The translations under genes and the position numbers were made by a program. The notes beneath the pieces are model-generated. The model was not told where the DNA came from, ran no database searches, and was given only the letters and a program-made list of their open reading frames with translations. A stretch of DNA of 64,000 nucleotides, taken from positions 1 through 64,000 of the IMG/VR virus record IMGVR_UViG_3300035698_010295; one strand, given 5' to 3'. Of this stretch, positions 1 to 64,000 are shown piece by piece (position 1 is the stretch's first letter; the number at the start of each line of letters is the position of its first letter). The DNA is from a virus.

Positions 1-1121
1 AAATACTGCTGTGCTGTATAATCCGCATCCCATTTAATTCCATACATGCCCGCAGTGTCGTGCCCGCTTATTATATTATTAATAATAATCCATGTAGAAC
101 AATTCTTTATATATATGCCGTTGCCGCCGTTATCAGCAATAGTGCAGTTTATAATTTTTATCGTATCTGCGCCGTCTGCCCCAACAACTATACCTCGCGA
201 AGTATTTCCAGATACGATACAACTATATAAGCTATGATAAATACTATATAGGCTTATCCCATGTGATCCATTGTCTTGGGATCGGCAATATAAAAATGTA
301 TTTACAGTCCCAGAACAAATTACCCCGCTGTCTGCATTGTCGTGAGAATATACATATTCAAAGCACCCTCTGTGACAATATGCCATCAGTCCATACGTTG
401 TGCCCCGTCTACATACAATATTCGAGACACAGGGATATGCAGCCGTGCTACTAACTCGCAATGGAACCTCAGAAGCATCGTTACCATCAATGTCCAGCGA
501 CTTTATACTCCAATAATCTCCAGTGCATAATATTACGTAGGCAATCGCTCCACTACCGGTAATAATTGGCAATGTATCATCTAGACCTAAACACACACCT
601 GTCGTTGCATCGACGCCCTCCAATACAACGCGTGTGGCTTCTCCGGCATCGCAAGCTAAGGTCAATACCCTATCTGTAGCAATATCACCTTGGACCTTGA
701 TCGTATCGCCGGCAATCGCCGACTGAATTACAGATAATATATGTGTTGCATCATTAGCAGCACCCTCTTTAACTGCACCGCCGACATAGGCAGATGCAGT
801 CGGAACATCATTTATCCAAACGACAGGCAATGTAATTGAATTCGCATCTGATGAATCGATCCTGTAGCGACTCGTAACATATACGCTAGAAAACACCACA
901 TAAACAACCACACCACCCAGTTGAGTGGCAAAATTACCTGCCGAGGTCAATTTTACAAGACCGCCATTATTAGTCACAGTACAACCCGCAGCAGTATATA
1001 TTGCCGCACCGCCAGCACCTTGAAAATTGGCAAAAGTATAAACCGGGCCACCGGGTTGAAAACCACCGCCATTGAGTTCACTGGCATTAGCACCACCCAA
1101 TATAAATGTCATTGACGCCAT
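1..1121 (-). CDS. Right-handed beta-helix (pectate-lyase-like) virion protein, 3'-partial (runs off window)
   Basis: Missing from the ORF track. Manual translation from ATG 1121 (overlapping the TAA of the upstream ORF) gives MASMTFILGGANASELNGGG...; later repeats such as 'CIVSGNTSRGIVVG', 'NCTIADNGGNGIYI' and 'NNIISGH' are typical parallel beta-helix rungs. Confidence 0.7.
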   Translation of the reverse strand, partial: MASMTFILGGANASELNGGGFQPGGPVYTFANFQGAGGAAIYTAAGCTVTNNGGLVKLTSAGNFATQLGGVVVYVVFSSVYVTSRYRIDSSDANSITLPVVWINDVPTASAYVGGAVKEGAANDATHILSVIQSAIAGDTIKVQGDIATDRVLTLACDAGEATRVVLEGVDATTGVCLGLDDTLPIITGSGAIAYVILCTGDYWSIKSLDIDGNDASEVPLRVSSTAAYPCVSNIVCRRGTTYGLMAYCHRGCFEYVYSHDNADSGVICSGTVNTFLYCRSQDNGSHGISLYSIYHSLYSCIVSGNTSRGIVVGADGADTIKIINCTIADNGGNGIYIKNCSTWIIINNIISGHDTAGMYGIKWDADYTAQQY

Positions 1122-1432
1122 TATAAGTCACCCTCAATAAAGTGAAGACTAAATTCATTTCGTAGTGAATCGGCTTGTGATCCAGCAGCATCCCATTCAG
1201 CATACCGTAGTTTAAAAGCTTGCACTTTTACAATGTCGGCCTCTGATTTTTCTTTTATTTGTATTAGCATAGCAAATGCTGATCTTCCAGATAATGATGT
1301 TACTGGGTTCTTTTCAGCTTTAAGTTCCTTAGCAGTTATACTATCAAAATCTTTTTTAAGTTTCTTAGCTATTAGTTCTTTTATACTATCTGAAGCATCA
1401 CTGAATATACTGTTAGTTCCTAAATCTGGCAT
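1121..1432 (-). CDS. Hypothetical protein (head module)
   Basis: 103-aa ORF coupled to the portal stop and to the next start. Confidence 0.6.
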   Translation of the reverse strand: MPDLGTNSIFSDASDSIKELIAKKLKKDFDSITAKELKAEKNPVTSLSGRSAFAMLIQIKEKSEADIVKVQAFKLRYAEWDAAGSQADSLRNEFSLHFIEGDL

Positions 1433-3108
1433 TAAATATCTCCTTCGTGGCTAGCCTTTTGGTCCTCGCGTGCATCACGATTAGGTTCACCATCTGTATC
1501 ACTAACACCGCGACCAGTCATATTAGACTGGGCTGCTGCTATACGTGCAAGACGCTCTGCATGATCTTGTTTTGCTTTTTCTGAACTTCCAATTGGATAA
1601 CCACGAGCATCTGATGCTGAGTCTAAATCAACAAGACCAGCTTCAAGGTCTTTAAGAATGATCATAGGATCAACATCTAAAATAGAAGCCGTATTAATTT
1701 CCTCATAGATTTTATTTAATTTTTCTTGTGTTATTTTATCACCAAGAACAATAGTGGCAATGCGTTTAATAATTTCACGTTTAAATGTTATACTTGGTGC
1801 ATCATGGAGTAGTGCTTTAAGACGTTCAGCTTCTTGTTGTTTATCAGTATCAGATTTAATAGAGTAGCGTTTAGGGTATGCTATTGTTATTTCTATTTTA
1901 TTACCTTCATACAAGTTCCATATTCTAGCCAACTGGCGTTCTGTAGCTTCGAGTTCTAAGCCTATATATGAGAGACCTGCTTCAAGACCTTGTTGGTCAG
2001 CTTCTTTACTTTCAGCTGATGCCATCTTAGGTTCAACATTTGTTAAGGCAAGGTGAACTAACTCCTTAATTTCCTTCTTTAGTATTTGTTGCTTCTCCAT
2101 ACTCGCCTTAAAAGGCTCAGGAGACGGATGTATGAATCCAGGTCTCTCGGCCCCTAACGGGTACTGGCGGCCATCAGCAGCACCAGTACTCACGCGTTTC
2201 TGACCAGCTACACTATTTTCTTCTGTGTTGTCATTATAAGCGTCATTTGTTCTGGAATATTGATTAACACGATAGTCTACCTGCTCGGTGTAAAATGGGA
2301 AATTACTTCTAATACCATAGGACATATCTGCTGATGCTAAATTAGCTAAAGCGACTTGATAATCAGCAACGTCCACCATCAAAGATTGTGTTAATTCAGC
2401 TATTACGAATGGTATCATAGGAAGATTTAATGTATAAGATTCTGTTGATTTATTATTATATTGATCTATCTGATCACCTTGTTCATTATAGAATTTTACT
2501 ATTGTACCATCAGCTGTTGTTTCTAAATATCGATAACGCTCTATACCATCATTAGGTAAACCCTCAACAAAAGTATTTACATTTTCTCTGAGTAAAAGTT
2601 TCTTAAAATAAACACCATCAATATTATAACCATAATCCCAGCTTAAAATATTTTCTGCCTTAAAAATATAGTAATAAGGATGTCCGTTGTAAATCTTTGA
2701 ATTGTTTGTAATTACAGGCATATCTACATAGATACCAACTTTACCTTTAACTAAAAGTTCTGGTAGGATTTGACGACCTATGTAAATATTCATGGTGCTA
2801 CCAGCTAGGTCTACGCCTCCTTTAAGACCATGCATGACATCATTGTAAAATTCAGAACCGCCCACACGTGTGACGTCTGAGATCCGTTGAAAAATAGAAT
2901 TTTTAACTTCATTAATAGCTTCTTTAGCAAAAGCTGGTGTGTAAGAATATTTCTTACGATTTATAAAATCATCAGTAGTTTCTCTAAGAGAAAATTGTTC
3001 TACATAATCTTCTACAAATTGATGACCTGCTGTATAAGCTGCATCATATTTTAACCAGAGGTCTGATGTATATTCTGGATGTCTTATATCTATTATTTTA
3101 ACGGTCAT
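1432..3108 (-). CDS. Portal protein
   Basis: 558 aa, directly downstream of the large terminase; N-terminal 'HPEY...W', 'GKVGIYVDMP' and 'ENILSW' resemble DUF4055/SPP1-type portals. Confidence 0.8.
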   Translation of the reverse strand: MTVKIIDIRHPEYTSDLWLKYDAAYTAGHQFVEDYVEQFSLRETTDDFINRKKYSYTPAFAKEAINEVKNSIFQRISDVTRVGGSEFYNDVMHGLKGGVDLAGSTMNIYIGRQILPELLVKGKVGIYVDMPVITNNSKIYNGHPYYYIFKAENILSWDYGYNIDGVYFKKLLLRENVNTFVEGLPNDGIERYRYLETTADGTIVKFYNEQGDQIDQYNNKSTESYTLNLPMIPFVIAELTQSLMVDVADYQVALANLASADMSYGIRSNFPFYTEQVDYRVNQYSRTNDAYNDNTEENSVAGQKRVSTGAADGRQYPLGAERPGFIHPSPEPFKASMEKQQILKKEIKELVHLALTNVEPKMASAESKEADQQGLEAGLSYIGLELEATERQLARIWNLYEGNKIEITIAYPKRYSIKSDTDKQQEAERLKALLHDAPSITFKREIIKRIATIVLGDKITQEKLNKIYEEINTASILDVDPMIILKDLEAGLVDLDSASDARGYPIGSSEKAKQDHAERLARIAAAQSNMTGRGVSDTDGEPNRDAREDQKASHEGDI

Positions 3109-4748
3109 AAAGGACTCCTGATGTTTCGATTAACACTTATTCTAGCTAGTATAAGAGCTATTTCTGCATAATTTAAAGCGTGTCCAAAGTGATCATCTGC
3201 TACATTTACATAGCGAGCTATTGGATTACCATGTCTGTCTATTTCAGGTTTACGCACTAGAGCTTTAATATTGCTTCTAAATTCAGTAGGTGTGTCTAGT
3301 GGTATTGTTATTGTTTTATTTGCAAAGCGACCTAATGAAAGATCCAACCAAGAGGTTCGATCAACAGTAACTTGCTGTTCCAATTCTTGACCGTCTTTGT
3401 CTCTTGTTTTATTAATTTGTTTACCAGTCACGGCGTTGCCATAAAAACAAAGCCAAATATAACCCCAGAATCTTTGTGCGAACTCATAGGCTTTACGGCG
3501 TTCAGGGTTGGCATCTATTACTATACCTACTGGTTTATACTTGTAAACTACGAGGTCAAGTTCTTCAAAATCGTGCACCTTATTGATCTCTAGCACCTTA
3601 CAATGTGCATTCATATTGATGTCTGCTGTTTGTATATTGGGGAGAGTATATTCACTTACTACATAGTGCAGCCAGTTGCCAACATCTATACCTAAAGTAA
3701 TGATTCCTTTACTTGGTGGTTCGCTGTTCTTATAATTACCTATGCAAGCTGATATGTCAGAGTCGTTTATACGGGCACCTTTTACTATGTGTGCAAGGCC
3801 AAGCTTTGAATTAAAGAACTCTTGTTCATAAGCTGCATTTGTTTGAGCCAATAAATAACTAGTGGCTAGTTCCCATGGTTTAATTGTTGGAGAGTACATT
3901 TGATTGATATGGTAACCATCATACTCTGCTTTTTTCTTTGGGACCCAATCACCCTTTGTGAGATATTCTTTAGAGTTTGATAATGTAGCTTTACATTCTG
4001 TGCACTTATAATAAGAAGACTTTAATTTTGGATCTGTTGGATCATCACTGGTTATTTCAATTGATTCTGGAAAGATGAACCTAATTTGACGACCACACGC
4101 AGGACAAGGGAAAAAGAACTCTTGTTGGGTTGATTGTTCGAAAAATTTATTGATGCCTGTTTCATCAATTGTAGGAGTACTTATTAACCATGTTTGTTTC
4201 TCGGTCTGACCAGATTGTCTTTCAAAAGCCAGTGGAATGTTATCTTGTGTCATTTCGTCAACTTCGTCGAAGACGAGAAAACCAGCTGGTACACTTTTAA
4301 GTCCAGAGCGGGATCTAGAACCACGGATATATAAGTTAGTGTTACCGGCACGTTTGTGTCCAACGTTCTTGACATCAGAAAATAAGTTTTGGAGGTAAGG
4401 TGATAGCTCCAAGGCTGGGTCAAACCTGGATGCGGAAAAGTCACTAGCATCTGGATTTTTAGCTGGTAATACGTAAAGAGTAGAAATGCCACGAATATCT
4501 AATTTATAAAATGTACGATTAAGGGCTACCTCGGTGAATCCCATTTGAGCAGCTTTTTGACCAACACAAGTTTCTGTGTCAGAATCTGTCATTTTTTTAA
4601 GCCAAGGGTGATGGTCAAAAGTCCAGGGACCTGGAAATGGATTACCCATTATCCTACATTTTTCTGCCCAACGTGAACATTTTTCTAATGTTTTACGTTC
4701 GAGTCCAATATTTATTGTCTTAAAAAGTTGGGCTTTTAAATCATGCAT
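3105..4748 (-). CDS. terL: Terminase large subunit, lambda GpA-like ATPase
   Basis: Walker A variant QKAAQMGFTE, Walker B FDEVD, ISTPT motif, CPACG...CTEC zinc motif, C-terminal RNase H-like GIDVG and DDHFGHA. Confidence 0.9.
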   Translation of the reverse strand: MHDLKAQLFKTINIGLERKTLEKCSRWAEKCRIMGNPFPGPWTFDHHPWLKKMTDSDTETCVGQKAAQMGFTEVALNRTFYKLDIRGISTLYVLPAKNPDASDFSASRFDPALELSPYLQNLFSDVKNVGHKRAGNTNLYIRGSRSRSGLKSVPAGFLVFDEVDEMTQDNIPLAFERQSGQTEKQTWLISTPTIDETGINKFFEQSTQQEFFFPCPACGRQIRFIFPESIEITSDDPTDPKLKSSYYKCTECKATLSNSKEYLTKGDWVPKKKAEYDGYHINQMYSPTIKPWELATSYLLAQTNAAYEQEFFNSKLGLAHIVKGARINDSDISACIGNYKNSEPPSKGIITLGIDVGNWLHYVVSEYTLPNIQTADINMNAHCKVLEINKVHDFEELDLVVYKYKPVGIVIDANPERRKAYEFAQRFWGYIWLCFYGNAVTGKQINKTRDKDGQELEQQVTVDRTSWLDLSLGRFANKTITIPLDTPTEFRSNIKALVRKPEIDRHGNPIARYVNVADDHFGHALNYAEIALILARISVNRNIRSPL

Positions 4749-5295
4749 CTTTTGTTAATATTTCTAAAAGATCTTCTGATATGTTTTCAACGGCTTTTGG
4801 GTCATCCACGTGTTTGTTTATGATACCTATAATTTCGAGGCCAAGTTGGACGACCTGTGTTTTATCTAGGAACTGGCCGGTTAGTTTATCAATTCTTTGG
4901 CAACTGGAAACTAGCTTTTCAATCTTAATAGCTAGGTCACTAATGGTATGGGTCTGTGTAAGCAAGTCTAATGGTGTTTGTATTAAATTGAGTCGTTCCT
5001 CCATAAGGATTCTAAGAATCCCTATTTCATCTTTTAGATTTTTAAGATTATCATTCTCAGCAAATTCTGACATTCTCGCTTGATATTTCGCCAAACGATA
5101 GTTACTAAGACTCTTTTTTTCCAATGATTTTTGTTGGTTTTGTCCGCCACAAGCAGAACAGAAATCAACTTTATCCATAGCTTCATTAGGGCAACGGCTA
5201 CCGCCTTTAATGCCTTTACAAGGGTTGGTATGTGCTTTAGATGTCGGGTGTAACATTGTAGACCTTTCAAAAGTTATATATAGGTATATCGTCAT
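4741..5295 (-). CDS. Probable terminase small subunit (true start may be MLHPTSK, 5256)
   Basis: Immediately upstream of terL with overlap; N-terminal Cys cluster (C..RC...CSAC) followed by a helical/coiled-coil region. Confidence 0.55.
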   Translation of the reverse strand: MTIYLYITFERSTMLHPTSKAHTNPCKGIKGGSRCPNEAMDKVDFCSACGGQNQQKSLEKKSLSNYRLAKYQARMSEFAENDNLKNLKDEIGILRILMEERLNLIQTPLDLLTQTHTISDLAIKIEKLVSSCQRIDKLTGQFLDKTQVVQLGLEIIGIINKHVDDPKAVENISEDLLEILTKDA

Positions 5296-5335
5296 TTAGG
5301 TTAAATAAATCAATTGGGCCAATTTTCGAGCTACT

Positions 5336-5449
5336 AGTGCTTAAGTGCTTAAGTGCTTAAGTGCTTAAGTGCTTAAGTGCTTAAGTGCTTAAGTGCTTAA
5401 GTGCTTAAGTGCTTAGTTCCTAGTTCCTAGTTCCTAGTTCCTTAACAGG
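5336..5449. repeat. Tandem microsatellite (AGTGCTTA)x10 followed by about four TAGTTCC units
   Basis: Read directly from the sequence; degenerate units continue to ~5492. Confidence 0.95.
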
Positions 5450-5691
5450 CCTAGTGCTTAAGTGCCTAAGTGCTTAAGTTCCTTAACAGGTTGATTTGTT
5501 AAATCTTGAAAATTAAAATTTTGAAAATCAAAATACCTAAAATCAAAATTTTGAGATTCTCTTAGTCGGTCCCGCAGGGGGTATGATTTAATATTGGGGA
5601 CGGTTTGATTTAATAATTTTACCCCACCATGTCCCTATTTTATATCCGGGACACAACAACTAACCGTCCCTACTATAACCTGTTAAGGAAC
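5437..5691. repeat. GTTCCTTAACAGG sites: two direct (5437-5449, 5478-5492) and one inverted (5677-5691); candidate packaging (cos/pac) region
   Basis: Perfect 15-bp inverted match between 5478-5492 and 5677-5691, upstream of the small terminase. The packaging role is inference. Confidence 0.5.
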
Positions 5692-5814
5692 GGGATTCAC
5701 TGAATCGTAACCCACTACTATATCTAGAGTTATGTTAATATCTCTAGGATTCAATAGGGTACACACTAATTAAAAAAGAATTCCGCCTGTCACCCCTTAA
5801 CTGTAACTCGTTTG

Positions 5815-5888
5815 TTGACAGTAGTTTATAACTATTTAATATTTTAATTAAATAAATTTATGGTACAAGGCTATTACGCCGATATAAT
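5815..5888 (+). promoter_or_regulatory. Putative sigma70-like rightward promoter
   Basis: TTGACA at 5815-5820, an AT-rich tract, and TATAAT at 5883-5888 just before the structured region. The two hexamers are too far apart to be one promoter. Confidence 0.4.
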
Positions 5889-5894
5889 AAGAGA

Positions 5895-6257
5895 CAGGCC
5901 ATAAGATAGTTGGTAAGGTAGGCAACCGCGTGGCGGTTGACCTTGTGTTCGGAATTGTAAAACGAACACGACGTGAGAGCCTAGCGATAGGACAAACGGA
6001 CCGAATGTGGACAACCCAAAGCGTAGTACGTGGATTACGCCGCGAGGTCCACAAGGGTAAAGCGGATAACAACCGCCATATAACCCGTAGTATGCTGCAA
6101 GATAAAGCTAGTTACTTTATCGTATGGGCGGATACAAAAAGGTGTTGAGGTCTGGACAACAAACAGACCAACACACAACCGGACAGTATCAGCAGGCCAA
6201 CAGGCCACCATCGAAGTAAGCAGGGCATACTACATATAGCCGATAGGTTTTGCGGTT
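5895..6257 (+). ncRNA. Candidate large structured ncRNA (~360 nt)
   Basis: At least nine nested stems with A-rich linkers, e.g. CAACCGC/GCGGTTG, GTGTTCG/CGAACAC, CCTA-GCGA-TAGG, TGTGGAC/GTCCACA, GTAGTATGC/GCATACTAC, GATAAAG/CTTTATC, GTGTTG/CAACAC. No convincing ORF. Confidence 0.6.
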
Positions 6258-6276
6258 GGTTGTAATGGTGAATAGA

Positions 6277-6459
6277 ATGTTGACAACAATTGCAGAAGCT
6301 AACAGGTTTGTAGCAAAAAAAAGATTCCCGAAAACATATAAAGCGAAACCAAGAAAAAAAGATTCTTGGTTGCATTATCGCAAAGACAACAATTCTATAA
6401 CCGGGTGTGCAAAACTCATGCCACAACCCCGCGTTTTTCAGAATATCAAACACGTCTAA
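6277..6459 (+). CDS. Small basic hypothetical protein (60 aa)
   Basis: GGTGA SD-like sequence before ATG 6277; K/R-rich (KKRFPKTYKAKPRKK). Confidence 0.45.
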   Translation: MLTTIAEANRFVAKKRFPKTYKAKPRKKDSWLHYRKDNNSITGCAKLMPQPRVFQNIKHV

Positions 6460-6483
6460 CTATTAGGACAACCAACTGCAAAG

Positions 6484-6634
6484 CCTATCGTATTCACTAG
6501 CTAGTGAAACCCCTTAAGTGTCCCAGGTTAAACCCTGGGTACACCTATCGAAGTCACTAGCCTAGGGTAAACCCTTGGTAGACCAAGGGTAACCCTGGGT
6601 TTGATCGAGTGAATCTAGGCTGTATAGCCTATCG
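6484..6634. repeat. Palindrome cluster with ~60-bp periodicity
   Basis: Perfect palindrome TTCACTAGCTAGTGAA (6493-6508); three CC(C/T/A)AGG..AACCCT(G/T)GG quasi-palindromes; CCTATCG at 6484, 6544 and 6628. Confidence 0.8.
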
Positions 6635-6683
6635 GAACCGGTGACGGGTTGGGTGCTGTGGCCCACAGGAAAGGTGGGTCCAC

Positions 6684-6986
6684 ATGCGTTTCAACAGGAG
6701 TCATTTTGAGGCTCTACCTCAAAAAAGTTTAGTCAATAACCATAAACTGATATGGTTACAAACAAACATGAACCTTTGGTCATACATCAAAGGTGTCATT
6801 GATGTTAGTGAGAAAGTAGTACAATACGGATTTGTCTACAGCGTATATCATGAAAACCCCGTACCTAATTTTGCTTTCATTGCCGATGATGTAGCCTATA
6901 ACTTTGCCCTAGATGGCAAAGTAATTATTATTGGTGATGAAGAAAAGATCAGAGCAGGTACTCTTATGTTTGATAGTTTGATCTAA
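6684..6986 (+). CDS. Hypothetical protein flanked by 26-nt inverted repeats
   Basis: AGGAAAGG SD; 100-aa ORF; inverted repeats at 6641-6666 and 6994-7019. Confidence 0.7.
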   Translation: MRFNRSHFEALPQKSLVNNHKLIWLQTNMNLWSYIKGVIDVSEKVVQYGFVYSVYHENPVPNFAFIADDVAYNFALDGKVIIIGDEEKIRAGTLMFDSLI

Positions 6987-7245
6987 TAAGTTAGTGGGCC
7001 ACAACATCCGACCCGTCACTAATTTAAAATATTTTTGGTATTTTAGATATTTTAGGTATTTTAGTGCTCTGTTTCTTAACAGGTTACAAAAAAACATTCG
7101 ATCTATTGTAAAAGCCGCCAGTATGGCTGCCTTTGCAAACGCCATAACTTGCGAGGGACCGAAAATTTCCTGCTGTTTGGCACGAGATCTACTCAATCGA
7201 ATTAACCTACCAGGGTGAACCCACCACCCTCTTTCCTTCCTTTCC

Positions 7246-7308
7246 TGGGGAGGCCAAAATGCCTAAAATGGCCGTTTTGGAAAATGGCTGTTTTAGGTGG
7301 CCTCCCCA
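7246..7308 (+). other. Long G.U-containing hairpin
   Basis: TGGGGAGGCC...GCCTAAAATGGCCGTTTT-GG-AAAATGGCTGTTTTAGGT-GGCCTCCCCA. Confidence 0.7.
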
Positions 7309-7362
7309 CCTGCCTTTATGTGGGACACCCAACCCGTCGCCTCTCCAGAACCGGAGGTCCAA

Positions 7363-7602
7363 ATGGGTTATTCAAACATGATATCTGATAAGTGTGACCA
7401 TTATACGGCCTACATATTTGGTCAGATATTTAATGGTAGACTAAGTTACTTGAAGCTAGAAATAGATGGGGAAGTAATCTCAGAAGCTGGTAAATGGCAA
7501 AATGTTACCGAAAAGGTACATTGCACATCCCTAATGAATGGCCATAATTCAAAAGTGACAGCGTATGCCCAATACTATACGCTGTTGAAAGACTTAATGT
7601 AA
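7363..7602 (+). CDS. Hypothetical protein (79 aa)
   Basis: GGAGG SD precedes ATG 7363, which is in frame with the track ORF 7297..7602. Confidence 0.7.
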   Translation: MGYSNMISDKCDHYTAYIFGQIFNGRLSYLKLEIDGEVISEAGKWQNVTEKVHCTSLMNGHNSKVTAYAQYYTLLKDLM

Positions 7603-7666
7603 CTAACAGGAGAGGCGATACCCACTCAACCCGTCACCTACTTTCCTTGCTCTACAGGAGACTATC

Positions 7667-8872
7667 ATGAGTAAGGAAATCACATTAGAGGATCTATCAG
7701 TTGAAGAATTTAACCAACAGCAAGAGCTAATGGGTAAATCTCTTCACCTCATACCGAGTGAGTTTACCACAGTGGAGATTGATTCAATCAATTTCCATGC
7801 TGAGTGGCAACCAAGGTTCAAAACAGACCCTACAAGGCTATTCAACGGAATCTGCCTTGAAGGTCTGGCGACACCTCCCAAGGTGTTTCTAGATGAGTCT
7901 GGTGCATACCATGCCCTCGATGGCAGACATCGGTGGGCATCCCTCCAGAAGATCAAGACTGAGTGTCCACTGGTGTGGAAAAAGCACCAGTTCGATGCTG
8001 GGATACCTGTTCAGCTGTTCCAGAACTTGAATCCCACACAGATCTTGAATCTTCGAACCGATGAGGGTCGTGGGCAAGAACCCCTCCAAGGTAAGGCAGA
8101 GTGCTGGCGAGCACTTGAACCTCATTACTCTGTTGGTAAGAGTGATAAGCAGATTGAAACTGAGTATTGGAAGATACTCATAGATACCTGCTGCTCAGTT
8201 GCCAAGCGTAATGATGTGTTGCAAATGTTCGCCAAGGCTACTGACCCGCGAGCATTTGTGGTGGCTATCCACAATGCAACATATATTCATCAGCAACGCT
8301 TTCGGTCTCTGTTCAAAAATCCTAACATCGTTAGAGATCAATGGACAAAGGGCGAACTCGGTGTTGCTGATGAGGCTGGTGTGGCCAGTCTCAAGTTGAC
8401 CGATGCAGATTTAAGAAATCTAGCTAAAGCTCACTCAGGTGACTTAGCAGAAGATGAGGCTGCTGGTACAAAACACAACTATGGTCTGGATAAGCCAGGA
8501 CCAGGTGTGCAGGCAATGTTGTCAAAGATATTAGCTGATAAAGCTAATGGTTCTAAAGCAACGAAACCTACCAGGATGTCAACAGCGGACGTTGAAGCAC
8601 ATGCTTCTAGTGGAAGCTCAAGAGCTGAGAAAATCATCTTTGCCGCTATGAATGGTAAAGAGGCCTCACAAGCTCAATTACCCATCATACTTAAGGCCAT
8701 CGCGAAGTATGAGAAAGCAGATGAGATCGACACCATGTTAGTTCAAGGTGTCCTTAATGCTGTTCTCAAGATGGGTAAGAAAACAGAGGAATCTGTACGG
8801 ATGCAGGTTCTTAATGCAATTGTTGGGCACCAAAAAGAATCAAAAAGTGCCACTAAAATCAGAACAAAGTAA
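7667..8872 (+). CDS. ParB/Srx-like N-terminal domain protein
   Basis: AGGAG SD; 'WQPRF' and 'YHALDGRHRW' motifs of ParB-like domains; 401 aa. Confidence 0.7.
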   Translation: MSKEITLEDLSVEEFNQQQELMGKSLHLIPSEFTTVEIDSINFHAEWQPRFKTDPTRLFNGICLEGLATPPKVFLDESGAYHALDGRHRWASLQKIKTECPLVWKKHQFDAGIPVQLFQNLNPTQILNLRTDEGRGQEPLQGKAECWRALEPHYSVGKSDKQIETEYWKILIDTCCSVAKRNDVLQMFAKATDPRAFVVAIHNATYIHQQRFRSLFKNPNIVRDQWTKGELGVADEAGVASLKLTDADLRNLAKAHSGDLAEDEAAGTKHNYGLDKPGPGVQAMLSKILADKANGSKATKPTRMSTADVEAHASSGSSRAEKIIFAAMNGKEASQAQLPIILKAIAKYEKADEIDTMLVQGVLNAVLKMGKKTEESVRMQVLNAIVGHQKESKSATKIRTK

Positions 8873-8895
8873 CTTAGAGGAAAGTAGGTGACGGT

Positions 8896-8964
8896 GTGTT
8901 TTGGGAAATTGTATTTGGTGCTATAGCTGTGTGGTTCATTATTTGGTTAATCGAACGACACTAA
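8896..8964 (+). CDS. Putative 22-aa membrane micropeptide MFWEIVFGAIAVWFIIWLIERH
   Basis: AGGTGA SD then GTG start; a single hydrophobic stretch; ends right before a terminator. Confidence 0.4.
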   Translation: MFWEIVFGAIAVWFIIWLIERH

Positions 8965-8967
8965 AAT

Positions 8968-9003
8968 GCCCTGTTAAGGCTTTGCCTTAGCAGGGCTTTT
9001 TTT
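8968..9003 (+). terminator. Intrinsic terminator
   Basis: GCCCTGTTAAGGC-TTT-GCCTTAGCAGGGC followed by T7. Confidence 0.85.
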
Positions 9004-9026
9004 GATTTATAAAATCTTGATTTATC

Positions 9027-9071
9027 TCCCTGTTAAGATATGTTCTAAAGTATCTTAACAGGGATTTTTTT
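9027..9071 (+). terminator. Second tandem intrinsic terminator
   Basis: TCCCTGTTAAGATA-N10-TATCTTAACAGGGA followed by T7. Confidence 0.75.
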
Positions 9072-9114
9072 GATTCTTGGACAGGCCTACACCTCAAAGT
9101 CTCGGGCCTGTCAA

Positions 9115-9186
9115 GGTGACTGCCGGAAGTCGAATCCGAATCCATGGAATCACAATCCATTGCTTTACCTATTAAGCTACAGTCAC
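9115..9186 (-). tRNA. tRNA-His (GTG)
   Basis: Cloverleaf: acceptor GTGACTG/CAGTCAC, D arm GCTT/AAGC, anticodon arm ATGGA-TTGTGAT-TCCAT, T loop TTCGACT, C73. CCA and G-1 are not encoded. Confidence 0.85.
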
Positions 9187-9188
9187 AA

Positions 9189-9261
9189 AGCCTCGGGCAG
9201 GATTCGAACCCACGAGGCATTCTATAGCGTATCAATAATGTGCGTCTACCGCCACCGAGGC
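9189..9261 (-). ncRNA. tRNA-like RNA or pseudo-tRNA
   Basis: Intact acceptor (GCCTCGG/CCGAGGC) and T arm (GTGGG-TTCGAAT-CCTGC); shortened D arm; 4-bp stem with a 15-nt loop in place of the anticodon arm. Confidence 0.65.
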
Positions 9262-9400
9262 ACAAAGCATCTTACGCTTAACTTTTCGCCCAAGTACACC
9301 AAATCAATTCTAAGGCCATCTAAGGCCAATGGGGGTAAGTATACCAATATAACATTAAAAGGCAACACACGGGAAGCCAGACACCTTTAAAGGCACCTGA

Positions 9401-9434
9401 GCACCCTTAAGGGGCACCCTTAAGGGGCACCCTT
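9401..9434. repeat. Tandem 13-mer GCACCCTTAAGGG (about 2.5 copies)
   Basis: Read directly; contains the palindrome CCCTTAAGGG. Confidence 0.85.
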
Positions 9435-9473
9435 TAAATGTGGGGACACATCATACAATTAGTTGTAAGGTCA

Positions 9474-9716
9474 TAAGCTCTTTGTTTGCAAAGGGTTACA
9501 ACCGAGATCACATTTGTAAGGCAACTGGCCGGTCCAAAATGGTAACTCGTTAACCTGTAACGAGTTAACCCCTTAACCGGGAGGAAGCTTACGTATTTAC
9601 TATTTTTTTAACCTAAAGTAACTAGTAAAAAAAAGATAGTAAAAAGTGCTATAGGAGTTATAGTTTTTCCCGTATTGTATGGTTATTAACCTAACCCGTT
9701 GCGGGGCAACGGGTTA
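9474..9716. promoter_or_regulatory. Three 25-bp palindromic sites (10-5-10 geometry)
   Basis: 9543-9567 TAACTCGTTA-ACCTG-TAACGAGTTA; 9692-9716 TAACCCGTTG-CGGGG-CAACGGGTTA; degenerate copy at 9474-9498. Confidence 0.55.
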
Positions 9717-9902
9717 ATCCTTACTGTCCCCTACAACTTGCCCAATTTCCGTGCGGATAAGTTTTAAAATAGGCTCAAAAGACTCCGTCCTATGGAGATT
9801 ACCTCGGTAGCCACGTAACTCAAGGCCGGTACACCCAGCCACTAACTTATAACCAAGACCATTACATGCTAATTTAAGAGCTTTAATAATTTCTTTGTGC
9901 AC
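9714..9902 (-). CDS. Hypothetical protein
   Basis: 62-aa ORF overlapping the end of the nuclease gene. Confidence 0.45.
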   Translation of the reverse strand: MHKEIIKALKLACNGLGYKLVAGCTGLELRGYRGNLHRTESFEPILKLIRTEIGQVVGDSKD

Positions 9903-10737
9903 TAGTTAACTCTCTAAAAATGGGGTCTGTATTCATCTTAGCAAGTCGATTTAACCGATCAAGGTCCCAAGCATTTGGGTTGCTAACCCTTTTCCATAGT
10001 GCAGCATACTCAGCATGTAAATTCTGTTGCCAGACAACAGAAGTCACACCAGCATGAATCGCTACACGCGGCGTCTTACCCCAGGCAATCTGATGAATAA
10101 CCTGTAAAGCACGGTGACCTACTGGCAATCCTAAAAGCCACCCATAAACGGTGCTCTGTACTGCCCACGGGGAATCTGTCTCAAACGAAACAGATGCCTT
10201 GTGACCATAGTGATCAACTGGAAAAATAGACTTATGGTGCAGACGTCCTGGGTAAACGTCAACATACCCCGCCTTAGGCGAAGCTTTAGAATAAAATCCA
10301 TTAACCTTCCAATCTAAGATAATCTGTAGGTCACCGCTACAAAAGAGTAGATCAGGAATACCACAAATGGGAACGTCTTCGACGATCCTAATGACACGTT
10401 CTTCCATTTGTATTGTCGAAGACACACCCAGCAAAACCATTAAATCCTGGAGGGCACCACTTGATTTATAAAAATTAAAGACCGTAAGACCATCAACACG
10501 TGCTAAGGCACGATTTTGTGGTTCTACCTGTGCTTTAAACAAACGTTCAAACTCAAAAGCGGGAAACCCGAACGCTTTTCCAATATAAGATTTAACATAA
10601 GCATCAAAAGCAGAACCAACAGCCATTGGTACTGTTTGTGCCAACCTAGGTGGTCGCTCAATAGCCATATATTTCTCAAAAAAAGCATCTTCATCCTGAC
10701 GATATGTCGCTATACTCGACGGGGAAAGATATTCCAT
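9883..10737 (-). CDS. PD-(D/E)XK nuclease (RecB/Cas4-like exonuclease)
   Basis: LSPSSIATY, GSAFD, GIPDLL...ILDWK and QSTVY motifs. Confidence 0.8.
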   Translation of the reverse strand: MEYLSPSSIATYRQDEDAFFEKYMAIERPPRLAQTVPMAVGSAFDAYVKSYIGKAFGFPAFEFERLFKAQVEPQNRALARVDGLTVFNFYKSSGALQDLMVLLGVSSTIQMEERVIRIVEDVPICGIPDLLFCSGDLQIILDWKVNGFYSKASPKAGYVDVYPGRLHHKSIFPVDHYGHKASVSFETDSPWAVQSTVYGWLLGLPVGHRALQVIHQIAWGKTPRVAIHAGVTSVVWQQNLHAEYAALWKRVSNPNAWDLDRLNRLAKMNTDPIFRELTSAQRNY

Positions 10738-10972
10738 TATTACCTCTATTCTTCAGTTCGGTATTTATTTCGTTGATAGTAAATTTTTCATAATTTTCCA
10801 AACCATTGAATAAAGCATTTATAATAACCTGATACTCTTCATTACTGAGGGCGTTTAATTTAAATTCACCTTTTAAGGTGCCAGAATCAATCGTAACTAA
10901 TACACTACCAGACTCCAAAGCTTTTAAAGACTTAATCAAACCCATGTGCCGCTCATAAAGTAAATCTAACAT
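10691..10972 (-). CDS. Hypothetical protein
   Basis: AGGAG SD; ORF lies within the operon. Confidence 0.6.
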   Translation of the reverse strand: MLDLLYERHMGLIKSLKALESGSVLVTIDSGTLKGEFKLNALSNEEYQVIINALFNGLENYEKFTINEINTELKNRGNNGISFPVEYSDISSG

Positions 10973-10981
10973 TAGTACTCC

Positions 10982-11935
10982 TTAACGATAGTATTGTGCC
11001 GATTGAGGGATGCCATCAGCTGAAAGCCCCCAATACTTAAAAGTAACACTCTCACCACATTGAAACATTTTATTGTAAATTCCCGGCTGTACATCAGAAC
11101 CACAATCACAAAACCTAAAAGCTGACCCACCTTCAAAAGTAACTAAAATTCGTTCTGAGTCAGTAAAACCTCCTATTCTAAGTATATGACTGTTCCATAG
11201 TACTAAAAGGGAACCCATCAAACCTTCAAATTTACCTTCACCCCAAGTATAACCAACAATAAGACCCTCAGCATCATTAAACAACTTATGCTTAAGCAAA
11301 GTGTTCACCCTTAAAGGCTGCCAGAGACTATACTTAGAGCGATACATTATACCCTCTTCATCAGGGATATCATCTAAACAGGGTGCGGGCAGTTCACTTT
11401 GTGGTAACAACCTTCCGTAGGTACCTAAATCAAGCTCACGCAAAAATTCTAGGGCACTAAAAAAGTGTGTGGTTCGCGGTAAAGTATTACCATTATACTT
11501 TATATCCTTAAAAGTAGTTTTCCAATTAGGATTCCTTAAATCGCCATCCATAAATACTGACCCAAGCGGTGGGGAATCAAAGACCCAAAAAAGCACCCCG
11601 CCCCAACGATCATCAGCGACCCGTCGTGATACTATAGAACGTAGTTCGGCACGTGACGATTTCCCCAGGTATAGTTCACCATCCAAAGGCCATGGTGGCA
11701 AGGTATCTAGCCACCAGTCGGGAGCAAAAATAACCTTCCCATATCTGCTATAAAGACCGGTCGCCACACCGCCAGATTTAAGTGTGTTGCACCACGCCAC
11801 ATCCTTTGCAGGTTGTCCACGTGATATGCCACCATCCCAAAAAGCACGCTGACCATCTATTTTAATACTCCAGAGGTAAGAATCTAAGTGGTGATCTTTG
11901 AAATCCTTTGCTAGCATGAGAAATTCTCTGTTCAT
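10982..11935 (-). CDS. ATP-dependent DNA ligase
   Basis: Motif I KIDG, III LDGELY, IIIa VFD, IV EGIMYR, V LLKHK, and a C-terminal OB fold. Confidence 0.92.
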   Translation of the reverse strand: MNREFLMLAKDFKDHHLDSYLWSIKIDGQRAFWDGGISRGQPAKDVAWCNTLKSGGVATGLYSRYGKVIFAPDWWLDTLPPWPLDGELYLGKSSRAELRSIVSRRVADDRWGGVLFWVFDSPPLGSVFMDGDLRNPNWKTTFKDIKYNGNTLPRTTHFFSALEFLRELDLGTYGRLLPQSELPAPCLDDIPDEEGIMYRSKYSLWQPLRVNTLLKHKLFNDAEGLIVGYTWGEGKFEGLMGSLLVLWNSHILRIGGFTDSERILVTFEGGSAFRFCDCGSDVQPGIYNKMFQCGESVTFKYWGLSADGIPQSAQYYR

Positions 11936-12390
11936 GATGACTCCTTTAAAATACTTTTAACCTCGCGATTGGATTTAATAATAGCACAATCACTAAGTCT
12001 TAAAAGTGTATCTTCTAATTTCAAGTAATAAACATCATTACCACTTATGAAAAAAGTACCCTGTTTAAGTTGTGAAGAGTCCATATAATGGATAAATTTA
12101 ACTTTTCTCACAACAGCTTCACTATAAAAATTAACTTTTATACCATCTGAGTTAACAGCTAGATCACCATTATATTTAATGAAAGTGCTAAAGCCAAATT
12201 TAAACACATCCCCGCCAGTTAAGTCACCAAACACAAGTCTAAAAGGATTATTAATTAAAGTAACATCATCATCAACAAGAAAAATCGCAAGTGCACCATC
12301 ACCCAAATTAATAGCACCATACTTACCTTTAAAATACGTTGTACGCCTACACTCAAACATATTACCAGGCTCTAAATCTTTATATTTCAT
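11932..12390 (-). CDS. Hypothetical protein with three ~50-aa internal repeats (paralog A)
   Basis: Repeated (Y/F)xD(L/I)xxGxxF...(Y/F)xK units. Confidence 0.7.
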   Translation of the reverse strand: MKYKDLEPGNMFECRRTTYFKGKYGAINLGDGALAIFLVDDDVTLINNPFRLVFGDLTGGDVFKFGFSTFIKYNGDLAVNSDGIKVNFYSEAVVRKVKFIHYMDSSQLKQGTFFISGNDVYYLKLEDTLLRLSDCAIIKSNREVKSILKESS

Positions 12391-12836
12391 GGCAATTCCT
12401 TTAGTGTTACATTTTTAATAATTTTACTTGTTAAGGCACCATCACTAAGGCTTAAACATACATCGTCAAGTTTGAGATAAGTATCAGTTCCAGCTTTAAA
12501 AAATCGACCCTGTTTAATATCAGAGGAATCACAACGGTCAGAAAAACACAAAGTGATTTTTATTACAGGTGCACTTTCAGTTATAAACCCTCCACCAGCC
12601 CCAGAGTAAGCAAAACCATCCAAACCTTTAATATACTGAGTACCTCGAAATTCAAACGCGTCCCCACCATTCAAGGAACCAAATGTAGTTATAAAAGGAT
12701 TTTCTATTGGAGTTACATCACCACTCGGAGGTATAATAAAAACATCAACCAGTGAAAAGGCACCACTCACAGTTTTAAGGCACTTTACACCTTTAAACAT
12801 AAACATAGCCCCAATCTTTATGTCACTATATTTCAT
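12387..12836 (-). CDS. Hypothetical protein with three ~50-aa internal repeats (paralog B)
   Basis: Colinear similarity to 11932..12390 (NPF, GGD.F, KQG.FF, YLKL). Confidence 0.7.
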   Translation of the reverse strand: MKYSDIKIGAMFMFKGVKCLKTVSGAFSLVDVFIIPPSGDVTPIENPFITTFGSLNGGDAFEFRGTQYIKGLDGFAYSGAGGGFITESAPVIKITLCFSDRCDSSDIKQGRFFKAGTDTYLKLDDVCLSLSDGALTSKIIKNVTLKELP

Positions 12837-12988
12837 AATTCATCCTTTAAATAACCCGTAAGTTGTCTCTTGTTATTTTTCCACTTAACTAATCTCAAAA
12901 GCAATCCACAATTAGGACATTCTTTAAACACATTGTCTTTATCCACAATTGTAGTCTCCTTACCACAGTTAGGACAAAATACTTTCAT
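12833..12988 (-). CDS. Zinc-ribbon protein (51 aa)
   Basis: Manual translation MKVFCPNCGKETTIVDKDNVFKECPNCG...; ATGA overlaps at both ends. Confidence 0.7.
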   Translation of the reverse strand: MKVFCPNCGKETTIVDKDNVFKECPNCGLLLRLVKWKNNKRQLTGYLKDEL

Positions 12989-13590
12989 TTAAATCTCCTT
13001 TTAATAAGTTCAATTGCGTGATGGTATTGACTATCCTTATTATATTTAGCATTTACAGCCTTAGTAAAATTTGTTAAATCACTAATAGAACAACCAGCCT
13101 TAATTTTTATACCTCCACCCTTAACACGATAAACATAAATCACTCTACCACACACACCAAGAGGCCCAATAAAGAGATAATCATTTTTAGTTTTAATTCT
13201 AGCCTCATTACCTATCCTACTACCCCCTAATATTTGAGCATAAATAATGGCTTTAGCACCAATAATAACACTCCTACCTATGAGAACACCTTGTTTAATT
13301 TTAGTGGAATGATCTATTTCAGTATCAGATCCAATATGGACATTCTTTTCAAGGGTAACATTATCCCAAAGAGCAACCTGATCACCAATAAAAACACCCT
13401 GTTGCAATCTGACTTTCCTACTAATGAAGACTTCTTCACCAATAATAACATCATCATCAATAATAGCACCATCCAGAATGCAAGTTACCTTACCAATAGT
13501 AACATAGTCACCAATAGTAACACCCCTACCAATAGTAGCACCTTTGCCAATAGTAGCACCTTTGCCAATAGTAGCACTTTTACTAATCAT
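12985..13590 (-). CDS. Hexapeptide-repeat (left-handed beta-helix) protein
   Basis: ATIGKG/VTIGDY/VIIGEE repeats; SD and an ATGA overlap support a start at 13590. Confidence 0.85.
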   Translation of the reverse strand: MISKSATIGKGATIGKGATIGRGVTIGDYVTIGKVTCILDGAIIDDDVIIGEEVFISRKVRLQQGVFIGDQVALWDNVTLEKNVHIGSDTEIDHSTKIKQGVLIGRSVIIGAKAIIYAQILGGSRIGNEARIKTKNDYLFIGPLGVCGRVIYVYRVKGGGIKIKAGCSISDLTNFTKAVNAKYNKDSQYHHAIELIKRRFK

Positions 13591-14042
13591 GGTACTAAAC
13601 ACCCTCCTTCTGGCCATACAGACCATGGCCTGTTAAAAAGCGTACCTTTAGTGTACGTAACACTTGAGTCTCTGTATAAAACATTGTGACCATCATTGTG
13701 TACTCTTTGTGATTGTAAATAAGCTAGCGGCATACGTCCCCAAACTATGTTATGATCCCCTGGGCAACACCTAAGACCATTATAAGGCTCTAGCTTATCA
13801 AAATTTGTAAACAAAAAATTAGCATGTGATCTATTAAAACATTTAGATTCAACACTAAGTTCTTTGAAAATATAACCTCTGTAGCTAGTTCTCAAACTAG
13901 TCTTACATATTTTGAATCCACTATTTGTTCTTGCATGCCGTAGGCAGGGCACTAGTATCGACACCCCCAGACCTACTATCCCCATCACTAGTACTAGTTC
14001 CAACAAAGTAAAGGCACTTTTTCGCTCTTGTGTATGCCACAT
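13587..14042 (-). CDS. Prepilin-type N-terminal cleavage/methylation protein with an H-X9-D motif (DUF1559-like)
   Basis: RKSAFTLLELVLVMGIVGLGVSILVPCLRHAR at the N-terminus; HNDGHNVLYRDSSV near the C-terminus. Confidence 0.75.
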   Translation of the reverse strand: MWHTQERKSAFTLLELVLVMGIVGLGVSILVPCLRHARTNSGFKICKTSLRTSYRGYIFKELSVESKCFNRSHANFLFTNFDKLEPYNGLRCCPGDHNIVWGRMPLAYLQSQRVHNDGHNVLYRDSSVTYTKGTLFNRPWSVWPEGGCLVP

Positions 14043-15321
14043 ATTTAATGTTTTCTTCCTGGGGGCCACCCAAAGGATGCGGCATGAGGTCAGGCCGCAA
14101 AATCCAAACCACATTACACTCTAAACCCTTAGCCTTGTGCACCGTGCTAAAAGTGATAGTAAGATCATCCGATGTATCACTAAACAAATCTTCAATCCTA
14201 GCGTAGATAGCATCAAGTGTATCGCAACCTTCAGCTAATACTTTGACAGTTTCGATTTTATCATTGAGAACAAGTGCCTTTTCGGGATCACGTGGTAAGG
14301 TAATGTTATCTAAGCAAGTAAGTAAACACTCAATATCAGAAGAATTTAAATCCTTTATAAAAGCACTAAGACCATCACCTATATCACGCCCTCGAACCTT
14401 AGCGGGGACCCCTAATCTTATCTGATCTAGGCAAGCTCCAATTAAAGGTGCTGTTGTACGACATAGGACAAACTCCCCTACTTTTGGGTCAAAAGGTCGA
14501 GTCTCTATAGTACCTTCTTCCTGAGACTCAAAAGGCTCTATCTCAGGTACAAACTGCTTAACGTACTCTACGATAGATTTAGGACATCTATAACATATAC
14601 TTAAGGGTAGCTTAGTAGCCTTAAAAATGCGTTCTGCGGACTCCATAGCCTTAGTGTCGGCTCCCCGGAAAGCATAGATAGCCTGCTTAGTATCACCAAC
14701 AAGGATGCAGCGACCACCTAATCTATATACAAAATCTATTTGTACCGGCGATAAATCCTGTGATTCATCAACGAAAACAAAATCATACTGTGGGAAAGTT
14801 AGACTTTTATATATAGGCTGCCAAACCATATCATCGAAATCTATAGTTTGCTTTTTTAACAGTGCATCCCAAAGTGGGCGTCCGTGTGACCAATCATCAC
14901 ACTTAATATTGTATGCATCAGCAATTTCTTCAGGATCACGCCACGCAAGATATCCTAAACTCTTCATTAAAGAGATCATTTTAATATAAGCATTAACATT
15001 CTTTTTAATACCTAAATCATAATAGAGTGTAGTGAACACTTTATTTTGTTTAACAAAGACTTTTCTTTCATTACGGATAATCTGCAAACCTAAACTGTGT
15101 ATTGTTCTAGCTTCTGCTCCTAATGGTACTATATCAGCTAGATTATCAGCAATATGTTTGTTGAACGCTATGAAAATACACCTAGCACTACTAGGGACGT
15201 AATTCATAGCATCAAGTATGGTGGTAGTCTTACCACTACCAGCGACAGCTTCAATAATGGCGTTGCCGGTGCTGTTTTTAACAAAATCATAAATTGCTAG
15301 TTGATACTTGCTTGGCTTCAT
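13921..15321 (-). CDS. UvrD/Rep-like superfamily 1 helicase
   Basis: AVAGSGKT, DESQD, GDTKQAIYAFRGA, YRC, TVHKAKGLE, YVAYTRAK. Confidence 0.95.
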   Translation of the reverse strand: MKPSKYQLAIYDFVKNSTGNAIIEAVAGSGKTTTILDAMNYVPSSARCIFIAFNKHIADNLADIVPLGAEARTIHSLGLQIIRNERKVFVKQNKVFTTLYYDLGIKKNVNAYIKMISLMKSLGYLAWRDPEEIADAYNIKCDDWSHGRPLWDALLKKQTIDFDDMVWQPIYKSLTFPQYDFVFVDESQDLSPVQIDFVYRLGGRCILVGDTKQAIYAFRGADTKAMESAERIFKATKLPLSICYRCPKSIVEYVKQFVPEIEPFESQEEGTIETRPFDPKVGEFVLCRTTAPLIGACLDQIRLGVPAKVRGRDIGDGLSAFIKDLNSSDIECLLTCLDNITLPRDPEKALVLNDKIETVKVLAEGCDTLDAIYARIEDLFSDTSDDLTITFSTVHKAKGLECNVVWILRPDLMPHPLGGPQEENIKYVAYTRAKKCLYFVGTSTSDGDSRSGGVDTSALPTACKNK

Positions 15322-15539
15322 TTTATCTCCATAGTTGTATATGTTGACCCATTAAATTCTCTAGTGACCATTGCAAATTTAAGGTGCGGGAACATCATAG
15401 TCAACCAATTCAGTAGAGCAACATTGCTTCTGCAACGTCCGCGAACGTGTTTCATTAACTTAACTAGTACCTTCATTTGTTCAACATTGATCTCGCCAAA
15501 AGCATCATTAAACTCTATTGGGTTTTCAACCTTAATCAT
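15318..15539 (-). CDS. Hypothetical protein
   Basis: Translationally coupled small ORF. Confidence 0.55.
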   Translation of the reverse strand: MIKVENPIEFNDAFGEINVEQMKVLVKLMKHVRGRCRSNVALLNWLTMMFPHLKFAMVTREFNGSTYTTMEIK

Positions 15540-15742
15540 ACTTTAAACCCTTTCTCTCTAGCTATTGCTTTAAGAGACTCTAAAAAAGTTCTCTTTAAAT
15601 CACACATTACCTTCAGAACCAATATGTCAGTTGCATTCGTAGCAATTGGTTCAAACTCATCCCACATCTCATTAAGCTTGTCATTGAGCTTATTTATTAA
15701 TACTAATTTTCCAATGGTTGGATCATAATTAACACCCTTCAA
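15536..15742 (-). CDS. Hypothetical protein
   Basis: Translationally coupled small ORF. Confidence 0.55.
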   Translation of the reverse strand: MKGVNYDPTIGKLVLINKLNDKLNEMWDEFEPIATNATDILVLKVMCDLKRTFLESLKAIAREKGFKV

Positions 15743-15962
15743 TGTTGTTAATAACTTCTTGAATCATTGCACCAGCATGAAAAAGTAACCTATCACCTTG
15801 CTCAAGCGATTTTAGTATTGATCTCAAGTTCTCAAGATCAGTTGCACGTTTATAAGTAAAGCCTGTGACATTAACTTCACTGCCGCAGTGTATGCAAACT
15901 GGTTTAACTACAACAGAATTACGATCACATTTTTTACAATAGTAACTGTTCATCCTTGCCAT
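15729..15962 (-). CDS. Zinc-finger hypothetical protein
   Basis: CKKC...CIHC. Confidence 0.6.
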   Translation of the reverse strand: MARMNSYYCKKCDRNSVVVKPVCIHCGSEVNVTGFTYKRATDLENLRSILKSLEQGDRLLFHAGAMIQEVINNIEGC

Positions 15963-16189
15963 CCAAATCCTATAGCTAGTGTTTCGGCCATATCAAGTAC
16001 AAAGTTATTTGTAATTGTCCATTTACCTCTGAATTTGATTCGATGAATCCCATCAAACCTATCAAAAAGAATAGGACCTTCCGGGGTAAAGAAGTAATCA
16101 AACTTCCATTCTTTATTTTTTACTAACCAGTGTTTGAAAAAGTCTTTAGCGGCTCGTGGACAGAAGCAAGTCATTCTAACTGGTTGCAT
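15950..16189 (-). CDS. Hypothetical protein
   Basis: AAGGA SD; ORF lies within the operon. Confidence 0.55.
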   Translation of the reverse strand: MQPVRMTCFCPRAAKDFFKHWLVKNKEWKFDYFFTPEGPILFDRFDGIHRIKFRGKWTITNNFVLDMAETLAIGFGWQG

Positions 16190-16201
16190 AATATTTCCTT
16201 T

Positions 16202-16633
16202 TTAAGAAAATTGGCTCACGTATATTAAATCTTCATAATATTTATAAAGATGGTACCAATCTTGCGTAAAGCTATTGGCTACACGATCACCATAAATAAT
16301 TTCAGTGGCACCAACCTGTATAATACCCCGCAAACAATCAGGGCAAGGTGGTCCTGTGACATAGAATATTGATTTCTTAAGCGATATACCTATTCTAGCA
16401 GCATTATAAATAGCATTACGCTCTGCATGCTCCATGTGTAAGTATTTTTCTGGTCTGGTTTGTGGTATCTTTGAATCTAGTGCACCACGTACAGGGCCAT
16501 TATAACCTATACTTAGAACTTCACTTTCCTCACCAATAACTACACACCCATGATGCGTACTTTCGTCTTTTGAAAGCTCGGCTATTTTAAAAGCCAGTTC
16601 CATGTAAATTTTATCCTTCTGCATATCGCTCAT
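16202..16633 (-). CDS. dCMP deaminase
   Basis: GYNG, HAERNA and PCPDC zinc motifs; SD supports a start at MSDMQK. Confidence 0.92.
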   Translation of the reverse strand: MSDMQKDKIYMELAFKIAELSKDESTHHGCVVIGEESEVLSIGYNGPVRGALDSKIPQTRPEKYLHMEHAERNAIYNAARIGISLKKSIFYVTGPPCPDCLRGIIQVGATEIIYGDRVANSFTQDWYHLYKYYEDLIYVSQFS

Positions 16634-16982
16634 GCCATGCTCTCCTTGATACCTCGATAATTGCGTTTGGGTATTTTTCACAAGCTGCTAGATATTTTTT
16701 CAACCAAGGTAAGAAATCATTATAGCTTCCCCAACCATTGTCTGGATTGAAACTTATGTAGTACTTTGGATCAGCTTCCATTGCCTGAATACCGGCTTTT
16801 AAAGGACCAATGATTTGGCTGGCTTTGGTAATGTCTAGTTCTTCAGGTCGCCAGATGATTTTATAAATCTTGGCTTCATCTGCCATGGGTGTTAAGTTGT
16901 GTGTCAGACCAGAATCAAAGACCTTATCAGATCGTCCGCAACACTCACAAAAATTGTCTTTCAAGTGCACATTTAAACCCAT
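16611..16982 (-). CDS. Hypothetical phage protein
   Basis: 123 aa; THNLTPMA...NPDNGWG; coupled to its neighbours. Confidence 0.65.
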   Translation of the reverse strand: MGLNVHLKDNFCECCGRSDKVFDSGLTHNLTPMADEAKIYKIIWRPEELDITKASQIIGPLKAGIQAMEADPKYYISFNPDNGWGSYNDFLPWLKKYLAACEKYPNAIIEVSRRAWHERYAEG

Positions 16983-17170
16983 TAGTCTACCCTCACAATC
17001 TTGTCATTCTTCATGTGTACAGTAGCATACCAAGATCTTTTTTCATTAGTAACATTAAAATAACCATTAGCATTATACTCTGGACCAAAGAAACTAGTTT
17101 CTTGAAACTTTAGTTTTTGTCCAAGGGCTGCTTTTAGGTCTTTTTTGTATTGGTACTGTACTATAATCAC
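16982..17170 (-). CDS. Hypothetical protein
   Basis: 62-aa ORF, coupled by overlap. Confidence 0.55.
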   Translation of the reverse strand: MIIVQYQYKKDLKAALGQKLKFQETSFFGPEYNANGYFNVTNEKRSWYATVHMKNDKIVRVD

Positions 17171-17666
17171 AATATTTTCTCCTTATAATTGTTTTGATTC
17201 GATGGATCCACTGATGTGTGTATAGTAATAACTCACCTATTTGACGATCATTATACCCTTGTAAACTCATTAATAAAACAGTAAATTCTATTGGATTTAA
17301 ATGCAACTGATTGATTGTTTCAATTATTTCTAAGTAACTTTTATCTTTGTAATATGGTTCAATATTTTTTGTTGGTCTATAATTAAAGTCACCATTAGTT
17401 AATTTCTTTTTTAATGTGTTAGGTGCTAAGGGTATTGTTCTATCAAATGCCCAATAATTAACACAAACACGTCTTATAATGTAAACTAAATATGCTTTTC
17501 TTTTTTGATCTGTAAAATCTATTAATTCATCTATATTTTCACATAATGCTAATAATGACTCTGACTCTAAATCTTGTTTATTATATGGATATTTGTCAGC
17601 AAATCTTTTACTCAACATTATAACAAATGGTTTATATTCTTCTATTAACTCATTTTTTGATCTCAT
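17094..17666 (-). CDS. Sigma70-family sigma-factor-like protein
   Basis: Region-2-like 'ELIEEYKPFV...DLESESLLAL' and region-4-like HTH 'GYNDRQIGELL'; AAGGAG SD. Confidence 0.7.
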   Translation of the reverse strand: MRSKNELIEEYKPFVIMLSKRFADKYPYNKQDLESESLLALCENIDELIDFTDQKRKAYLVYIIRRVCVNYWAFDRTIPLAPNTLKKKLTNGDFNYRPTKNIEPYYKDKSYLEIIETINQLHLNPIEFTVLLMSLQGYNDRQIGELLLYTHQWIHRIKTIIRRKYCDYSTVPIQKRPKSSPWTKTKVSRN

Positions 17667-17833
17667 AAATCACTGGCTCCTTCCACTGTTAAATCAAATC
17701 AAGGTCGACATGACCTTTCGCTCCGTGCATCTTTATATTACAGGATAACCGACCGACACTCAAGACAATTATCGGGCCGACCAGATAATAAGGTTCACGC
17801 GTGTTCTATTTTATAGGTAATTCCAGAATACTA

Positions 17834-18253
17834 TTAAATCAAATCAAAAATTAGGATTTTGATTTCAGGCATCAAATTCTTATAATCATATACTTTACCC
17901 TTGGGGTCAAAGATTTTATCTCCATGATAAGCTACAGCATGATCTTTTAAAATTAGAACACCTGTCTCTGAACACGGGAAATCTTCTTGCTCAAAATAAA
18001 TAAGATGTTCATCATCGTGGCCTAAAACGATGTTTCTATAAATAGGTACACACATCTTACAATGAGCATACGCTACAATCATACACTCTTGTAGGTGCCA
18101 ACCTCTATAACACTTAGGATTGGGTAGATCAGGCCAAGCTATATTATAACCTTGTTTACCGAGTAATTGGATAAAGTCATTAGGCTCCACATCACAAGCC
18201 ATAGCAAAGGCGTATGGTAGACAATCATTGTTGTTGGATTTCTGTAATCTCAT
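17834..18253 (-). CDS. Papain-like (C39-like) cysteine peptidase
   Basis: Q...DCLPYAFAM catalytic Cys region, HAVAY, IFDP. Confidence 0.55.
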   Translation of the reverse strand: MRLQKSNNNDCLPYAFAMACDVEPNDFIQLLGKQGYNIAWPDLPNPKCYRGWHLQECMIVAYAHCKMCVPIYRNIVLGHDDEHLIYFEQEDFPCSETGVLILKDHAVAYHGDKIFDPKGKVYDYKNLMPEIKILIFDLI

Positions 18254-18264
18254 TTAGAGTCTCC

Positions 18265-18543
18265 TTACCATCGTATTTCCCATTGTGACCAGTCATAAGG
18301 ATTTGGTGGTCCCTTATATTCATTAAACACAACGTCAAAGCCATCTTGTTGTAGCTGTTGGACAACTGCCTGTTCTAGTTCTTTAGATGGGGGTTGATCT
18401 AATCCGCGAAATGGGCCATAGTAACAACGTCGTCCTTTTTCTGCATAAGTTTTGATCTTATCATAGATAGATTTAAGAATAGGATTTATCAGTGACCTTG
18501 ATAAAGTACTTCTGGTTATTCTTCTGGCTTCTTCAGCATTCAT
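18265..18543 (-). CDS. Hypothetical protein
   Basis: MNAEEAR...IRW small phage ORF, coupled by overlap. Confidence 0.6.
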   Translation of the reverse strand: MNAEEARRITRSTLSRSLINPILKSIYDKIKTYAEKGRRCYYGPFRGLDQPPSKELEQAVVQQLQQDGFDVVFNEYKGPPNPYDWSQWEIRW

Positions 18544-18842
18544 TTTGCTTTACCCAGTATTAGTTTAGTTGATTGTTGAATCTCAGTGAGCAGAGTTTCG
18601 AAATCAAAACTATTATCTGTCGATAGCATATCTATCGTTTCATTTATAACATGCAGTCGTAATGTTGGTGACATTTTAGCATAAGGTACGCAATGTAAGG
18701 CTCGCAGTGCATTGTATATTTTCTGGTCTGGAATAGTGCATGTGATTTTCAAACATGCATCAATGGTACAGATAGAAAAAGACTGATTGTCAAACATCTG
18801 TTTGATAGCAACTGTAACAGCTTCTCGTTCAAAATTATTCAT
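18540..18842 (-). CDS. Hypothetical protein
   Basis: 100-aa ORF within the operon. Confidence 0.6.
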   Translation of the reverse strand: MNNFEREAVTVAIKQMFDNQSFSICTIDACLKITCTIPDQKIYNALRALHCVPYAKMSPTLRLHVINETIDMLSTDNSFDFETLLTEIQQSTKLILGKAK

Positions 18843-18852
18843 AACTCACTTT

Positions 18853-19092
18853 TCAAGCAAAACTGAGATCATTTGGGTTTGTTGCCGCTGCTGTATATTC
18901 ATTGAAGCGGTGCCACTCACCAGCACAATTATAAACGACAAAAATCCATTTGTCGTTCCAGCTTTTTATCCTTCCTCGTTCTGGTTCTCCAACACAAGGA
19001 TGATAGTTAACCCAGCGACCTATATCATCTGCTGTTAGTTCTTGTATTTTTAGTTTATTGTCTTTAATTAACTTCCGCAATCCGTTTGCCAT
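18853..19092 (-). CDS. Hypothetical protein
   Basis: 79-aa ORF with SD. Confidence 0.6.
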   Translation of the reverse strand: MANGLRKLIKDNKLKIQELTADDIGRWVNYHPCVGEPERGRIKSWNDKWIFVVYNCAGEWHRFNEYTAAATNPNDLSFA

Positions 19093-19107
19093 TTCACTCG
19101 CCGCCTT

Positions 19108-19263
19108 TCAATTTTCGTATCGCCATCTCCATAGACATAATGACAAAACCGCCCAAATTGCCCAACCAAACCCATATTCAAAATTAGTTGCAATGCCAAC
19201 CTTTGCACTAATACCAGCTAGGCCTAATACCACAATAGCACCTGCAATGTTATATGTTTTCAT
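19108..19263 (-). CDS. Small membrane protein
   Basis: Two hydrophobic segments; AGGA SD before MKTYN. Confidence 0.5.
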   Translation of the reverse strand: MKTYNIAGAIVVLGLAGISAKVGIATNFEYGFGWAIWAVLSLCLWRWRYEN

Positions 19264-19410
19264 GTATCTGTCCTGCTTCCTATAGGCGGCTAATTCCGCT
19301 GCTTCAGCCACCACCACAACACCAATCCTAAAATCCACTTATGCATAACGTTCACCTACTTTCTGCCCTACGGGGCAATTCGTTCTTCGAGTTCTTCTAA
19401 CCAAAACATT

Positions 19411-19659
19411 TCAATCACCGCCTTTTGCTGAATATCTACCTTTCGCCAACGCCCACCATGCATCCCACGCCATAAGAAAAGTAATTACACTGAATCCAAT
19501 TAATATTAGACATATTAGAATTTGTGCTATCTTGAAAGATAAATTTATATCAACAATGTGTAACATAGGTACAATACCATACCGATTGCAGAAGATAAAC
19601 AGGGAACACAGGGCCGTCGATATAAGTGCATTGCATAATGTTTGTATTCGTTTAGTCAT
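19411..19659 (-). CDS. Membrane protein (2 TM segments)
   Basis: AGGAG SD; hydrophobic segments. Confidence 0.6.
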   Translation of the reverse strand: MTKRIQTLCNALISTALCSLFIFCNRYGIVPMLHIVDINLSFKIAQILICLILIGFSVITFLMAWDAWWALAKGRYSAKGGD

Positions 19660-19687
19660 ACTTTGTCTCCTTAACTACAACCTTGCA

Positions 19688-20023
19688 TCACTGGGAATTT
19701 TCATTGTTTCTTATCGCTTCACCAAGTTGTGCATTTAATGCTATGACATCAGGTTCTGTACAGAAAGCATAACTAAGGGCACTGGATGCGGTAGAACCAA
19801 CACCTAAAACCCGCTCTGTACCTAATTTAGGTCGCCGTCGCACTACAATATATTCCTGGCCATGCTCTCTACCGTCAAACGTATCCCGCAGTATAAGCTC
19901 ACAACGAAAGTCATCCAATTTTTGCAGTCGTAGCACGATTAATTTATTTGTTAAATCTTCAACCGTATTGTATTCTGTGGTTACTGTTTTGCTCACCAGT
20001 TTCCTTTCACTGCTTAGAGGCAT
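19688..20023 (-). CDS. Hypothetical protein
   Basis: 111-aa ORF within the operon. Confidence 0.55.
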   Translation of the reverse strand: MPLSSERKLVSKTVTTEYNTVEDLTNKLIVLRLQKLDDFRCELILRDTFDGREHGQEYIVVRRRPKLGTERVLGVGSTASSALSYAFCTEPDVIALNAQLGEAIRNNENSQ

Positions 20024-20328
20024 ATGTCACAAATTAAATTAGTCACCTTTCTGACAGCAGCCCTACCACAAACACACTGTATCCATGTAAAGCCAGGCAA
20101 GATGCCTGAATAATCATAATACAGTATCTTATCGCAAACGCACGTGACCTCACAATCAAGAGGCCGTGCGGTTTTACGGATGATCGAACCACCGCATGAC
20201 GGACAGAACTGAAAATTATTTGCCGTTACACTGAATTTTGTGTCACAGCAGCCGGGCCGCCAATACACTCCATACGTCCAATCAGGATTGTTAATTCTTT
20301 GCCAGACGCAAAAACGTGCATCCATCAT
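20014..20328 (-). CDS. Zinc-ribbon protein
   Basis: FCPSCG and additional CxC pairs. Confidence 0.6.
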   Translation of the reverse strand: MMDARFCVWQRINNPDWTYGVYWRPGCCDTKFSVTANNFQFCPSCGGSIIRKTARPLDCEVTCVCDKILYYDYSGILPGFTWIQCVCGRAAVRKVTNLICDICL

Positions 20329-20576
20329 TTTGCCACCTTAGATTCAGCCATGTCTTTAGTTTTCTGCCATCTTTCAGCAAACGCCAATCGCCATATATTG
20401 ATAGCTCCCAATCCGACACATAAACCAATTGCGAGTAGTGATACACCCTTCAAAACTGACTCTTTCACAAAATAGCCACCGAGAAATATCTCAGACGCTG
20501 ACACAAATGAGAATAGAGTCGCAAAATTATTAATTGTATCTTGTAACCCATCAATTACCGCCTTATTCCTTATCAA
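20325..20576 (-). CDS. Membrane protein
   Basis: Two hydrophobic segments; start position uncertain. Confidence 0.4.
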   Translation of the reverse strand: MIRNKAVIDGLQDTINNFATLFSFVSASEIFLGGYFVKESVLKGVSLLAIGLCVGLGAINIWRLAFAERWQKTKDMAESKVAK

Positions 20577-21372
20577 AAGGTAATGATCTACATTGAAAAC
20601 CAGCTGCGGATTTATGGCCACCACCACCCCTATTCTTAGCTATAAAAGCAACATCAATTTTATTAGATCGTAAACTAACTGTCCAATTAGAGCCATCATT
20701 ATAATAAAAAATCACAATATCATAATTATCAATACGACCCTCTATCCGATTACTACTAATCATAGGACGATTTACTGCCCAACAGTTATTACCCTCAAAA
20801 ACACAATCAAACCCTATTTTATTTAAGAGTTTGTCTTCCTGTGCCTTATATTGCTCTATAATTTTTCCTTGTTCTACTAGTTCATCAATATTGATTTGAT
20901 ACATATACTTTAACCAAAACTCAGATGTTGGTGATGTATCATACAATTGACTACCGGCGAAAAAATATTTAGTTTCATCACCAAAATCCCATTTCCATAT
21001 ATCACGATCTGCTACTAAGTTTATTGATTTAGGTACTACTTTATTGGGATAAATATACCTCCATGTTAAGATACAAGCTGCATCTTCTATTGATCTTACT
21101 CCATCAATTTCTTTGGGGAAACCAACATATTTTTCAAGAGCCGTTTTATGGTGATCAATCCAAACAACGTTTGTTGTTATTTCCAAGAGTTTTAACATTT
21201 CTGATGGTTCGATAGAGTAATCTACGATCCATATTTTTTCGTTTGGTTCTATGGCTTCAAATGGAAATGGTGTTCCATAATTGATCTCTCGCATCTCACA
21301 TTCATGGTACTGGTCATAGACACAAAATCCAGATGCTTGTCCATCTAGATCATCATGGTGAAAACACTTCAT
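20563..21372 (-). CDS. DHH/DHHA1 phosphoesterase (NrnB/nanoRNase-like)
   Basis: HHDDLDG, VDYS, IDHH, SLRS, GGGGH..AAG motifs. Confidence 0.9.
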   Translation of the reverse strand: MKCFHHDDLDGQASGFCVYDQYHECEMREINYGTPFPFEAIEPNEKIWIVDYSIEPSEMLKLLEITTNVVWIDHHKTALEKYVGFPKEIDGVRSIEDAACILTWRYIYPNKVVPKSINLVADRDIWKWDFGDETKYFFAGSQLYDTSPTSEFWLKYMYQINIDELVEQGKIIEQYKAQEDKLLNKIGFDCVFEGNNCWAVNRPMISSNRIEGRIDNYDIVIFYYNDGSNWTVSLRSNKIDVAFIAKNRGGGGHKSAAGFQCRSLPFDKE

Positions 21373-21707
21373 AATATATTCTCCAATTTTCTTACGATAG
21401 CCTCAGCTTCATCACTAATTTCAAGGGATGTTATGTATCTGCGTTGTGCTAATGTACATAATCTCGCTAATAGTAAATGTGTGGCCTCATGTTTTGCTAT
21501 TAATTTTGGATCTCTATGATCGTTATACACAGAAGAAAAATAAACTGAAGCACATTTGCCAGATTCATCAATATGAATCTCAGCATAATTATCTTCTAAT
21601 GGTTCAAAATTAAAATCTATACAATATTCTTGTAAACCTAGTTTATTTGCTAATTCTTTAAATGTCTTTTTAAATAATACAAAGTCTTTTTTAGGTACTT
21701 TCTTCAT
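21369..21707 (-). CDS. HExxH zinc-metallopeptidase-like protein
   Basis: AKHEATHLL with a downstream E. Confidence 0.6.
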   Translation of the reverse strand: MKKVPKKDFVLFKKTFKELANKLGLQEYCIDFNFEPLEDNYAEIHIDESGKCASVYFSSVYNDHRDPKLIAKHEATHLLLARLCTLAQRRYITSLEISDEAEAIVRKLENIL

Positions 21708-22179
21708 TTAGAACCTTAGTTTCAAGTTGTTCAGCGGTAATTTCAATGGTAGCATTAGCTACATTACGCAGTTCATTACAAACACCACACGCAATAATCA
21801 TAACTTTTTTATCTAATTCTTTAAGGTAAGTTACCAATGGAACAAGATCTCTACTAGCTGAACCTAGGATAACCTGATCCAATGCATCAAGATTACGAAT
21901 AATATCCACTGCAATATTAACACCTAAAGTTGTGTTTCTATTCCTAGTAGTGTGTATAAACTTTGTTGAAAATCCAAGAGCATTGAGTCTTCTTATGAAA
22001 GCTTTAGCTTCATTGTCTATTTTTACACCAAAAGCTCGACAAACTGTTATTTCACCACCTTCAGGTAGTTCTTCACAAACAGTATTTAAATATTTTGAAT
22101 AATCAATCTTTTGTTCTTCAAAAGCACGACCTACACAATAATAAAGATTTGATACATCAACAAATAAACCTACTCGCAT
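21691..22179 (-). CDS. NYN/LabA-DUF88 (PIN-like) domain protein
   Basis: FVDVSNL, NIAVD, SASRDLVP, ELRNVAN. Some canonical acidic residues appear substituted. Confidence 0.75.
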   Translation of the reverse strand: MRVGLFVDVSNLYYCVGRAFEEQKIDYSKYLNTVCEELPEGGEITVCRAFGVKIDNEAKAFIRRLNALGFSTKFIHTTRNRNTTLGVNIAVDIIRNLDALDQVILGSASRDLVPLVTYLKELDKKVMIIACGVCNELRNVANATIEITAEQLETKVLNEEST

Positions 22180-22191
22180 AATAATTTTCCT

Positions 22192-24078
22192 TTACTTAAC
22201 TGGGCAACCACCTTTGGAGCACTCAGTTCCTTCAATAATATCACCAGACTCTATCCCACTGTAAATTGTTTCTTTATTTATTTCATTATATTTTTCCTCT
22301 GTTATTTCTTCCATAGGTGCTTGTATAAAACCATGATCACTTTTTAAAACAAATGAGAGTGTTTTAATTTCAAAGTAATTTTGTTGTAACCATTTTTGTA
22401 TAATAGGTAATTCCCAAGGTTCATAATATATTGTACATGATACACTATTATCTGACCAGTGACGTTGAAGCCAAAGAGCATTTTCCAATTGATCAGTAAC
22501 ACTTAACTCTGAAGCACAGATAGCATCAGTTTTAATCGGGAATGATATTACCATAACATTAAGGTCTTGGTTACCATTTAAATCAATCTGTGGTTCAATA
22601 TGATAACCATGTTTTCGACAAATTTCTACAACAGGATCATTAGAAGCCATACGTACTCTTCTAATATAGTAAGGTGCAAAAGCGGGATGTGCACCTGGTG
22701 TTACACCTGCAAGAAGTGAAACTGTGCCTGATGGTTTGACTGTGGTTAATTTAATACTAGGTAAAACACCAAGTAACCTAGAAAAGTTAGCATCTTCATA
22801 CTCTAAATTATTATATACATTAGAAAACAAATCACTATCAAGTCTAAAGTTAGATTGCATAAATCCAGTTACGGAAAGACCAAGTCTATGGTTTCTGGTC
22901 ACGACTTCGGTTGTCTCTGGATAAAGGAACGGTAGTGTACTTATGATTTTACAAGCTTTCATCATTAGTACAGAAACCTTTTTAAATTCACCTTCAGTAC
23001 GTATATTAGGTAAGAATATCTCACCTAAGTTGCAAGCCTCATAGGATTCAAGCGTAATTTCAGCACAAGGATTAACACCAGTCACACGTTCATCTGTTCT
23101 ATAGTTGAAGCCATCTACAACCCTACCATATTGACGACAATTCTTTAAATTTATCAAACCGTAAGGTTCTCCCTCACCATTATAACCATCCCAGAAGTCA
23201 GGTGATATATCTTCATAATCATTACAAACTATACTATTGTTTGACATGCTCCGCCAACTAGGGATACTGTGCTTACCCCAATTTTTAGCATCTAAGAAAT
23301 CTTGATCATGTGAATCACCTAATGCTAGTTCAGCTGAACGTCTCACATTTCCAGATACCACTATTTGTCCAATGATATTTAATATATCCAATGAATCAAT
23401 AGGGCGTAATTTTTGTCCATATCTCTTAGACAAAACACCACATATTTGTGTTAAGCCTATTACAAGTTCTTCACTACCAGAAGCTACACCTCCGAACGTT
23501 ATAATTTTTGTTCCTTTGGGGCGTATGCAAGATGTATTATATTTAATATCTTTTCCAGTAAAGAAAAATGCTTTTAGGATTTTACCAAGTATATTTACCC
23601 AACCTTCTCTATTGTCAGGTACAACATAATCGCAATCGAAATCATTAACCCTAGTGACAGTAGGGTCGAAGCAAACTGTTGGGATTTCATAAACAAATTC
23701 CGGGCAAATATTAAAACCAACACCGCCGCCAAGCATAAGTTCATTAAATGTAAAACAAAATGGTTTAATTGCTTCTCGTATGGCGACTTGCCAACAATTT
23801 TGTAAACTATCACCCCCGAAACGATGAACATTATTAGTGCCAAGCTGCCACAAAGCACGTCCAGAGAAACTGCATCTGAGGTTAAATACGTGATCATATA
23901 GTTGCTCCTGCTCATCTCTTGTGAGGATATCAGCTATTTCAGCTAAACCATTAATACAACGTTCTACAGTTTGATACCACTCTTCATCTCTGGAATATGT
24001 TCTTTTATAGATTATGTAACCTATTGGACCCCAAGGCGGTCTTTTATTTCTATAACGATTTATGAAATCTTTTCTCAT
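22192..24078 (-). CDS. nrdJ: Class II (adenosylcobalamin-dependent) ribonucleotide reductase
   Basis: YKRTYSR, GRALW, LQNC, GGGVGF, GNVRRSA, NPCAEI, CNLGE, KPSGTVS and a terminal CSKGGCPVK. Confidence 0.93.
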   Translation of the reverse strand: MRKDFINRYRNKRPPWGPIGYIIYKRTYSRDEEWYQTVERCINGLAEIADILTRDEQEQLYDHVFNLRCSFSGRALWQLGTNNVHRFGGDSLQNCWQVAIREAIKPFCFTFNELMLGGGVGFNICPEFVYEIPTVCFDPTVTRVNDFDCDYVVPDNREGWVNILGKILKAFFFTGKDIKYNTSCIRPKGTKIITFGGVASGSEELVIGLTQICGVLSKRYGQKLRPIDSLDILNIIGQIVVSGNVRRSAELALGDSHDQDFLDAKNWGKHSIPSWRSMSNNSIVCNDYEDISPDFWDGYNGEGEPYGLINLKNCRQYGRVVDGFNYRTDERVTGVNPCAEITLESYEACNLGEIFLPNIRTEGEFKKVSVLMMKACKIISTLPFLYPETTEVVTRNHRLGLSVTGFMQSNFRLDSDLFSNVYNNLEYEDANFSRLLGVLPSIKLTTVKPSGTVSLLAGVTPGAHPAFAPYYIRRVRMASNDPVVEICRKHGYHIEPQIDLNGNQDLNVMVISFPIKTDAICASELSVTDQLENALWLQRHWSDNSVSCTIYYEPWELPIIQKWLQQNYFEIKTLSFVLKSDHGFIQAPMEEITEEKYNEINKETIYSGIESGDIIEGTECSKGGCPVK

Positions 24079-24102
24079 TTTTGTTCCTTAAAACGAAATT
24101 AG

Positions 24103-24516
24103 TCATGATAAGTACCTCGCAAATCTTTTAGCTGCTGTTTTAGCCTGGCCAAGTGTTTTAATTGTTATAGTGCCGTGTTCACCAAACGGTGTTATGATCT
24201 TATTGCCTTTAAATGTAGATGAAAATAACTTATCACCAATTGAGAAACCAAAAATACCACGATGACTCCAACCAAACCAAGCTTGTAAAGATTCACTAAA
24301 TCCTATTTGAGCAACAGTCCCCAATATATCCGCAGATTGCAGTTGACGTAAGTCACGCTTTTTACATAGTGCTCTAGCCACATTAGATGAGCCAATATAA
24401 GACCCATCTAAATCTGAATAGCAACTAACCAATTCATAGCTACTCTTACCTGATTTAATAATCTCTCTACGGTAAAAGTAACCAGGGTAATGGCGTTCAA
24501 ATTTAATTTTTTTCAT
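24103..24516 (-). CDS. Hypothetical phage protein
   Basis: 137 aa; WFGWSHR motif; ATGA coupling. Confidence 0.65.
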   Translation of the reverse strand: MKKIKFERHYPGYFYRREIIKSGKSSYELVSCYSDLDGSYIGSSNVARALCKKRDLRQLQSADILGTVAQIGFSESLQAWFGWSHRGIFGFSIGDKLFSSTFKGNKIITPFGEHGTITIKTLGQAKTAAKRFARYLS

Positions 24517-24803
24517 TCTTGTTCCATCATAATAAGGTAAAATAGTGCGTAGTTAATGACATCTTTCATTGTATCTTTGATTGATTCATCTTTAACTTCT
24601 AGAGCACCTTTTTTATGTAATTGTTTTAGCCTACAGATTTTATCACTGAGCCTAACAGCGATACCTAGCAGACCATAATCTCTAAGGTTCTCAAAGACAT
24701 CTTCATTAGATGAATAATCATGGCCTTTAGCAAGCCGTAATACTTTTAGTTCTTCTAATAAAGTATCAATATCATTTTCGCGTTGTTCTTTAGTGTAAAT
24801 TAT
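24513..24803 (-). CDS. DUF1599-like all-alpha nucleotide-modification-associated protein (non-canonical ATA/ATT start)
   Basis: Missing from the track. Translation ...KGHDYSSNEDVFENLRDYGLLGIAVRLSDKICRL...ESIKDTMKDVINYALF; GGAG SD lies 7 nt before ATA, and an in-frame TAA directly precedes it. Confidence 0.7.
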   Translation of the reverse strand: MIYTKEQRENDIDTLLEELKVLRLAKGHDYSSNEDVFENLRDYGLLGIAVRLSDKICRLKQLHKKGALEVKDESIKDTMKDVINYALFYLIMMEQE

Positions 24804-24868
24804 TTAAATTCTCCAAAGAAAATGCCAAGCAGACAGTAGATGGATGAGTATAAGATGTGATTAACTGC

Positions 24869-25267
24869 CTACCTGACATCAAAAATTCTATTGTAGTGAT
24901 CTTCTAACTTATCCCAAACTGCTTCAATACCAAAACTAAGTAGTGTCTTCAATAATTCCTCAGCTATATAATAAGCTAAGTCTCGGTAATAACAGTTGCC
25001 TTTTAGGTATAAACAATCTTTGTTGTAATTTGATCCAGGTAGCTGCTTTCTTGAGTGAATAATTATACAAGCTGCCCACGGTGGTCTATTGAAACTATTA
25101 TCTAAATGCCAAATAGTAAATATTTTAAATTCTATTACTGCTTCATCACAGTGTAAGAGCATGTTTAAATCACAGCAGTGCATACCTATATTTGTTTCTG
25201 GGCTGTCGGTGCGTTTATCCCAAGCTGGTGAAATCTTAATTTCTCTTTTAAATTCTTGGTTATTCAT
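24869..25267 (-). CDS. Hypothetical protein
   Basis: 132-aa ORF. Confidence 0.6.
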   Translation of the reverse strand: MNNQEFKREIKISPAWDKRTDSPETNIGMHCCDLNMLLHCDEAVIEFKIFTIWHLDNSFNRPPWAACIIIHSRKQLPGSNYNKDCLYLKGNCYYRDLAYYIAEELLKTLLSFGIEAVWDKLEDHYNRIFDVR

Positions 25268-25271
25268 TTAA

Positions 25272-26147
25272 TCAACCTTCAACATGTTTAACAATACAAG
25301 TTTTATCGGCTATAATTTTACACATATCATAAACTTTTATTTTACACTTATCAAATACTTTTACAATACAAGCATCTTTAACAGTTAACGTACATGAATC
25401 ATAAGCTTTTACACGACAAGCTTTACAAGCATGTATTTTACAAGAATTCTTAGCGTATATTCTACAAGAGCCACTAGCAGACACTTCACACTTATTGTAA
25501 GCATTAATAATGCCTGAACCATTAGCATGTAGTTTACATATATCATGAACATTTACAGTACAATTATCCCCCACCCGCACGTGACAATTATTAAATCCAT
25601 TTACCACACATAAATCATATGCTAATATCTCACAAGCATCATAAGCTGTAACCATACACATTTGACAAAGTTCAACTTTACAATTATTATGAGCATATAC
25701 TTTACACTTATCAGAAGCATTAACTTTACAAGCATCGTAAGCATATATAAGACAAGAATCATTAGCTAGTATAGTACATTTACCGTGAGCTCTTATAAAG
25801 CATTTTCCATATGCGTATATATTTTGATCATCCTTAATTTCTATTTCTTCATTAATAAAGACTTTACTTTTAAACCAATCTGGTAATACAAATCTAACGC
25901 GTCTCTCAACATCTTTAGAATCATACCAATCTGGTCTTAAATCTTGATCTAAATTATATTTCCAATTAGTTGTGGGGCTACTTAAATCACCATCTGGTGG
26001 TGATATTTCTATTCTAACAAAAGTTGGATCTCCACGCACATCTAACTCTTTTAACTTAAATTCCTCAATAATATCTTCATGGCTATCAGTTTTAGTTGAC
26101 CAGTAAACTTTTTTCTTAGTAACAATCATACTTGCAGGTTCACACAT
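25272..26147 (-). CDS. Protein with a C-terminal 8-aa Cys-rich beta-solenoid repeat
   Basis: About 20 repeats of CxV/IxAxDx; AGGAG SD. Confidence 0.75.
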   Translation of the reverse strand: MCEPASMIVTKKKVYWSTKTDSHEDIIEEFKLKELDVRGDPTFVRIEISPPDGDLSSPTTNWKYNLDQDLRPDWYDSKDVERRVRFVLPDWFKSKVFINEEIEIKDDQNIYAYGKCFIRAHGKCTILANDSCLIYAYDACKVNASDKCKVYAHNNCKVELCQMCMVTAYDACEILAYDLCVVNGFNNCHVRVGDNCTVNVHDICKLHANGSGIINAYNKCEVSASGSCRIYAKNSCKIHACKACRVKAYDSCTLTVKDACIVKVFDKCKIKVYDMCKIIADKTCIVKHVEG

Positions 26148-26169
26148 TAATAATCTCCTTTAAATAGTA

Positions 26170-26254
26170 TGCCCGAAGTGGGAGTCGAACCCACACGAGA
26201 GTTAATCTCAAGGGATCTTAAATCCCTTGTGTCTGCCAATTCCACCATTCGGGC
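26170..26254 (-). tRNA. tRNA-Leu (TAA)
   Basis: Acceptor GCCCGAA/TTCGGGC, D loop GGAATTGGCAGAC, anticodon arm AGGGA-TTTAAGA-TCCCT, long variable arm, T arm GTGGG-TTCGACT-CCCAC, A73. No encoded CCA. Confidence 0.92.
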
Positions 26255-26603
26255 TATTAGCTTCTTTTAATAATTCATCTAATTCTTTAAAAGTTGGATC
26301 AGTTTGTTTAAGATGATCTATATACTTAGTATTATCTTTAATAGCACACTGTATCTTATTTGTAATATTAACATCTTTAATAGTTTGTTGTATGATTCTA
26401 TCTTGAAGCTCACCAATTATATCACGTAATGCATGAGATAACATGGTATTAACTTCTTCTTCAATATGATCTGTGTTTCTGATACAACAAGCAGATGTAC
26501 TAGTTAAATGTTTACCATCAATACTAGCATTAACTATGAGTTTGACTGTAATATCATAATTAATCTCAAAACATAATTGGTGTTCTATTTCTATATTAAT
26601 CAC
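26208..26603 (-). CDS. Hypothetical protein (3' end overlaps tRNA-Leu)
   Basis: GTGA-coupled to the Ro60 stop. Confidence 0.55.
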   Translation of the reverse strand: MINIEIEHQLCFEINYDITVKLIVNASIDGKHLTSTSACCIRNTDHIEEEVNTMLSHALRDIIGELQDRIIQQTIKDVNITNKIQCAIKDNTKYIDHLKQTDPTFKELDELLKEANSPNGGIGRHKGFKIP

Positions 26604-28159
26604 TTTGAAAACTCCGATATTACATTGGGGGTGGCAGTATCAAAACCCACAACATCTAACATACCAGGATCGCTTGGATCAGCTATTGAAAACTCAGTGG
26701 GTTCCATAGACACTACAATTAATTTAGCATAGATACCTGTTTTCTTGCGATACTTTAATAAAGCTTGTACTGGGTGAATACCACCACACCAAGTTTCATT
26801 ATCGGTATAGATAACAAACGTGTCTACACTTATATTGTGTTCTAAAGCATAGATCATTGGTAATGAGCAGTCTGTCCTACCAAAAGGTAAACCTTTTACC
26901 GTTTTTACAACATCATCAAGTCTTTGTCTAGGAGATATATTTAATGTTGTTAATCTACTTGTAAAAGCTGTAATCACATAATTAGGCTCCACACTAGCAG
27001 TGATTAGAGCCATAGCTGCTGTGCCAATCCGTGGTGAAATACCAGTCATACCTGCAAGATCAGTGTGACTCATTGAACTTGATACATCTAAGGCTAACAT
27101 TGTACGTTTACACGTTGGTTTAACAGTGTCAAAAGAAAGATAGAAAGCTTGATCGAGTGCATCAATAATACTGGTGTTTGGACTCCAAGATAATGAGCCT
27201 TTAAAACCATGTCCCTTAGTGTATGTGTTTAGTGCCACAAGTATAGAGAGTGGATGTACTCTAGCCTTTTTGAGTTGATCTTTGTCTGTTAATCTTTGAA
27301 CTATTAGATTAGCAGACATTGGACCTATAGTACCGACAGATGTCATTTTGCCAAGGTTGCGAATCATAGCAGTCAGTGGCATTTTTTCTAGCAGAGCATC
27401 CCAGATATTTTTGTTGTTTAGCATCTCAGTAGGGATAGCTTCACGAGGTAAATTGTATGCCCTGATCATGTTATATAGGATTTCTGACTCACAAATTTGT
27501 GCATCTTCATACGCTCGTACTATGGCAGGTGCAGTTGGTGTAAGTTTGCCTTGTGTTATCCAGTGATACAAAGATTGATATGTTGAATTTGGTGGTATGG
27601 GATGACTCTTACGTAGAGCATCTCTATGTGACCAGCCATCTCTTTGTCGATATTTTATACATTGGTAAGCTAAAGCATCTACATCCTTGTCATTATACCA
27701 ATTAGCTACAGCAGTACGTAATAAGCGACCCCACCCGCGGAATTGTTGAACAAATTCCAAGAAATGAAATAGATGTGTACCTATTCTGGCAACCTTGGGC
27801 AACTGAGCCAAGGCGTAGTTCTTTTCATCACCAATACTAGCTGCCATAGCCAAAGCAAAAAGGCAAGGGTCATTTTTAGGTGCCCTGCCTTCAGTACTAA
27901 TCTCAGTGATTTTGTCAATCGTTCTTTTAGCATCCAAATCTAAGCAACGTAAAACACACTTAGCATTATCGCTGGTGAGCTTATGTTCTTTAACATAGTA
28001 AGTGCCACCCTCTGAGCCTAGGATTAAGAATCTCTCAAGACGGTACCAATCACTAATTGACCAGACAAAGCCTCCGGCATTGTTGCCAACCTGGTTAGAA
28101 CCAGGGATTGCCTCCGATTGTGGTGTTACTAGTGTGCTAAAATTCTGGTAAGTCTTCAT
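26600..28159 (-). CDS. rsr: Ro60 / TROVE-vWA RNA-binding protein (Rsr-like)
   Basis: NNAGGFV, RFLILGSEGGTYY, GWGR, KYRQRDGWSHRD, MPLTAMIRNLGKM, RVHP, MIDAS DVSSSM, TDCSLPM, TDNETW, DVVGFD; AGGAG SD. Confidence 0.96.
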   Translation of the reverse strand: MKTYQNFSTLVTPQSEAIPGSNQVGNNAGGFVWSISDWYRLERFLILGSEGGTYYVKEHKLTSDNAKCVLRCLDLDAKRTIDKITEISTEGRAPKNDPCLFALAMAASIGDEKNYALAQLPKVARIGTHLFHFLEFVQQFRGWGRLLRTAVANWYNDKDVDALAYQCIKYRQRDGWSHRDALRKSHPIPPNSTYQSLYHWITQGKLTPTAPAIVRAYEDAQICESEILYNMIRAYNLPREAIPTEMLNNKNIWDALLEKMPLTAMIRNLGKMTSVGTIGPMSANLIVQRLTDKDQLKKARVHPLSILVALNTYTKGHGFKGSLSWSPNTSIIDALDQAFYLSFDTVKPTCKRTMLALDVSSSMSHTDLAGMTGISPRIGTAAMALITASVEPNYVITAFTSRLTTLNISPRQRLDDVVKTVKGLPFGRTDCSLPMIYALEHNISVDTFVIYTDNETWCGGIHPVQALLKYRKKTGIYAKLIVVSMEPTEFSIADPSDPGMLDVVGFDTATPNVISEFSK

Positions 28160-28178
28160 AATAGTCTCCTAAATAAAA

Positions 28179-28249
28179 TGGATAAGTTGTGTTAATAGAT
28201 ATGCGTGGGTACGAACCCACTATCTTGGTAACCTATTAACTTCGACCCA
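28179..28249 (-). ncRNA. Y RNA-like Y1 (Ro-binding stem plus a tRNA T-arm in the loop)
   Basis: TGGGTCGAA-GTTAATAGG-TTACC..GTGGG-TTCGTA-CCCAC..TCTATTAAC-ACAACTTATCCA. Confidence 0.8.
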
Positions 28250-28250
28250 A

Positions 28251-28374
28251 ACCAGAGGGCAGGACTCGAACCTGCGACCACGCTATTAAAATTAGATAAC
28301 CAACAATTGCCGACCCAAAAGGATAAGTTATTAACTGTCGAGTTTACGTGCTCTGCCAACTGAGCTACCTCTGG
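28251..28374 (-). ncRNA. tRNA-Y RNA chimera Y2 (tRNA body with a permuted Ro stem at the anticodon position)
   Basis: Acceptor CCAGAGG/CCTCTGG, D arm GCTC-AGTTGGCA-GAGC, T arm GCAGG-TTCGAGT-CCTGC; insert TCGACAGTT-AATAACTTATCC-TTTT-GGGTCGGC-AATTGTTGG-TTATCT. Confidence 0.85.
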
Positions 28375-28377
28375 TAA

Positions 28378-28502
28378 TGTGCGGGGTGGGAGTCGAACCC
28401 ACTATCTTCAGACCCTAGATAATCAATAACCTTCGACCCTATTGGGTTAGTTTATGGCTATCGAGTGTTTATTCTGACGCTCAACCGTTGAGCTTCCCGC
28501 AC
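28378..28502 (-). ncRNA. tRNA-Y RNA chimera Y3
   Basis: Acceptor GTGCGGG/CCCGCAC, D arm GCTC-AACGGTT-GAGC, anticodon stem TCAGA/TCTGA, T arm GTGGG-TTCGACT-CCCAC; insert TCGATAGCC-ATAAACTAACCC-AATA-GGGTCGAA-GGTTATTGA-TTATCT. Confidence 0.85.
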
Positions 28503-28506
28503 TACA

Positions 28507-28566
28507 GACGAGCAAGTTATTGTTCTGGGGATTCTTAAGCAGATAACCCAGAACATTCGGCTCGTC
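28507..28566 (-). ncRNA. Minimal Y RNA-like Y4
   Basis: GACGAGCCGAA-TGTTCTGGG-TTATCT...CCCAGAACA-ATAACTTGCTCGTC. Confidence 0.85.
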
Positions 28567-28579
28567 ACAATTTAATCAA

Positions 28580-28819
28580 TCATAGGTTTAATAGGGTATT
28601 GATTATAACTTCTTTGACTTTTTCATCAAGTGCTTCAACTTCTGCTAATAAGGCAGCAGGAAAGATAATTTCTTTATCACTACTGTAAGTGCTTGAGTTA
28701 AAAGTTTCTGTAGCTACAATTTTATCACCCAATTTAACAGAGTAAGTGCCCATCAACTTTTTTTTATTAGTGTCTTTTTCTTCATAACGCCATGATTTTG
28801 TTTCAATAGTTAGATTCAT
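28580..28819 (-). CDS. Hypothetical protein within the Y RNA locus
   Basis: 79-aa ORF, ATGA-coupled. Confidence 0.6.
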   Translation of the reverse strand: MNLTIETKSWRYEEKDTNKKKLMGTYSVKLGDKIVATETFNSSTYSSDKEIIFPAALLAEVEALDEKVKEVIINTLLNL

Positions 28820-29130
28820 CTTCCCTCACAATCTGAACAAGCACAACCAACACTGTGATTTGAGTCCGCTGTTAATATTACTCCAATATGTTTTAAAAGT
28901 TTGTTTAGTTGATCATCTGTGTGATCATACCAAGGTGGATTAATTATTAGTCGATCATCTTTAACAAACACATGAAATTTACATGATCGCCCTTTTACGT
29001 AATCCATGTGTATTGATTTATCAGGTTGAATAAACGCTAATGCTTCGTCAGCTGTAAGTTGATCACCCTGTTGAAAGTGTAGTAGACCCAATCCTAGTGG
29101 TTTAGAAAGGTCATACACTTTTTTAATCAT
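28816..29130 (-). CDS. Hypothetical protein within the Y RNA locus
   Basis: 104 aa; MDYVKGRSCK and a C-terminal H..GCACSDC metal-binding motif. Confidence 0.6.
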   Translation of the reverse strand: MIKKVYDLSKPLGLGLLHFQQGDQLTADEALAFIQPDKSIHMDYVKGRSCKFHVFVKDDRLIINPPWYDHTDDQLNKLLKHIGVILTADSNHSVGCACSDCEGR

Positions 29131-29337
29131 TTGATTTGGTCAACATTTGTAACATCAATCATAATAGTTTCCTTTAATAATTATTCTTCGTCATCATCAC
29201 CAATTAACAATGAATCCAAACACACCACACAGTAATTTGGATCATCAAATTCATCTAACTCACAATCACAAATTTGACAATTTGCCATAACTATCTCCTT
29301 AATATTTAATAAAACAGTGACCATTGAAAACAAAATA

Positions 29338-29396
29338 AGGGCAAGTGATTTATTGTGGGAGAAATCACCTAAAGATAACCCACAACATTCGGCCCT
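29338..29396 (-). ncRNA. Minimal Y RNA-like Y5
   Basis: AGGGCCGAA-TGTTGTGGG-TTATCT...CCCACAATA-AATCACTTGCCCT, followed by a T-rich tract. Confidence 0.85.
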
Positions 29397-29399
29397 AAC

Positions 29400-29463
29400 G
29401 GCCCCTTGTGGTGTAGCTCCACTATAGCGTATATTTTCATATACATTGGTTCAACCAGGGGCC
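29400..29463 (-). ncRNA. Mini-cloverleaf (tRNA-like) RNA
   Basis: Closing stem GGCCCCT/AGGGGCC with three arms, including GTATAT-GAAA-ATATAC and GTGG-AGCTACA-CCAC. Confidence 0.5.
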
Positions 29464-29472
29464 TTAAAAAAG

Positions 29473-29550
29473 TAGGGCAAAATTATGTCAATTGGTAATT
29501 GAGATTAGCTTTAAAAACTGTTATGTGATAACCAACTAACTTCGGCCCTA
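29473..29550 (-). ncRNA. Y RNA-like Y6
   Basis: TAGGGCCGAA-GTTAGTTGG-TTATCA...CCAATTGAC-ATAATTTTGCCCTA, then CTTTTTT. Confidence 0.8.
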
Positions 29551-29763
29551 ACATTTAACTTGGTTCCCCCAAACAGAACATCACCCCTTATTCTTTTCGG
29601 ACATAGCTACTACGTCAATACCCTGTTGGCGTACCATTTCTTCCTTAGTGATTCTGCGAGCAATGATGTTGACCTCAAGATCTGCGTCAATATTTACACC
29701 ATCTTCATTAAAATACTTGTTTGTTTGTTCGATTCTGTGAGTAGACATAATTAATACCTTTAA

Positions 29764-30102
29764 TTAGAGTTTTAAAAATTGCCACCAATTACATGATTTG
29801 AATAATTTTTCATACTCAGCATCAGTTGCGTCCGTCAAAATCCATATACCTGAACCGTTTGCTACAATTTGGGGGAACCATTCTAACTGTGCTGGTGTAA
29901 ATTGATAATTTGTCAGGTTCTTAACTTCAACCCAACGTGGTCCATATCTTCTGTGTGTACAAAATAAATCTGGGAAACCACTCTGGAACATTGAGCCATG
30001 AGTGGGTTTAACTAACCATTCCCGGATTCTGAGATATTCAATAATAGATTTTTGAATATAGTACTCAGGTCCGTGCTTTTTCTTTGCTTGGAATGATTTC
30101 AT
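29764..30102 (-). CDS. VRR-NUC domain nuclease (Holliday junction resolvase-like)
   Basis: E..IQ, GFPDL, WVEVK, TPAQ..W motifs. Confidence 0.85.
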   Translation of the reverse strand: MKSFQAKKKHGPEYYIQKSIIEYLRIREWLVKPTHGSMFQSGFPDLFCTHRRYGPRWVEVKNLTNYQFTPAQLEWFPQIVANGSGIWILTDATDAEYEKLFKSCNWWQFLKL

Positions 30103-30380
30103 TTAAAAGGAACCTTGCGTATGTTACATAAATCAAGGACCAATAGCTAGAGTCAATGTCTATAGCCTTCCATATAAAATATTGTGGTTCTTTGATTATA
30201 CTTGTTATTGTACAAGAACTGATCTCTGAAATCACTGAAGCGATATTTTTTTGAGTGTGATTGCCATTCAATAAGCTATAGATCATAAATCTACTAGCAC
30301 TGCGTAAAGTTCCATAAGCACGAGCAGTTTGAAACTTACACAATTCTTCCCTGGCCCTACATTGGAAATAATCGCTTGAG

Positions 30381-30683
30381 CTATTCAGGATTATCTGATT
30401 TGTCGGTGCTTTCAGTTGGAGGTCCACCCTCTTCAACAGTCGTGATGCCACTCTTTTGTTGTAATTTTGTTTTGATTTCATTTTGAGTTATAATACCTTT
30501 CTCTATAAGGATGTCTAATACCACATTAAAAATTATATTTGCTTGTTTTAGTTGTTTAATATCTTTTTCTGTTTCATTGGCAAAATCTCCTACACCCTCA
30601 AAGGCACGAGTGACCTCCTTAAATTGGTTGATAATTGTAGGATGTACTTTAAGGGCTTTTCTTTTTAATTGTCGTTTTGCCAT
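30381..30683 (-). CDS. Hypothetical protein
   Basis: AAGGA SD; 100 aa. Confidence 0.6.
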   Translation of the reverse strand: MAKRQLKRKALKVHPTIINQFKEVTRAFEGVGDFANETEKDIKQLKQANIIFNVVLDILIEKGIITQNEIKTKLQQKSGITTVEEGGPPTESTDKSDNPE

Positions 30684-31032
30684 AAATCTTCCTTGAAAAT
30701 TTAGGTAATTTTTTCCACTCTTCTTTAAAATCTTTAAGTGCTCGATTAAGAATGATTTGTTCAGCTAATCCTTCGACATCCATCATAGTATAAAACGCCC
30801 AAGTTTCCGGTTTAACAAGTGAGTAGGCCTGTTGAAACTCACTATAAATATTGCCTGAAATATGTATCAAGCAAGTATGAACATCAGTGACGTAAACTGA
30901 TTTTACATCTTCGCGGTCCAGTCTTTTAATAATTTGTTTAATAACATTTTCACTAATTTTAGCAGTTTTCAACATGAGTCCAAGTTCTTGAATAAGTCTT
31001 ATGCAATCTTTTGCTCTTTCATCTCTTGTCAT
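30649..31032 (-). CDS. Hypothetical protein
   Basis: GAGG SD; 127 aa. Confidence 0.6.
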   Translation of the reverse strand: MTRDERAKDCIRLIQELGLMLKTAKISENVIKQIIKRLDREDVKSVYVTDVHTCLIHISGNIYSEFQQAYSLVKPETWAFYTMMDVEGLAEQIILNRALKDFKEEWKKLPKFSRKIYGKTTIKKKSP

Positions 31033-31331
31033 AATAACCTCTTAATATGTATTATTAGTGCATCTTTATGCATCTTACTAAAATAAGCTATACCTAATTG
31101 TGATGCCATAGATCTTAATTCAGCCACTGAGTAATCTTCTAATTCATTTTTTAGCCTATCATGAATCACCTTTCTTAAATTTTTTAAATCACATTTATCT
31201 ATTAGTTCTTCTATGTTGGGTATCAATTTCCATGTTTGTTCAAATCTATACGAATTTACAAGATAATCTAAATTACGTAAGGATAGTAATTTATATTTGA
31301 CTTGTGCTTTCATCTGAGTCAAGGTTGTCAT
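31029..31331 (-). CDS. Protein with a C-terminal Rho-N-like motif
   Basis: SVAELRSMASQLGIAYFSKMHKDALI resembles the Rho N-terminal helix motif. Confidence 0.55.
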   Translation of the reverse strand: MTTLTQMKAQVKYKLLSLRNLDYLVNSYRFEQTWKLIPNIEELIDKCDLKNLRKVIHDRLKNELEDYSVAELRSMASQLGIAYFSKMHKDALIIHIKRLL

Positions 31332-31506
31332 TCAGCATATCCTCATCAATTTTATTGGAAGCCATTTTACACATTTTTTCTAGTGCAACACAACAAGAGG
31401 AGTACATTGTTAATTCAAAATTGTGAAGAGGACAATACCTAGACTTATCTCCAAAATAAAGTATAATATCTTGAACTTTAATCCAAAAAGCCACTTCTAT
31501 TGACAT
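31291..31506 (-). CDS. Hypothetical protein
   Basis: AGGAG SD. Confidence 0.5.
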   Translation of the reverse strand: MSIEVAFWIKVQDIILYFGDKSRYCPLHNFELTMYSSCCVALEKMCKMASNKIDEDMLNDNLDSDESTSQI

Positions 31507-31514
31507 TGAAACTC

Positions 31515-33746
31515 CTATTTATCAGCCCACGATTTTAAATTTTTATGCCATTCAATGTTAATCAACGGTATGATAGGTCTGTATTTTTCTATTGTTTGAT
31601 TAACAACTTTCGCAACGTTATCAGCAATCTCTGGGACACAAGGACACATGATTTCATCATGTATATTCATGGGCATTACTTTCCAAGTTGTTACACCGGA
31701 TGGTTGTAAATCCCAGATGGCACATTCAACATTTTTAGTAATCTGAGCACCAGTGCTCTGAATGCGGTGATTAGCAGCTGCTCGCATATTAGCAGCTTGA
31801 ATAGCAAAAGCTGCCCCAAAAAGTGCAGAACGAACTGCTCCACTAGCCGTTTGTTGACGATCACGACGGACAACTTTTATTTTTATATCACACCATTCTT
31901 TAGGTGGTTGTTCTGCTAAATCAAATAAAATTTTACAAATTCTATTTTCAAGTTCAAAATACCTTTTAAAACCAAGCATTGATTCTATGAATATTGCTGG
32001 CTCATGCCACTCAACACGAGTACCGATGCCTCCTGGCTGCTTCATTGAACAAAATTTAGCAAAGACTTTACTACGAGCCTTACCAATTTCTGGGTACATT
32101 TTAATGATTTCTTGATAAGCATCTTCTGCACTATTAATAGGAATACCTACTCTATTAGAAAGTGTATTAGCTTCACCACCATAAATTAAAGCAAAGACAC
32201 CTTGTTTACTTTTATGATATCTATCATCTTCTTGACCTTGGGTTTCTAGTATTTCATCATAGCTCATATCAGGGTAGAAACATTGGCCCAGAAGAGCATG
32301 AATCTTTTTTCCACTCTCCAAGTCTTTCCGGAGTCGTGGATCATTATATTCAGCATCTGCAAGTGTTATTTCGAAACTAATAAAATCACCACCAGAGAGA
32401 TTCATACCTTCTGGGGCCAATGGAAAACAGCTTCTTAATTCCTTTTCATGTCCTATACCTTGAGCATTAAGGCCATCGGCTCCCGACATTCTAGAACTTA
32501 GAGTTCCTATGACTTTAAAAGATGCATGAAATCTACCAGCTTGTAAAAGTTTATCTATAACTTCTATTTTCTTTTTTGCTTTTCTAGCTTCTAAAATTTC
32601 TTTAGCTGCGGCTGCGGCTGGGTGATCATCCCAAGTTAATATCTCTTCGAGAATTTGTCTTTTAGTAGATTCACGAATACATAATTGTTCAGTTTCATTC
32701 ATTTTTGACATTAAGTATTTTTTAGCAATATGTGGCGTAGTTGCAAGAGTCATTTTTTCTTTAAGTAATTCTTGAGATTTTAGTTTTAAATTTTGTAGTT
32801 TATCAAGGTCTAATCTGTAGCCTTTCCAGCGTACAGCACCCACCATACAAGCTAGAATAGAATCGTCGTCATTAGCTAGTGTATGATACTCTGGTGCCCA
32901 ATCATCACTATTAGCATATTGCCTTGGGTTTGAGCGTTTAGCCTCTAACCAACAAAAATACTTATACAAATTTCTAGTGTATCTTACATCATCCTTAGCA
33001 TATTCTATAGCTAGTCTATTATACATCCAAAAGCTCAGATGTTCAGTCAACATATCAGGCCAATATCCCCAGCCTTTACCCGCAAAGGGTGCCCAACCTT
33101 TTTCTTCAACTTTAGCTCCACATTGTAGATCATCGAACTTGCGTACTTCTAAACCAAGAGCATCAACAGCTAGTGCTTTTAAAGCAGAAGATGGCTTAAA
33201 TCCTAAAACAACATCTTTAAAGTTAGGATCAATATCACCTAAATCATTTTTTACATCGAAGACTTTCCACCGCTCTGTTGGGTCTTGTTTCCTAGCAAAG
33301 TAGATGTCATTGAATGGGATTTTTCTGCCAAGCTCTGAAGCCAACATCCAAGCAAGAGGAGTTGGCACACGTTTAATACGTACATCGCTCCTATCCATTG
33401 TAGATTGGTATGGACCTTTTCTTGCATGGAGCATAAGATCAAAAGCACCGATAGGCTTGATACAAAAGCCATCGCGGGAAGCCAACTCTCCTTTAGCAAT
33501 TTCCGATATATCAGGAATACCAATGTGGTTGACAAAAAGATTATACAACTTACAAATATGAAACCAATCAAAAGCCAAATTAAAACCAACGATAGTGTCA
33601 TTGCAAAATTCCTCTATAAGAGATAGTGTTTCGGATATTGGTTCTTCCCATGGGTAATATAGTTGTATAGGTCCATCATCTTTAGCATATTGAATCAAAC
33701 ATATTACACCATGAAAACCACAGGTTTCAGTATCAAGGAAGATCAT
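31515..33746 (-). CDS. polA: Family A DNA polymerase with 3'-5' exonuclease
   Basis: ExoI DTET, ExoII FNLAFD, ExoIII YAKDD; polymerase motifs DFISFE, K...FALIYGG, NHRIQSTGA, IHDE. Confidence 0.93.
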   Translation of the reverse strand: MIFLDTETCGFHGVICLIQYAKDDGPIQLYYPWEEPISETLSLIEEFCNDTIVGFNLAFDWFHICKLYNLFVNHIGIPDISEIAKGELASRDGFCIKPIGAFDLMLHARKGPYQSTMDRSDVRIKRVPTPLAWMLASELGRKIPFNDIYFARKQDPTERWKVFDVKNDLGDIDPNFKDVVLGFKPSSALKALAVDALGLEVRKFDDLQCGAKVEEKGWAPFAGKGWGYWPDMLTEHLSFWMYNRLAIEYAKDDVRYTRNLYKYFCWLEAKRSNPRQYANSDDWAPEYHTLANDDDSILACMVGAVRWKGYRLDLDKLQNLKLKSQELLKEKMTLATTPHIAKKYLMSKMNETEQLCIRESTKRQILEEILTWDDHPAAAAAKEILEARKAKKKIEVIDKLLQAGRFHASFKVIGTLSSRMSGADGLNAQGIGHEKELRSCFPLAPEGMNLSGGDFISFEITLADAEYNDPRLRKDLESGKKIHALLGQCFYPDMSYDEILETQGQEDDRYHKSKQGVFALIYGGEANTLSNRVGIPINSAEDAYQEIIKMYPEIGKARSKVFAKFCSMKQPGGIGTRVEWHEPAIFIESMLGFKRYFELENRICKILFDLAEQPPKEWCDIKIKVVRRDRQQTASGAVRSALFGAAFAIQAANMRAAANHRIQSTGAQITKNVECAIWDLQPSGVTTWKVMPMNIHDEIMCPCVPEIADNVAKVVNQTIEKYRPIIPLINIEWHKNLKSWADK

Positions 33747-33747
33747 G

Positions 33748-34602
33748 TTACACCTTTTTGCTATAGTCTAATCCTTCTCTTGGTATTATATATGATGGAT
33801 CCAACTCATTCAGATCCAAGAAAACATCCATATCCGTTATTTCACCAGCGGCCCAAGCTAAAACACGGGTTGCTATACCTTCATTGTTGGTATTTAGTAG
33901 GTGCTCAATCATTACGAAACATTCTTTACGATTCCGTGCATGTTTAACTTGCGATGGTTTCTTTGGTAAATAACCTTTTTCACGTTTCTTTATATTATAA
34001 GCTTCACCACGTAATTTAGCTTCTTTAGCTTTTTTAACCTCACCATAAATAACTTCTGGTGGTGCACCCTTGTGTAACAGGCTGTAAATATCTCTAACCT
34101 GTGTCTGATTTATTAAACCAGCTGCACACTCATCTTGAATGTCTTTAGGTAATTTAAGTAATAAACAACGAACCTGCACCCAACCTCTAGATGTCGAAGT
34201 TAATTTATTAGCAATGTCAGTCTCTGTAAGACCTAAATCAAAAAGTGGTTTAATAGCAAAAGCTTCTTCCAATACATTTAAATCTTTACGTGCGAGATTT
34301 TCATTAAGATTAAGTATACGAGCATCAACATCATTTAGGTCAGTTCTAATTATGCAATGTATTTTACTAAATTTAATGTCATCATTAGCTAAAATCATAT
34401 GTGCTTTAAAACGACGATGACCAGCTATTACCTTATATTGTTTTACACCTTGAACCGATGGTACAATGACAATAGGTTGAATAAGACCTTGTTCTTGTAT
34501 TGATTTAGCTAAATCAATAACTTGTGTGAACTGTATTTGGTCACGAGAATTAAATTCTTCATCCATCCAAATATTTGTTAACTCTATATCTACTATTTGC
34601 AT
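33748..34602 (-). CDS. ParB/RepB/Spo0J-family protein
   Basis: GLIQPIVI, IAGHRRFKA, NENLARKDL, then an HTH. Confidence 0.9.
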   Translation of the reverse strand: MQIVDIELTNIWMDEEFNSRDQIQFTQVIDLAKSIQEQGLIQPIVIVPSVQGVKQYKVIAGHRRFKAHMILANDDIKFSKIHCIIRTDLNDVDARILNLNENLARKDLNVLEEAFAIKPLFDLGLTETDIANKLTSTSRGWVQVRCLLLKLPKDIQDECAAGLINQTQVRDIYSLLHKGAPPEVIYGEVKKAKEAKLRGEAYNIKKREKGYLPKKPSQVKHARNRKECFVMIEHLLNTNNEGIATRVLAWAAGEITDMDVFLDLNELDPSYIIPREGLDYSKKV

Positions 34603-34778
34603 AATTTTCCTATGATTTTATCCCCACAAGTTATTATCCCGTTCGTATTTTGAAACCAAGCACAAACTTTTGTACACTGGATAAAGTCTTCATTGCCTTT
34701 GTCCTTTAAAGGACAAGTCACTAGCCAATTATCCTCAGACGTTAAAAAGCCATTTTCATTAATCTTTATCACTCTCAT
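34593..34778 (-). CDS. Small Cys-rich protein
   Basis: CP...CTKVCAWF...C. Confidence 0.6.
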   Translation of the reverse strand: MRVIKINENGFLTSEDNWLVTCPLKDKGNEDFIQCTKVCAWFQNTNGIITCGDKIIGKLCK

Positions 34779-34973
34779 TTTGGCACCACAGTTTGCTCCA
34801 TAGCATCTTTGATGCCTTCAAAAAATTGATTTAATAAACCAATTTTGACACCTTTACAAAAGATGAAATTTTCATTTTTATCAAACCAAGCACACCTTGT
34901 AATGACAAACTTTTTTTGAGTTAAAAGGGAAATCAAAGCCATGACTACAATTTATCTTTACTCCATCAATCAT
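34775..34973 (-). pseudogene. Frameshifted paralog of 34593..34778
   Basis: MIDGVKINC...VCHYK, then one extra G (~34895), then CAWFDKNENFIFCKGVKIG, which matches CTKVCAWF...C...IG of the neighbour. Confidence 0.45.
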
Positions 34974-37857
34974 TACTTTTTTCATCCAACACCTTTATAA
35001 TATTACCTAAACTCAAACTTTGTAATTGTTTCTTTTGCTTCAAATTATCCAGTACGTATTTATCAGTAGGTAAGTGAAAAAGATCAATAATAGTGGCACC
35101 TCTATTATTATCCATACCAGGACGATGTATCCTGTCTTCAGATTGAAGCCTATACATGCCATTGAAATCATTACTATAGTATACAATAGATGGTGAGGCT
35201 GTAAAAGTAAGACCTTCAGATCCAGAAGCAGGGTGACCAATAACACACAACAAAGGAAAAGCATTACGAAATTCATTGTATTTTGGATGCGATAAATCCA
35301 TAGCTTGTAAGGCTTCATTAAGGTCATAACTATTTCCCTCTTTATCGGAAACAGTCCATCCTTGGCCGTCAATCCTTATTACGATCCAGCCAGCTTCTTT
35401 AACCATTTTACAAAGATGATCTATAGATGCTGTAAAACCGGCATAGAAAACGAGTCTAGCGACTTCCATATGTTCATCAAGTAAATTAAGTACAACATCA
35501 TTTTTAGGGCAGTCAATAAAGGTTGAGTCACGCTCATAAATAGATTGAATTCCAGTGCTACCACAATTTGGACATGGAATTTCTTCATATTCAAGAGGAT
35601 CAGTGTCTGGCTTAGGATGTTGTATTGTTTTGTTCCCGAGACAAAGACTACATGTTTCGGTTCCAGTTTTGACTTTAGTATATTGAAAACCATCACTTAA
35701 CTCTCGTAAGAGTGTTAGTGCTTTAATTGTGCTTGATGCTGTATTAGCGAGTGTTCTAGCAACATTTAAAATCGATTGTGTTGGTTTCACCTCAATTATG
35801 CGATACTGTTTATCCGGAAGATCAAAACAATCTTTTTTAAATTGGACTAAAACAAGTCCTTTAAGTCGTTTACTTAATTTTGAAACTTCATTTATTGATC
35901 TTGTAAACTCGTGATACCCTGGCTCAGTTAGATTGTGATTTATTGCATCTTTAAACTGACCACAAATTTTACATTTATTATCATCATCCCACCATGTAAT
36001 TAGCTTTGGATATGATCCACCATATTGTGCTTCACACATCTCTGTGAGACACAATCTATTACGAAATTTAGCTTCAGTTCCCTCTCTTAAAAAACCGGGC
36101 ATTGCTACTTCACAATTATGTGCGATAAATCCATTAGCAGAAAATTTATGTATACCTGGAACTTCTATATCATAGACATCTTCTATAGAATCTTGTTCAA
36201 CAGATTCTACTGTTGCTACTGGTGTGCTGGTCCAATTATGTCTATTTTTGATTCTCTTAATCAAGCGTTCTTTTTTCTTTGTTTGATTAAAATCAATAAT
36301 ATATTGAAATTTAATAGCTTCAGTATTTATTATTTGAATTTCATAACAAAAATCTGATGTATTAATTTTGCGTCCATCAATATATGATATACCTACATTT
36401 TTTTTAATTCTTATCTTACAATAAATACCTAAAGACTGCAATAATAATTGAATTTTATAGATTCTATCTTTATCTACTTGTGCTAATGTTATTCTTAAAG
36501 TATCTTTAGAAACACTACCATCAGCATCAAACATACCTCTTAAAAATCCAATAATAAAACTACTAGATGCAGTCATTATATTGTGGTCAATAATCTTTTT
36601 TGGTGTGATACCCCACTCACGAACAATATCATTAATTCTACCACCATGAATTATAAGGGCTTCACCACTAGAAGTAATATTATCTTGTTCAAGTATTTTA
36701 CATACTTCTGGTATCAAGCAAAAATCACCCTCAAAAAATTGAAGGCGACTATAGTAACCACTTTCTTTTTTAGTAACATTACCATCACCAAACAACAACC
36801 CTAAAATGTAACCTTCATTTTCTGATCCTGTTCCCTCCCAGTGATTGTATGATTCTGGCGTTGAAATTTTGATTTCATCACCAATTTCTAGCTCACATAA
36901 TTTTCTCCAAAGCTTTAAGCCATCATAATTAACAAGGAATTTTTGATCTTCTGTAGCTCTTACAGAATACCCTTCATTAGTGTTAATCTTATAAAGTTGC
37001 TTAGTTCCAGTTTTAAAGAAACCATTAGTCTTTACTTTGTGGTTATCAACTAATATATTAGTCTTTTGATGAATTAACTCTTTAATTTGTTTTAGACCTT
37101 GATCCGTAGTTATCCAAGTATCATCAGAAAAGCATTGCCAAAACCAATCAGTTGGGGCCTTTGGGGCAGGTGTTCCTGTTAAACAGATAACAAACCCTTT
37201 TTCTTTGTGTTCTAATCGTACACTATTAGCCAAGTGTGATGCTGCTTGTGAACGTTGTGAAGTGGAATTTTTAATTCGAGCACTTTCATCAAACACAACA
37301 CCTTGTGGGGCAACTCCATCCCATGACTCTAAATCAATACGAAACTTATCATAAGTTAAGAGTCGCGGTTTTACCCGCGACTCCCACTTCAACAATTCCA
37401 ACTCAACACTTTTAAGGGCTGATTTAGGAGCTATGTACCACCAGTCTTTTAGACCAGATTGCTCCATAACTTCAATAGCTGCAAGTGATTTTCCAACACC
37501 CATCTCACCAGCAAACATACAATAGTGTCTGGTTAGTATGTGCCTTACTGCTTCAACTTGATGTTTAAACAATGGGCGGTCAGTGACACAATTTAATAAA
37601 TCAGCATCATAAGGAGCATATGGATTTTCATTTTTAAGGTATTTTAATTGGAAAACATTTCTCGGTGTAAGAGGTGCACTCCAAATTTTACGTGGATTAT
37701 TATCAAAGCCATGCCATTTTGCACCTGACATATTTTTGATTTCATCCATCAACTTGCGATTAAAACGAAACTTAAAATATATTCTACCATCTTCAACAGC
37801 AACTTGAGCAGGTATTAAACGATTTTCTGCTCGTAACTTCATCATTTGATAATCCAT
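34966..37857 (-). CDS. SNF2-family helicase containing an intein
   Basis: EMGVGKS, FDESA, LTGTP, GSEGLT, QSEDRIHR. Confidence 0.92.
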   Translation of the reverse strand: MDYQMMKLRAENRLIPAQVAVEDGRIYFKFRFNRKLMDEIKNMSGAKWHGFDNNPRKIWSAPLTPRNVFQLKYLKNENPYAPYDADLLNCVTDRPLFKHQVEAVRHILTRHYCMFAGEMGVGKSLAAIEVMEQSGLKDWWYIAPKSALKSVELELLKWESRVKPRLLTYDKFRIDLESWDGVAPQGVVFDESARIKNSTSQRSQAASHLANSVRLEHKEKGFVICLTGTPAPKAPTDWFWQCFSDDTWITTDQGLKQIKELIHQKTNILVDNHKVKTNGFFKTGTKQLYKINTNEGYSVRATEDQKFLVNYDGLKLWRKLCELEIGDEIKISTPESYNHWEGTGSENEGYILGLLFGDGNVTKKESGYYSRLQFFEGDFCLIPEVCKILEQDNITSSGEALIIHGGRINDIVREWGITPKKIIDHNIMTASSSFIIGFLRGMFDADGSVSKDTLRITLAQVDKDRIYKIQLLLQSLGIYCKIRIKKNVGISYIDGRKINTSDFCYEIQIINTEAIKFQYIIDFNQTKKKERLIKRIKNRHNWTSTPVATVESVEQDSIEDVYDIEVPGIHKFSANGFIAHNCEVAMPGFLREGTEAKFRNRLCLTEMCEAQYGGSYPKLITWWDDDNKCKICGQFKDAINHNLTEPGYHEFTRSINEVSKLSKRLKGLVLVQFKKDCFDLPDKQYRIIEVKPTQSILNVARTLANTASSTIKALTLLRELSDGFQYTKVKTGTETCSLCLGNKTIQHPKPDTDPLEYEEIPCPNCGSTGIQSIYERDSTFIDCPKNDVVLNLLDEHMEVARLVFYAGFTASIDHLCKMVKEAGWIVIRIDGQGWTVSDKEGNSYDLNEALQAMDLSHPKYNEFRNAFPLLCVIGHPASGSEGLTFTASPSIVYYSNDFNGMYRLQSEDRIHRPGMDNNRGATIIDLFHLPTDKYVLDNLKQKKQLQSLSLGNIIKVLDEKSND
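36115..37134 (-). mobile_element. Intein with LAGLIDADG homing endonuclease (340 aa)
   Basis: Starts CFSDDTWITT, ends VYDIEV...NGFIAHN followed by Cys+1; contains LGLLFGDG and LRGMFDADG. Confidence 0.93.
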
Positions 37858-38357
37858 TATGCTCTTTCCATAATCAATGTTTTATCAGACAGTTGTTTAA
37901 CATTATAATTTTTCCATAATGTTGTTAATTTAGTTTTCTTTATAATGGTATAAATTTGCATAAATATAATTCTAGTTGCTTTAGTTCTTTGTTTGTTAAG
38001 CATGGCGGGTAAAGTATAAAACCATTCTAAAATAGTGCCAGACAATATTAATATGTTCTTGCTAATTAAACAACCTTTTAAGAGACTAGCATACATAAGT
38101 ATTTCTTCAGGTTGTTCTACAAATACAGCAAAAGTCATATTCGAATGATTCAATAAATCGACATCTAGTTCAGTTGTCCAAGGATTGTGTACGGGGTTTC
38201 TTAAGCTCTGTAAACTATACAGAAAACTAAAAGGACAATTGAGATCTAATTCATTGGAGTCTAAATTTCGAGTTGGTGATACATCTAAATGTTCTGTGAT
38301 AAAATCTATATACCCCGACCAATTAACTTTAGGTGCAACTAGAGCTATTACATTCAT
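37857..38357 (-). CDS. Hypothetical protein
   Basis: 166-aa ORF, coupled by overlap. Confidence 0.65.
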   Translation of the reverse strand: MNVIALVAPKVNWSGYIDFITEHLDVSPTRNLDSNELDLNCPFSFLYSLQSLRNPVHNPWTTELDVDLLNHSNMTFAVFVEQPEEILMYASLLKGCLISKNILILSGTILEWFYTLPAMLNKQRTKATRIIFMQIYTIIKKTKLTTLWKNYNVKQLSDKTLIMERA

Positions 38358-39022
38358 CTGTCTCGATTATCCTCTTCAACAGTTTCCACTTCATTTTTAG
38401 GTGGATTTTGGAATTTAGTAATAGCTTTAATAAAAGTCTCTGCATCCGGAAAATCAAAGGGTGTTGTACAATCTTGAATAACTGACACATGCCAACTATA
38501 TTTCTTATTTGATACTAACTTAACCCCTAATGTAGCAGGCCCAGGTGTGTTTGTTTCTTCATTCATTTTGAGCCGAAGATTTGGTGCTACACGTCTAGCT
38601 GATTTACTGTACATATAAAATGTTGCAAACTGGTTTTCAGTTGGCAACCAAAGTAAAAAATCAAGACCACACATACAACCGGAATTTGAATCAGAAGATG
38701 TTTCTCTGATACGTGTAAATTCAGCATCCTTTGGATCATACACGTTAGTAATTTCATTGTCATCGGTTATTTGCATGGCCTTTACTCTCATACTACAAAC
38801 AAGAACATCAATTTGATTACCTAAATCTTTCATTGTTTCTTTGTCTGTTACAAGAGCATAAACACCCATACCTACTATGCCTTTTTTTGTAGCATCAGAA
38901 TTAGACCCCATAAGTTGGAGTCTTTTAAGATACTCAGAAGAAGTAGCAACGGATGTAATATCATCAGATGTAAGTGTTGGTGAAATTAAATTCATGTTTA
39001 AATTTGAGAGTTCATTAGTCAT
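38354..39022 (-). CDS. Hypothetical protein, possibly single-stranded DNA-binding
   Basis: Located in the replication module; acidic C-terminal tail. Confidence 0.5.
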   Translation of the reverse strand: MTNELSNLNMNLISPTLTSDDITSVATSSEYLKRLQLMGSNSDATKKGIVGMGVYALVTDKETMKDLGNQIDVLVCSMRVKAMQITDDNEITNVYDPKDAEFTRIRETSSDSNSGCMCGLDFLLWLPTENQFATFYMYSKSARRVAPNLRLKMNEETNTPGPATLGVKLVSNKKYSWHVSVIQDCTTPFDFPDAETFIKAITKFQNPPKNEVETVEEDNRDR

Positions 39023-39096
39023 TATTTAACCTTATTATTTGATTATTTAATTTAAATAAGGTTTTGCATATTTAACAACATATAATATAATTTTTA

Positions 39097-39130
39097 AATT
39101 AAAGTGGTGGGGTGCGTGACACCCCACCAT
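39097..39130 (-). terminator. Intrinsic terminator-like hairpin
   Basis: TGGTGGGGTG-N5-CACCCCACCA followed by CTTTAATTT on the minus strand, downstream of the ParB gene. Confidence 0.6.
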
Positions 39131-39150
39131 GGAGCGAAGGAGAAGAAGAG

Positions 39151-40092
39151 TTAACTGGAAACAGATGCAGCGAGTTCTGCTGTTTCTTTGGCTTTCTTAG
39201 CGTCTAGATCAGCTTTACGTTTCGCCTTATTTGCAGCGATTTCAGCTTGACGTTGGTCATACTTTGCCTTGGCCAACGCAATAGAATCTGGATCTATCCG
39301 TAATGCCCACTTCAAGGTAAGTTTAGCTACCTCATTTAAATCTTTAGTGCCAGACTCTTTCACAATTATAGGAATGCTATCGGGTTTTTCGAGTTCAGCA
39401 AGAAGTTCAGAACGCTTCCTAAGACGTGCTTGAGGTTCAAATTCCGCTTTACTAACTGATTTACCTGACCGTAGTGCTTCGCGGATTTCTTTAACTCTAG
39501 CTGAAACACGAGGTACAAATTCTGCTGGTTGCTCAGATGATGCAGATGCGACAAAATTCTTTTGTTCTTCAACAGGTAGCTTGGATAATGCGTAAGCGTT
39601 AGTCAAAGGAATCTTACCAGAGTCAACGAGTCCTGCAATCTTGTCATCCAATTTAAGAAGACCAAGACGCTCACTAATCCAACCAGGAGACATTGACAAA
39701 TCAGTTGCAAGTTGACTGATAGTAAGCATTTGTTTACCAGCTAAGATTCGTTGAATCTGTTTTGCAAACTCAACTGGTTTAGTCTTAACTGTATGTGCAT
39801 TAGCAATCAATTGTGCTTCAAGAACCTGAGCATCTTCCATGGAGAAAATCTGGGCTGGTAATTCTGTTAAACCAATCACTAATCCAGCAATAAATCGATG
39901 TAGACCATCAATTATCTCATAAGGCTTTTCAGCCCCGGCTTTTGAGTTTCGAACATTGATAGGATTTAATATTCCTATTGATACAATTGAATCTCGAAGA
40001 TTTATGAAATCTTCACTTTGTTGATCCACGTTTCTAAGTGCCACTTGGTTTTGTGCGATGTCACTGATGGGAATATTTTTCAATTCGGCCAT
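39151..40092 (-). CDS. ParB/RepB/Spo0J-family protein
   Basis: GILNPINVR, IIDGLHRF, HTH 'ISQLATDLSMSPGWISERL'; K/A-rich tail. Confidence 0.9.
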   Translation of the reverse strand: MAELKNIPISDIAQNQVALRNVDQQSEDFINLRDSIVSIGILNPINVRNSKAGAEKPYEIIDGLHRFIAGLVIGLTELPAQIFSMEDAQVLEAQLIANAHTVKTKPVEFAKQIQRILAGKQMLTISQLATDLSMSPGWISERLGLLKLDDKIAGLVDSGKIPLTNAYALSKLPVEEQKNFVASASSEQPAEFVPRVSARVKEIREALRSGKSVSKAEFEPQARLRKRSELLAELEKPDSIPIIVKESGTKDLNEVAKLTLKWALRIDPDSIALAKAKYDQRQAEIAANKAKRKADLDAKKAKETAELAASVSS

Positions 40093-40538
40093 TTACAATA
40101 CCTTTCCTTGATTCAGTAAATTAAATTGTCCCGTACACTGGATTAAATCAAATCAATATCGGCACAATATCGATTCGACTACCAATACAACCCTATATCG
40201 TCAGACAGGGCCAAAAAATAAACTAAAAGAATAAAAGCGTATATAGATAGAACGCGTGTATGATTTGATTTTTCCTACTTACTACAATTATGAAACCATA
40301 ACCCTATAGCGTTTTTTTCTCTTTTTTTGTTCTATATAGGTTAGGGTTAAAATTTTAGTAAAATGGTAACTCTTTTGGTAGCATATATTTAACGTAATGA
40401 CGATAATAATAATAGTAGTAAGTAACTAAATATTTTGATTTGATTTAATTGTAACACAAAGTAACCCATTATTTGTGACAATTTAATTTGATTTAATGAT
40501 AAATCAAATCGTTGATTTACTAAGTTAAGGATTAATAA
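40093..40538. promoter_or_regulatory. Divergent AT-rich control region, candidate replication origin
   Basis: Strand switch point; multiple (T)GATTTGATTT / AAATCAAATC repeats; adjacent to the primase-helicase. Confidence 0.5.
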
Positions 40539-40814
40539 ATGGTAACATTAGAAATTAAAACACTATATAAAAAAGAACCTGATACTGTAAAGGTTTTCAA
40601 ACACGATGACCATCAAATAAGATTAACAATAGAAGATGGTTATGCTATGACAACAGTTTATATGTCAGAATTGGAAACAGATTTACTTGTCAGGATATTA
40701 ACCAATGCTAAAAACGGTGTCAATAAAGTCCTTTCTAACGGTAAACACGCATCAAGATTTGGCGAATCTTTATGCGACAAACATGGAATGTCAGGTCAAT
40801 GTCGCACAGGATGA
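40539..40814 (+). CDS. Hypothetical protein
   Basis: AAGGA SD. Confidence 0.55.
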   Translation: MVTLEIKTLYKKEPDTVKVFKHDDHQIRLTIEDGYAMTTVYMSELETDLLVRILTNAKNGVNKVLSNGKHASRFGESLCDKHGMSGQCRTG

Positions 40815-43350
40815 TGGAGAACGTGTTGAAGGTGACTATAAAGGTAAACAATGGCATGGTTGGACTAATGGTTTAGAAACATGGAAATCTTTTAGAATAC
40901 CTTGGAATGCAAATAAAGAACCAACATATAAAGATTCAGATATTAAATTTAACTTCGGTAAGCATGTAGAAGGTATTGGTATGACTGGGTGGGATTGGGA
41001 GAATTGTAGTTCTAAATGGGTAGCTTTTGATTTTGATAGTTTAATTAATCATGCTTCAGGTCTTACTGTTCAAGAATTAAATGATCTTATTGAAAAAGCT
41101 GAACAAATAGACTGGGTAACACTTAGAAAATCAACATCTGGTACAGGTGTGCATTTATATGTATTTTTAGATTCTATAGAAACTAAAACACATAGTGAAC
41201 ATGCAGCACTTGCAAGAGCTATACTTGGTCAATTATCAGCTATGACTGGTTATGATTTTCAAAGTAAAGTAGATGCTTGTGGTGGTAATATGTGGGTCTG
41301 GCATCGTAAGATGAAAGATGATGGATTAAATCTTATTAAAGCAGGAAGTATTTTACGTGACCCCCCAGTTAATTGGCCAGATCACCTTAAAGTTATAAAG
41401 GGTATTAGAAAAAAGAATCTACCACAATTTATTAAAGAGCCAGATCTCTTTGAAGAGCTTACAGGCCAACGTGCTACCACACCATTAGATGCTGGTCACA
41501 AGCAACTTATAGATTATCTTAAAGAAAATAATGCTCTTTGGTGGTGGGATAATGATCACCACATGCTGGTTACACATACTGTATGGTTACACAAAGCATA
41601 TGAAAATCTTAATTTTTCTGGTATATATAAAACTAAAAGTTCTGGTAGTAATTTAAATGAACAAAATTGTTTTTGTTTTCCTTTAAAACACGGGGCATGG
41701 GTTATCAGACGTTTTACCCGTGGTGTTCAGGAAGAAGATTCATGGGATCAAGATGAAAATGGTTGGACACGTTGTTTCTATAATAAACAACCTGATCTTA
41801 CCATAGCATCTAGAACATTTTCAGGTATAGAACATGAAAAAGGGGGTTTTATTTTTGCACAAGCTGAGATGGCTATGAAAGCAGCATCTATATTAGGAAC
41901 ACATGTTAATATACCTAACTGGGCTTCACAACGTAAAACTAAATTAAAACGCCATAAGGATAGCAGATTAATTATAGAAATCATAAAAGAAGAAACTGAT
42001 AGAGCAGATGATATGCAAGGTTGGTTAGCAGAAAAAAATGTATGGAAAAGAATATTTAACACACAAGTACAAGATATAGCAGAACCGGAGGTAGCACAAT
42101 ATGACGATTTCATCCGACACTTGGTCACTGAAACTGGTAATGATTATGGTTGGGCAATTAAAACTGACACTGTCTGGAGAACTGAGCCTCTGCCACACAT
42201 TAGATTATCACTTAAATCAATGGGATACGCCGCAAAGGATGCCGACGCCATCCTTGGAAATTCAGTCCTTAAATGCTGGACTCTTGTTCAACGGCCATTT
42301 CAACCTGAATATCCGGGAAATAGGGGATGGAATCGCAATGCAGCTCAACTTAAATTTTTGCCAGGAGATAATCTGGACATACTTAAATACCCCAGCTGGA
42401 GTAGAATACTGCAACATTGCGGCGAAGGACTCAATGAATCTATTAAAACAAATGATTGGTGCCGATCAAACGGGATTGTGTGTGGAGCGGATTACCTCAA
42501 ATGTTGGATTGCCTCAATCTTCCAGGAACCCTTGGAACCATTGCCGTATCTATTTTTTCACGGGCCGCAAAATTCAGGTAAGTCGAGCTTTCATGAGGCG
42601 ATTAGTCTCTTGTTAACACGTGGCTACATAAGAGCAGATCACGCAGTAGAAAATCCATCAGGCTTTAATGGAGAACTTGAAAATGCAATTGTTTGTATCA
42701 TTGAAGAAACTAATTTGTCAAAATCTAGAACGGCTTATAATAGGATTAAAGACTGGGTTACGAGCCGTCATCTTAATATTCGTAAGTTATATCATAGTCC
42801 TTATCACATTCCTAATTCTACTCACTGGATTCAGTGTGCTAATGATCCTTCTTATTGCCCTATTTTTAGTGGCGATACTCGTATTACCATGTGTTATGTT
42901 GATCTTATTGATAATATAATCCCGAAAAAAGTATTAATACCTTCACTTGAAAAAGAAGCACCAGATTTTATAGCTTCACTTTTACATCTAGAATTACCAA
43001 AGAGTCTTGACCGATTAAATTTACCAGTAATAGAAACCAGTGATAAAGAAACTATACAAACTAGAAATGAATCTCCACTAGAAACTTTTATTAGAGAAAA
43101 TGTATTTAAAGTTGATGGTGAGGTGATTACCGTTAAAGATTTTTACTCTACATTTGTAGCATGGTTAGATCAAGATGAAGCTCTCAATTGGAGTAAAATA
43201 AGAATGGGTAAAGAAATGCCAGCCATATTCCCCAAGGGTCGGCGTAAGGATGATTCTTTTTGGTGTTATGGAAATATTTCTTTTGTTATAAAAGATTCAG
43301 ATAAATCAAAACTCATAGTTAAAAATGGAAAATTAATTCATACGACATGA
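40705..43350 (+). CDS. Primase (AEP/prim-pol-like) fused to an SF3-like helicase
   Basis: AFDFD and STSGTGVHLY at the N-terminus; C-terminal GPQNSGKS, IIEE, CAND, DTR. Confidence 0.85.
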   Translation: MLKTVSIKSFLTVNTHQDLANLYATNMECQVNVAQDDGERVEGDYKGKQWHGWTNGLETWKSFRIPWNANKEPTYKDSDIKFNFGKHVEGIGMTGWDWENCSSKWVAFDFDSLINHASGLTVQELNDLIEKAEQIDWVTLRKSTSGTGVHLYVFLDSIETKTHSEHAALARAILGQLSAMTGYDFQSKVDACGGNMWVWHRKMKDDGLNLIKAGSILRDPPVNWPDHLKVIKGIRKKNLPQFIKEPDLFEELTGQRATTPLDAGHKQLIDYLKENNALWWWDNDHHMLVTHTVWLHKAYENLNFSGIYKTKSSGSNLNEQNCFCFPLKHGAWVIRRFTRGVQEEDSWDQDENGWTRCFYNKQPDLTIASRTFSGIEHEKGGFIFAQAEMAMKAASILGTHVNIPNWASQRKTKLKRHKDSRLIIEIIKEETDRADDMQGWLAEKNVWKRIFNTQVQDIAEPEVAQYDDFIRHLVTETGNDYGWAIKTDTVWRTEPLPHIRLSLKSMGYAAKDADAILGNSVLKCWTLVQRPFQPEYPGNRGWNRNAAQLKFLPGDNLDILKYPSWSRILQHCGEGLNESIKTNDWCRSNGIVCGADYLKCWIASIFQEPLEPLPYLFFHGPQNSGKSSFHEAISLLLTRGYIRADHAVENPSGFNGELENAIVCIIEETNLSKSRTAYNRIKDWVTSRHLNIRKLYHSPYHIPNSTHWIQCANDPSYCPIFSGDTRITMCYVDLIDNIIPKKVLIPSLEKEAPDFIASLLHLELPKSLDRLNLPVIETSDKETIQTRNESPLETFIRENVFKVDGEVITVKDFYSTFVAWLDQDEALNWSKIRMGKEMPAIFPKGRRKDDSFWCYGNISFVIKDSDKSKLIVKNGKLIHTT

Positions 43351-43556
43351 AAGGATTCAAAATGACATTACCGAATGAAGAAAAAGCGGCATTACTTAGA
43401 ACTAAAATATTTCTTAGGTCACTACTTGACCCAAAGAAAACACCTAGAGTACCGAAAGATATTAGGGATCAAGCTTGTCATTGTTTGAGACATTTTCCTT
43501 TTATGTGTGTAATAAATCAATTGTGGAAGACAAGAATTAAAGAAGATAAAATATGA
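43347..43556 (+). CDS. Hypothetical phage protein
   Basis: TPRVP..IR..A..CLRHFP; coupled by overlap. Confidence 0.65.
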   Translation: MKGFKMTLPNEEKAALLRTKIFLRSLLDPKKTPRVPKDIRDQACHCLRHFPFMCVINQLWKTRIKEDKI

Positions 43557-44428
43557 CTGATTTGTTAAAATTGTTTAATGAACTTGATGATTTAAGTCAC
43601 CAAAAAATAAAGCGTGATGAAACAGTTAGAGCACCATTTTCTTGGGCAGGCGGTAAAACTAAAAGTTTAAAATATTTATTATCTTATTTACCATATAGAA
43701 CGGGTTACATTGAACCCTTTGGAGGTTCAGGAGCTGTACTTCTAGCTAGGCAGCCCAGTAATTTTGAAGTCTTTAATGATCGTCATGCTGGGATTGTGGC
43801 GTTTTACAGGTGTGTACATGATGATGATTTATGTAACAAATTAATAAAAAGATTATCAACAATAATATATTCCAGAGAAGAATGGGTCTGGTGTGCAAGG
43901 ACCTGGAATAATTGTACTGATGATGTTGAGCGTGCTGCAAGATGGTGGTATATGCTTATTAGTTCATTTGGATCTCTTGGTCGTAATTTTGGACGGGCGA
44001 TTAAAGAAAATACACAAATGGCATTTAAAATGGCTAACCATGTACTTGATTTTACTAAAATACACAACCGTTTGAAAAATGTGTTAATTGAAAATCAAGA
44101 CTTTAAACCTATGCTAAAAGATTTTGACAATGATGATGTAGTGTATTATTTAGATCCACCTTATTTAGATGTGCACAAAGGTACTTTCACACATGAAATG
44201 ACCGAAAACGATCACGTATTAATGTTAAATATGATTTTTAATATGAAAGCTTTTGTCGCAGTTTCTGGTTACACTAATGAATTATATGATAGTTATAAAT
44301 GGGACCATAAATATGAGTGGAATACACCATGCTCTATTAAAGCTATGGCATTTAGAAAAGAAAATTTTAAAGAAGATGCAACCACAAACCGAGAGAGTGT
44401 TACAGAGGTACTCTGGATAAAGGAATAA
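43553..44428 (+). CDS. DNA N6-adenine methyltransferase (Dam/D12 class)
   Basis: WAGGK, EPFGGSGAV, DPPY. Confidence 0.92.
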   Translation: MTDLLKLFNELDDLSHQKIKRDETVRAPFSWAGGKTKSLKYLLSYLPYRTGYIEPFGGSGAVLLARQPSNFEVFNDRHAGIVAFYRCVHDDDLCNKLIKRLSTIIYSREEWVWCARTWNNCTDDVERAARWWYMLISSFGSLGRNFGRAIKENTQMAFKMANHVLDFTKIHNRLKNVLIENQDFKPMLKDFDNDDVVYYLDPPYLDVHKGTFTHEMTENDHVLMLNMIFNMKAFVAVSGYTNELYDSYKWDHKYEWNTPCSIKAMAFRKENFKEDATTNRESVTEVLWIKE

Positions 44429-44429
44429 A

Positions 44430-45038
44430 ATGACAGATATGATCCACCTTAACGGTAATAAGCTTTGTGCAGTAGATTGTAAAACTACTGGACCTGATCC
44501 AACAAATCATGAGATCATAGAAATAGCAATTATAGTTCTAGATTCTTTTGTGCAGCCTACAGGAGAAATTTTTCATATTTATAAAATACCAGAATACCCA
44601 CATAACATGGATGAAAAGACAATTAAAAAATTACACCTTAAGAAAGTAGATATAATGACAAGGGGCATTGATAATTATAGGGCTATTGATGCTTTTGAAA
44701 ATTGGTTTAACTCACTTAATTTAAGACCAATGAAAAGAATAGCCCCGATAGGACATAGTTTTAATTTTGATCGAGATTTTTTAAGGGCTTGGTTAGGTCT
44801 TAATGCTTATGATACTTTTTTTGATCCCTATATTAGAGACACAGCAGTGTTAGCAACCTTTATGAATGATCGGGCTGATTTTCGTTGTGATCAATATCCA
44901 TATCCAAAACAGACTCTTCAGTATCTATGCAATCAGGTTCAGGTTGAAAACCCCTCGAGATATACTGCTCTCGGTGATGCTGTTTCAACCGCTGAAGTGT
45001 ATCGGCAATTTTTGATCTCTGGTCCACTGACTCTATAG
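44430..45038 (+). CDS. DEDD 3'-5' exonuclease-like protein
   Basis: VDCKTTG (E replaced by K), HEIIEIA, GHSFNFD, DT, ALGDA. Confidence 0.8.
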   Translation: MTDMIHLNGNKLCAVDCKTTGPDPTNHEIIEIAIIVLDSFVQPTGEIFHIYKIPEYPHNMDEKTIKKLHLKKVDIMTRGIDNYRAIDAFENWFNSLNLRPMKRIAPIGHSFNFDRDFLRAWLGLNAYDTFFDPYIRDTAVLATFMNDRADFRCDQYPYPKQTLQYLCNQVQVENPSRYTALGDAVSTAEVYRQFLISGPLTL

Positions 45039-45735
45039 GTACATGTTCAAAAGGCATACTAAGATGACCAGTTATTAATGGTCCGTGAGCTTTAAATCTT
45101 TCTAAAGCACCACCGGCTTTAGAACTACGACCGATGACTTTGGCATACTCACAATCACCACCAAAAGCACCTTCAAAACCTGTAAATATTACAGGTTGAC
45201 AACCCATAGCTTTGGCTGATAAAGCAGCTATTAAACCACTGGGTGCTAAACGTGGTACAAATAAACCAGCTTCAATTTGTGTTATAATTATAGTGTTGTT
45301 ATCACTTTCTGTGTAAAATTGGGCACAGGCATCTGTACAAATGATGTCTGTGCCTTTTTCTTTGTATAAATCTTTTAAGGTATAATCACACTGACAACCA
45401 TATAATTGATTAGGTAAATTCATAGATTGCATCTTAAATAAAGCTTCATTACAAGCAAAAATAATAATATCTTCTGGAATCATTTTTGATGTTAAAAAAT
45501 CTAATGAAGGCCCTTTACCAACAATAAGTGCGGGTCTGTTTTGGTATTTATTTGCGTGAAAATTTAATAATGTGGCGTTACCCAATAAAAACCACACAGG
45601 TTTCCATGGATTTTTACGTGCGACTAGTGGATTATTATCCATCCAAGCTATTTCAGCAGGCATGTCATCACGCGGGCAAAAGAATATTTTACCATTTTTT
45701 AAAACACGGATTTGATGAGGCATATTTTCTAACAT
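44860..45735 (-). CDS. DUF115/MptE-like (Maf-type) protein
   Basis: LIVGKGPSLD, FACNEA, MGC..VIFTGFE. Confidence 0.65.
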   Translation of the reverse strand: MLENMPHQIRVLKNGKIFFCPRDDMPAEIAWMDNNPLVARKNPWKPVWFLLGNATLLNFHANKYQNRPALIVGKGPSLDFLTSKMIPEDIIIFACNEALFKMQSMNLPNQLYGCQCDYTLKDLYKEKGTDIICTDACAQFYTESDNNTIIITQIEAGLFVPRLAPSGLIAALSAKAMGCQPVIFTGFEGAFGGDCEYAKVIGRSSKAGGALERFKAHGPLITGHLSMPFEHVPIESVDQRSKIADTLQRLKQHHREQYISRGFQPEPDCIDTEESVLDMDIDHNENQPDHS

Positions 45736-46478
45736 TTTATTTCCTTACCATCAGGCATAATTGTACAATTATCTTCTATTAAAACTGGGTAAACAGTATA
45801 ACTTTTAGTACCTACAAAAGCCACCCAGAAACCATGTACCCACTCAGTGGGTTTACCATCATGCATATACATAGGTTGTTGCTTACAAAGGCAACCTACA
45901 CTCATAGCAAATATTGATTTACTTGTCCAGGGATCTCTACCATAGGATGTTTGCATCCGATGGGTGTGATTAAATATAATAGATTTTGATTTGGTTAAAT
46001 CAAGATGTCTGGCTGATGCGTGTTTACAGTATGACCAGCCATGCACACAATACAAATTACGATGCAACTTAACATAACCTTTTGTGATATAGTGAAAATT
46101 CTTTCTGTCAGCAGATAAATTTCTTTTTAAAGAAACTATATTATGGATTGACTGACCAGCTGATCCTAATCTAGAACACCATCTTTCTATCCAGTTATCA
46201 TGATTACCAGGAAGGAAAAATGTTTCTTTAGTATTAAGCTGGATACAGTTTATAAAGTCATTGGCCGGTTCAATTTCATCAAGTTGCCAGTCGTTAGTGA
46301 TTGACTCAGTTATAGTTGATATAGGCCAACGTGTAAATGGTGTACAATTTATAAGATCATTGCCTATAATTGTACAATCAGGTTGAAAATATTTATGGGC
46401 TTTTAATGCTATTTCAACAGCATTTTTATCCTGATCAGGTATGTGCATGTCTGGAAAACCAAACCATTTTTTAGTCAT
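45729..46478 (-). CDS. Calcineurin-like metallophosphoesterase
   Basis: PDMH, GND, GNHD, VHG, HTHR. Confidence 0.9.
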   Translation of the reverse strand: MTKKWFGFPDMHIPDQDKNAVEIALKAHKYFQPDCTIIGNDLINCTPFTRWPISTITESITNDWQLDEIEPANDFINCIQLNTKETFFLPGNHDNWIERWCSRLGSAGQSIHNIVSLKRNLSADRKNFHYITKGYVKLHRNLYCVHGWSYCKHASARHLDLTKSKSIIFNHTHRMQTSYGRDPWTSKSIFAMSVGCLCKQQPMYMHDGKPTEWVHGFWVAFVGTKSYTVYPVLIEDNCTIMPDGKEIKC

Positions 46479-46687
46479 TAAGGCTCACATTCACTTAGCT
46501 TGTAATCTATTGCAGCTAAATCCTCTCTTGGTATGCAAACATAATTGGTACAGGGATCTTCATACCAATCCCCAGACCTATTTTGTTTTACGCATGATCC
46601 TATCCCGTAAAGTGCCAACAGAATCACGCTTAGTTTTATCAGATTCTTTTTGAGCATAATTCCGTTCCTTTTTACTAAAATAATCAA
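46478..46687 (-). CDS. Putative lipoprotein (spanin-like)
   Basis: Signal peptide ending GIGSC. Confidence 0.4.
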   Translation of the reverse strand: MIILVKRNGIMLKKNLIKLSVILLALYGIGSCVKQNRSGDWYEDPCTNYVCIPREDLAAIDYKLSECEP

Positions 46688-46902
46688 TTAGTATTTTTAG
46701 GAGTTTCAGTAGTAATTTTAGCATCTTTAATACCTTCCATAATTATGTAGATACTAGGTACTGCTAAAAGCATAATCTCTGTAGTTGTATTAACTATTTT
46801 TTGTGTTTCATCTTCACTTCCTGGTTTAAGAATGCCAATAGCAGCAACAACCAGAGCACCTAAAGCCACAAGAAATTTACGTGAGAAAAATTTACCAATC
46901 AC
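46684..46902 (-). CDS. Putative holin
   Basis: FFSRKF start, two TM segments, YIIMEGIKD. Confidence 0.6.
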   Translation of the reverse strand: MIGKFFSRKFLVALGALVVAAIGILKPGSEDETQKIVNTTTEIMLLAVPSIYIIMEGIKDAKITTETPKNTN

Positions 46903-46903
46903 A

Positions 46904-47251
46904 TTATATTCCTATCAGTATTAAAACTACTTGTATCAGAGCACGAAGCACCGCACTTTGTGCTGCATTCACAACTTTAAGAAATTCTACATTTTCTGCA
47001 TTTAGCTTTTTCCATTTAGCTAAATTAGTTTCCCATTCAGTTGCAAATTCACTATTGGTTAATCTATTAACTATTGTTTTATATGCTAATTCTGTATTGC
47101 CTTGTGTTATAAGTTCTAACCATTGCCATAATTCATCATAAGTCATTGCTAAGAGTGAAGGTCCATATGTTGTGACCACACCTTGCAAGGGTTCTGGAAT
47201 TTGTTCCAGAAGCTTTTCAATTGTTACACCTTGTTCTTTAAGAGTTGCCAT
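46904..47251 (-). CDS. Hypothetical protein
   Basis: 115 aa with a hydrophobic C-terminus. Confidence 0.6.
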   Translation of the reverse strand: MATLKEQGVTIEKLLEQIPEPLQGVVTTYGPSLLAMTYDELWQWLELITQGNTELAYKTIVNRLTNSEFATEWETNLAKWKKLNAENVEFLKVVNAAQSAVLRALIQVVLILIGI

Positions 47252-47514
47252 TATTCACTTCTCCCATCACGAGCATCCTGAAAAGCTTTCCAAGTTTCGG
47301 CTTGAATTTCGGAGATTTGTACAACAGTGCTCCAATCACAAGGGTCATTCATTTTAAGGCAATTGATGCCTTCACATGTTGGATTGACTCGATCAGCAAA
47401 TATTCTGCTTAATGTAGCAGTGTCATCTAGCCTTTTGGAATATTGTGAACTCATCCAGACTTTACAACCTGCTAGTGTTAACACTAATACTAGTAATAAC
47501 ATTATCTTTTTCAT
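47251..47514 (-). CDS. Lipoprotein
   Basis: MKKIMLLLVLVLTLAGC lipobox. Confidence 0.7.
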   Translation of the reverse strand: MKKIMLLLVLVLTLAGCKVWMSSQYSKRLDDTATLSRIFADRVNPTCEGINCLKMNDPCDWSTVVQISEIQAETWKAFQDARDGRSE

Positions 47515-48515
47515 TGTTCTTTCCTTGCGTAAATGTTGGGTATGCCTAAGTACTGCATCATAGCTAATCTGTGATAACCATCTTTGAGATCTAACATATC
47601 TTTGTTGTTTACAACAAAACTACGTTGTGTTATAGGTAATTTCTGACCATTATCTCTAATATCTACTATAAATTTTTTCCAATTTACTGGTCTTTTAATA
47701 GCACTAGGACCTCGTTTAACATGATCTATCATTCCTGGTGTCATTAATGCTTTATATAGTTCTTCATCCTGAACATCATCAACTCTACCAGCTAAAACAC
47801 GTTCACAAAATAATTTGAAATAATTGTTAAATTCCTTATCATGATGATCAGAAAGATTGACCATAATATTAAATTCTTTAGCCGTTGATAAAGAGTATAA
47901 ATTTTTATTTTTAAACAAATAGGATGTTAAATTTCTAACACCTTTGCCTTTAAACTTTGTTTTGATACAATCTACAAGATTCCAGTCTTTAAATTTTTGT
48001 GTAACGCCATTATAACTATCTTTATGTTCATCAGAAACTATAATAATATAAATAGCTTTTTGTTTAAGTTTATTTAAGTAAATAGCCAAAATAGGATTTG
48101 GAATACAATAGTGTAAGTTACTCATAACTAGAACATCAACCATAGGTTCATCATCAGTGTCGAAGCTACCATCTAAAACATCACGTCTGATGGTTAAATT
48201 AGCTTCTGTGTAATAAGCTTTAGTGAAAGATAATTGTTTAAAAAAGCCTTCTTGCTCTTCAATACCATAGAGATGTTGAAAACCCATTTTATGGGCTTCA
48301 ATGAGGTATTGACCAGCGTTGCAACCCATCTCATAAAATTTAAATCTCTCTGGAACTTTGTTTAGCAAAGGCTTAATATAGTAATTAAATTTACCAAGCC
48401 CATAAGAATCAGGATGCTGTTGACCATCATATTTACAAGGTACTTGATAATCACCGTAAATCATTGGCTGATACCACCAACCACCTATAGCTTTAATTTC
48501 ATTTCTAACATCCAT
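47511..48515 (-). CDS. SAM-dependent methyltransferase fused to a ParB-like domain
   Basis: WWYQP, EMGCNAGQY, GIE; C-terminal DIRDNGQKLPI...DGYHRLA. Confidence 0.75.
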   Translation of the reverse strand: MDVRNEIKAIGGWWYQPMIYGDYQVPCKYDGQQHPDSYGLGKFNYYIKPLLNKVPERFKFYEMGCNAGQYLIEAHKMGFQHLYGIEEQEGFFKQLSFTKAYYTEANLTIRRDVLDGSFDTDDEPMVDVLVMSNLHYCIPNPILAIYLNKLKQKAIYIIIVSDEHKDSYNGVTQKFKDWNLVDCIKTKFKGKGVRNLTSYLFKNKNLYSLSTAKEFNIMVNLSDHHDKEFNNYFKLFCERVLAGRVDDVQDEELYKALMTPGMIDHVKRGPSAIKRPVNWKKFIVDIRDNGQKLPITQRSFVVNNKDMLDLKDGYHRLAMMQYLGIPNIYARKEQ

Positions 48516-48982
48516 TATTTTCTCACAATAAATACATCATTTAATTTTGGTGTTGTTGTGTGCTCTTTAACACTTTTAAATTTTGCTAGTATAGACTTAA
48601 ATAATTTTGGATCTAAACCCCAAGGCTTTTTAAATTCATAACAATGGCGATCATCAATAACTATTAAATCATCATATTTCCTAGTTAAAAGAAATTCTAG
48701 CTCTTGAACTATGGGTGTTGTTGCATATGCATGAGCATCAAGGAATATAAAACAAGGATAATTTGGAATTATTTGAGGTAAAACAATGGCACTATCACCA
48801 TGATAAATTATTACTTTAGGTTGATCTTCAAATCGATCATTAATTGTATATTTTTCTATAGAAATAATTCTATCAAAACCACAATCCAAAGCAGTTTGAA
48901 CACCGTCGCCTTTATCATAGCCTGTTTCAATATAGATGTTACTTTCCTTCAATGAAGTTAAATATTCTACACTTAATGGCAT
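48515..48982 (-). CDS. Class I SAM methyltransferase-like protein
   Basis: IETG...GDG, SIE, GDS, FLDAH, IDD. Confidence 0.75.
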   Translation of the reverse strand: MPLSVEYLTSLKESNIYIETGYDKGDGVQTALDCGFDRIISIEKYTINDRFEDQPKVIIYHGDSAIVLPQIIPNYPCFIFLDAHAYATTPIVQELEFLLTRKYDDLIVIDDRHCYEFKKPWGLDPKLFKSILAKFKSVKEHTTTPKLNDVFIVRK

Positions 48983-49848
48983 TCAAATAATCCTTTCAAT
49001 TGTTGTAGTCTGTGTTTTATAAGATGCCTTGATCTTATTAGTTCACGACCTGCTTTGCGTATATTCATATAAGATTCTGGGTCTTTTAAGTATTTTAAAC
49101 ATATTGATTCAAAATTATTCATACTAAAAAGAACACAATTTGATTTGTCAAATCCTAATAATTCAGTATCCTGGTACTCTTGAGCAAATAACAAACAACC
49201 TAAAGCTGGTGTTTCAAAATATTTTGGTGTTGTGTATGGATTTTGTATAGAATATGCTGCTATTGAAGCATCAAAGCTTTTAACAAGATTGTAGTAATCT
49301 TCTTCTGAATGGTGGGTTTTTGTATTGCGAACATGTGGGACTCTTTTTACGAATGGATATTTTGAACATGCTATTCTATCACAATACACTTTACTACCAG
49401 TAGTACCAAATAAAGATATGTAATCTTGATTGTGAAACACAATAGCATCTTTAAGCATGTGCTCAGGTATGGCAAAAGGAAAATGTATTAATCTGCTTGC
49501 AAACTCAGGAAAGTGTTTGATGGTTGGGTGGTAATAGTCAGCTAAAATATAATCCAAATTTTTAGCATAAGTTGGATAAGTCGCTTGTTCTACTCTGCCA
49601 TGTGGATCTCCAACTCTAAAATATGTAACTTGTTTTCCGGTATATTTTATCCTAGGTCCACCGTAAGAGTTAATAAAAATATGTGTAAGTTGATCTTTGT
49701 GTCGATCATAATCTCTCTGTGTAAATAACAATACAGGATTAAATTCTTCTATAAATTTAGTATAAAAATATTTAAACAGATTACAGCACCAAATATCTCC
49801 CATATAATAATCTTTTTTTATTGCTAACCCAATCATTTTGTACCTCAA
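48973..49848 (-). CDS. GT-B glycosyltransferase (Glyco_trans_1_2/CgeB-like)
   Basis: KYFETPALGCLL and IRKAGRELIRSRH C-terminal signature. Confidence 0.75.
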   Translation of the reverse strand: MRYKMIGLAIKKDYYMGDIWCCNLFKYFYTKFIEEFNPVLLFTQRDYDRHKDQLTHIFINSYGGPRIKYTGKQVTYFRVGDPHGRVEQATYPTYAKNLDYILADYYHPTIKHFPEFASRLIHFPFAIPEHMLKDAIVFHNQDYISLFGTTGSKVYCDRIACSKYPFVKRVPHVRNTKTHHSEEDYYNLVKSFDASIAAYSIQNPYTTPKYFETPALGCLLFAQEYQDTELLGFDKSNCVLFSMNNFESICLKYLKDPESYMNIRKAGRELIRSRHLIKHRLQQLKGLFECH

Positions 49849-50450
49849 AAATAATTAATAGTTTTAGAGTTTTCAAAATTCATTAATTCTTTTAGAATTA
49901 TAGTTTCAGGTACACTGAATGACCAACTCCAAGCTTGATGCTTTTGATAAATTGCTTTTGTTCGATTCAAAAAATCCTTATCAAGCTGATAAGTTCTACC
50001 AGTTGCTTCTTTAATATATCTTGGCTTATAACTATAATGACAATTAGAATTAAAAGCATCACCATAAATAACATTAGTGCAGAGTTCAGCCACAATTCTA
50101 AATGTTAAAATATGATCACCGTGACCATATTCACCATTAGGATTGTGTGTAAAATAATAATCATACCCCTTGGGTATGTTGCTTTTAATAAAATTAACAG
50201 CGTGCATTAAGGTGTGTTCTGTAAAACGTGTGGGTCGTCTATAAAATTCACTTTCTAGACAAAGACAATTCAATAATCTTATACCCTCAGAATCGCACAC
50301 CTCTTCAAGGGCTTTTAAAGCTCGATCTTTTCTACTAGTATGATTATCACTAACAATAAGTAGATGACGTTCTATGCTTTTATCTTGCATAATTGGCCAG
50401 CCCCAAATAATCTCGTCATCAGGATGTGCAAATATGCTTAGTATTTTCAT
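49845..50450 (-). CDS. PIG-L/LmbE-family deacetylase
   Basis: AHPDDE and THN..GEYGHGDH. Confidence 0.88.
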   Translation of the reverse strand: MKILSIFAHPDDEIIWGWPIMQDKSIERHLLIVSDNHTSRKDRALKALEEVCDSEGIRLLNCLCLESEFYRRPTRFTEHTLMHAVNFIKSNIPKGYDYYFTHNPNGEYGHGDHILTFRIVAELCTNVIYGDAFNSNCHYSYKPRYIKEATGRTYQLDKDFLNRTKAIYQKHQAWSWSFSVPETIILKELMNFENSKTINYF

Positions 50451-50499
50451 TTTTCAAATACACCTAAAAAATAGAAACTAAATCGTTTTTTCATAATAT
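50424..50499. repeat. 76-bp direct repeat, copy 1
   Basis: Identical to 52631-52706. Confidence 0.95.
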
Positions 50500-50737
50500 T
50501 TTCCAGTAAAAAAATTTCATTATCTTTTTTGTAGTGTTCACTATAATCTATTGTATCTACATGATAAACTTTGTCATAAGTGAAATAATCCATATATCGT
50601 GGACCTTTACTATGTACAAATTCACCATCAATTATACAATCACCATCTTCACAACAACCAAGATTAGCTACCATTGGATAGTGTTTATCTTTAAATAATT
50701 CCTTTAACCAAGCATTATATTTTATTCTTAGATTCAT
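50447..50737 (-). pseudogene. Truncated, chimeric methyltransferase
   Basis: N-terminus is paralogous to 53969..54529 (ANLGC/ANIGC); the last 16 aa are identical to the C-terminus of 52654..53226 via the repeat. Confidence 0.6.
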
Positions 50738-51633
50738 ATAAACTCCACGTGATTAGGCTCATTTTTTAAATTGTGGACAAACAAATTGTAATTATTAAAG
50801 GAACAAGCATTACAAATAGATCCATCGAATGTACTATTTAAATCAAACTCAGTCCAATGACACATACGCATAACAGTTGGCATTTTACGCATCGCAACAA
50901 TAGCATGTTGCATGGCACAGCAAGGGTATACATAACCGTCAGCTGATACTTGGGGTTTGAGTTTTGAAATATAACAAGGATTCATACCTTTAGTAGGTTC
51001 ATTTTTTTTAATAAGGGCTATTGGACTATCATCAACAATCTGTTTAACTTCATTAATAGCATTAAATTTAGTGCTAAATAAATCTTGAACAAAGCGTACA
51101 TGTGTTAAATTAGGTATTTTGAGATTAGCTACCTGTTTTATTAAATCAAAATTAGGTTCATCAATAACTGTAAAACTAATTCCTACATCAACATTTGGAA
51201 TTAAATTACAAAATCTAATAATTTTAGCAACGTCATATTTTAAGACATTTGTAATTGACAATCTAACCCAGGTACATGTAGACTTAATAATTTTAAAAGT
51301 ATTTTTAATACTAAGACCATTAGTTATTAAACCTATTTTAGATGGTATATAAAACATCAATTCTTCAAAATTAGGGTGAATAGTAGGTTCTCCACCACCA
51401 GTTACAGTTACTCCTACAGTACCTAATTTATGAAAATGATCTATTATATCTTTAAGTTCTTGGATCGAAAATTCTAAACTACGGTCCACATCTTTACAAG
51501 AACACCATGAACAATTTGCATTGCACTTGTATGTTGGCATTAATTGTAGGTGCAAAGGCTTTAATATTGTTAAATCATGGTGTAATAATTTCCAAGGTAC
51601 AGCATTAGCTGATGTATAACTTTCTTTAAGCAT
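50734..51633 (-). CDS. Radical SAM protein with SPASM/twitch domain
   Basis: CNANCSWC, TGGGEPT, ITNG, DGYVYPCC, C..C. Confidence 0.92.
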   Translation of the reverse strand: MLKESYTSANAVPWKLLHHDLTILKPLHLQLMPTYKCNANCSWCSCKDVDRSLEFSIQELKDIIDHFHKLGTVGVTVTGGGEPTIHPNFEELMFYIPSKIGLITNGLSIKNTFKIIKSTCTWVRLSITNVLKYDVAKIIRFCNLIPNVDVGISFTVIDEPNFDLIKQVANLKIPNLTHVRFVQDLFSTKFNAINEVKQIVDDSPIALIKKNEPTKGMNPCYISKLKPQVSADGYVYPCCAMQHAIVAMRKMPTVMRMCHWTEFDLNSTFDGSICNACSFNNYNLFVHNLKNEPNHVEFI

Positions 51634-52306
51634 TTAAAACACCCCAATCTTTACCCACATTGCGTTGTATAGTACCCAAACGTTCTCTATATAACTTACC
51701 ATTGGCTTTATAATCTGATTTTTTGTGCCCTAGATAAACTCGTTTATGATAAAGATGAAGACACCTCATATTAGTTTGATATAATTGACACCCATTATCT
51801 AGTAGTCTATGTGACAAGTCAGTATCTTCAAAACCTCTACCAATAAAATCCTCATCATATCCACCTATATCCATAAAGTCTGATCGACGTAATCCCCATA
51901 ACCATGGTAAAATAGGACTTAAAAGTTCTAAATTCTCATTATAAATATTTACACCATCAGCACAATCTTGACAGTTAACAGTGGCTATAATTTTAGTGTC
52001 TATCACTTTAAACATAGCTGTTAGACAATCATCAATATGATATGTTTCAGGATTACTAAAAAATATAATTTCTGAATCAATTTGTTTAACACCTATATTA
52101 AAAGCAAATCCAGGTACTCTCCATAATCTTGATTTTTTAGTCATAAGATAATCAGCATTAAACTGTTTACATATATCTTTAGTCTCATCATTAGCATTTT
52201 CATCTAAAATCAAAATGTGTATATCTGAGTATCTACGTATTGATTTTAAACCTTTAATTAATAAATTATTTCTATTAAAAGTTGGTATTAGTAATGTGGC
52301 TTTCAA
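51626..52306 (-). CDS. GT2-family glycosyltransferase
   Basis: LLIPTFNR, AFNIG, GGYDEDFIGRGFEDTDL, HLYH. Confidence 0.88.
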   Translation of the reverse strand: MKATLLIPTFNRNNLLIKGLKSIRRYSDIHILILDENANDETKDICKQFNADYLMTKKSRLWRVPGFAFNIGVKQIDSEIIFFSNPETYHIDDCLTAMFKVIDTKIIATVNCQDCADGVNIYNENLELLSPILPWLWGLRRSDFMDIGGYDEDFIGRGFEDTDLSHRLLDNGCQLYQTNMRCLHLYHKRVYLGHKKSDYKANGKLYRERLGTIQRNVGKDWGVLNA

Positions 52307-52346
52307 ACTATTTTCCTATCTAACGTATTATACATTAATAATTCCT

Positions 52347-52670
52347 TTAACCTTTAAGTCTACCAAGTTTACCCTTATAGGATATAATATTAGAGTATCC
52401 TAAATGTTCGAGTATAGTTAATCTATGATAACCATCTAAAAATTGATTAGTTTCATAAAATTTTATTGGCACTTTCATACCATCTTTTTTAATGTCTAAA
52501 TATAACAATCTCCACTTCTCTGCATAAACTATTGCAACATCTTTTTCAAATCTTGATTGTGTGGGGTTTCTATTTTGTAGGTAATCAACATAAGAATTAT
52601 TTAAATAATCACCATTTTTATCAATACAATATGTGCAAATATGCTTAGTATTTTCATTTTTCAAATACAC
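52347..52670 (-). CDS. ParB-like domain fragment (probably 5'-truncated)
   Basis: DIKKDGMKVPI...LDGYHRL resembles the C-terminus of 47511..48515; its apparent start lies inside the repeat. Confidence 0.5.
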   Translation of the reverse strand: MYLKNENTKHICTYCIDKNGDYLNNSYVDYLQNRNPTQSRFEKDVAIVYAEKWRLLYLDIKKDGMKVPIKFYETNQFLDGYHRLTILEHLGYSNIISYKGKLGRLKG

Positions 52671-52706
52671 CTAAAAAATAGAAACTAAATCGTTTTTTCA
52701 TAATAT
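52631..52706. repeat. 76-bp direct repeat, copy 2
   Basis: Identical to 50424-50499. Confidence 0.95.
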
Positions 52707-53226
52707 GTTTAATTTTAATAAAATCAAATATCTCTTTGTTAATAAATAAATGCTCTGGGTGTGGTCTTTTTCTTCTTGGATGAGCTATAAACCACCTACC
52801 ACCTGGTTTCAAAATTCTTTCACATTCTTCAAAACTTTGTACTAATTGATGAGTTGATGTGGCATGGTCAAAAGCTTCTAAAGAAAAAATACAATTTACT
52901 GATTCATTTTCAAATGGTAAACTATCAAAATTACCTTGGATAGGTGTTACTCCTGGTAGCATTTTATATAATTTTGAAAAATCATCCATAAGGAAATCAT
53001 AAGCTATTTTCTTTTTACCGTCTTTTAAAGCTAAAAATATACCCCCATAAGGACCACTAGCTATATCAACAATAACATCATTAGGGTTTGGTTTTAATTT
53101 TTCATACTCTAAAGCTTTTAATAGATTTTTTTGACTTAATATATGCTCTTTTTTATCATAAGTAGTCCAATGTACATGTGCAAATTCTGGGTTCCAATCA
53201 CTTGTTTGTTGTCTTATATCTTTCAT
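52654..53226 (-). CDS. Class I SAM methyltransferase
   Basis: VDIASGP, LPFENES, RILKPGG. Confidence 0.88.
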   Translation of the reverse strand: MKDIRQQTSDWNPEFAHVHWTTYDKKEHILSQKNLLKALEYEKLKPNPNDVIVDIASGPYGGIFLALKDGKKKIAYDFLMDDFSKLYKMLPGVTPIQGNFDSLPFENESVNCIFSLEAFDHATSTHQLVQSFEECERILKPGGRWFIAHPRRKRPHPEHLFINKEIFDFIKIKHIMKKRFSFYFLGVFEK

Positions 53227-53969
53227 TAAACTATCCTTTGACTACCATCAGTTTTACCAATCCAAGAAGGGTTAGGACATTTTGTACTCTTAGACATTTT
53301 TAATTCTTTCTGAAATTTCCTATAATTATTAAATCTATTACCACGATGTGCTGACCAAATGTAAGAACCTCTCTTAAATTTTCCATCCATATATCCTTCT
53401 GAAATATTTATAAATTTTAAAGTATCTTTATATTTCATATAAGATAAATACAATTGCCGTTGATCATCATAATAAACAACATAACCTTTATCCCACATCA
53501 TATTATAATGATTTAAAAAATCACTTATATCTGAATTACAATCAGTGCAATTAACACCTATGATACCATTAGATATTTGAGGGGGTTCTTGCTTTAAATG
53601 ATCATCATTGATAATTAAACAAACATCACCAATTTTAATTTGTTCTTTGAGTTGATCGAGATTCTTTAAAAAAAGAACATCAGCGTTCATTACAAATATA
53701 AAATCATCTAATTGTTGCTCATAAACTTCAAGAAGAACTTTTGACACTCTGCACTGCATTTGCCTACGCCAAATTGTATTGGGCATAGGAGCAATTTCAT
53801 GATTTTTAATTATAACTTGTGGGTGTATTTTATTTAATCTTTTTATTTGACGTTGGGACAAACAAGCACCTGAAATATAAACTTTTTCATCCGGCATAAC
53901 TTTCTTTAATGAGATAAGAAATAATTCACCCCATTCAACATAATTATAATCTAAATGTGTGACTATCAT
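53226..53969 (-). CDS. GT-A-like nucleotide-diphospho-sugar transferase
   Basis: MNADVLF, SNGII, DDQ. Confidence 0.6.
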   Translation of the reverse strand: MIVTHLDYNYVEWGELFLISLKKVMPDEKVYISGACLSQRQIKRLNKIHPQVIIKNHEIAPMPNTIWRRQMQCRVSKVLLEVYEQQLDDFIFVMNADVLFLKNLDQLKEQIKIGDVCLIINDDHLKQEPPQISNGIIGVNCTDCNSDISDFLNHYNMMWDKGYVVYYDDQRQLYLSYMKYKDTLKFINISEGYMDGKFKRGSYIWSAHRGNRFNNYRKFQKELKMSKSTKCPNPSWIGKTDGSQRIV

Positions 53970-54529
53970 TATTTAAAATCTCCAAAAATAACATAACCTT
54001 TGCAACCTAAAGTATCTATACCTTTGACATATTGGAACATTGCACTTTGCTCAATATTAATATATTTTTCTATTAGTGGATTAATTTTAGTGTGACTCAC
54101 ATTATCTTTATTTCTACCGTCATAACTAATTAAAATCTTACCATTGGGTTTTAAAATTCTTTTAAATTCTGACAAAGCTTTATCATGATTTATTCTTGAA
54201 TATTGGATAGCCCAACCACTAAAAATAAAGTCTATACTATTGGTCAGCAGTGAAAGATTTTCCATATTTTCACATAAAAATTCTACATTTTTACCTACAT
54301 AGGCGGATAAAATAACACTTCTAAATTGCTCATCTTTATCAATACAATACATTTTATCGAAACCAAAATAACTACCATATCTATTACCCCCGGTCATCTC
54401 ATATTCACCCAACACTTCACTATCTATATCAGTAGCACAACCTATATTAGCAACTACAGGAAAGTGTCTACCACGTAATAAGTCATGTATAAAATGATTA
54501 GATCTTATTCTAACTCTTAACCTGTTCAT
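53969..54529 (-). CDS. Class I SAM methyltransferase
   Basis: ANIGC, SIDFIFS, ALSEFKRILKPNG. Confidence 0.85.
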   Translation of the reverse strand: MNRLRVRIRSNHFIHDLLRGRHFPVVANIGCATDIDSEVLGEYEMTGGNRYGSYFGFDKMYCIDKDEQFRSVILSAYVGKNVEFLCENMENLSLLTNSIDFIFSGWAIQYSRINHDKALSEFKRILKPNGKILISYDGRNKDNVSHTKINPLIEKYINIEQSAMFQYVKGIDTLGCKGYVIFGDFK

Positions 54530-55175
54530 AATACTCCTGAACTTTCTTGTGACCCCAATGTAAAATTATTGGATTTTCAATCCCAATATTTTCTTTACAA
54601 ACACACCATTGCGGTGCTAAAGTGTATAGTGGAATACATGCTTCTTTTTCAGCAAACCATAAAGACATTGTACCACGAGTTGGTTTTTCAATAATTTGTT
54701 TACAGAAACTATCAATAAAATTTTGACACTTATTCTTATAATAAATTAATGGCGACGTATTATGTGCTGTAGCGTTTGTAAATTTTGTTTCATGTTTTTG
54801 TGAATTTCTGCCTATTAAATCATCTTTACCTACTAGTAATCTAGGACTTATAGGAGCACAAATTTTAAATTTCTCTGCTAAATCAAAACCTTGTGACCAA
54901 TTATCATTCACAATACGCATGTCATCATCAAGGTAGAAAATAAGATCTTCTGTTAATTGTTCAGAACCTTTAAGTCGCCAGTAATTAGATGCAGTCCAAT
55001 TCTTATATGTACCTTGAAAAAAATTATCAACAACAATAGTTTTAGCTTCAGGGTGGGAGTTTTCCTCAAGGTCAGAAAATATATAGATTGGTAAATCTGT
55101 ATATTTTCTAATGTTAATTATAAAAGATTTTAAATTTCTAATACCAAAAGCTGTTGTTATTATACATCTTTGCAT
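54510..55175 (-). CDS. GT-A-like glycosyltransferase (paralog 1)
   Basis: YLDDDMR (DxD), PQWC, ILH. Confidence 0.6.
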   Translation of the reverse strand: MQRCIITTAFGIRNLKSFIINIRKYTDLPIYIFSDLEENSHPEAKTIVVDNFFQGTYKNWTASNYWRLKGSEQLTEDLIFYLDDDMRIVNDNWSQGFDLAEKFKICAPISPRLLVGKDDLIGRNSQKHETKFTNATAHNTSPLIYYKNKCQNFIDSFCKQIIEKPTRGTMSLWFAEKEACIPLYTLAPQWCVCKENIGIENPIILHWGHKKVQEYYEQVKS

Positions 55176-55846
55176 TAAATCAAGTTCTTATAATATGTTA
55201 AAACTTCCAAATGACCAGCATGTAAGATTATGGGATTTTCTATCCCAATATCTGACTCACAAACACACCATTGTGGTGCTAAAGTGTAAATATTGTATTG
55301 AGTTACCTTTTGTGCAAACCACAAAGCCATAGGTCCTCTACAAGGGTTCTTGAGAAATAGTTCACAATACTCTTTTATAAATACTAAATCTTTTTTATAT
55401 ATCAGAGGTGACATATTATGGATAGTAGCACATGGAAATCGTTTTTCGTGGTATTGTACATCTTGTCCTTTTAAATCATCTTTATACACTAACAATCTAG
55501 GACTTATTGGAATACAAAGGTTAAATTTTTCTGCTAGATCAAAACCTTGTACCCAATCATCATTTACAATACGCATGTCATCATCAAGATAAAAAATAAG
55601 ATCTTCTTCAAGTTGTTCAGAACCTTTAAATCGCCAGTAATCAGAAGCTCTGTAATTTCTATGTATACCATAAAATTGATTATGAACAATGATAGTTTTA
55701 GCTTCAGGATGACTGTTAGCATCTATATCAGAAAATATATAAATCGGTAAACCAGAATATTTTCTAATGTTAGTAATTAAAGGCTTAACATCACGAGGAC
55801 CATAAGCTGTTGTTACAAAGCATTTTTGCATTTTTGCCAATTCCAT
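55175..55846 (-). CDS. GT-A-like glycosyltransferase (paralog 2)
   Basis: Highly similar tandem duplicate of 54510..55175. Confidence 0.6.
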   Translation of the reverse strand: MELAKMQKCFVTTAYGPRDVKPLITNIRKYSGLPIYIFSDIDANSHPEAKTIIVHNQFYGIHRNYRASDYWRFKGSEQLEEDLIFYLDDDMRIVNDDWVQGFDLAEKFNLCIPISPRLLVYKDDLKGQDVQYHEKRFPCATIHNMSPLIYKKDLVFIKEYCELFLKNPCRGPMALWFAQKVTQYNIYTLAPQWCVCESDIGIENPIILHAGHLEVLTYYKNLI

Positions 55847-56538
55847 ATTTCAGTTGGGTTATTACAAATTGCATCGGGCAGCCAACCTTCATAGATCAAT
55901 AGTTTCAAGCGGCTTTTAAGATGTAAGACAATAGCTTTATTTTCAAGATAAGCTTCCTTCATTAGTTTTGCTGATTCTGTGCAATAATTATACTTCTCAC
56001 CAACGTCCACAATTTTAAGGTCTATTTCATGACGATCAATCCAACAAGCATTAAGAAAATCTTGATCCACCATCCAATCATGACCATATTTATGTTTGCT
56101 TAGTTTTCTAAATGCTAACCATGATGGTCTATTAATTTGATTAAGTTCTTCTTGAATTAGTGATCTAGTTTTCTTAGAATTACATAAAAAGAAAATTCCA
56201 CCATTAACTGGTTTCCGGTGTTTTCGTATCGTAATACCAAGATCAAAGTTGTTATTAAAAGCAGTGAAAGGATCAGCAAGAAAATACAAGTCAACATCAG
56301 CTACTAAAATCTGATCCCAATCTTTTAATGAACACATAAAATCATAAAGACATTCTATTTTACAAAGCATACGTCTGCCTGTAATTTGAGTGTCTTTAAT
56401 TCTGTGACTATGTTCAAAATTATCGGTGTCAGAATACACATGAATCTCAGCATCAGAATATTTTTTTAATGTGTTAATAGCTGTTTCTATATTATCATTA
56501 TTAGTGACCCGACTATAAAACATAAAACAATAATTCAT
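55813..56538 (-). CDS. GT-A nucleotide-diphospho-sugar transferase
   Basis: ADVD, VNGGIFF, DQDFLN, YN, VLH. Confidence 0.8.
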   Translation of the reverse strand: MNYCFMFYSRVTNNDNIETAINTLKKYSDAEIHVYSDTDNFEHSHRIKDTQITGRRMLCKIECLYDFMCSLKDWDQILVADVDLYFLADPFTAFNNNFDLGITIRKHRKPVNGGIFFLCNSKKTRSLIQEELNQINRPSWLAFRKLSKHKYGHDWMVDQDFLNACWIDRHEIDLKIVDVGEKYNYCTESAKLMKEAYLENKAIVLHLKSRLKLLIYEGWLPDAICNNPTEIWNWQKCKNAL

Positions 56539-57134
56539 AAATTTAATTTCCTTGCTGCTCTGCTAGCTTGAAAATGCTCAATGATTGGTGTTTTAACATC
56601 CATTAAATCAAAGATTTTACAATATTCCGGTGGTAGTTTATATTGTGTAATTTCAGCGTGATCTTTAATCATAGAATTAAACACTAAAGCAGATCTTCTA
56701 GATTCAATCTTACAACGGGTACGCCATTCTTTCATAAGTTCTATTGTATTAATATTTTTTCTAATAAAAAATGTACCCATTAAAGTTTCTTTATTTTTAA
56801 ACAAATGATAAGCTATATCTTCTTGTATCTCATTAAAAATTTCTGGAAAACTATATACACGTGCATCAGCATCCAGACTTAATAGTGGCTCATCAAACTT
56901 TTCAAACATATCTAAAATAAACTGTGGCCTATACTTAGCACAAGCTTTCCAACTACCTAACCTGGAAATTTTGCGTATGGAAAATTTCATATCTAATTTT
57001 TTGAGGTCATCTATTAATAATTGCACTTGCTTACTATAAAGCTTATCATCAGTATAATAACACACAACTCTAAATTGCTGATCATCTCTTGGCATCATAT
57101 CTCCCAAAAGTTGAAGCACTTGTATCAATAACAC
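56535..57134 (-). CDS. GT-A nucleotide-diphospho-sugar transferase (start probably MMPRD)
   Basis: LDADA, LPPEYC, IEHFQASR. Confidence 0.75.
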   Translation of the reverse strand: MLLIQVLQLLGDMMPRDDQQFRVVCYYTDDKLYSKQVQLLIDDLKKLDMKFSIRKISRLGSWKACAKYRPQFILDMFEKFDEPLLSLDADARVYSFPEIFNEIQEDIAYHLFKNKETLMGTFFIRKNINTIELMKEWRTRCKIESRRSALVFNSMIKDHAEITQYKLPPEYCKIFDLMDVKTPIIEHFQASRAARKLNL

Positions 57135-57966
57135 AATTATTAACTGCTTCAGTATAATTTATAGTTGGTAAAGATTCACTCAATCTTGTACCTTGAGCAT
57201 CAAAAAGTTGAAGACCTACTTTTTTTAACTCTGGTTGAATATCTTTAAAAAATTTAAGCAGTTTACTAAATGATGTATTATTAGTTTTAACAGAGCCAGT
57301 ACCTTTAATCTCAGAAAAACAGTAGGGTTGTCTAGGGTTCATTTCAAAATCTGCACCAATAATATATATTGTGCGGAATCCTAAGACATAGAGAATATGT
57401 ATAGCAGCTAACATTGAGCAACGAGTATTACCACATTCTTTAGTTGTGTTCCAACCTATATCATCATCATTAAACCAACCATCAAGTTCTGCCCTAACAT
57501 TTCGTTTAATGTATATAACGTTAGGGCTAGTGTGTACTAAATGAGTTGAACTATCATGATCATTAAAATATGGTTTACTAATATGCCTTAAATTCACAAA
57601 TTTCATTATTTTAGGATCTTTAAAAATTGATGACATAAATTTTCTAGGGCTATCCATTGCCGTCCAAAAATTAGACCTAAATGAATGACCACCATTATTA
57701 ATAGTCATAGTCATAACTCCAGGTTGATACAATAAATCAAGATTTAGTGTGTTACGGCTGGGGCCATTACATAATAGAAAGACTTTTTGGTCTTTCCAAA
57801 GATCTGTTAAATCGATTATTTCTACCTTATTTCGATAAAATTTCATTGATGTTATCCATAGATTGTCGGGACATTGGTTTAGTTTGTCTACACGGCCAGC
57901 TAATAAACAATATAAGTTAGCTCTTTTAATATAAGATTTAGTACAATCACCACAATTCATCATCAC
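57082..57966 (-). CDS. DUF115/MptE-like (Maf-type) protein
   Basis: LLCNGPS, INN, LGFRTIYIIGADF. Confidence 0.7.
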   Translation of the reverse strand: MMMNCGDCTKSYIKRANLYCLLAGRVDKLNQCPDNLWITSMKFYRNKVEIIDLTDLWKDQKVFLLCNGPSRNTLNLDLLYQPGVMTMTINNGGHSFRSNFWTAMDSPRKFMSSIFKDPKIMKFVNLRHISKPYFNDHDSSTHLVHTSPNVIYIKRNVRAELDGWFNDDDIGWNTTKECGNTRCSMLAAIHILYVLGFRTIYIIGADFEMNPRQPYCFSEIKGTGSVKTNNTSFSKLLKFFKDIQPELKKVGLQLFDAQGTRLSESLPTINYTEAVNNCVIDTSASTFGRYDAKR

Positions 57967-58114
57967 ACTCGGCTTGTTTAAATAAACACTTAAGCATCAT
58001 AAAACAATGACACTCTTTACAAAAGTAACCTGAACATTTTTTACAAATTCTTAGTCTTTTAAGATAAACTTGTACATTACTAAAAGGGTCTAAATTTAGT
58101 ATAGCATGATACAT
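57947..58114 (-). CDS. Small Cys-rich protein
   Basis: RLRICKKC...CKECHCF...KC...C...W. Confidence 0.55.
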   Translation of the reverse strand: MYHAILNLDPFSNVQVYLKRLRICKKCSGYFCKECHCFMMLKCLFKQAECDDELW

Positions 58115-58118
58115 AAAC

Positions 58119-61100
58119 CTAAACAGTTGGTTTACGATAGTTATAATAATCACAATATATTTCCCAAGGCTCTTCAGTTGGAGCAACAGATGTTTTACGA
58201 CCATTGTACTTACCATAATTAGGTGGACTAGCACTATCTTTTGTTCTCATTTTATAAGTATACAATCTCATTGGGTCTAAACTAAAATTATAATCACTGA
58301 GTACTCTGAGTTTGGTAACAGTAGGTATGTATTTTGCAGGTGTTTCATTTGAATCATAATTAAGCCTAACTTGAACAACAATAGCTGATGCATAAGTACA
58401 AACACCAACCCTCCATTTAGCATTAACATCATAAAGTTCTACAATATCACCCCATGCAATTTCAGAGTTTGTACAACTAAAATCTACTTGTGTGTCACTA
58501 TAGAAAGCTTGTGAACTAACAGACAACCATGGACCAAAAAAGTGTTGTATTGGTAAATTAGCAGCCGTTACTGTTTGACTTTTTGATGTGGTAGCAGATT
58601 GGACAACATCATTTATAGTTGACGTATACCACACTGGTGGATTACCACCAACATCCTCACAACTTACTACTTCCATACTAGCTTTAAGTTCAAATCGTGA
58701 ACCAGTATATTCCCAATAATACCAAGGTAATACTCGCCATGGCGGTGGATTGGGTATTGGTGGCCAAATATCGTCAAACGGATTTGTGGGTGGTTCTATA
58801 GCGTTCCATGTATCACGAGTCCATACATCTTCTGGTACAAGTTCCCAGTCAATTTCAAAAATAAAATGATCATTATTGGATACAGTGCAATTAAATATCT
58901 CTTGCATTAGACACTGTGTTGATGTGACAGTTCCCATACCACCAGCTAATGAACCTGTGTTTGTTGCACTAAAGTCCATAAATGGCCATTCTGGGATATA
59001 TAACCTATAAAATTGTGAGCTACCTACTTCCATTCCAACGTAGGCATAATATTCTATTGGTGTATCAGTCGTATCTCCTGTCGCAAATCCATGATTAGTT
59101 GTAGCACCATGGGAGTCATTCCAAGCTCCCGTTCCTTCGGTATCCCAATACTTCAGCTTAATAAGTATTGATTCTGAATTTAGTGCCTCAGCAACATGCT
59201 GAGCGGCCCGCACCGCAGTTTGATATTCAAATGCTTGCGCCCAGGGCATCCAATATGGTGGCCAACCAAGACCAACATATTGCCCCACAGCATAAGAAAA
59301 ATCGTGTGTATGCGATGGTGTATATGCAATCCAATATCCTCTTTGCTGTTTAGTATGTGATGGTGAATGCCATGCTCCTGTATAAATATGACTAAAATCA
59401 GCAGGAGGGGTATACGAATCCCAATCATCAGGATTAGATGGGAACATTGTTGTGAGGATTTTAGATGAATTATGATGTGCTGTAGGTTCTACAGGTGTTG
59501 ATCCATTAAAATTATTTACAATAACCAATGAACGACTCTCTAGTCCAACATCATATTTCTGCCATTTTGCTAGCTTTAGAAGTTCATGCATCTCTTGGAC
59601 TAATTCAACTTTTAAAGTATAAACATCATGTCTAGTGTAAGTATCATCATCTTCATCATGTTCATAAACTATCTCAATAGGATCATGACGCTGTGAAAGA
59701 TGATGACTGCCTGACAGTTTAATGTTAGGAACATTAAGTCCACCACCATTAGATATATAATCTAAACCAGATTCATCAAGATTAACATTAACTTTAACAT
59801 AGGTATAACCTAAAGCAAAAAAAGTTTGAGAAGTATCTGGTGGCACAGTATCTTGATACCAGACATCTATAACATCCACAGCGTCAGCAGAAACCATCCG
59901 TTTCCAACCACTGTGTGATAGAAAGACTACACCGCCCTTTAAGATATAATTTGTTTTATCACCGCTTATTTTAACTACACAATAGGCTGTCTCATATATA
60001 ACCTTATCTGTATCTAATACTTTTATATGCCCTTTAGCTTTTCCAATATAATAAACATCATAAGACCACTCTGTGAAATATGTTATATGTAGTGCATTTT
60101 CAGTGAACCAATCACCATCTTGATACCAAGCATAATAAATACTAGTATCTGGGCTGGCAGCATGATTTTCTGTGTATCTACCAGCATAACCGGCTGTATC
60201 AACATAATCATCACCATCAGGTGGTGCACCTAACTCATAAGGACGCATATATTTACGTGAAACTCTACCCAAAGAATTTTGCCATGTTGGCCTCCAACAT
60301 GCGACTGGTTTAGGTAGGGCTGTATCCACAGCATCTGTATCGGCAGGATTCCAACTAGAGGCATTAGCCCTAAGACTAACATTACCAATACCATAACTTC
60401 TGGCATCAGCACGACCTGCCACTGTGCCCCAGGCTGTATATGGTTTTGCGGTGTCGAAGTACCAATCATGCTTATAAGTATAACCTGACCCTACTGTATA
60501 GGAAGCTGATTGTTTATATGCTAACATTGCTTCAAAACCACTTTCATGATATCCAAGTAATGGGCTTTTAATATCAATAAGATTTTCCCAGGCTGAATTT
60601 TGTGAAGTCCAATTTTCGGAAGAATTCTTACAAAACAATTGATACTGTTCATAATTATTACCATAATTAGACCAGTCATTGCTTCCAGATGTACTTATTG
60701 GCAACCTAAGTGAAAGTGTGCTTAATATAGCTTCAATGTGGTTTTGATAACCGCCATACATTTTAGGATTCCACAAACCTTGAAAAAGTTCGGGTTCTGG
60801 ATTTCCTGTTTGTCCATTTAATTTACCATGTTGACCACCATATCCAGCAGAATAATTACTTTGCCCAGAAGAAGAATGACCATATTGATTTGCGTACACT
60901 TGCTGACTCTGATGAAACTTTAATATTGAATCACCAGAAACTGCAATATTAGTGCGTGTCCATCCAGACCTAAAATCAAAAACAGGTCCAAGATAATCTG
61001 GGTCTGTTATTATTTTAGAATCAAATGGTATTTTTTCTTTATATTGCCAGTGTGGAATGTTAACATCATCAAGATAAACTATTGGCCTAAAATTTTCAAT

Positions 61101-61664
61101 AGCTTCAACCTGTGTTGGTAAACTTTCACTAGCTGAAGCAAAATATTCATGTATTGCTGGGTCTTCATCACCATAAGTTGTAGTGTCTCTGGCACAACGC
61201 ATAGCTTGACTATTAACATCACTATGATGATACTTATTATTACTAGCCCATAATGACCACCAACCTCTAGCAGATACCCATTGACTAGGTCCTGTATGAT
61301 ATATTCCAGGTGGTGATTTAGTTGGATCAGTAGATTGTTCTTCATCAACATCCTTATTATTTATCCAACGCTGTTTTATATCAGGTACAATGTAGTCTAT
61401 ACCATATCTAACAAGCTTACTACCACAACCCCATCTCAATTGATCAGAATCTGGATCAGCATCTATAACTGGTGTCCACAAATCTGCATCGTCCCAATCA
61501 TCATAATGACCAGCACCGGGATTACAAAGTAACCACAGTCTTTTTCGTAAATCCTCAAAAAAATCTGCAGAAATTGGCCTTTGCTCAGTATCAGTACCAG
61601 CAATATAATCATCAAGCCAAGTCCAATCAGCTTTTTCCCAATCTAATTGTACATATGTTACCAT
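58119..61664 (-). CDS. Large virion/tail-associated protein
   Basis: 1181 aa, rich in aromatic, acidic, Ser and Thr residues; end of the tail gene run. Confidence 0.6.
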   Translation of the reverse strand: MVTYVQLDWEKADWTWLDDYIAGTDTEQRPISADFFEDLRKRLWLLCNPGAGHYDDWDDADLWTPVIDADPDSDQLRWGCGSKLVRYGIDYIVPDIKQRWINNKDVDEEQSTDPTKSPPGIYHTGPSQWVSARGWWSLWASNNKYHHSDVNSQAMRCARDTTTYGDEDPAIHEYFASASESLPTQVEAIENFRPIVYLDDVNIPHWQYKEKIPFDSKIITDPDYLGPVFDFRSGWTRTNIAVSGDSILKFHQSQQVYANQYGHSSSGQSNYSAGYGGQHGKLNGQTGNPEPELFQGLWNPKMYGGYQNHIEAILSTLSLRLPISTSGSNDWSNYGNNYEQYQLFCKNSSENWTSQNSAWENLIDIKSPLLGYHESGFEAMLAYKQSASYTVGSGYTYKHDWYFDTAKPYTAWGTVAGRADARSYGIGNVSLRANASSWNPADTDAVDTALPKPVACWRPTWQNSLGRVSRKYMRPYELGAPPDGDDYVDTAGYAGRYTENHAASPDTSIYYAWYQDGDWFTENALHITYFTEWSYDVYYIGKAKGHIKVLDTDKVIYETAYCVVKISGDKTNYILKGGVVFLSHSGWKRMVSADAVDVIDVWYQDTVPPDTSQTFFALGYTYVKVNVNLDESGLDYISNGGGLNVPNIKLSGSHHLSQRHDPIEIVYEHDEDDDTYTRHDVYTLKVELVQEMHELLKLAKWQKYDVGLESRSLVIVNNFNGSTPVEPTAHHNSSKILTTMFPSNPDDWDSYTPPADFSHIYTGAWHSPSHTKQQRGYWIAYTPSHTHDFSYAVGQYVGLGWPPYWMPWAQAFEYQTAVRAAQHVAEALNSESILIKLKYWDTEGTGAWNDSHGATTNHGFATGDTTDTPIEYYAYVGMEVGSSQFYRLYIPEWPFMDFSATNTGSLAGGMGTVTSTQCLMQEIFNCTVSNNDHFIFEIDWELVPEDVWTRDTWNAIEPPTNPFDDIWPPIPNPPPWRVLPWYYWEYTGSRFELKASMEVVSCEDVGGNPPVWYTSTINDVVQSATTSKSQTVTAANLPIQHFFGPWLSVSSQAFYSDTQVDFSCTNSEIAWGDIVELYDVNAKWRVGVCTYASAIVVQVRLNYDSNETPAKYIPTVTKLRVLSDYNFSLDPMRLYTYKMRTKDSASPPNYGKYNGRKTSVAPTEEPWEIYCDYYNYRKPTV

Positions 61665-62728
61665 GTAATACTCTCATTATCAGGTGTTGTTATAGTACCA
61701 CCACCATAACCAATAATATCACTACCTGTGTCGATGCTTATGTTTTGACCACCATTGTTAAATTTGGCTTGACCTGTATTCCATACTTCACTGGTTGTAT
61801 CAACACCGATTTCTTTAGCACCATCAGCATTAGTAGCACCAGACGCATCTAAAATACCACCATTCCAAACTTCAAATTTATCAACGATTGATGTAACCGC
61901 ATCCTTAACCTGCCAATAGAATGTACCACCAAAAATACGTAGTAAAGCACAATCCATATCAGCTTCACCAGCATTATCTTCTGTACCCCAATAGAATGTA
62001 CCACCTGTCATCAGTAATGGTGTATCTGTACTATTACTTAATGGGCTATCACAATAACAAGTACCAGCAAACATCCAAATCTCACCTGGGAGATCTGGGT
62101 CTTCATCAACATTAATACAACCTGTACCTATAGTAACTATGGCTGTTGAACCAATAATTTCCATTTTTGTAAAACAAGTATCATTTGATAATTGTAGTGC
62201 ACCAGCTGCAACTTGTATTAAAGTCCAATCTGCTTTATAATCAGCAGTATTTGTATCACTGGAAATGATTAAAGCACCGGCTGTTGAACCTATGTTCACT
62301 ATTAAACGTGTGCAAGCAGCTTCTGTACCAAGATTATCTGCTAATTCAATATAACCATAACCCGTTCCTTCATAGATAATTTTAGAGTCTGCACTATTGC
62401 TACAGCCTAATCCTATAGGTGTGCCTACAAGACCAAAAGCACCATCATAAGTACTATGCACATGGAGAGTTTCAAGATTAGGTTGGTCAGTGCTATCACC
62501 ACCAGTGACAGCTTGATAAGTATTATCATCAACGTTAAAATATGCTCGACTATCAAAGTGTACAGTATCGCCATCTGCTGGCTTTATACAACCGACTCCA
62601 GTACTTACAAGCCGCCAATTACTGTTTGTATATGGAGAACCGTCATCAAAATCCCATTCACTATTCAAATCACCTGTTTGTTCAGTATCATCATTACCAC
62701 CATTACCATGCCAATACATTTCTGTCAT
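61658..62728 (-). CDS. Beta-solenoid virion protein
   Basis: YWHG...W...NW...P..GDTV N-terminus and repeated GGTFYW/GGILD strands; GAGGTGA SD. Confidence 0.6.
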   Translation of the reverse strand: MTEMYWHGNGGNDDTEQTGDLNSEWDFDDGSPYTNSNWRLVSTGVGCIKPADGDTVHFDSRAYFNVDDNTYQAVTGGDSTDQPNLETLHVHSTYDGAFGLVGTPIGLGCSNSADSKIIYEGTGYGYIELADNLGTEAACTRLIVNIGSTAGALIISSDTNTADYKADWTLIQVAAGALQLSNDTCFTKMEIIGSTAIVTIGTGCINVDEDPDLPGEIWMFAGTCYCDSPLSNSTDTPLLMTGGTFYWGTEDNAGEADMDCALLRIFGGTFYWQVKDAVTSIVDKFEVWNGGILDASGATNADGAKEIGVDTTSEVWNTGQAKFNNGGQNISIDTGSDIIGYGGGTITTPDNESITW

Positions 62729-62736
62729 TAGTCACC

Positions 62737-63999
62737 TCACATGAAAACTGCTTGTACCTTAGTGTCAGCAACATTCCATCTTAAAGTGGAGGCTGACGGT
62801 GAACCTGCATAAGTTATTGTTTGAAGAAAATAATACACACCATCTTCTAAAATGATAGGTACTGTATCACCACGTTCATACCACGGAAAACAATCTCTAA
62901 GATCACTATCGCCCATGCCTATAGCTTTTGAAATTATTACTTCATCTGTTAAAGCCCAAATTAATGATACATTAGCTGCAATAGGTGCTTTGCCCACAAT
63001 ATCATTGTTGGGATGATCAACCCAATTAGTTGCTGTATAAATATCACCATTATATGTGCAAGTAGCACCTGCTGCATAATCTGTTGTTGATGACCAGTCA
63101 TCAGGCTCTGATGCTATTCTTACAGTATACCAACTTTTACCAGTAGGCATTGTTGAACTTAATGGATCTGGTGCTGTGATCGGGCGAATCACTTCACACC
63201 ACAATATTTCAGTTGCGGTAGTTGTTGGTTCTTCTGGTTCGGTTTCGGTATCTGGAAGTTCAGTTAGTGTTACTTCCTCAGTATCTTCTTCATGTGTGGG
63301 GGAGTGATCAGTTCCTGAACTTGTGGCAGTACCATCTTGTAGTTGATCAACAACATAATCTTTTGTTGCTAATCCTGTTGTTAAATCATCAGACACTGCC
63401 GACAGTGTGGCATAAGCATAACCACTGGCTGTAACAGTACCAGCCTCAATAGGTAACCAAGCTTCAATAGAAATTTTACCTGTAAGGGTATCATGACTAA
63501 TGTCTCTTATCATACAAATTATTGAGTCAGTACCCAGGAGATCATCTGTTAAGTCTAAAGTGAAGTGGTCAAAAATTTCTAATGGTAGTGCATTTAAATA
63601 TGTTCTAAAATTTATAATACGCCATGATCTAGAGAATCTTCCTAACCAAAAATTAGACATCTCTTGAACAAGAGCTTGACTATTATGCGTCCACCAAGTT
63701 TCTTGCAAAGGAATTTGACCATATGTATCTGTATTAAATTCAGTAATTAATTTACTTGGTTCTTTAGAATAGTCTAAATAATACTCAACCTCTAACCTAG
63801 TTAATATGTCTAAATAATTAGTTTGTGATATTTCAATTGAATCTATATCTATAACAGTATCATCTAATGTAACATCTTGTGTTTCATCGGGTTCATCAAA
63901 AAGTGCTCTTATATAAATAGTATCATAATCTATAACTAACGCACAACCTGATTGATAAGCTATCTCTCTGCAAACTTCAAGGGCATTACGCTTTTCATT
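62737..63999 (-). CDS. Tail tip/hub-like protein, 5'-partial
   Basis: The frame stays open to the window edge; contains a short carbohydrate-binding-like motif WSSTTDYAAGATCTYNGDIYTA. Confidence 0.6.
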   Translation of the reverse strand, partial: NEKRNALEVCREIAYQSGCALVIDYDTIYIRALFDEPDETQDVTLDDTVIDIDSIEISQTNYLDILTRLEVEYYLDYSKEPSKLITEFNTDTYGQIPLQETWWTHNSQALVQEMSNFWLGRFSRSWRIINFRTYLNALPLEIFDHFTLDLTDDLLGTDSIICMIRDISHDTLTGKISIEAWLPIEAGTVTASGYAYATLSAVSDDLTTGLATKDYVVDQLQDGTATSSGTDHSPTHEEDTEEVTLTELPDTETEPEEPTTTATEILWCEVIRPITAPDPLSSTMPTGKSWYTVRIASEPDDWSSTTDYAAGATCTYNGDIYTATNWVDHPNNDIVGKAPIAANVSLIWALTDEVIISKAIGMGDSDLRDCFPWYERGDTVPIILEDGVYYFLQTITYAGSPSASTLRWNVADTKVQAVFM

Positions 64000-64000
64000 A

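What the first reader, a model, noticed from the sequence alone, without database searches (positions are those of the whole stretch)
28251..28502. Two tRNA bodies whose anticodon loop is replaced by a circularly permuted Ro-binding stem
Seen: both RNAs (124-125 nt) have normal tRNA ends, a 7-bp acceptor stem, a GCTC/GAGC D arm and a TTCGA T loop. At the anticodon position they carry the Y module in reversed strand order: the 3' strand first, a 4-nt loop (TTTT or AATA), then the GGGTCG 5' strand and TTATCT. Established: canonical YrlA has its free ends in the Ro stem and a loop-closed acceptor stem, so these are its circular permutation. I recall that permuted YrlA-type RNAs may have been noted occasionally. 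Pairing within each unit is complete, whereas cross-unit pairing (which would give a canonical YrlA) fails at the acceptor stem. Inference: they could be released from the polycistron by RNase P/Z, receive CCA and perhaps be aminoacylated. Having no anticodon, they would resist anticodon nucleases and could act as decoys or deliver Ro60 to tRNA-handling machinery. tRNA finders are likely to mis-call them as intron-containing or pseudo-tRNAs.
Basis: partly seen in the sequence, partly recalled or inferred. Interest (0 to 1): 0.85.

Follow-up and report, generated by a model that had tools for sequence, protein, structure and literature searches.

The report
tRNA-shaped Y RNAs beside phage Ro60
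Just upstream of a salt-lake phage's Ro60 gene lie two RNA genes built like complete tRNAs that carry the Ro60-docking helix of Y RNAs where the anticodon loop should be. They are a rewired, widespread and apparently unpublished form of the known bacterial YrlA RNA.

Summary
On the minus strand, 28502..28378 (U1) and 28374..28251 (U2) are full tRNA cloverleaf bodies. In the anticodon arm each carries a hairpin with Y-RNA architecture, closed by a 4-nt loop where a normal Y RNA has its ends.

They sit in a tight array: mini Y RNA (E0), U1, U2, a YrlB-like Y RNA (E3), then the ribosome-binding site of a bona fide Ro60 gene. Two more mini Y RNAs lie 0.8-1.0 kb upstream.

The design is a large family. 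I found 153 units beside Ro60 genes in 99 of 245 viral, metagenomic and bacterial loci. Two thirds of those loci hold a single unit. Covariation is strong in the acceptor stem and the Ro helix.

Each half aligns collinearly with the opposite half of canonical YrlA, so this is a true circular permutation. The cross-unit "canonical YrlA" reading and the tRNA-intron reading both fail.

Two new details emerged. U2 keeps a small anticodon-like hairpin. Across the family, 72% of units pair N-1 with N73, often as a tRNA-His-like G-1:C73.

Expression, Ro60 binding, RNase P/CCA maturation and function are untested. This scan reported the same design on other genomes before. I found no published description.

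The parts
28378..28502 (-). U1: tRNA-shaped Y RNA without a mini hairpin. Acceptor 28502-28496 / 28385-28379; discriminator A at 28378. D arm 28493-28479. Anticodon stem UCAGA/UCUGA 28477-28473 / 28412-28408. Y module 28464-28423, with lower helix ACCC-AAUA-GGGU at 28447-28436 and motif GUCGAAG. UUAUCU 28422-28417. T arm 28402-28386.
   Evidence: Rfam tRNA 48.3 bits with a 59-nt insertion. Fold -45.3 kcal/mol, z -4.6. R1 81.7 bits. Leave-out model R2 68.5 bits. Upper stem is 9 uninterrupted bp.
28251..28374 (-). U2: tRNA-shaped Y RNA with a mini hairpin. Acceptor 28374-28368 / 28258-28252; U73 at 28251 can pair with A-1 at 28375. D arm 28365-28350. Closing CG/CG 28348-28347 / 28282-28281. Y module 28341-28300: upper stem UCGACAGUU/AAUUGUUGG, internal loop AAUAAC/C, UU/GG, bulged C, AUCC-UUUU-GGGU. 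UUAU 28299-28296. Anticodon-like mini hairpin CUA-AUUUUAA-UAG 28295-28283. T arm 28275-28259.
   Evidence: Rfam tRNA 43.3 bits with a 64-nt insertion. R1 108.4 bits. R2 98.4 bits. Fold z -2.5. Mini hairpin found.
28507..28566 (-). E0: mini Y RNA with no tRNA part. Sequence: GACGAGC-C-GA-AU-GUUCUGGG-UUAUCU...CCCAGAAC-AAUAAC-UU-GCUCGUC. It ends 4 nt before U1.
   Evidence: Fold -23 kcal/mol, z -5.4. It stays an independent domain in the precursor fold.
28179..28250 (-). E3: YrlB-like Y RNA. A canonical open Ro helix (UGGGU-C-GA-AG-UUAAUAG / CUAUUAA-CACAAC-UU-AUCCA) encloses a T-arm-like hairpin GUGGGUUCGUACCCAC. It starts directly after U2's discriminator and ends about 10 nt before the Shine-Dalgarno sequence of Ro60.
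   Evidence: Fold z -3.2. Rfam nematode stem-bulge (Y-type) RNA model 31 bits, E 6e-4, below the gathering score. Precursor fold.
26600..28159 (-). Ro60 (Rsr/TROVE) gene, 519 aa, co-oriented and immediately downstream of the RNA array.
   Evidence: Pfam TROVE E 1.9e-46 and vWA_Ro60 E 2.5e-62. Full-length matches to Xenopus Ro60 1yvp (E 3.6e-125) and Deinococcus Rsr 2nvo (E 7.6e-124).
29464..29550 (-). YA: mini Y RNA (UAGGGC-C-GA-AG-UUAGUUGG-UUAUCAC...CCAAUUGA-CAUAAU-UU-GCCCUA) followed by a U6 tract.
   Evidence: Sequence. Fold z -3.3. Rfam stem-bulge RNA 26.9 bits and Y_RNA 18.8 bits, both below gathering.
29331..29399 (-). YB: mini Y RNA (AGGGC-C-GA-AU-GUUGUGGG-UUAUCU...CCCACAAU-AAAUCAC-UU-GCCCU) with a U-rich tail. 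It closely resembles metazoan Y RNAs.
   Evidence: Rfam Y_RNA RF00019 24.2 bits, E 0.01, gathering score 38. Fold z -2.8.
26170..26254 (-). Genuine tRNA-Leu(UAA), 345 nt downstream of Ro60 on the same strand.
   Evidence: ARAGORN and Rfam tRNA 56 bits.

Best explanation
U1 and U2 are Y RNAs of the YrlA class wired in native tRNA order.

Structure (shown or strongly supported):
- Each folds into an L-shaped tRNA-like body with an open 7-8 bp acceptor stem, a D arm and a T arm.
- The anticodon arm is prolonged into the Ro60-docking helix: upper stem, asymmetric internal loop, G-U/A-U pairs, a bulged C and a 4-bp lower stem.
- A short loop closes that helix at the place where YrlA has its 5' and 3' ends.
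- The genes form one array with the mini Y RNAs E0 and E3, directly upstream of Ro60 on the same strand.

Mechanism (inferred):
- The array is transcribed with Ro60 as one transcript.
- Host tRNA-processing enzymes cut it at the tRNA-like ends: RNase P at the 5' ends, and RNase Z or exonucleases plus the CCA-adding enzyme at the 3' ends. These cuts would also make the ends of E0 and E3.
- Phage Ro60 binds the bulged helix.
- The tRNA-like module presents an elbow and a free acceptor end to a tRNA-binding partner, as proposed for YrlA. This would redirect host RNA metabolism during infection.
For: 1. Anatomy is as described. The 406-nt precursor folds into four independent domains E0, U1, U2 and E3 (-131 kcal/mol, z -4.3).
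2. The partner protein is a full-length Ro60.
3. Family size: 153 units meeting strict criteria lie in 99 of 245 Ro60 loci; 120 are upstream on the same strand, and 66 loci have a single unit.
4. Covariation in 68 distinct viral and metagenome units: 97.5% of cells paired against 75% in shuffles, score 0.68 against 0.215 (0 of 500 shuffles reach it). All 7 acceptor pairs and 4 of 6 Ro-helix pairs show double changes. Slid controls give 39-55%.
5. The result was repeated on 77 bacterial units: 96.8% paired, score 0.542 against 0.200.
6. The upper stem forms in cognate units: mean run 6.6 bp against 3.8 in swapped pairs, and 9 bp in both window units.
7. The helix ends sharply. N-1:N73 is paired in 72% of units, while -2:74 and beyond sit at 29-39%. 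This places the RNA ends at tRNA positions.
8. Halves align collinearly with the opposite halves of canonical YrlA.
9. Precedent: M. smegmatis YrlA, which has a 7-bp acceptor stem, is cut by RNase P and receives CCA in vivo (PMC4201824).
Against: - There are no transcript, end-mapping or binding data. No RNA run holds this phage.
- Closing the Ro helix with a 4-nt loop after only 4 bp might hinder Ro60 binding. This has not been tested for any member.
- U2's 5' strand reads GUCGGC rather than the published GNCGAA motif.
- U1 has a G.A mismatch in the Ro helix, plus A8 and A15.A48, so it may be a weaker mimic.
- CCA is encoded in only 15 of 146 units, and the phage record (83% complete) has no CCA-adding enzyme or RtcB. 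Maturation would therefore depend on an unknown host.
- The effector bound by the tRNA-like part is unknown, even for YrlA.
Confidence: 0.75

Rival explanations
1. Punctuation only. The tRNA-like bodies serve merely as RNase P/Z cutting signals that release the flanking mini Y RNAs and the Ro60 mRNA, and have no function of their own.
For: The packing is extremely tight: 4 nt between E0 and U1, 3 nt between U1 and U2, and 0-1 nt between U2 and E3. In relative L002 a genuine tRNA-Pro sits between Y RNAs in the same position.
Against: The Y module inside the tRNA body is itself conserved and covaries. A plain tRNA would do the punctuation job. Of 98 relatives' loci that carry such units, 66 hold a single one. 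I did not check whether those single units lack flanking mini Y RNAs.
Confidence: 0.08
2. Cross-unit canonical YrlA. The true RNA runs from U1's GGGUCG strand through T arm 1, the spacer and D arm 2 to U2's ACUUAUCC strand, and its ends are made by cuts in the two small loops.
For: The Rfam YrlA model aligns to exactly this stretch (28429..28325) at 27.8 bits, E 0.002. The two strands could pair, because U1 and U2 are paralogues.
Against: The score is far below the gathering score of 69. The stretch folds no better than shuffles, z +0.22. The would-be acceptor region CCCGCACAUUACCAGAGG cannot form a hairpin. Both 7-bp acceptor stems, U1's 3' strand and U2's 5' strand would be left without partners. 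Most loci have one unit only.
Confidence: 0.03
3. Intron-containing tRNA genes. The 53-64-nt insert is spliced out to give working tRNAs.
For: With introns allowed, ARAGORN calls U2 as a tRNA with a 53-nt intron, and at a lowered threshold it also calls U1.
Against: The predicted products are a 'tRNA-Stop(tta)' with a poor anticodon stem and an intron at position 31/32 rather than 37/38. The insert is too small for a group I intron, and bacteria lack the archaeal/eukaryal tRNA splicing endonuclease (established knowledge). The insert is conserved as a Ro-binding helix next to Ro60 in every member. Acceptor stems carry no conserved amino-acid identity.
Confidence: 0.03
4. tRNA decoy or sensor in phage-host conflict. 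The units mimic particular tRNAs, for example with a Lys-like UUU loop in U2. They would soak up or report tRNA-directed defence nucleases, with Ro60 as the reader or protector.
For: About 37% of units keep a mini hairpin with U33 and a purine at position 37 and varied 'anticodons' (UUU 8, GUU 6, UGG 6...). A Tad6 anti-Thoeris homologue lies 2 kb away. A Ro60-like protein of phage Bas63 is reported to counter the Ppl defence system (PMC11482910).
Against: The mini hairpin has only 3-4 bp and is displaced from the normal anticodon position. U1 and most units lack it. No nuclease target is known. The neighbourhood argument is weak.
Confidence: 0.1

Closest known systems
YrlA (Y RNA-like A; Rfam RF02553; Chen et al. 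2014, PMC4201824; structure in Wang et al. 2018, bioRxiv 10.1101/312249)
   Same: Encoded beside Ro60. Bulged Ro-binding helix with the G-N-C-G-A-A type 5' strand and a UUAUC-type motif. tRNA-like domain with the same D arm (UAGCUCA..GG..GAGC) and T arm (GCGGGUUCGAnUCCCGC). The anticodon stem is prolonged into the Ro helix. The sequences are collinear once one of them is rotated.
   Different: The chain break is at the other end. YrlA runs Ro 5' strand, T arm, loop-closed acceptor, D arm, Ro 3' strand. Here the order is that of a tRNA, with an open 7-8 bp acceptor stem and a loop-closed Ro helix. The Rfam YrlA model does not detect the units; it gives only 27.8 bits, and across two units.
[quoted passage not shown]
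   Same: A Y RNA whose acceptor-like stem is 7 bp, is opened by RNase P and receives CCA. It therefore has a tRNA-like free acceptor end.
   Different: That RNA becomes two pieces with an open Ro helix as well. Here one continuous chain would have the open acceptor end and a closed Ro helix, encoded that way in the gene.
YrlB and other mini Y RNAs; metazoan Y RNAs and nematode stem-bulge RNAs (Rfam RF00019, RF01656)
   Same: E0, E3, YA and YB of this array have the classic open Ro helix on both strands, a GUGGGUUAU-type upper stem and U-rich tails. E3 holds a T arm, as M. smegmatis YrlB does.
   Different: They lack the full tRNA body. They are the companions of U1 and U2, not the same kind of RNA.
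Circularly permuted tRNA genes of red algae and some archaea (PMC3978253; discussed in 10.1101/312249)
   Same: The same fold is encoded in rotated order. This shows that both gene orders can give a tRNA-shaped RNA.
   Different: Those are precursors that are circularised and re-cut to give normal tRNAs. Nothing suggests such processing here.
tmRNA and plant-virus tRNA-like structures (TYMV)
   Same: tRNA mimics with a free CCA-type acceptor end joined to a non-tRNA functional module.
   Different: They are aminoacylated and work with the ribosome or replicase. They have no Ro60 link and are not homologous.

Membership tests
YrlA (Rfam RF02553) | Gene lies next to a Ro60/rsr gene | tested here: met
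   The array ends 20 nt before the Ro60 start codon on the same strand.
YrlA (Rfam RF02553) | Bulged Ro60-binding helix with the conserved 5'-strand motif GNCGAAN0-1G | tested here: met
   U1 has GUCGAAG with a bulged C. U2 has the common family variant GUCGGC (GG/UU in 25 of 140 parsed units). The helix covaries.
YrlA (Rfam RF02553) | tRNA-like domain with D and T arms and tertiary-contact nucleotides | tested here: met
   The Rfam tRNA model scores 48.3 and 43.3 bits. U2 has U8, A14, G18G19, G15:C48 and UUCGA. U1 lacks U8 and the Levitt pair.
YrlA (Rfam RF02553) | Order T arm, loop-closed acceptor stem, D arm, with the RNA ends in the Ro helix | tested here: not met
   The order is acceptor 5', D, Ro 3' strand, loop, Ro 5' strand, T, acceptor 3'.
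YrlA (Rfam RF02553) | Reaches the family's curated score | tested here: not met
   The best match is 27.8 bits against a gathering score of 69, and it spans two units.
YrlA (Rfam RF02553) | Bound by Ro60 in cells | not testable with these tools
   No RNA or binding data exist for this uncultured phage.
Functional tRNA (Rfam RF00005) | Cloverleaf with a 7-bp acceptor stem, D arm and T arm | tested here: met
Functional tRNA (Rfam RF00005) | 5-bp anticodon stem with a 7-nt loop at the normal place | tested here: not met
   There are 59- and 64-nt insertions. U2's 7-nt loop sits on a 3-bp side hairpin. ARAGORN in default mode calls neither unit.
Intron-containing tRNA | Intron at position 37/38 (or a group I intron core) whose removal leaves a normal anticodon arm | tested here: not met
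   ARAGORN -i places a 53-nt 'intron' at 31/32 and predicts tRNA-Stop(tta). The insert is far too short for a group I intron (established knowledge).
tRNA-topology Y RNA family defined here (models R1 and R2) | Paired 7-bp acceptor stem, D arm, loop-closed bulged Ro helix and T arm in tRNA order, next to Ro60 | tested here: met
   R1 scores 108.4 and 81.7 bits. The leave-out model R2 scores 98.4 and 68.5 bits, against at most 48 bits for ordinary tRNAs.

The most novel reading that the evidence does not exclude
These tRNA-shaped Y RNAs are matured like tRNAs and carry a free CCA end while docked on Ro60. That end may even be aminoacylated. A phage (or bacterial) Ro60 particle would then plug directly into tRNA-handling machinery such as synthetases, EF-Tu, the CCA enzyme or tRNA-directed defence nucleases, acting as a decoy, sensor or delivery vehicle. 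The tRNA-His-like G-1:C73 acceptor end in 38% of the family makes histidylation of those members a concrete possibility. The window's own two units lack that signature. A second, evolutionary reading is that tandem tRNA-order units like U1-U2 are the 'dimeric tRNA' ancestor from which canonical YrlA arose by permutation through duplication.
Probability: 0.15. Interest if true: 0.85.

Novelty: new variant of a known kind. Interest (0 to 1): 0.6.

Why it matters
- Y RNAs are the obligatory partners of Ro60, and only the YrlA wiring is in Rfam and in the papers I could read. A second, equally common wiring would fill gaps left by the 2014 survey. That survey found few YrlA RNAs in delta-proteobacteria and cyanobacteria and discarded hits overlapping tandem tRNA genes. 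Here, Myxococcota, Chloroflexota, Gemmatimonadota and Armatimonadota loci carry the tRNA-order form.
- The finding gives sequence-level support to the idea that Y RNAs descend from tRNA dimers.
- The free acceptor end changes what these RNAs can do. RNase P/Z processing, CCA addition and possibly charging become testable.
- For annotation, the units are either missed or mis-called as tRNAs with introns, and a covariance model now exists to find them.
- For phage biology, six Ro-binding RNAs and a Ro60 gene in one 77-kb phage point to a substantial investment in reshaping host RNA metabolism.

Tried and rejected
- RNA evidence: no RNA holder is listed for this stretch. Laying three salt-lake DNA runs gave only contigs. 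The apparent 'joints' that skip the insert are other organisms' ordinary tRNAs sharing U2's D and T arms, with 17-19 other letters in between.
- Close cultured relatives: no phage record with similar DNA was found. Cultured Ro60 phages checked (Cashline, Bigswole, Sparky) have canonical YrlA. Phosso and Atu_ph07 gave no hit within 2.5 kb.
- Model R1 gives a 56-bit cross-hit on tandem canonical YrlAs in Cashline, with an unpaired acceptor stem. I therefore required acceptor pairing for membership.
- A duplex-energy swap test for the upper stem was weak (z -0.8). My parser had mis-placed some stems, U1's among them. I replaced it with an anchored-run test.
- My first ad hoc filter for counting units was too strict and was replaced by counts based on alignment columns.
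- MAFFT and RNAalifold did not recover the upper stem because of register shifts.
- Promoter and terminator scans were no better than shuffles. One candidate promoter lies at 28629..28602.
- RtcB and a CCA-adding enzyme are absent from the phage record, which is 83% complete.
- The reviews PMC10870794 and PMC6047535 and the supplements of PMC4201824 are not held, so an earlier mention in them cannot be excluded.

Full report
**What is there.** The window is part of a 77.7-kb uncultured phage record, 83% complete by CheckV. Its DNA is held by salt-lake metagenome runs. It encodes a family A DNA polymerase, ribonucleotide reductase, ParB, an intein-bearing SNF2 helicase and a Tad6 homologue.

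All features of interest are on the minus strand. In 5' to 3' order they are:
- E0 (28566..28507), a 60-nt hairpin with textbook Y-RNA anatomy: lower stem, bulged C, G-U and A-U pairs, asymmetric internal loop, upper stem, UUAUCU.
- A 4-nt spacer.
- U1 (28502..28378).
- A 3-nt spacer.
- U2 (28374..28251).
- E3 (28250..28179), an open Ro helix enclosing a T-arm-like hairpin, like YrlB of M. smegmatis.
- The Shine-Dalgarno sequence and the ATG of a 519-aa protein (28159..26600).

That protein is an unambiguous Ro60. It matches Pfam TROVE and vWA_Ro60, and it aligns over its full length to Xenopus Ro60 and Deinococcus Rsr with E about 1e-124. Two more mini Y RNAs, YA and YB, lie 0.8-1.0 kb upstream. 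YB resembles metazoan Y RNAs closely enough to score 24 bits with Rfam Y_RNA, below the gathering score of 38.

**Checking the observation.** U1 and U2 each have a perfect 7-bp acceptor stem, a GCUC/GAGC D arm and a UUCGA T loop.
- The Rfam tRNA model scores them at 48.3 and 43.3 bits (gathering score 29), with 59- and 64-nt insertions at the anticodon loop.
- The insert reads: Ro 3' strand, a 4-nt loop (AAUA or UUUU), then Ro 5' strand (GGGUCG...), then UUAUCU.
- RNAfold gives these within-unit folds (z -4.6 and -2.5).
- The 406-nt precursor folds into four separate domains (z -4.3).
- ARAGORN calls nothing by default. With introns allowed it calls U2 'tRNA-Stop(tta)' with a 53-nt intron at position 31/32. 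It calls U1 only at a lowered threshold.

**A family, not a curiosity.** I fetched 245 loci around relatives of this Ro60: 85 viral, 80 metagenomic and 80 from bacterial or archaeal genomes.
- A simple descriptor scan already showed the same design in many of them.
- I built a covariance model (R1) from 24 units. It finds the window's units at 108 and 82 bits, and ordinary tRNAs at 48 bits or less.
- I required length of at least 98 nt, at least 6 of 7 acceptor pairs, at least 5 of 6 Ro-helix pairs and at least 4 of 5 T-stem pairs. On these criteria there are 153 units in 99 loci.
- 120 units lie upstream of Ro60 on the same strand, 28 lie downstream and 2 are on the opposite strand. 66 loci carry a single unit.
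- Carriers include Myxococcota, among them the isolates Polyangium jinanense SDU13 and Polyangium sp. 15x6. They also include Chloroflexota, Gemmatimonadota, Armatimonadota and others.
- A model built without the window's own sequences (R2) still scores U2 at 98.4 bits and U1 at 68.5 bits.

**Structure is under selection.**
- On 68 distinct viral and metagenome units, 97.5% of cells are paired against 75% after shuffling. The covariation score is 0.68 against 0.215 (0 of 500 shuffles). All seven acceptor pairs and four of six Ro-helix pairs show compensatory double changes. Slid controls give 39-55%.
- An independent set of 77 bacterial units gives 96.8% paired and 0.542 against 0.200.
- The upper stem, anchored at the GG of GGUUAUC, forms an uninterrupted run averaging 6.6 bp in cognate units. 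The average is 3.8 bp when the two halves are swapped between units. Both window units have 9 bp.
- The loop that closes the Ro helix varies from 3 to 54 nt, most often 4-8 nt, and has no conserved sequence. It is therefore a connector.

**It is a circular permutation of YrlA.** Canonical YrlA runs Ro 5' strand, T arm, loop-closed acceptor stem, D arm, Ro 3' strand. I found canonical examples in relatives: Mycobacterium phage Sparky (L003), Bigswole (L253) and Gordonia phage Cashline (L250).
- The 3' half of the tRNA-order RNAs aligns end to end with the 5' half of YrlA, at 70% mean column identity: GGGCCGAAG...GGUUAUC...AAUGCAAAUGG...GGUC, then the T arm.
- Their 5' half aligns with the 3' half of YrlA at 62%: D arm, AAAAC, upper stem, CAC-AAC-UU-GCCC.
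- The two forms therefore share ancestry and the same connectivity of helices. Only the position of the chain break differs.

**Rivals.**
- *Cross-unit reading.* This joins U1's 5' strand to U2's 3' strand. Rfam's YrlA model picks out this stretch, but at only 27.8 bits against a gathering score of 69. The stretch folds no better than shuffles (z +0.22). Its would-be acceptor region cannot pair, and single-unit loci are the rule.
- *Intron reading.* It fails on intron position, intron size, the predicted product and the conservation of the insert.
- *Pure punctuation.* The tight packing and relative L002, where a true tRNA-Pro sits among Y RNAs, give it some plausibility. It does not explain a conserved, covarying Ro helix inside the tRNA body.

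**New details.**
1. There are two subtypes. About 37% of units, including U2, have a mini hairpin between UUAUC and the variable loop, with 3-5 bp and a 7-nt loop. That loop has U at position 33 and a purine at position 37, and the 'anticodons' are diverse. U2's is CUA-AUUUUAA-UAG. The other units, like U1, have a 5-bp anticodon stem leading straight into the Y module. So 'no anticodon' is not generally true.
2. The base before position 1 pairs with N73 in 72% of units. Pairs further out (-2:74 to -6:78) sit at 29-39%. G-1:C73, the hallmark of bacterial tRNA-His, occurs in 55 of 145 units, whereas it is not among the six commonest -1:73 combinations in 89 ordinary tRNAs of the same loci. The sharp end of the helix argues that the RNA ends are at tRNA positions. 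The His-like end suggests a testable charging hypothesis for those members. U2 has A-1:U73 and U1 has no eighth pair.
3. CCA is encoded in only 15 of 146 units, and the phage record has no CCA-adding enzyme or RtcB.
4. U1 is the more degenerate copy. It has A8, A15.A48 and a G.A mismatch in the Ro helix.

**Mechanism.**
- Shown or strongly supported: the genes, their folds, their family membership, their linkage to Ro60 and their homology to YrlA.
- Inferred: co-transcription with Ro60; release by RNase P and 3' processing, with the precedent of M. smegmatis YrlA; binding of Ro60 to the loop-closed helix; use of the tRNA-like elbow and free acceptor end to engage a tRNA-binding factor.
- Context: Ro60-like genes in phages have been linked to recruiting host PNPase (Thermus phage phiLo, PMC12135203) and to countering a defence system (Bas63, PMC11482910). 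Nothing ties this phage to either.

**Evolution.** Sim and Wolin's model, as cited in Wang et al. [quoted passage not shown] Two observations fit 'permutation by duplication':
- A tandem pair of tRNA-order Y RNAs such as U1-U2 contains a YrlA-order arrangement at its junction.
- Conversely, tandem YrlAs contain a tRNA-order arrangement at theirs. R1 cross-hits Cashline at 56 bits with an unpaired acceptor stem.

Which form came first is open.

**Novelty.** Rfam 15 has no family for this design. The full-text searches I could run found no description. Two key reviews and the 2014 supplements were not available. Earlier agents of this scan reported the same design on other genomes and likewise found no publication. 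I re-derived the family independently here. I class it as a new variant of a known kind.

Noticed in passing
window 29400-29463 (-): Between mini Y RNAs YA and YB lies a 64-nt element that folds as a small cloverleaf: a 7-bp closing stem GGCCCCU/AGGGGCC and three hairpins, the last with a 7-nt loop. The fold is -24.7 kcal/mol, z -3.2. Neither ARAGORN nor Rfam calls it.
   Followed up: partly
window 29331-29399 and 29464-29550 (-): The phage's mini Y RNAs keep both strands of the Ro helix, a GUGGGUUAU upper stem and a 3' U tract, like animal Y RNAs. Sub-threshold Rfam matches are Y_RNA at 24.2 bits and nematode stem-bulge RNA at 26.9 bits.
   Followed up: partly
window 28179-28250 (-) and L086:1440-1505: A Ro-binding helix sits right at the ribosome-binding site of the Ro60 mRNA. 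E3 ends about 10 nt before the Shine-Dalgarno sequence here. In the closest relative, L086, a loop-closed Ro helix (GCUU...GGAGC-C-GG) overlaps the GGGAG just before the ATG. This hints at translational autoregulation by Ro60.
   Followed up: no
window 24103-24516 (-): A 137-aa protein matches Pfam Tad6 (Thoeris type I inhibitor; E 4e-27), 2 kb downstream of Ro60 on the same strand. This may be an anti-defence neighbourhood.
   Followed up: no
window 9189-9261 (-): A weak tRNA-like match (Rfam tRNA 26.7 bits, just under the gathering score of 29; R2 22.4 bits) lies directly upstream of tRNA-His (9115-9186). ARAGORN does not call it.
   Followed up: partly
window 34966-37857 (-): An SNF2-type helicase gene is interrupted by an intein with a LAGLIDADG homing endonuclease domain (Pfam Intein_splicing, LAGLIDADG_3).
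   Followed up: no
L002:1403-1460: A relative's contig has a sub-threshold match to the type-P1 twister ribozyme (45.6 bits, gathering score 67.2), about 1 kb upstream of its Y-RNA array.
   Followed up: no
L001:2224-2392: In one relative the loop that closes the Ro helix of the tRNA-shaped Y RNA is about 50 nt long rather than 4. The family range is 3-54 nt. Such long loops may hold an extra element.
   Followed up: no
L253:2110-2449 (Mycobacterium phage Bigswole): Two annotated 'hypothetical protein' genes (236 and 237) lie over the canonical YrlA and YrlB-like RNAs upstream of the Ro-like gene. They are probably mis-called ORFs.
   Followed up: no
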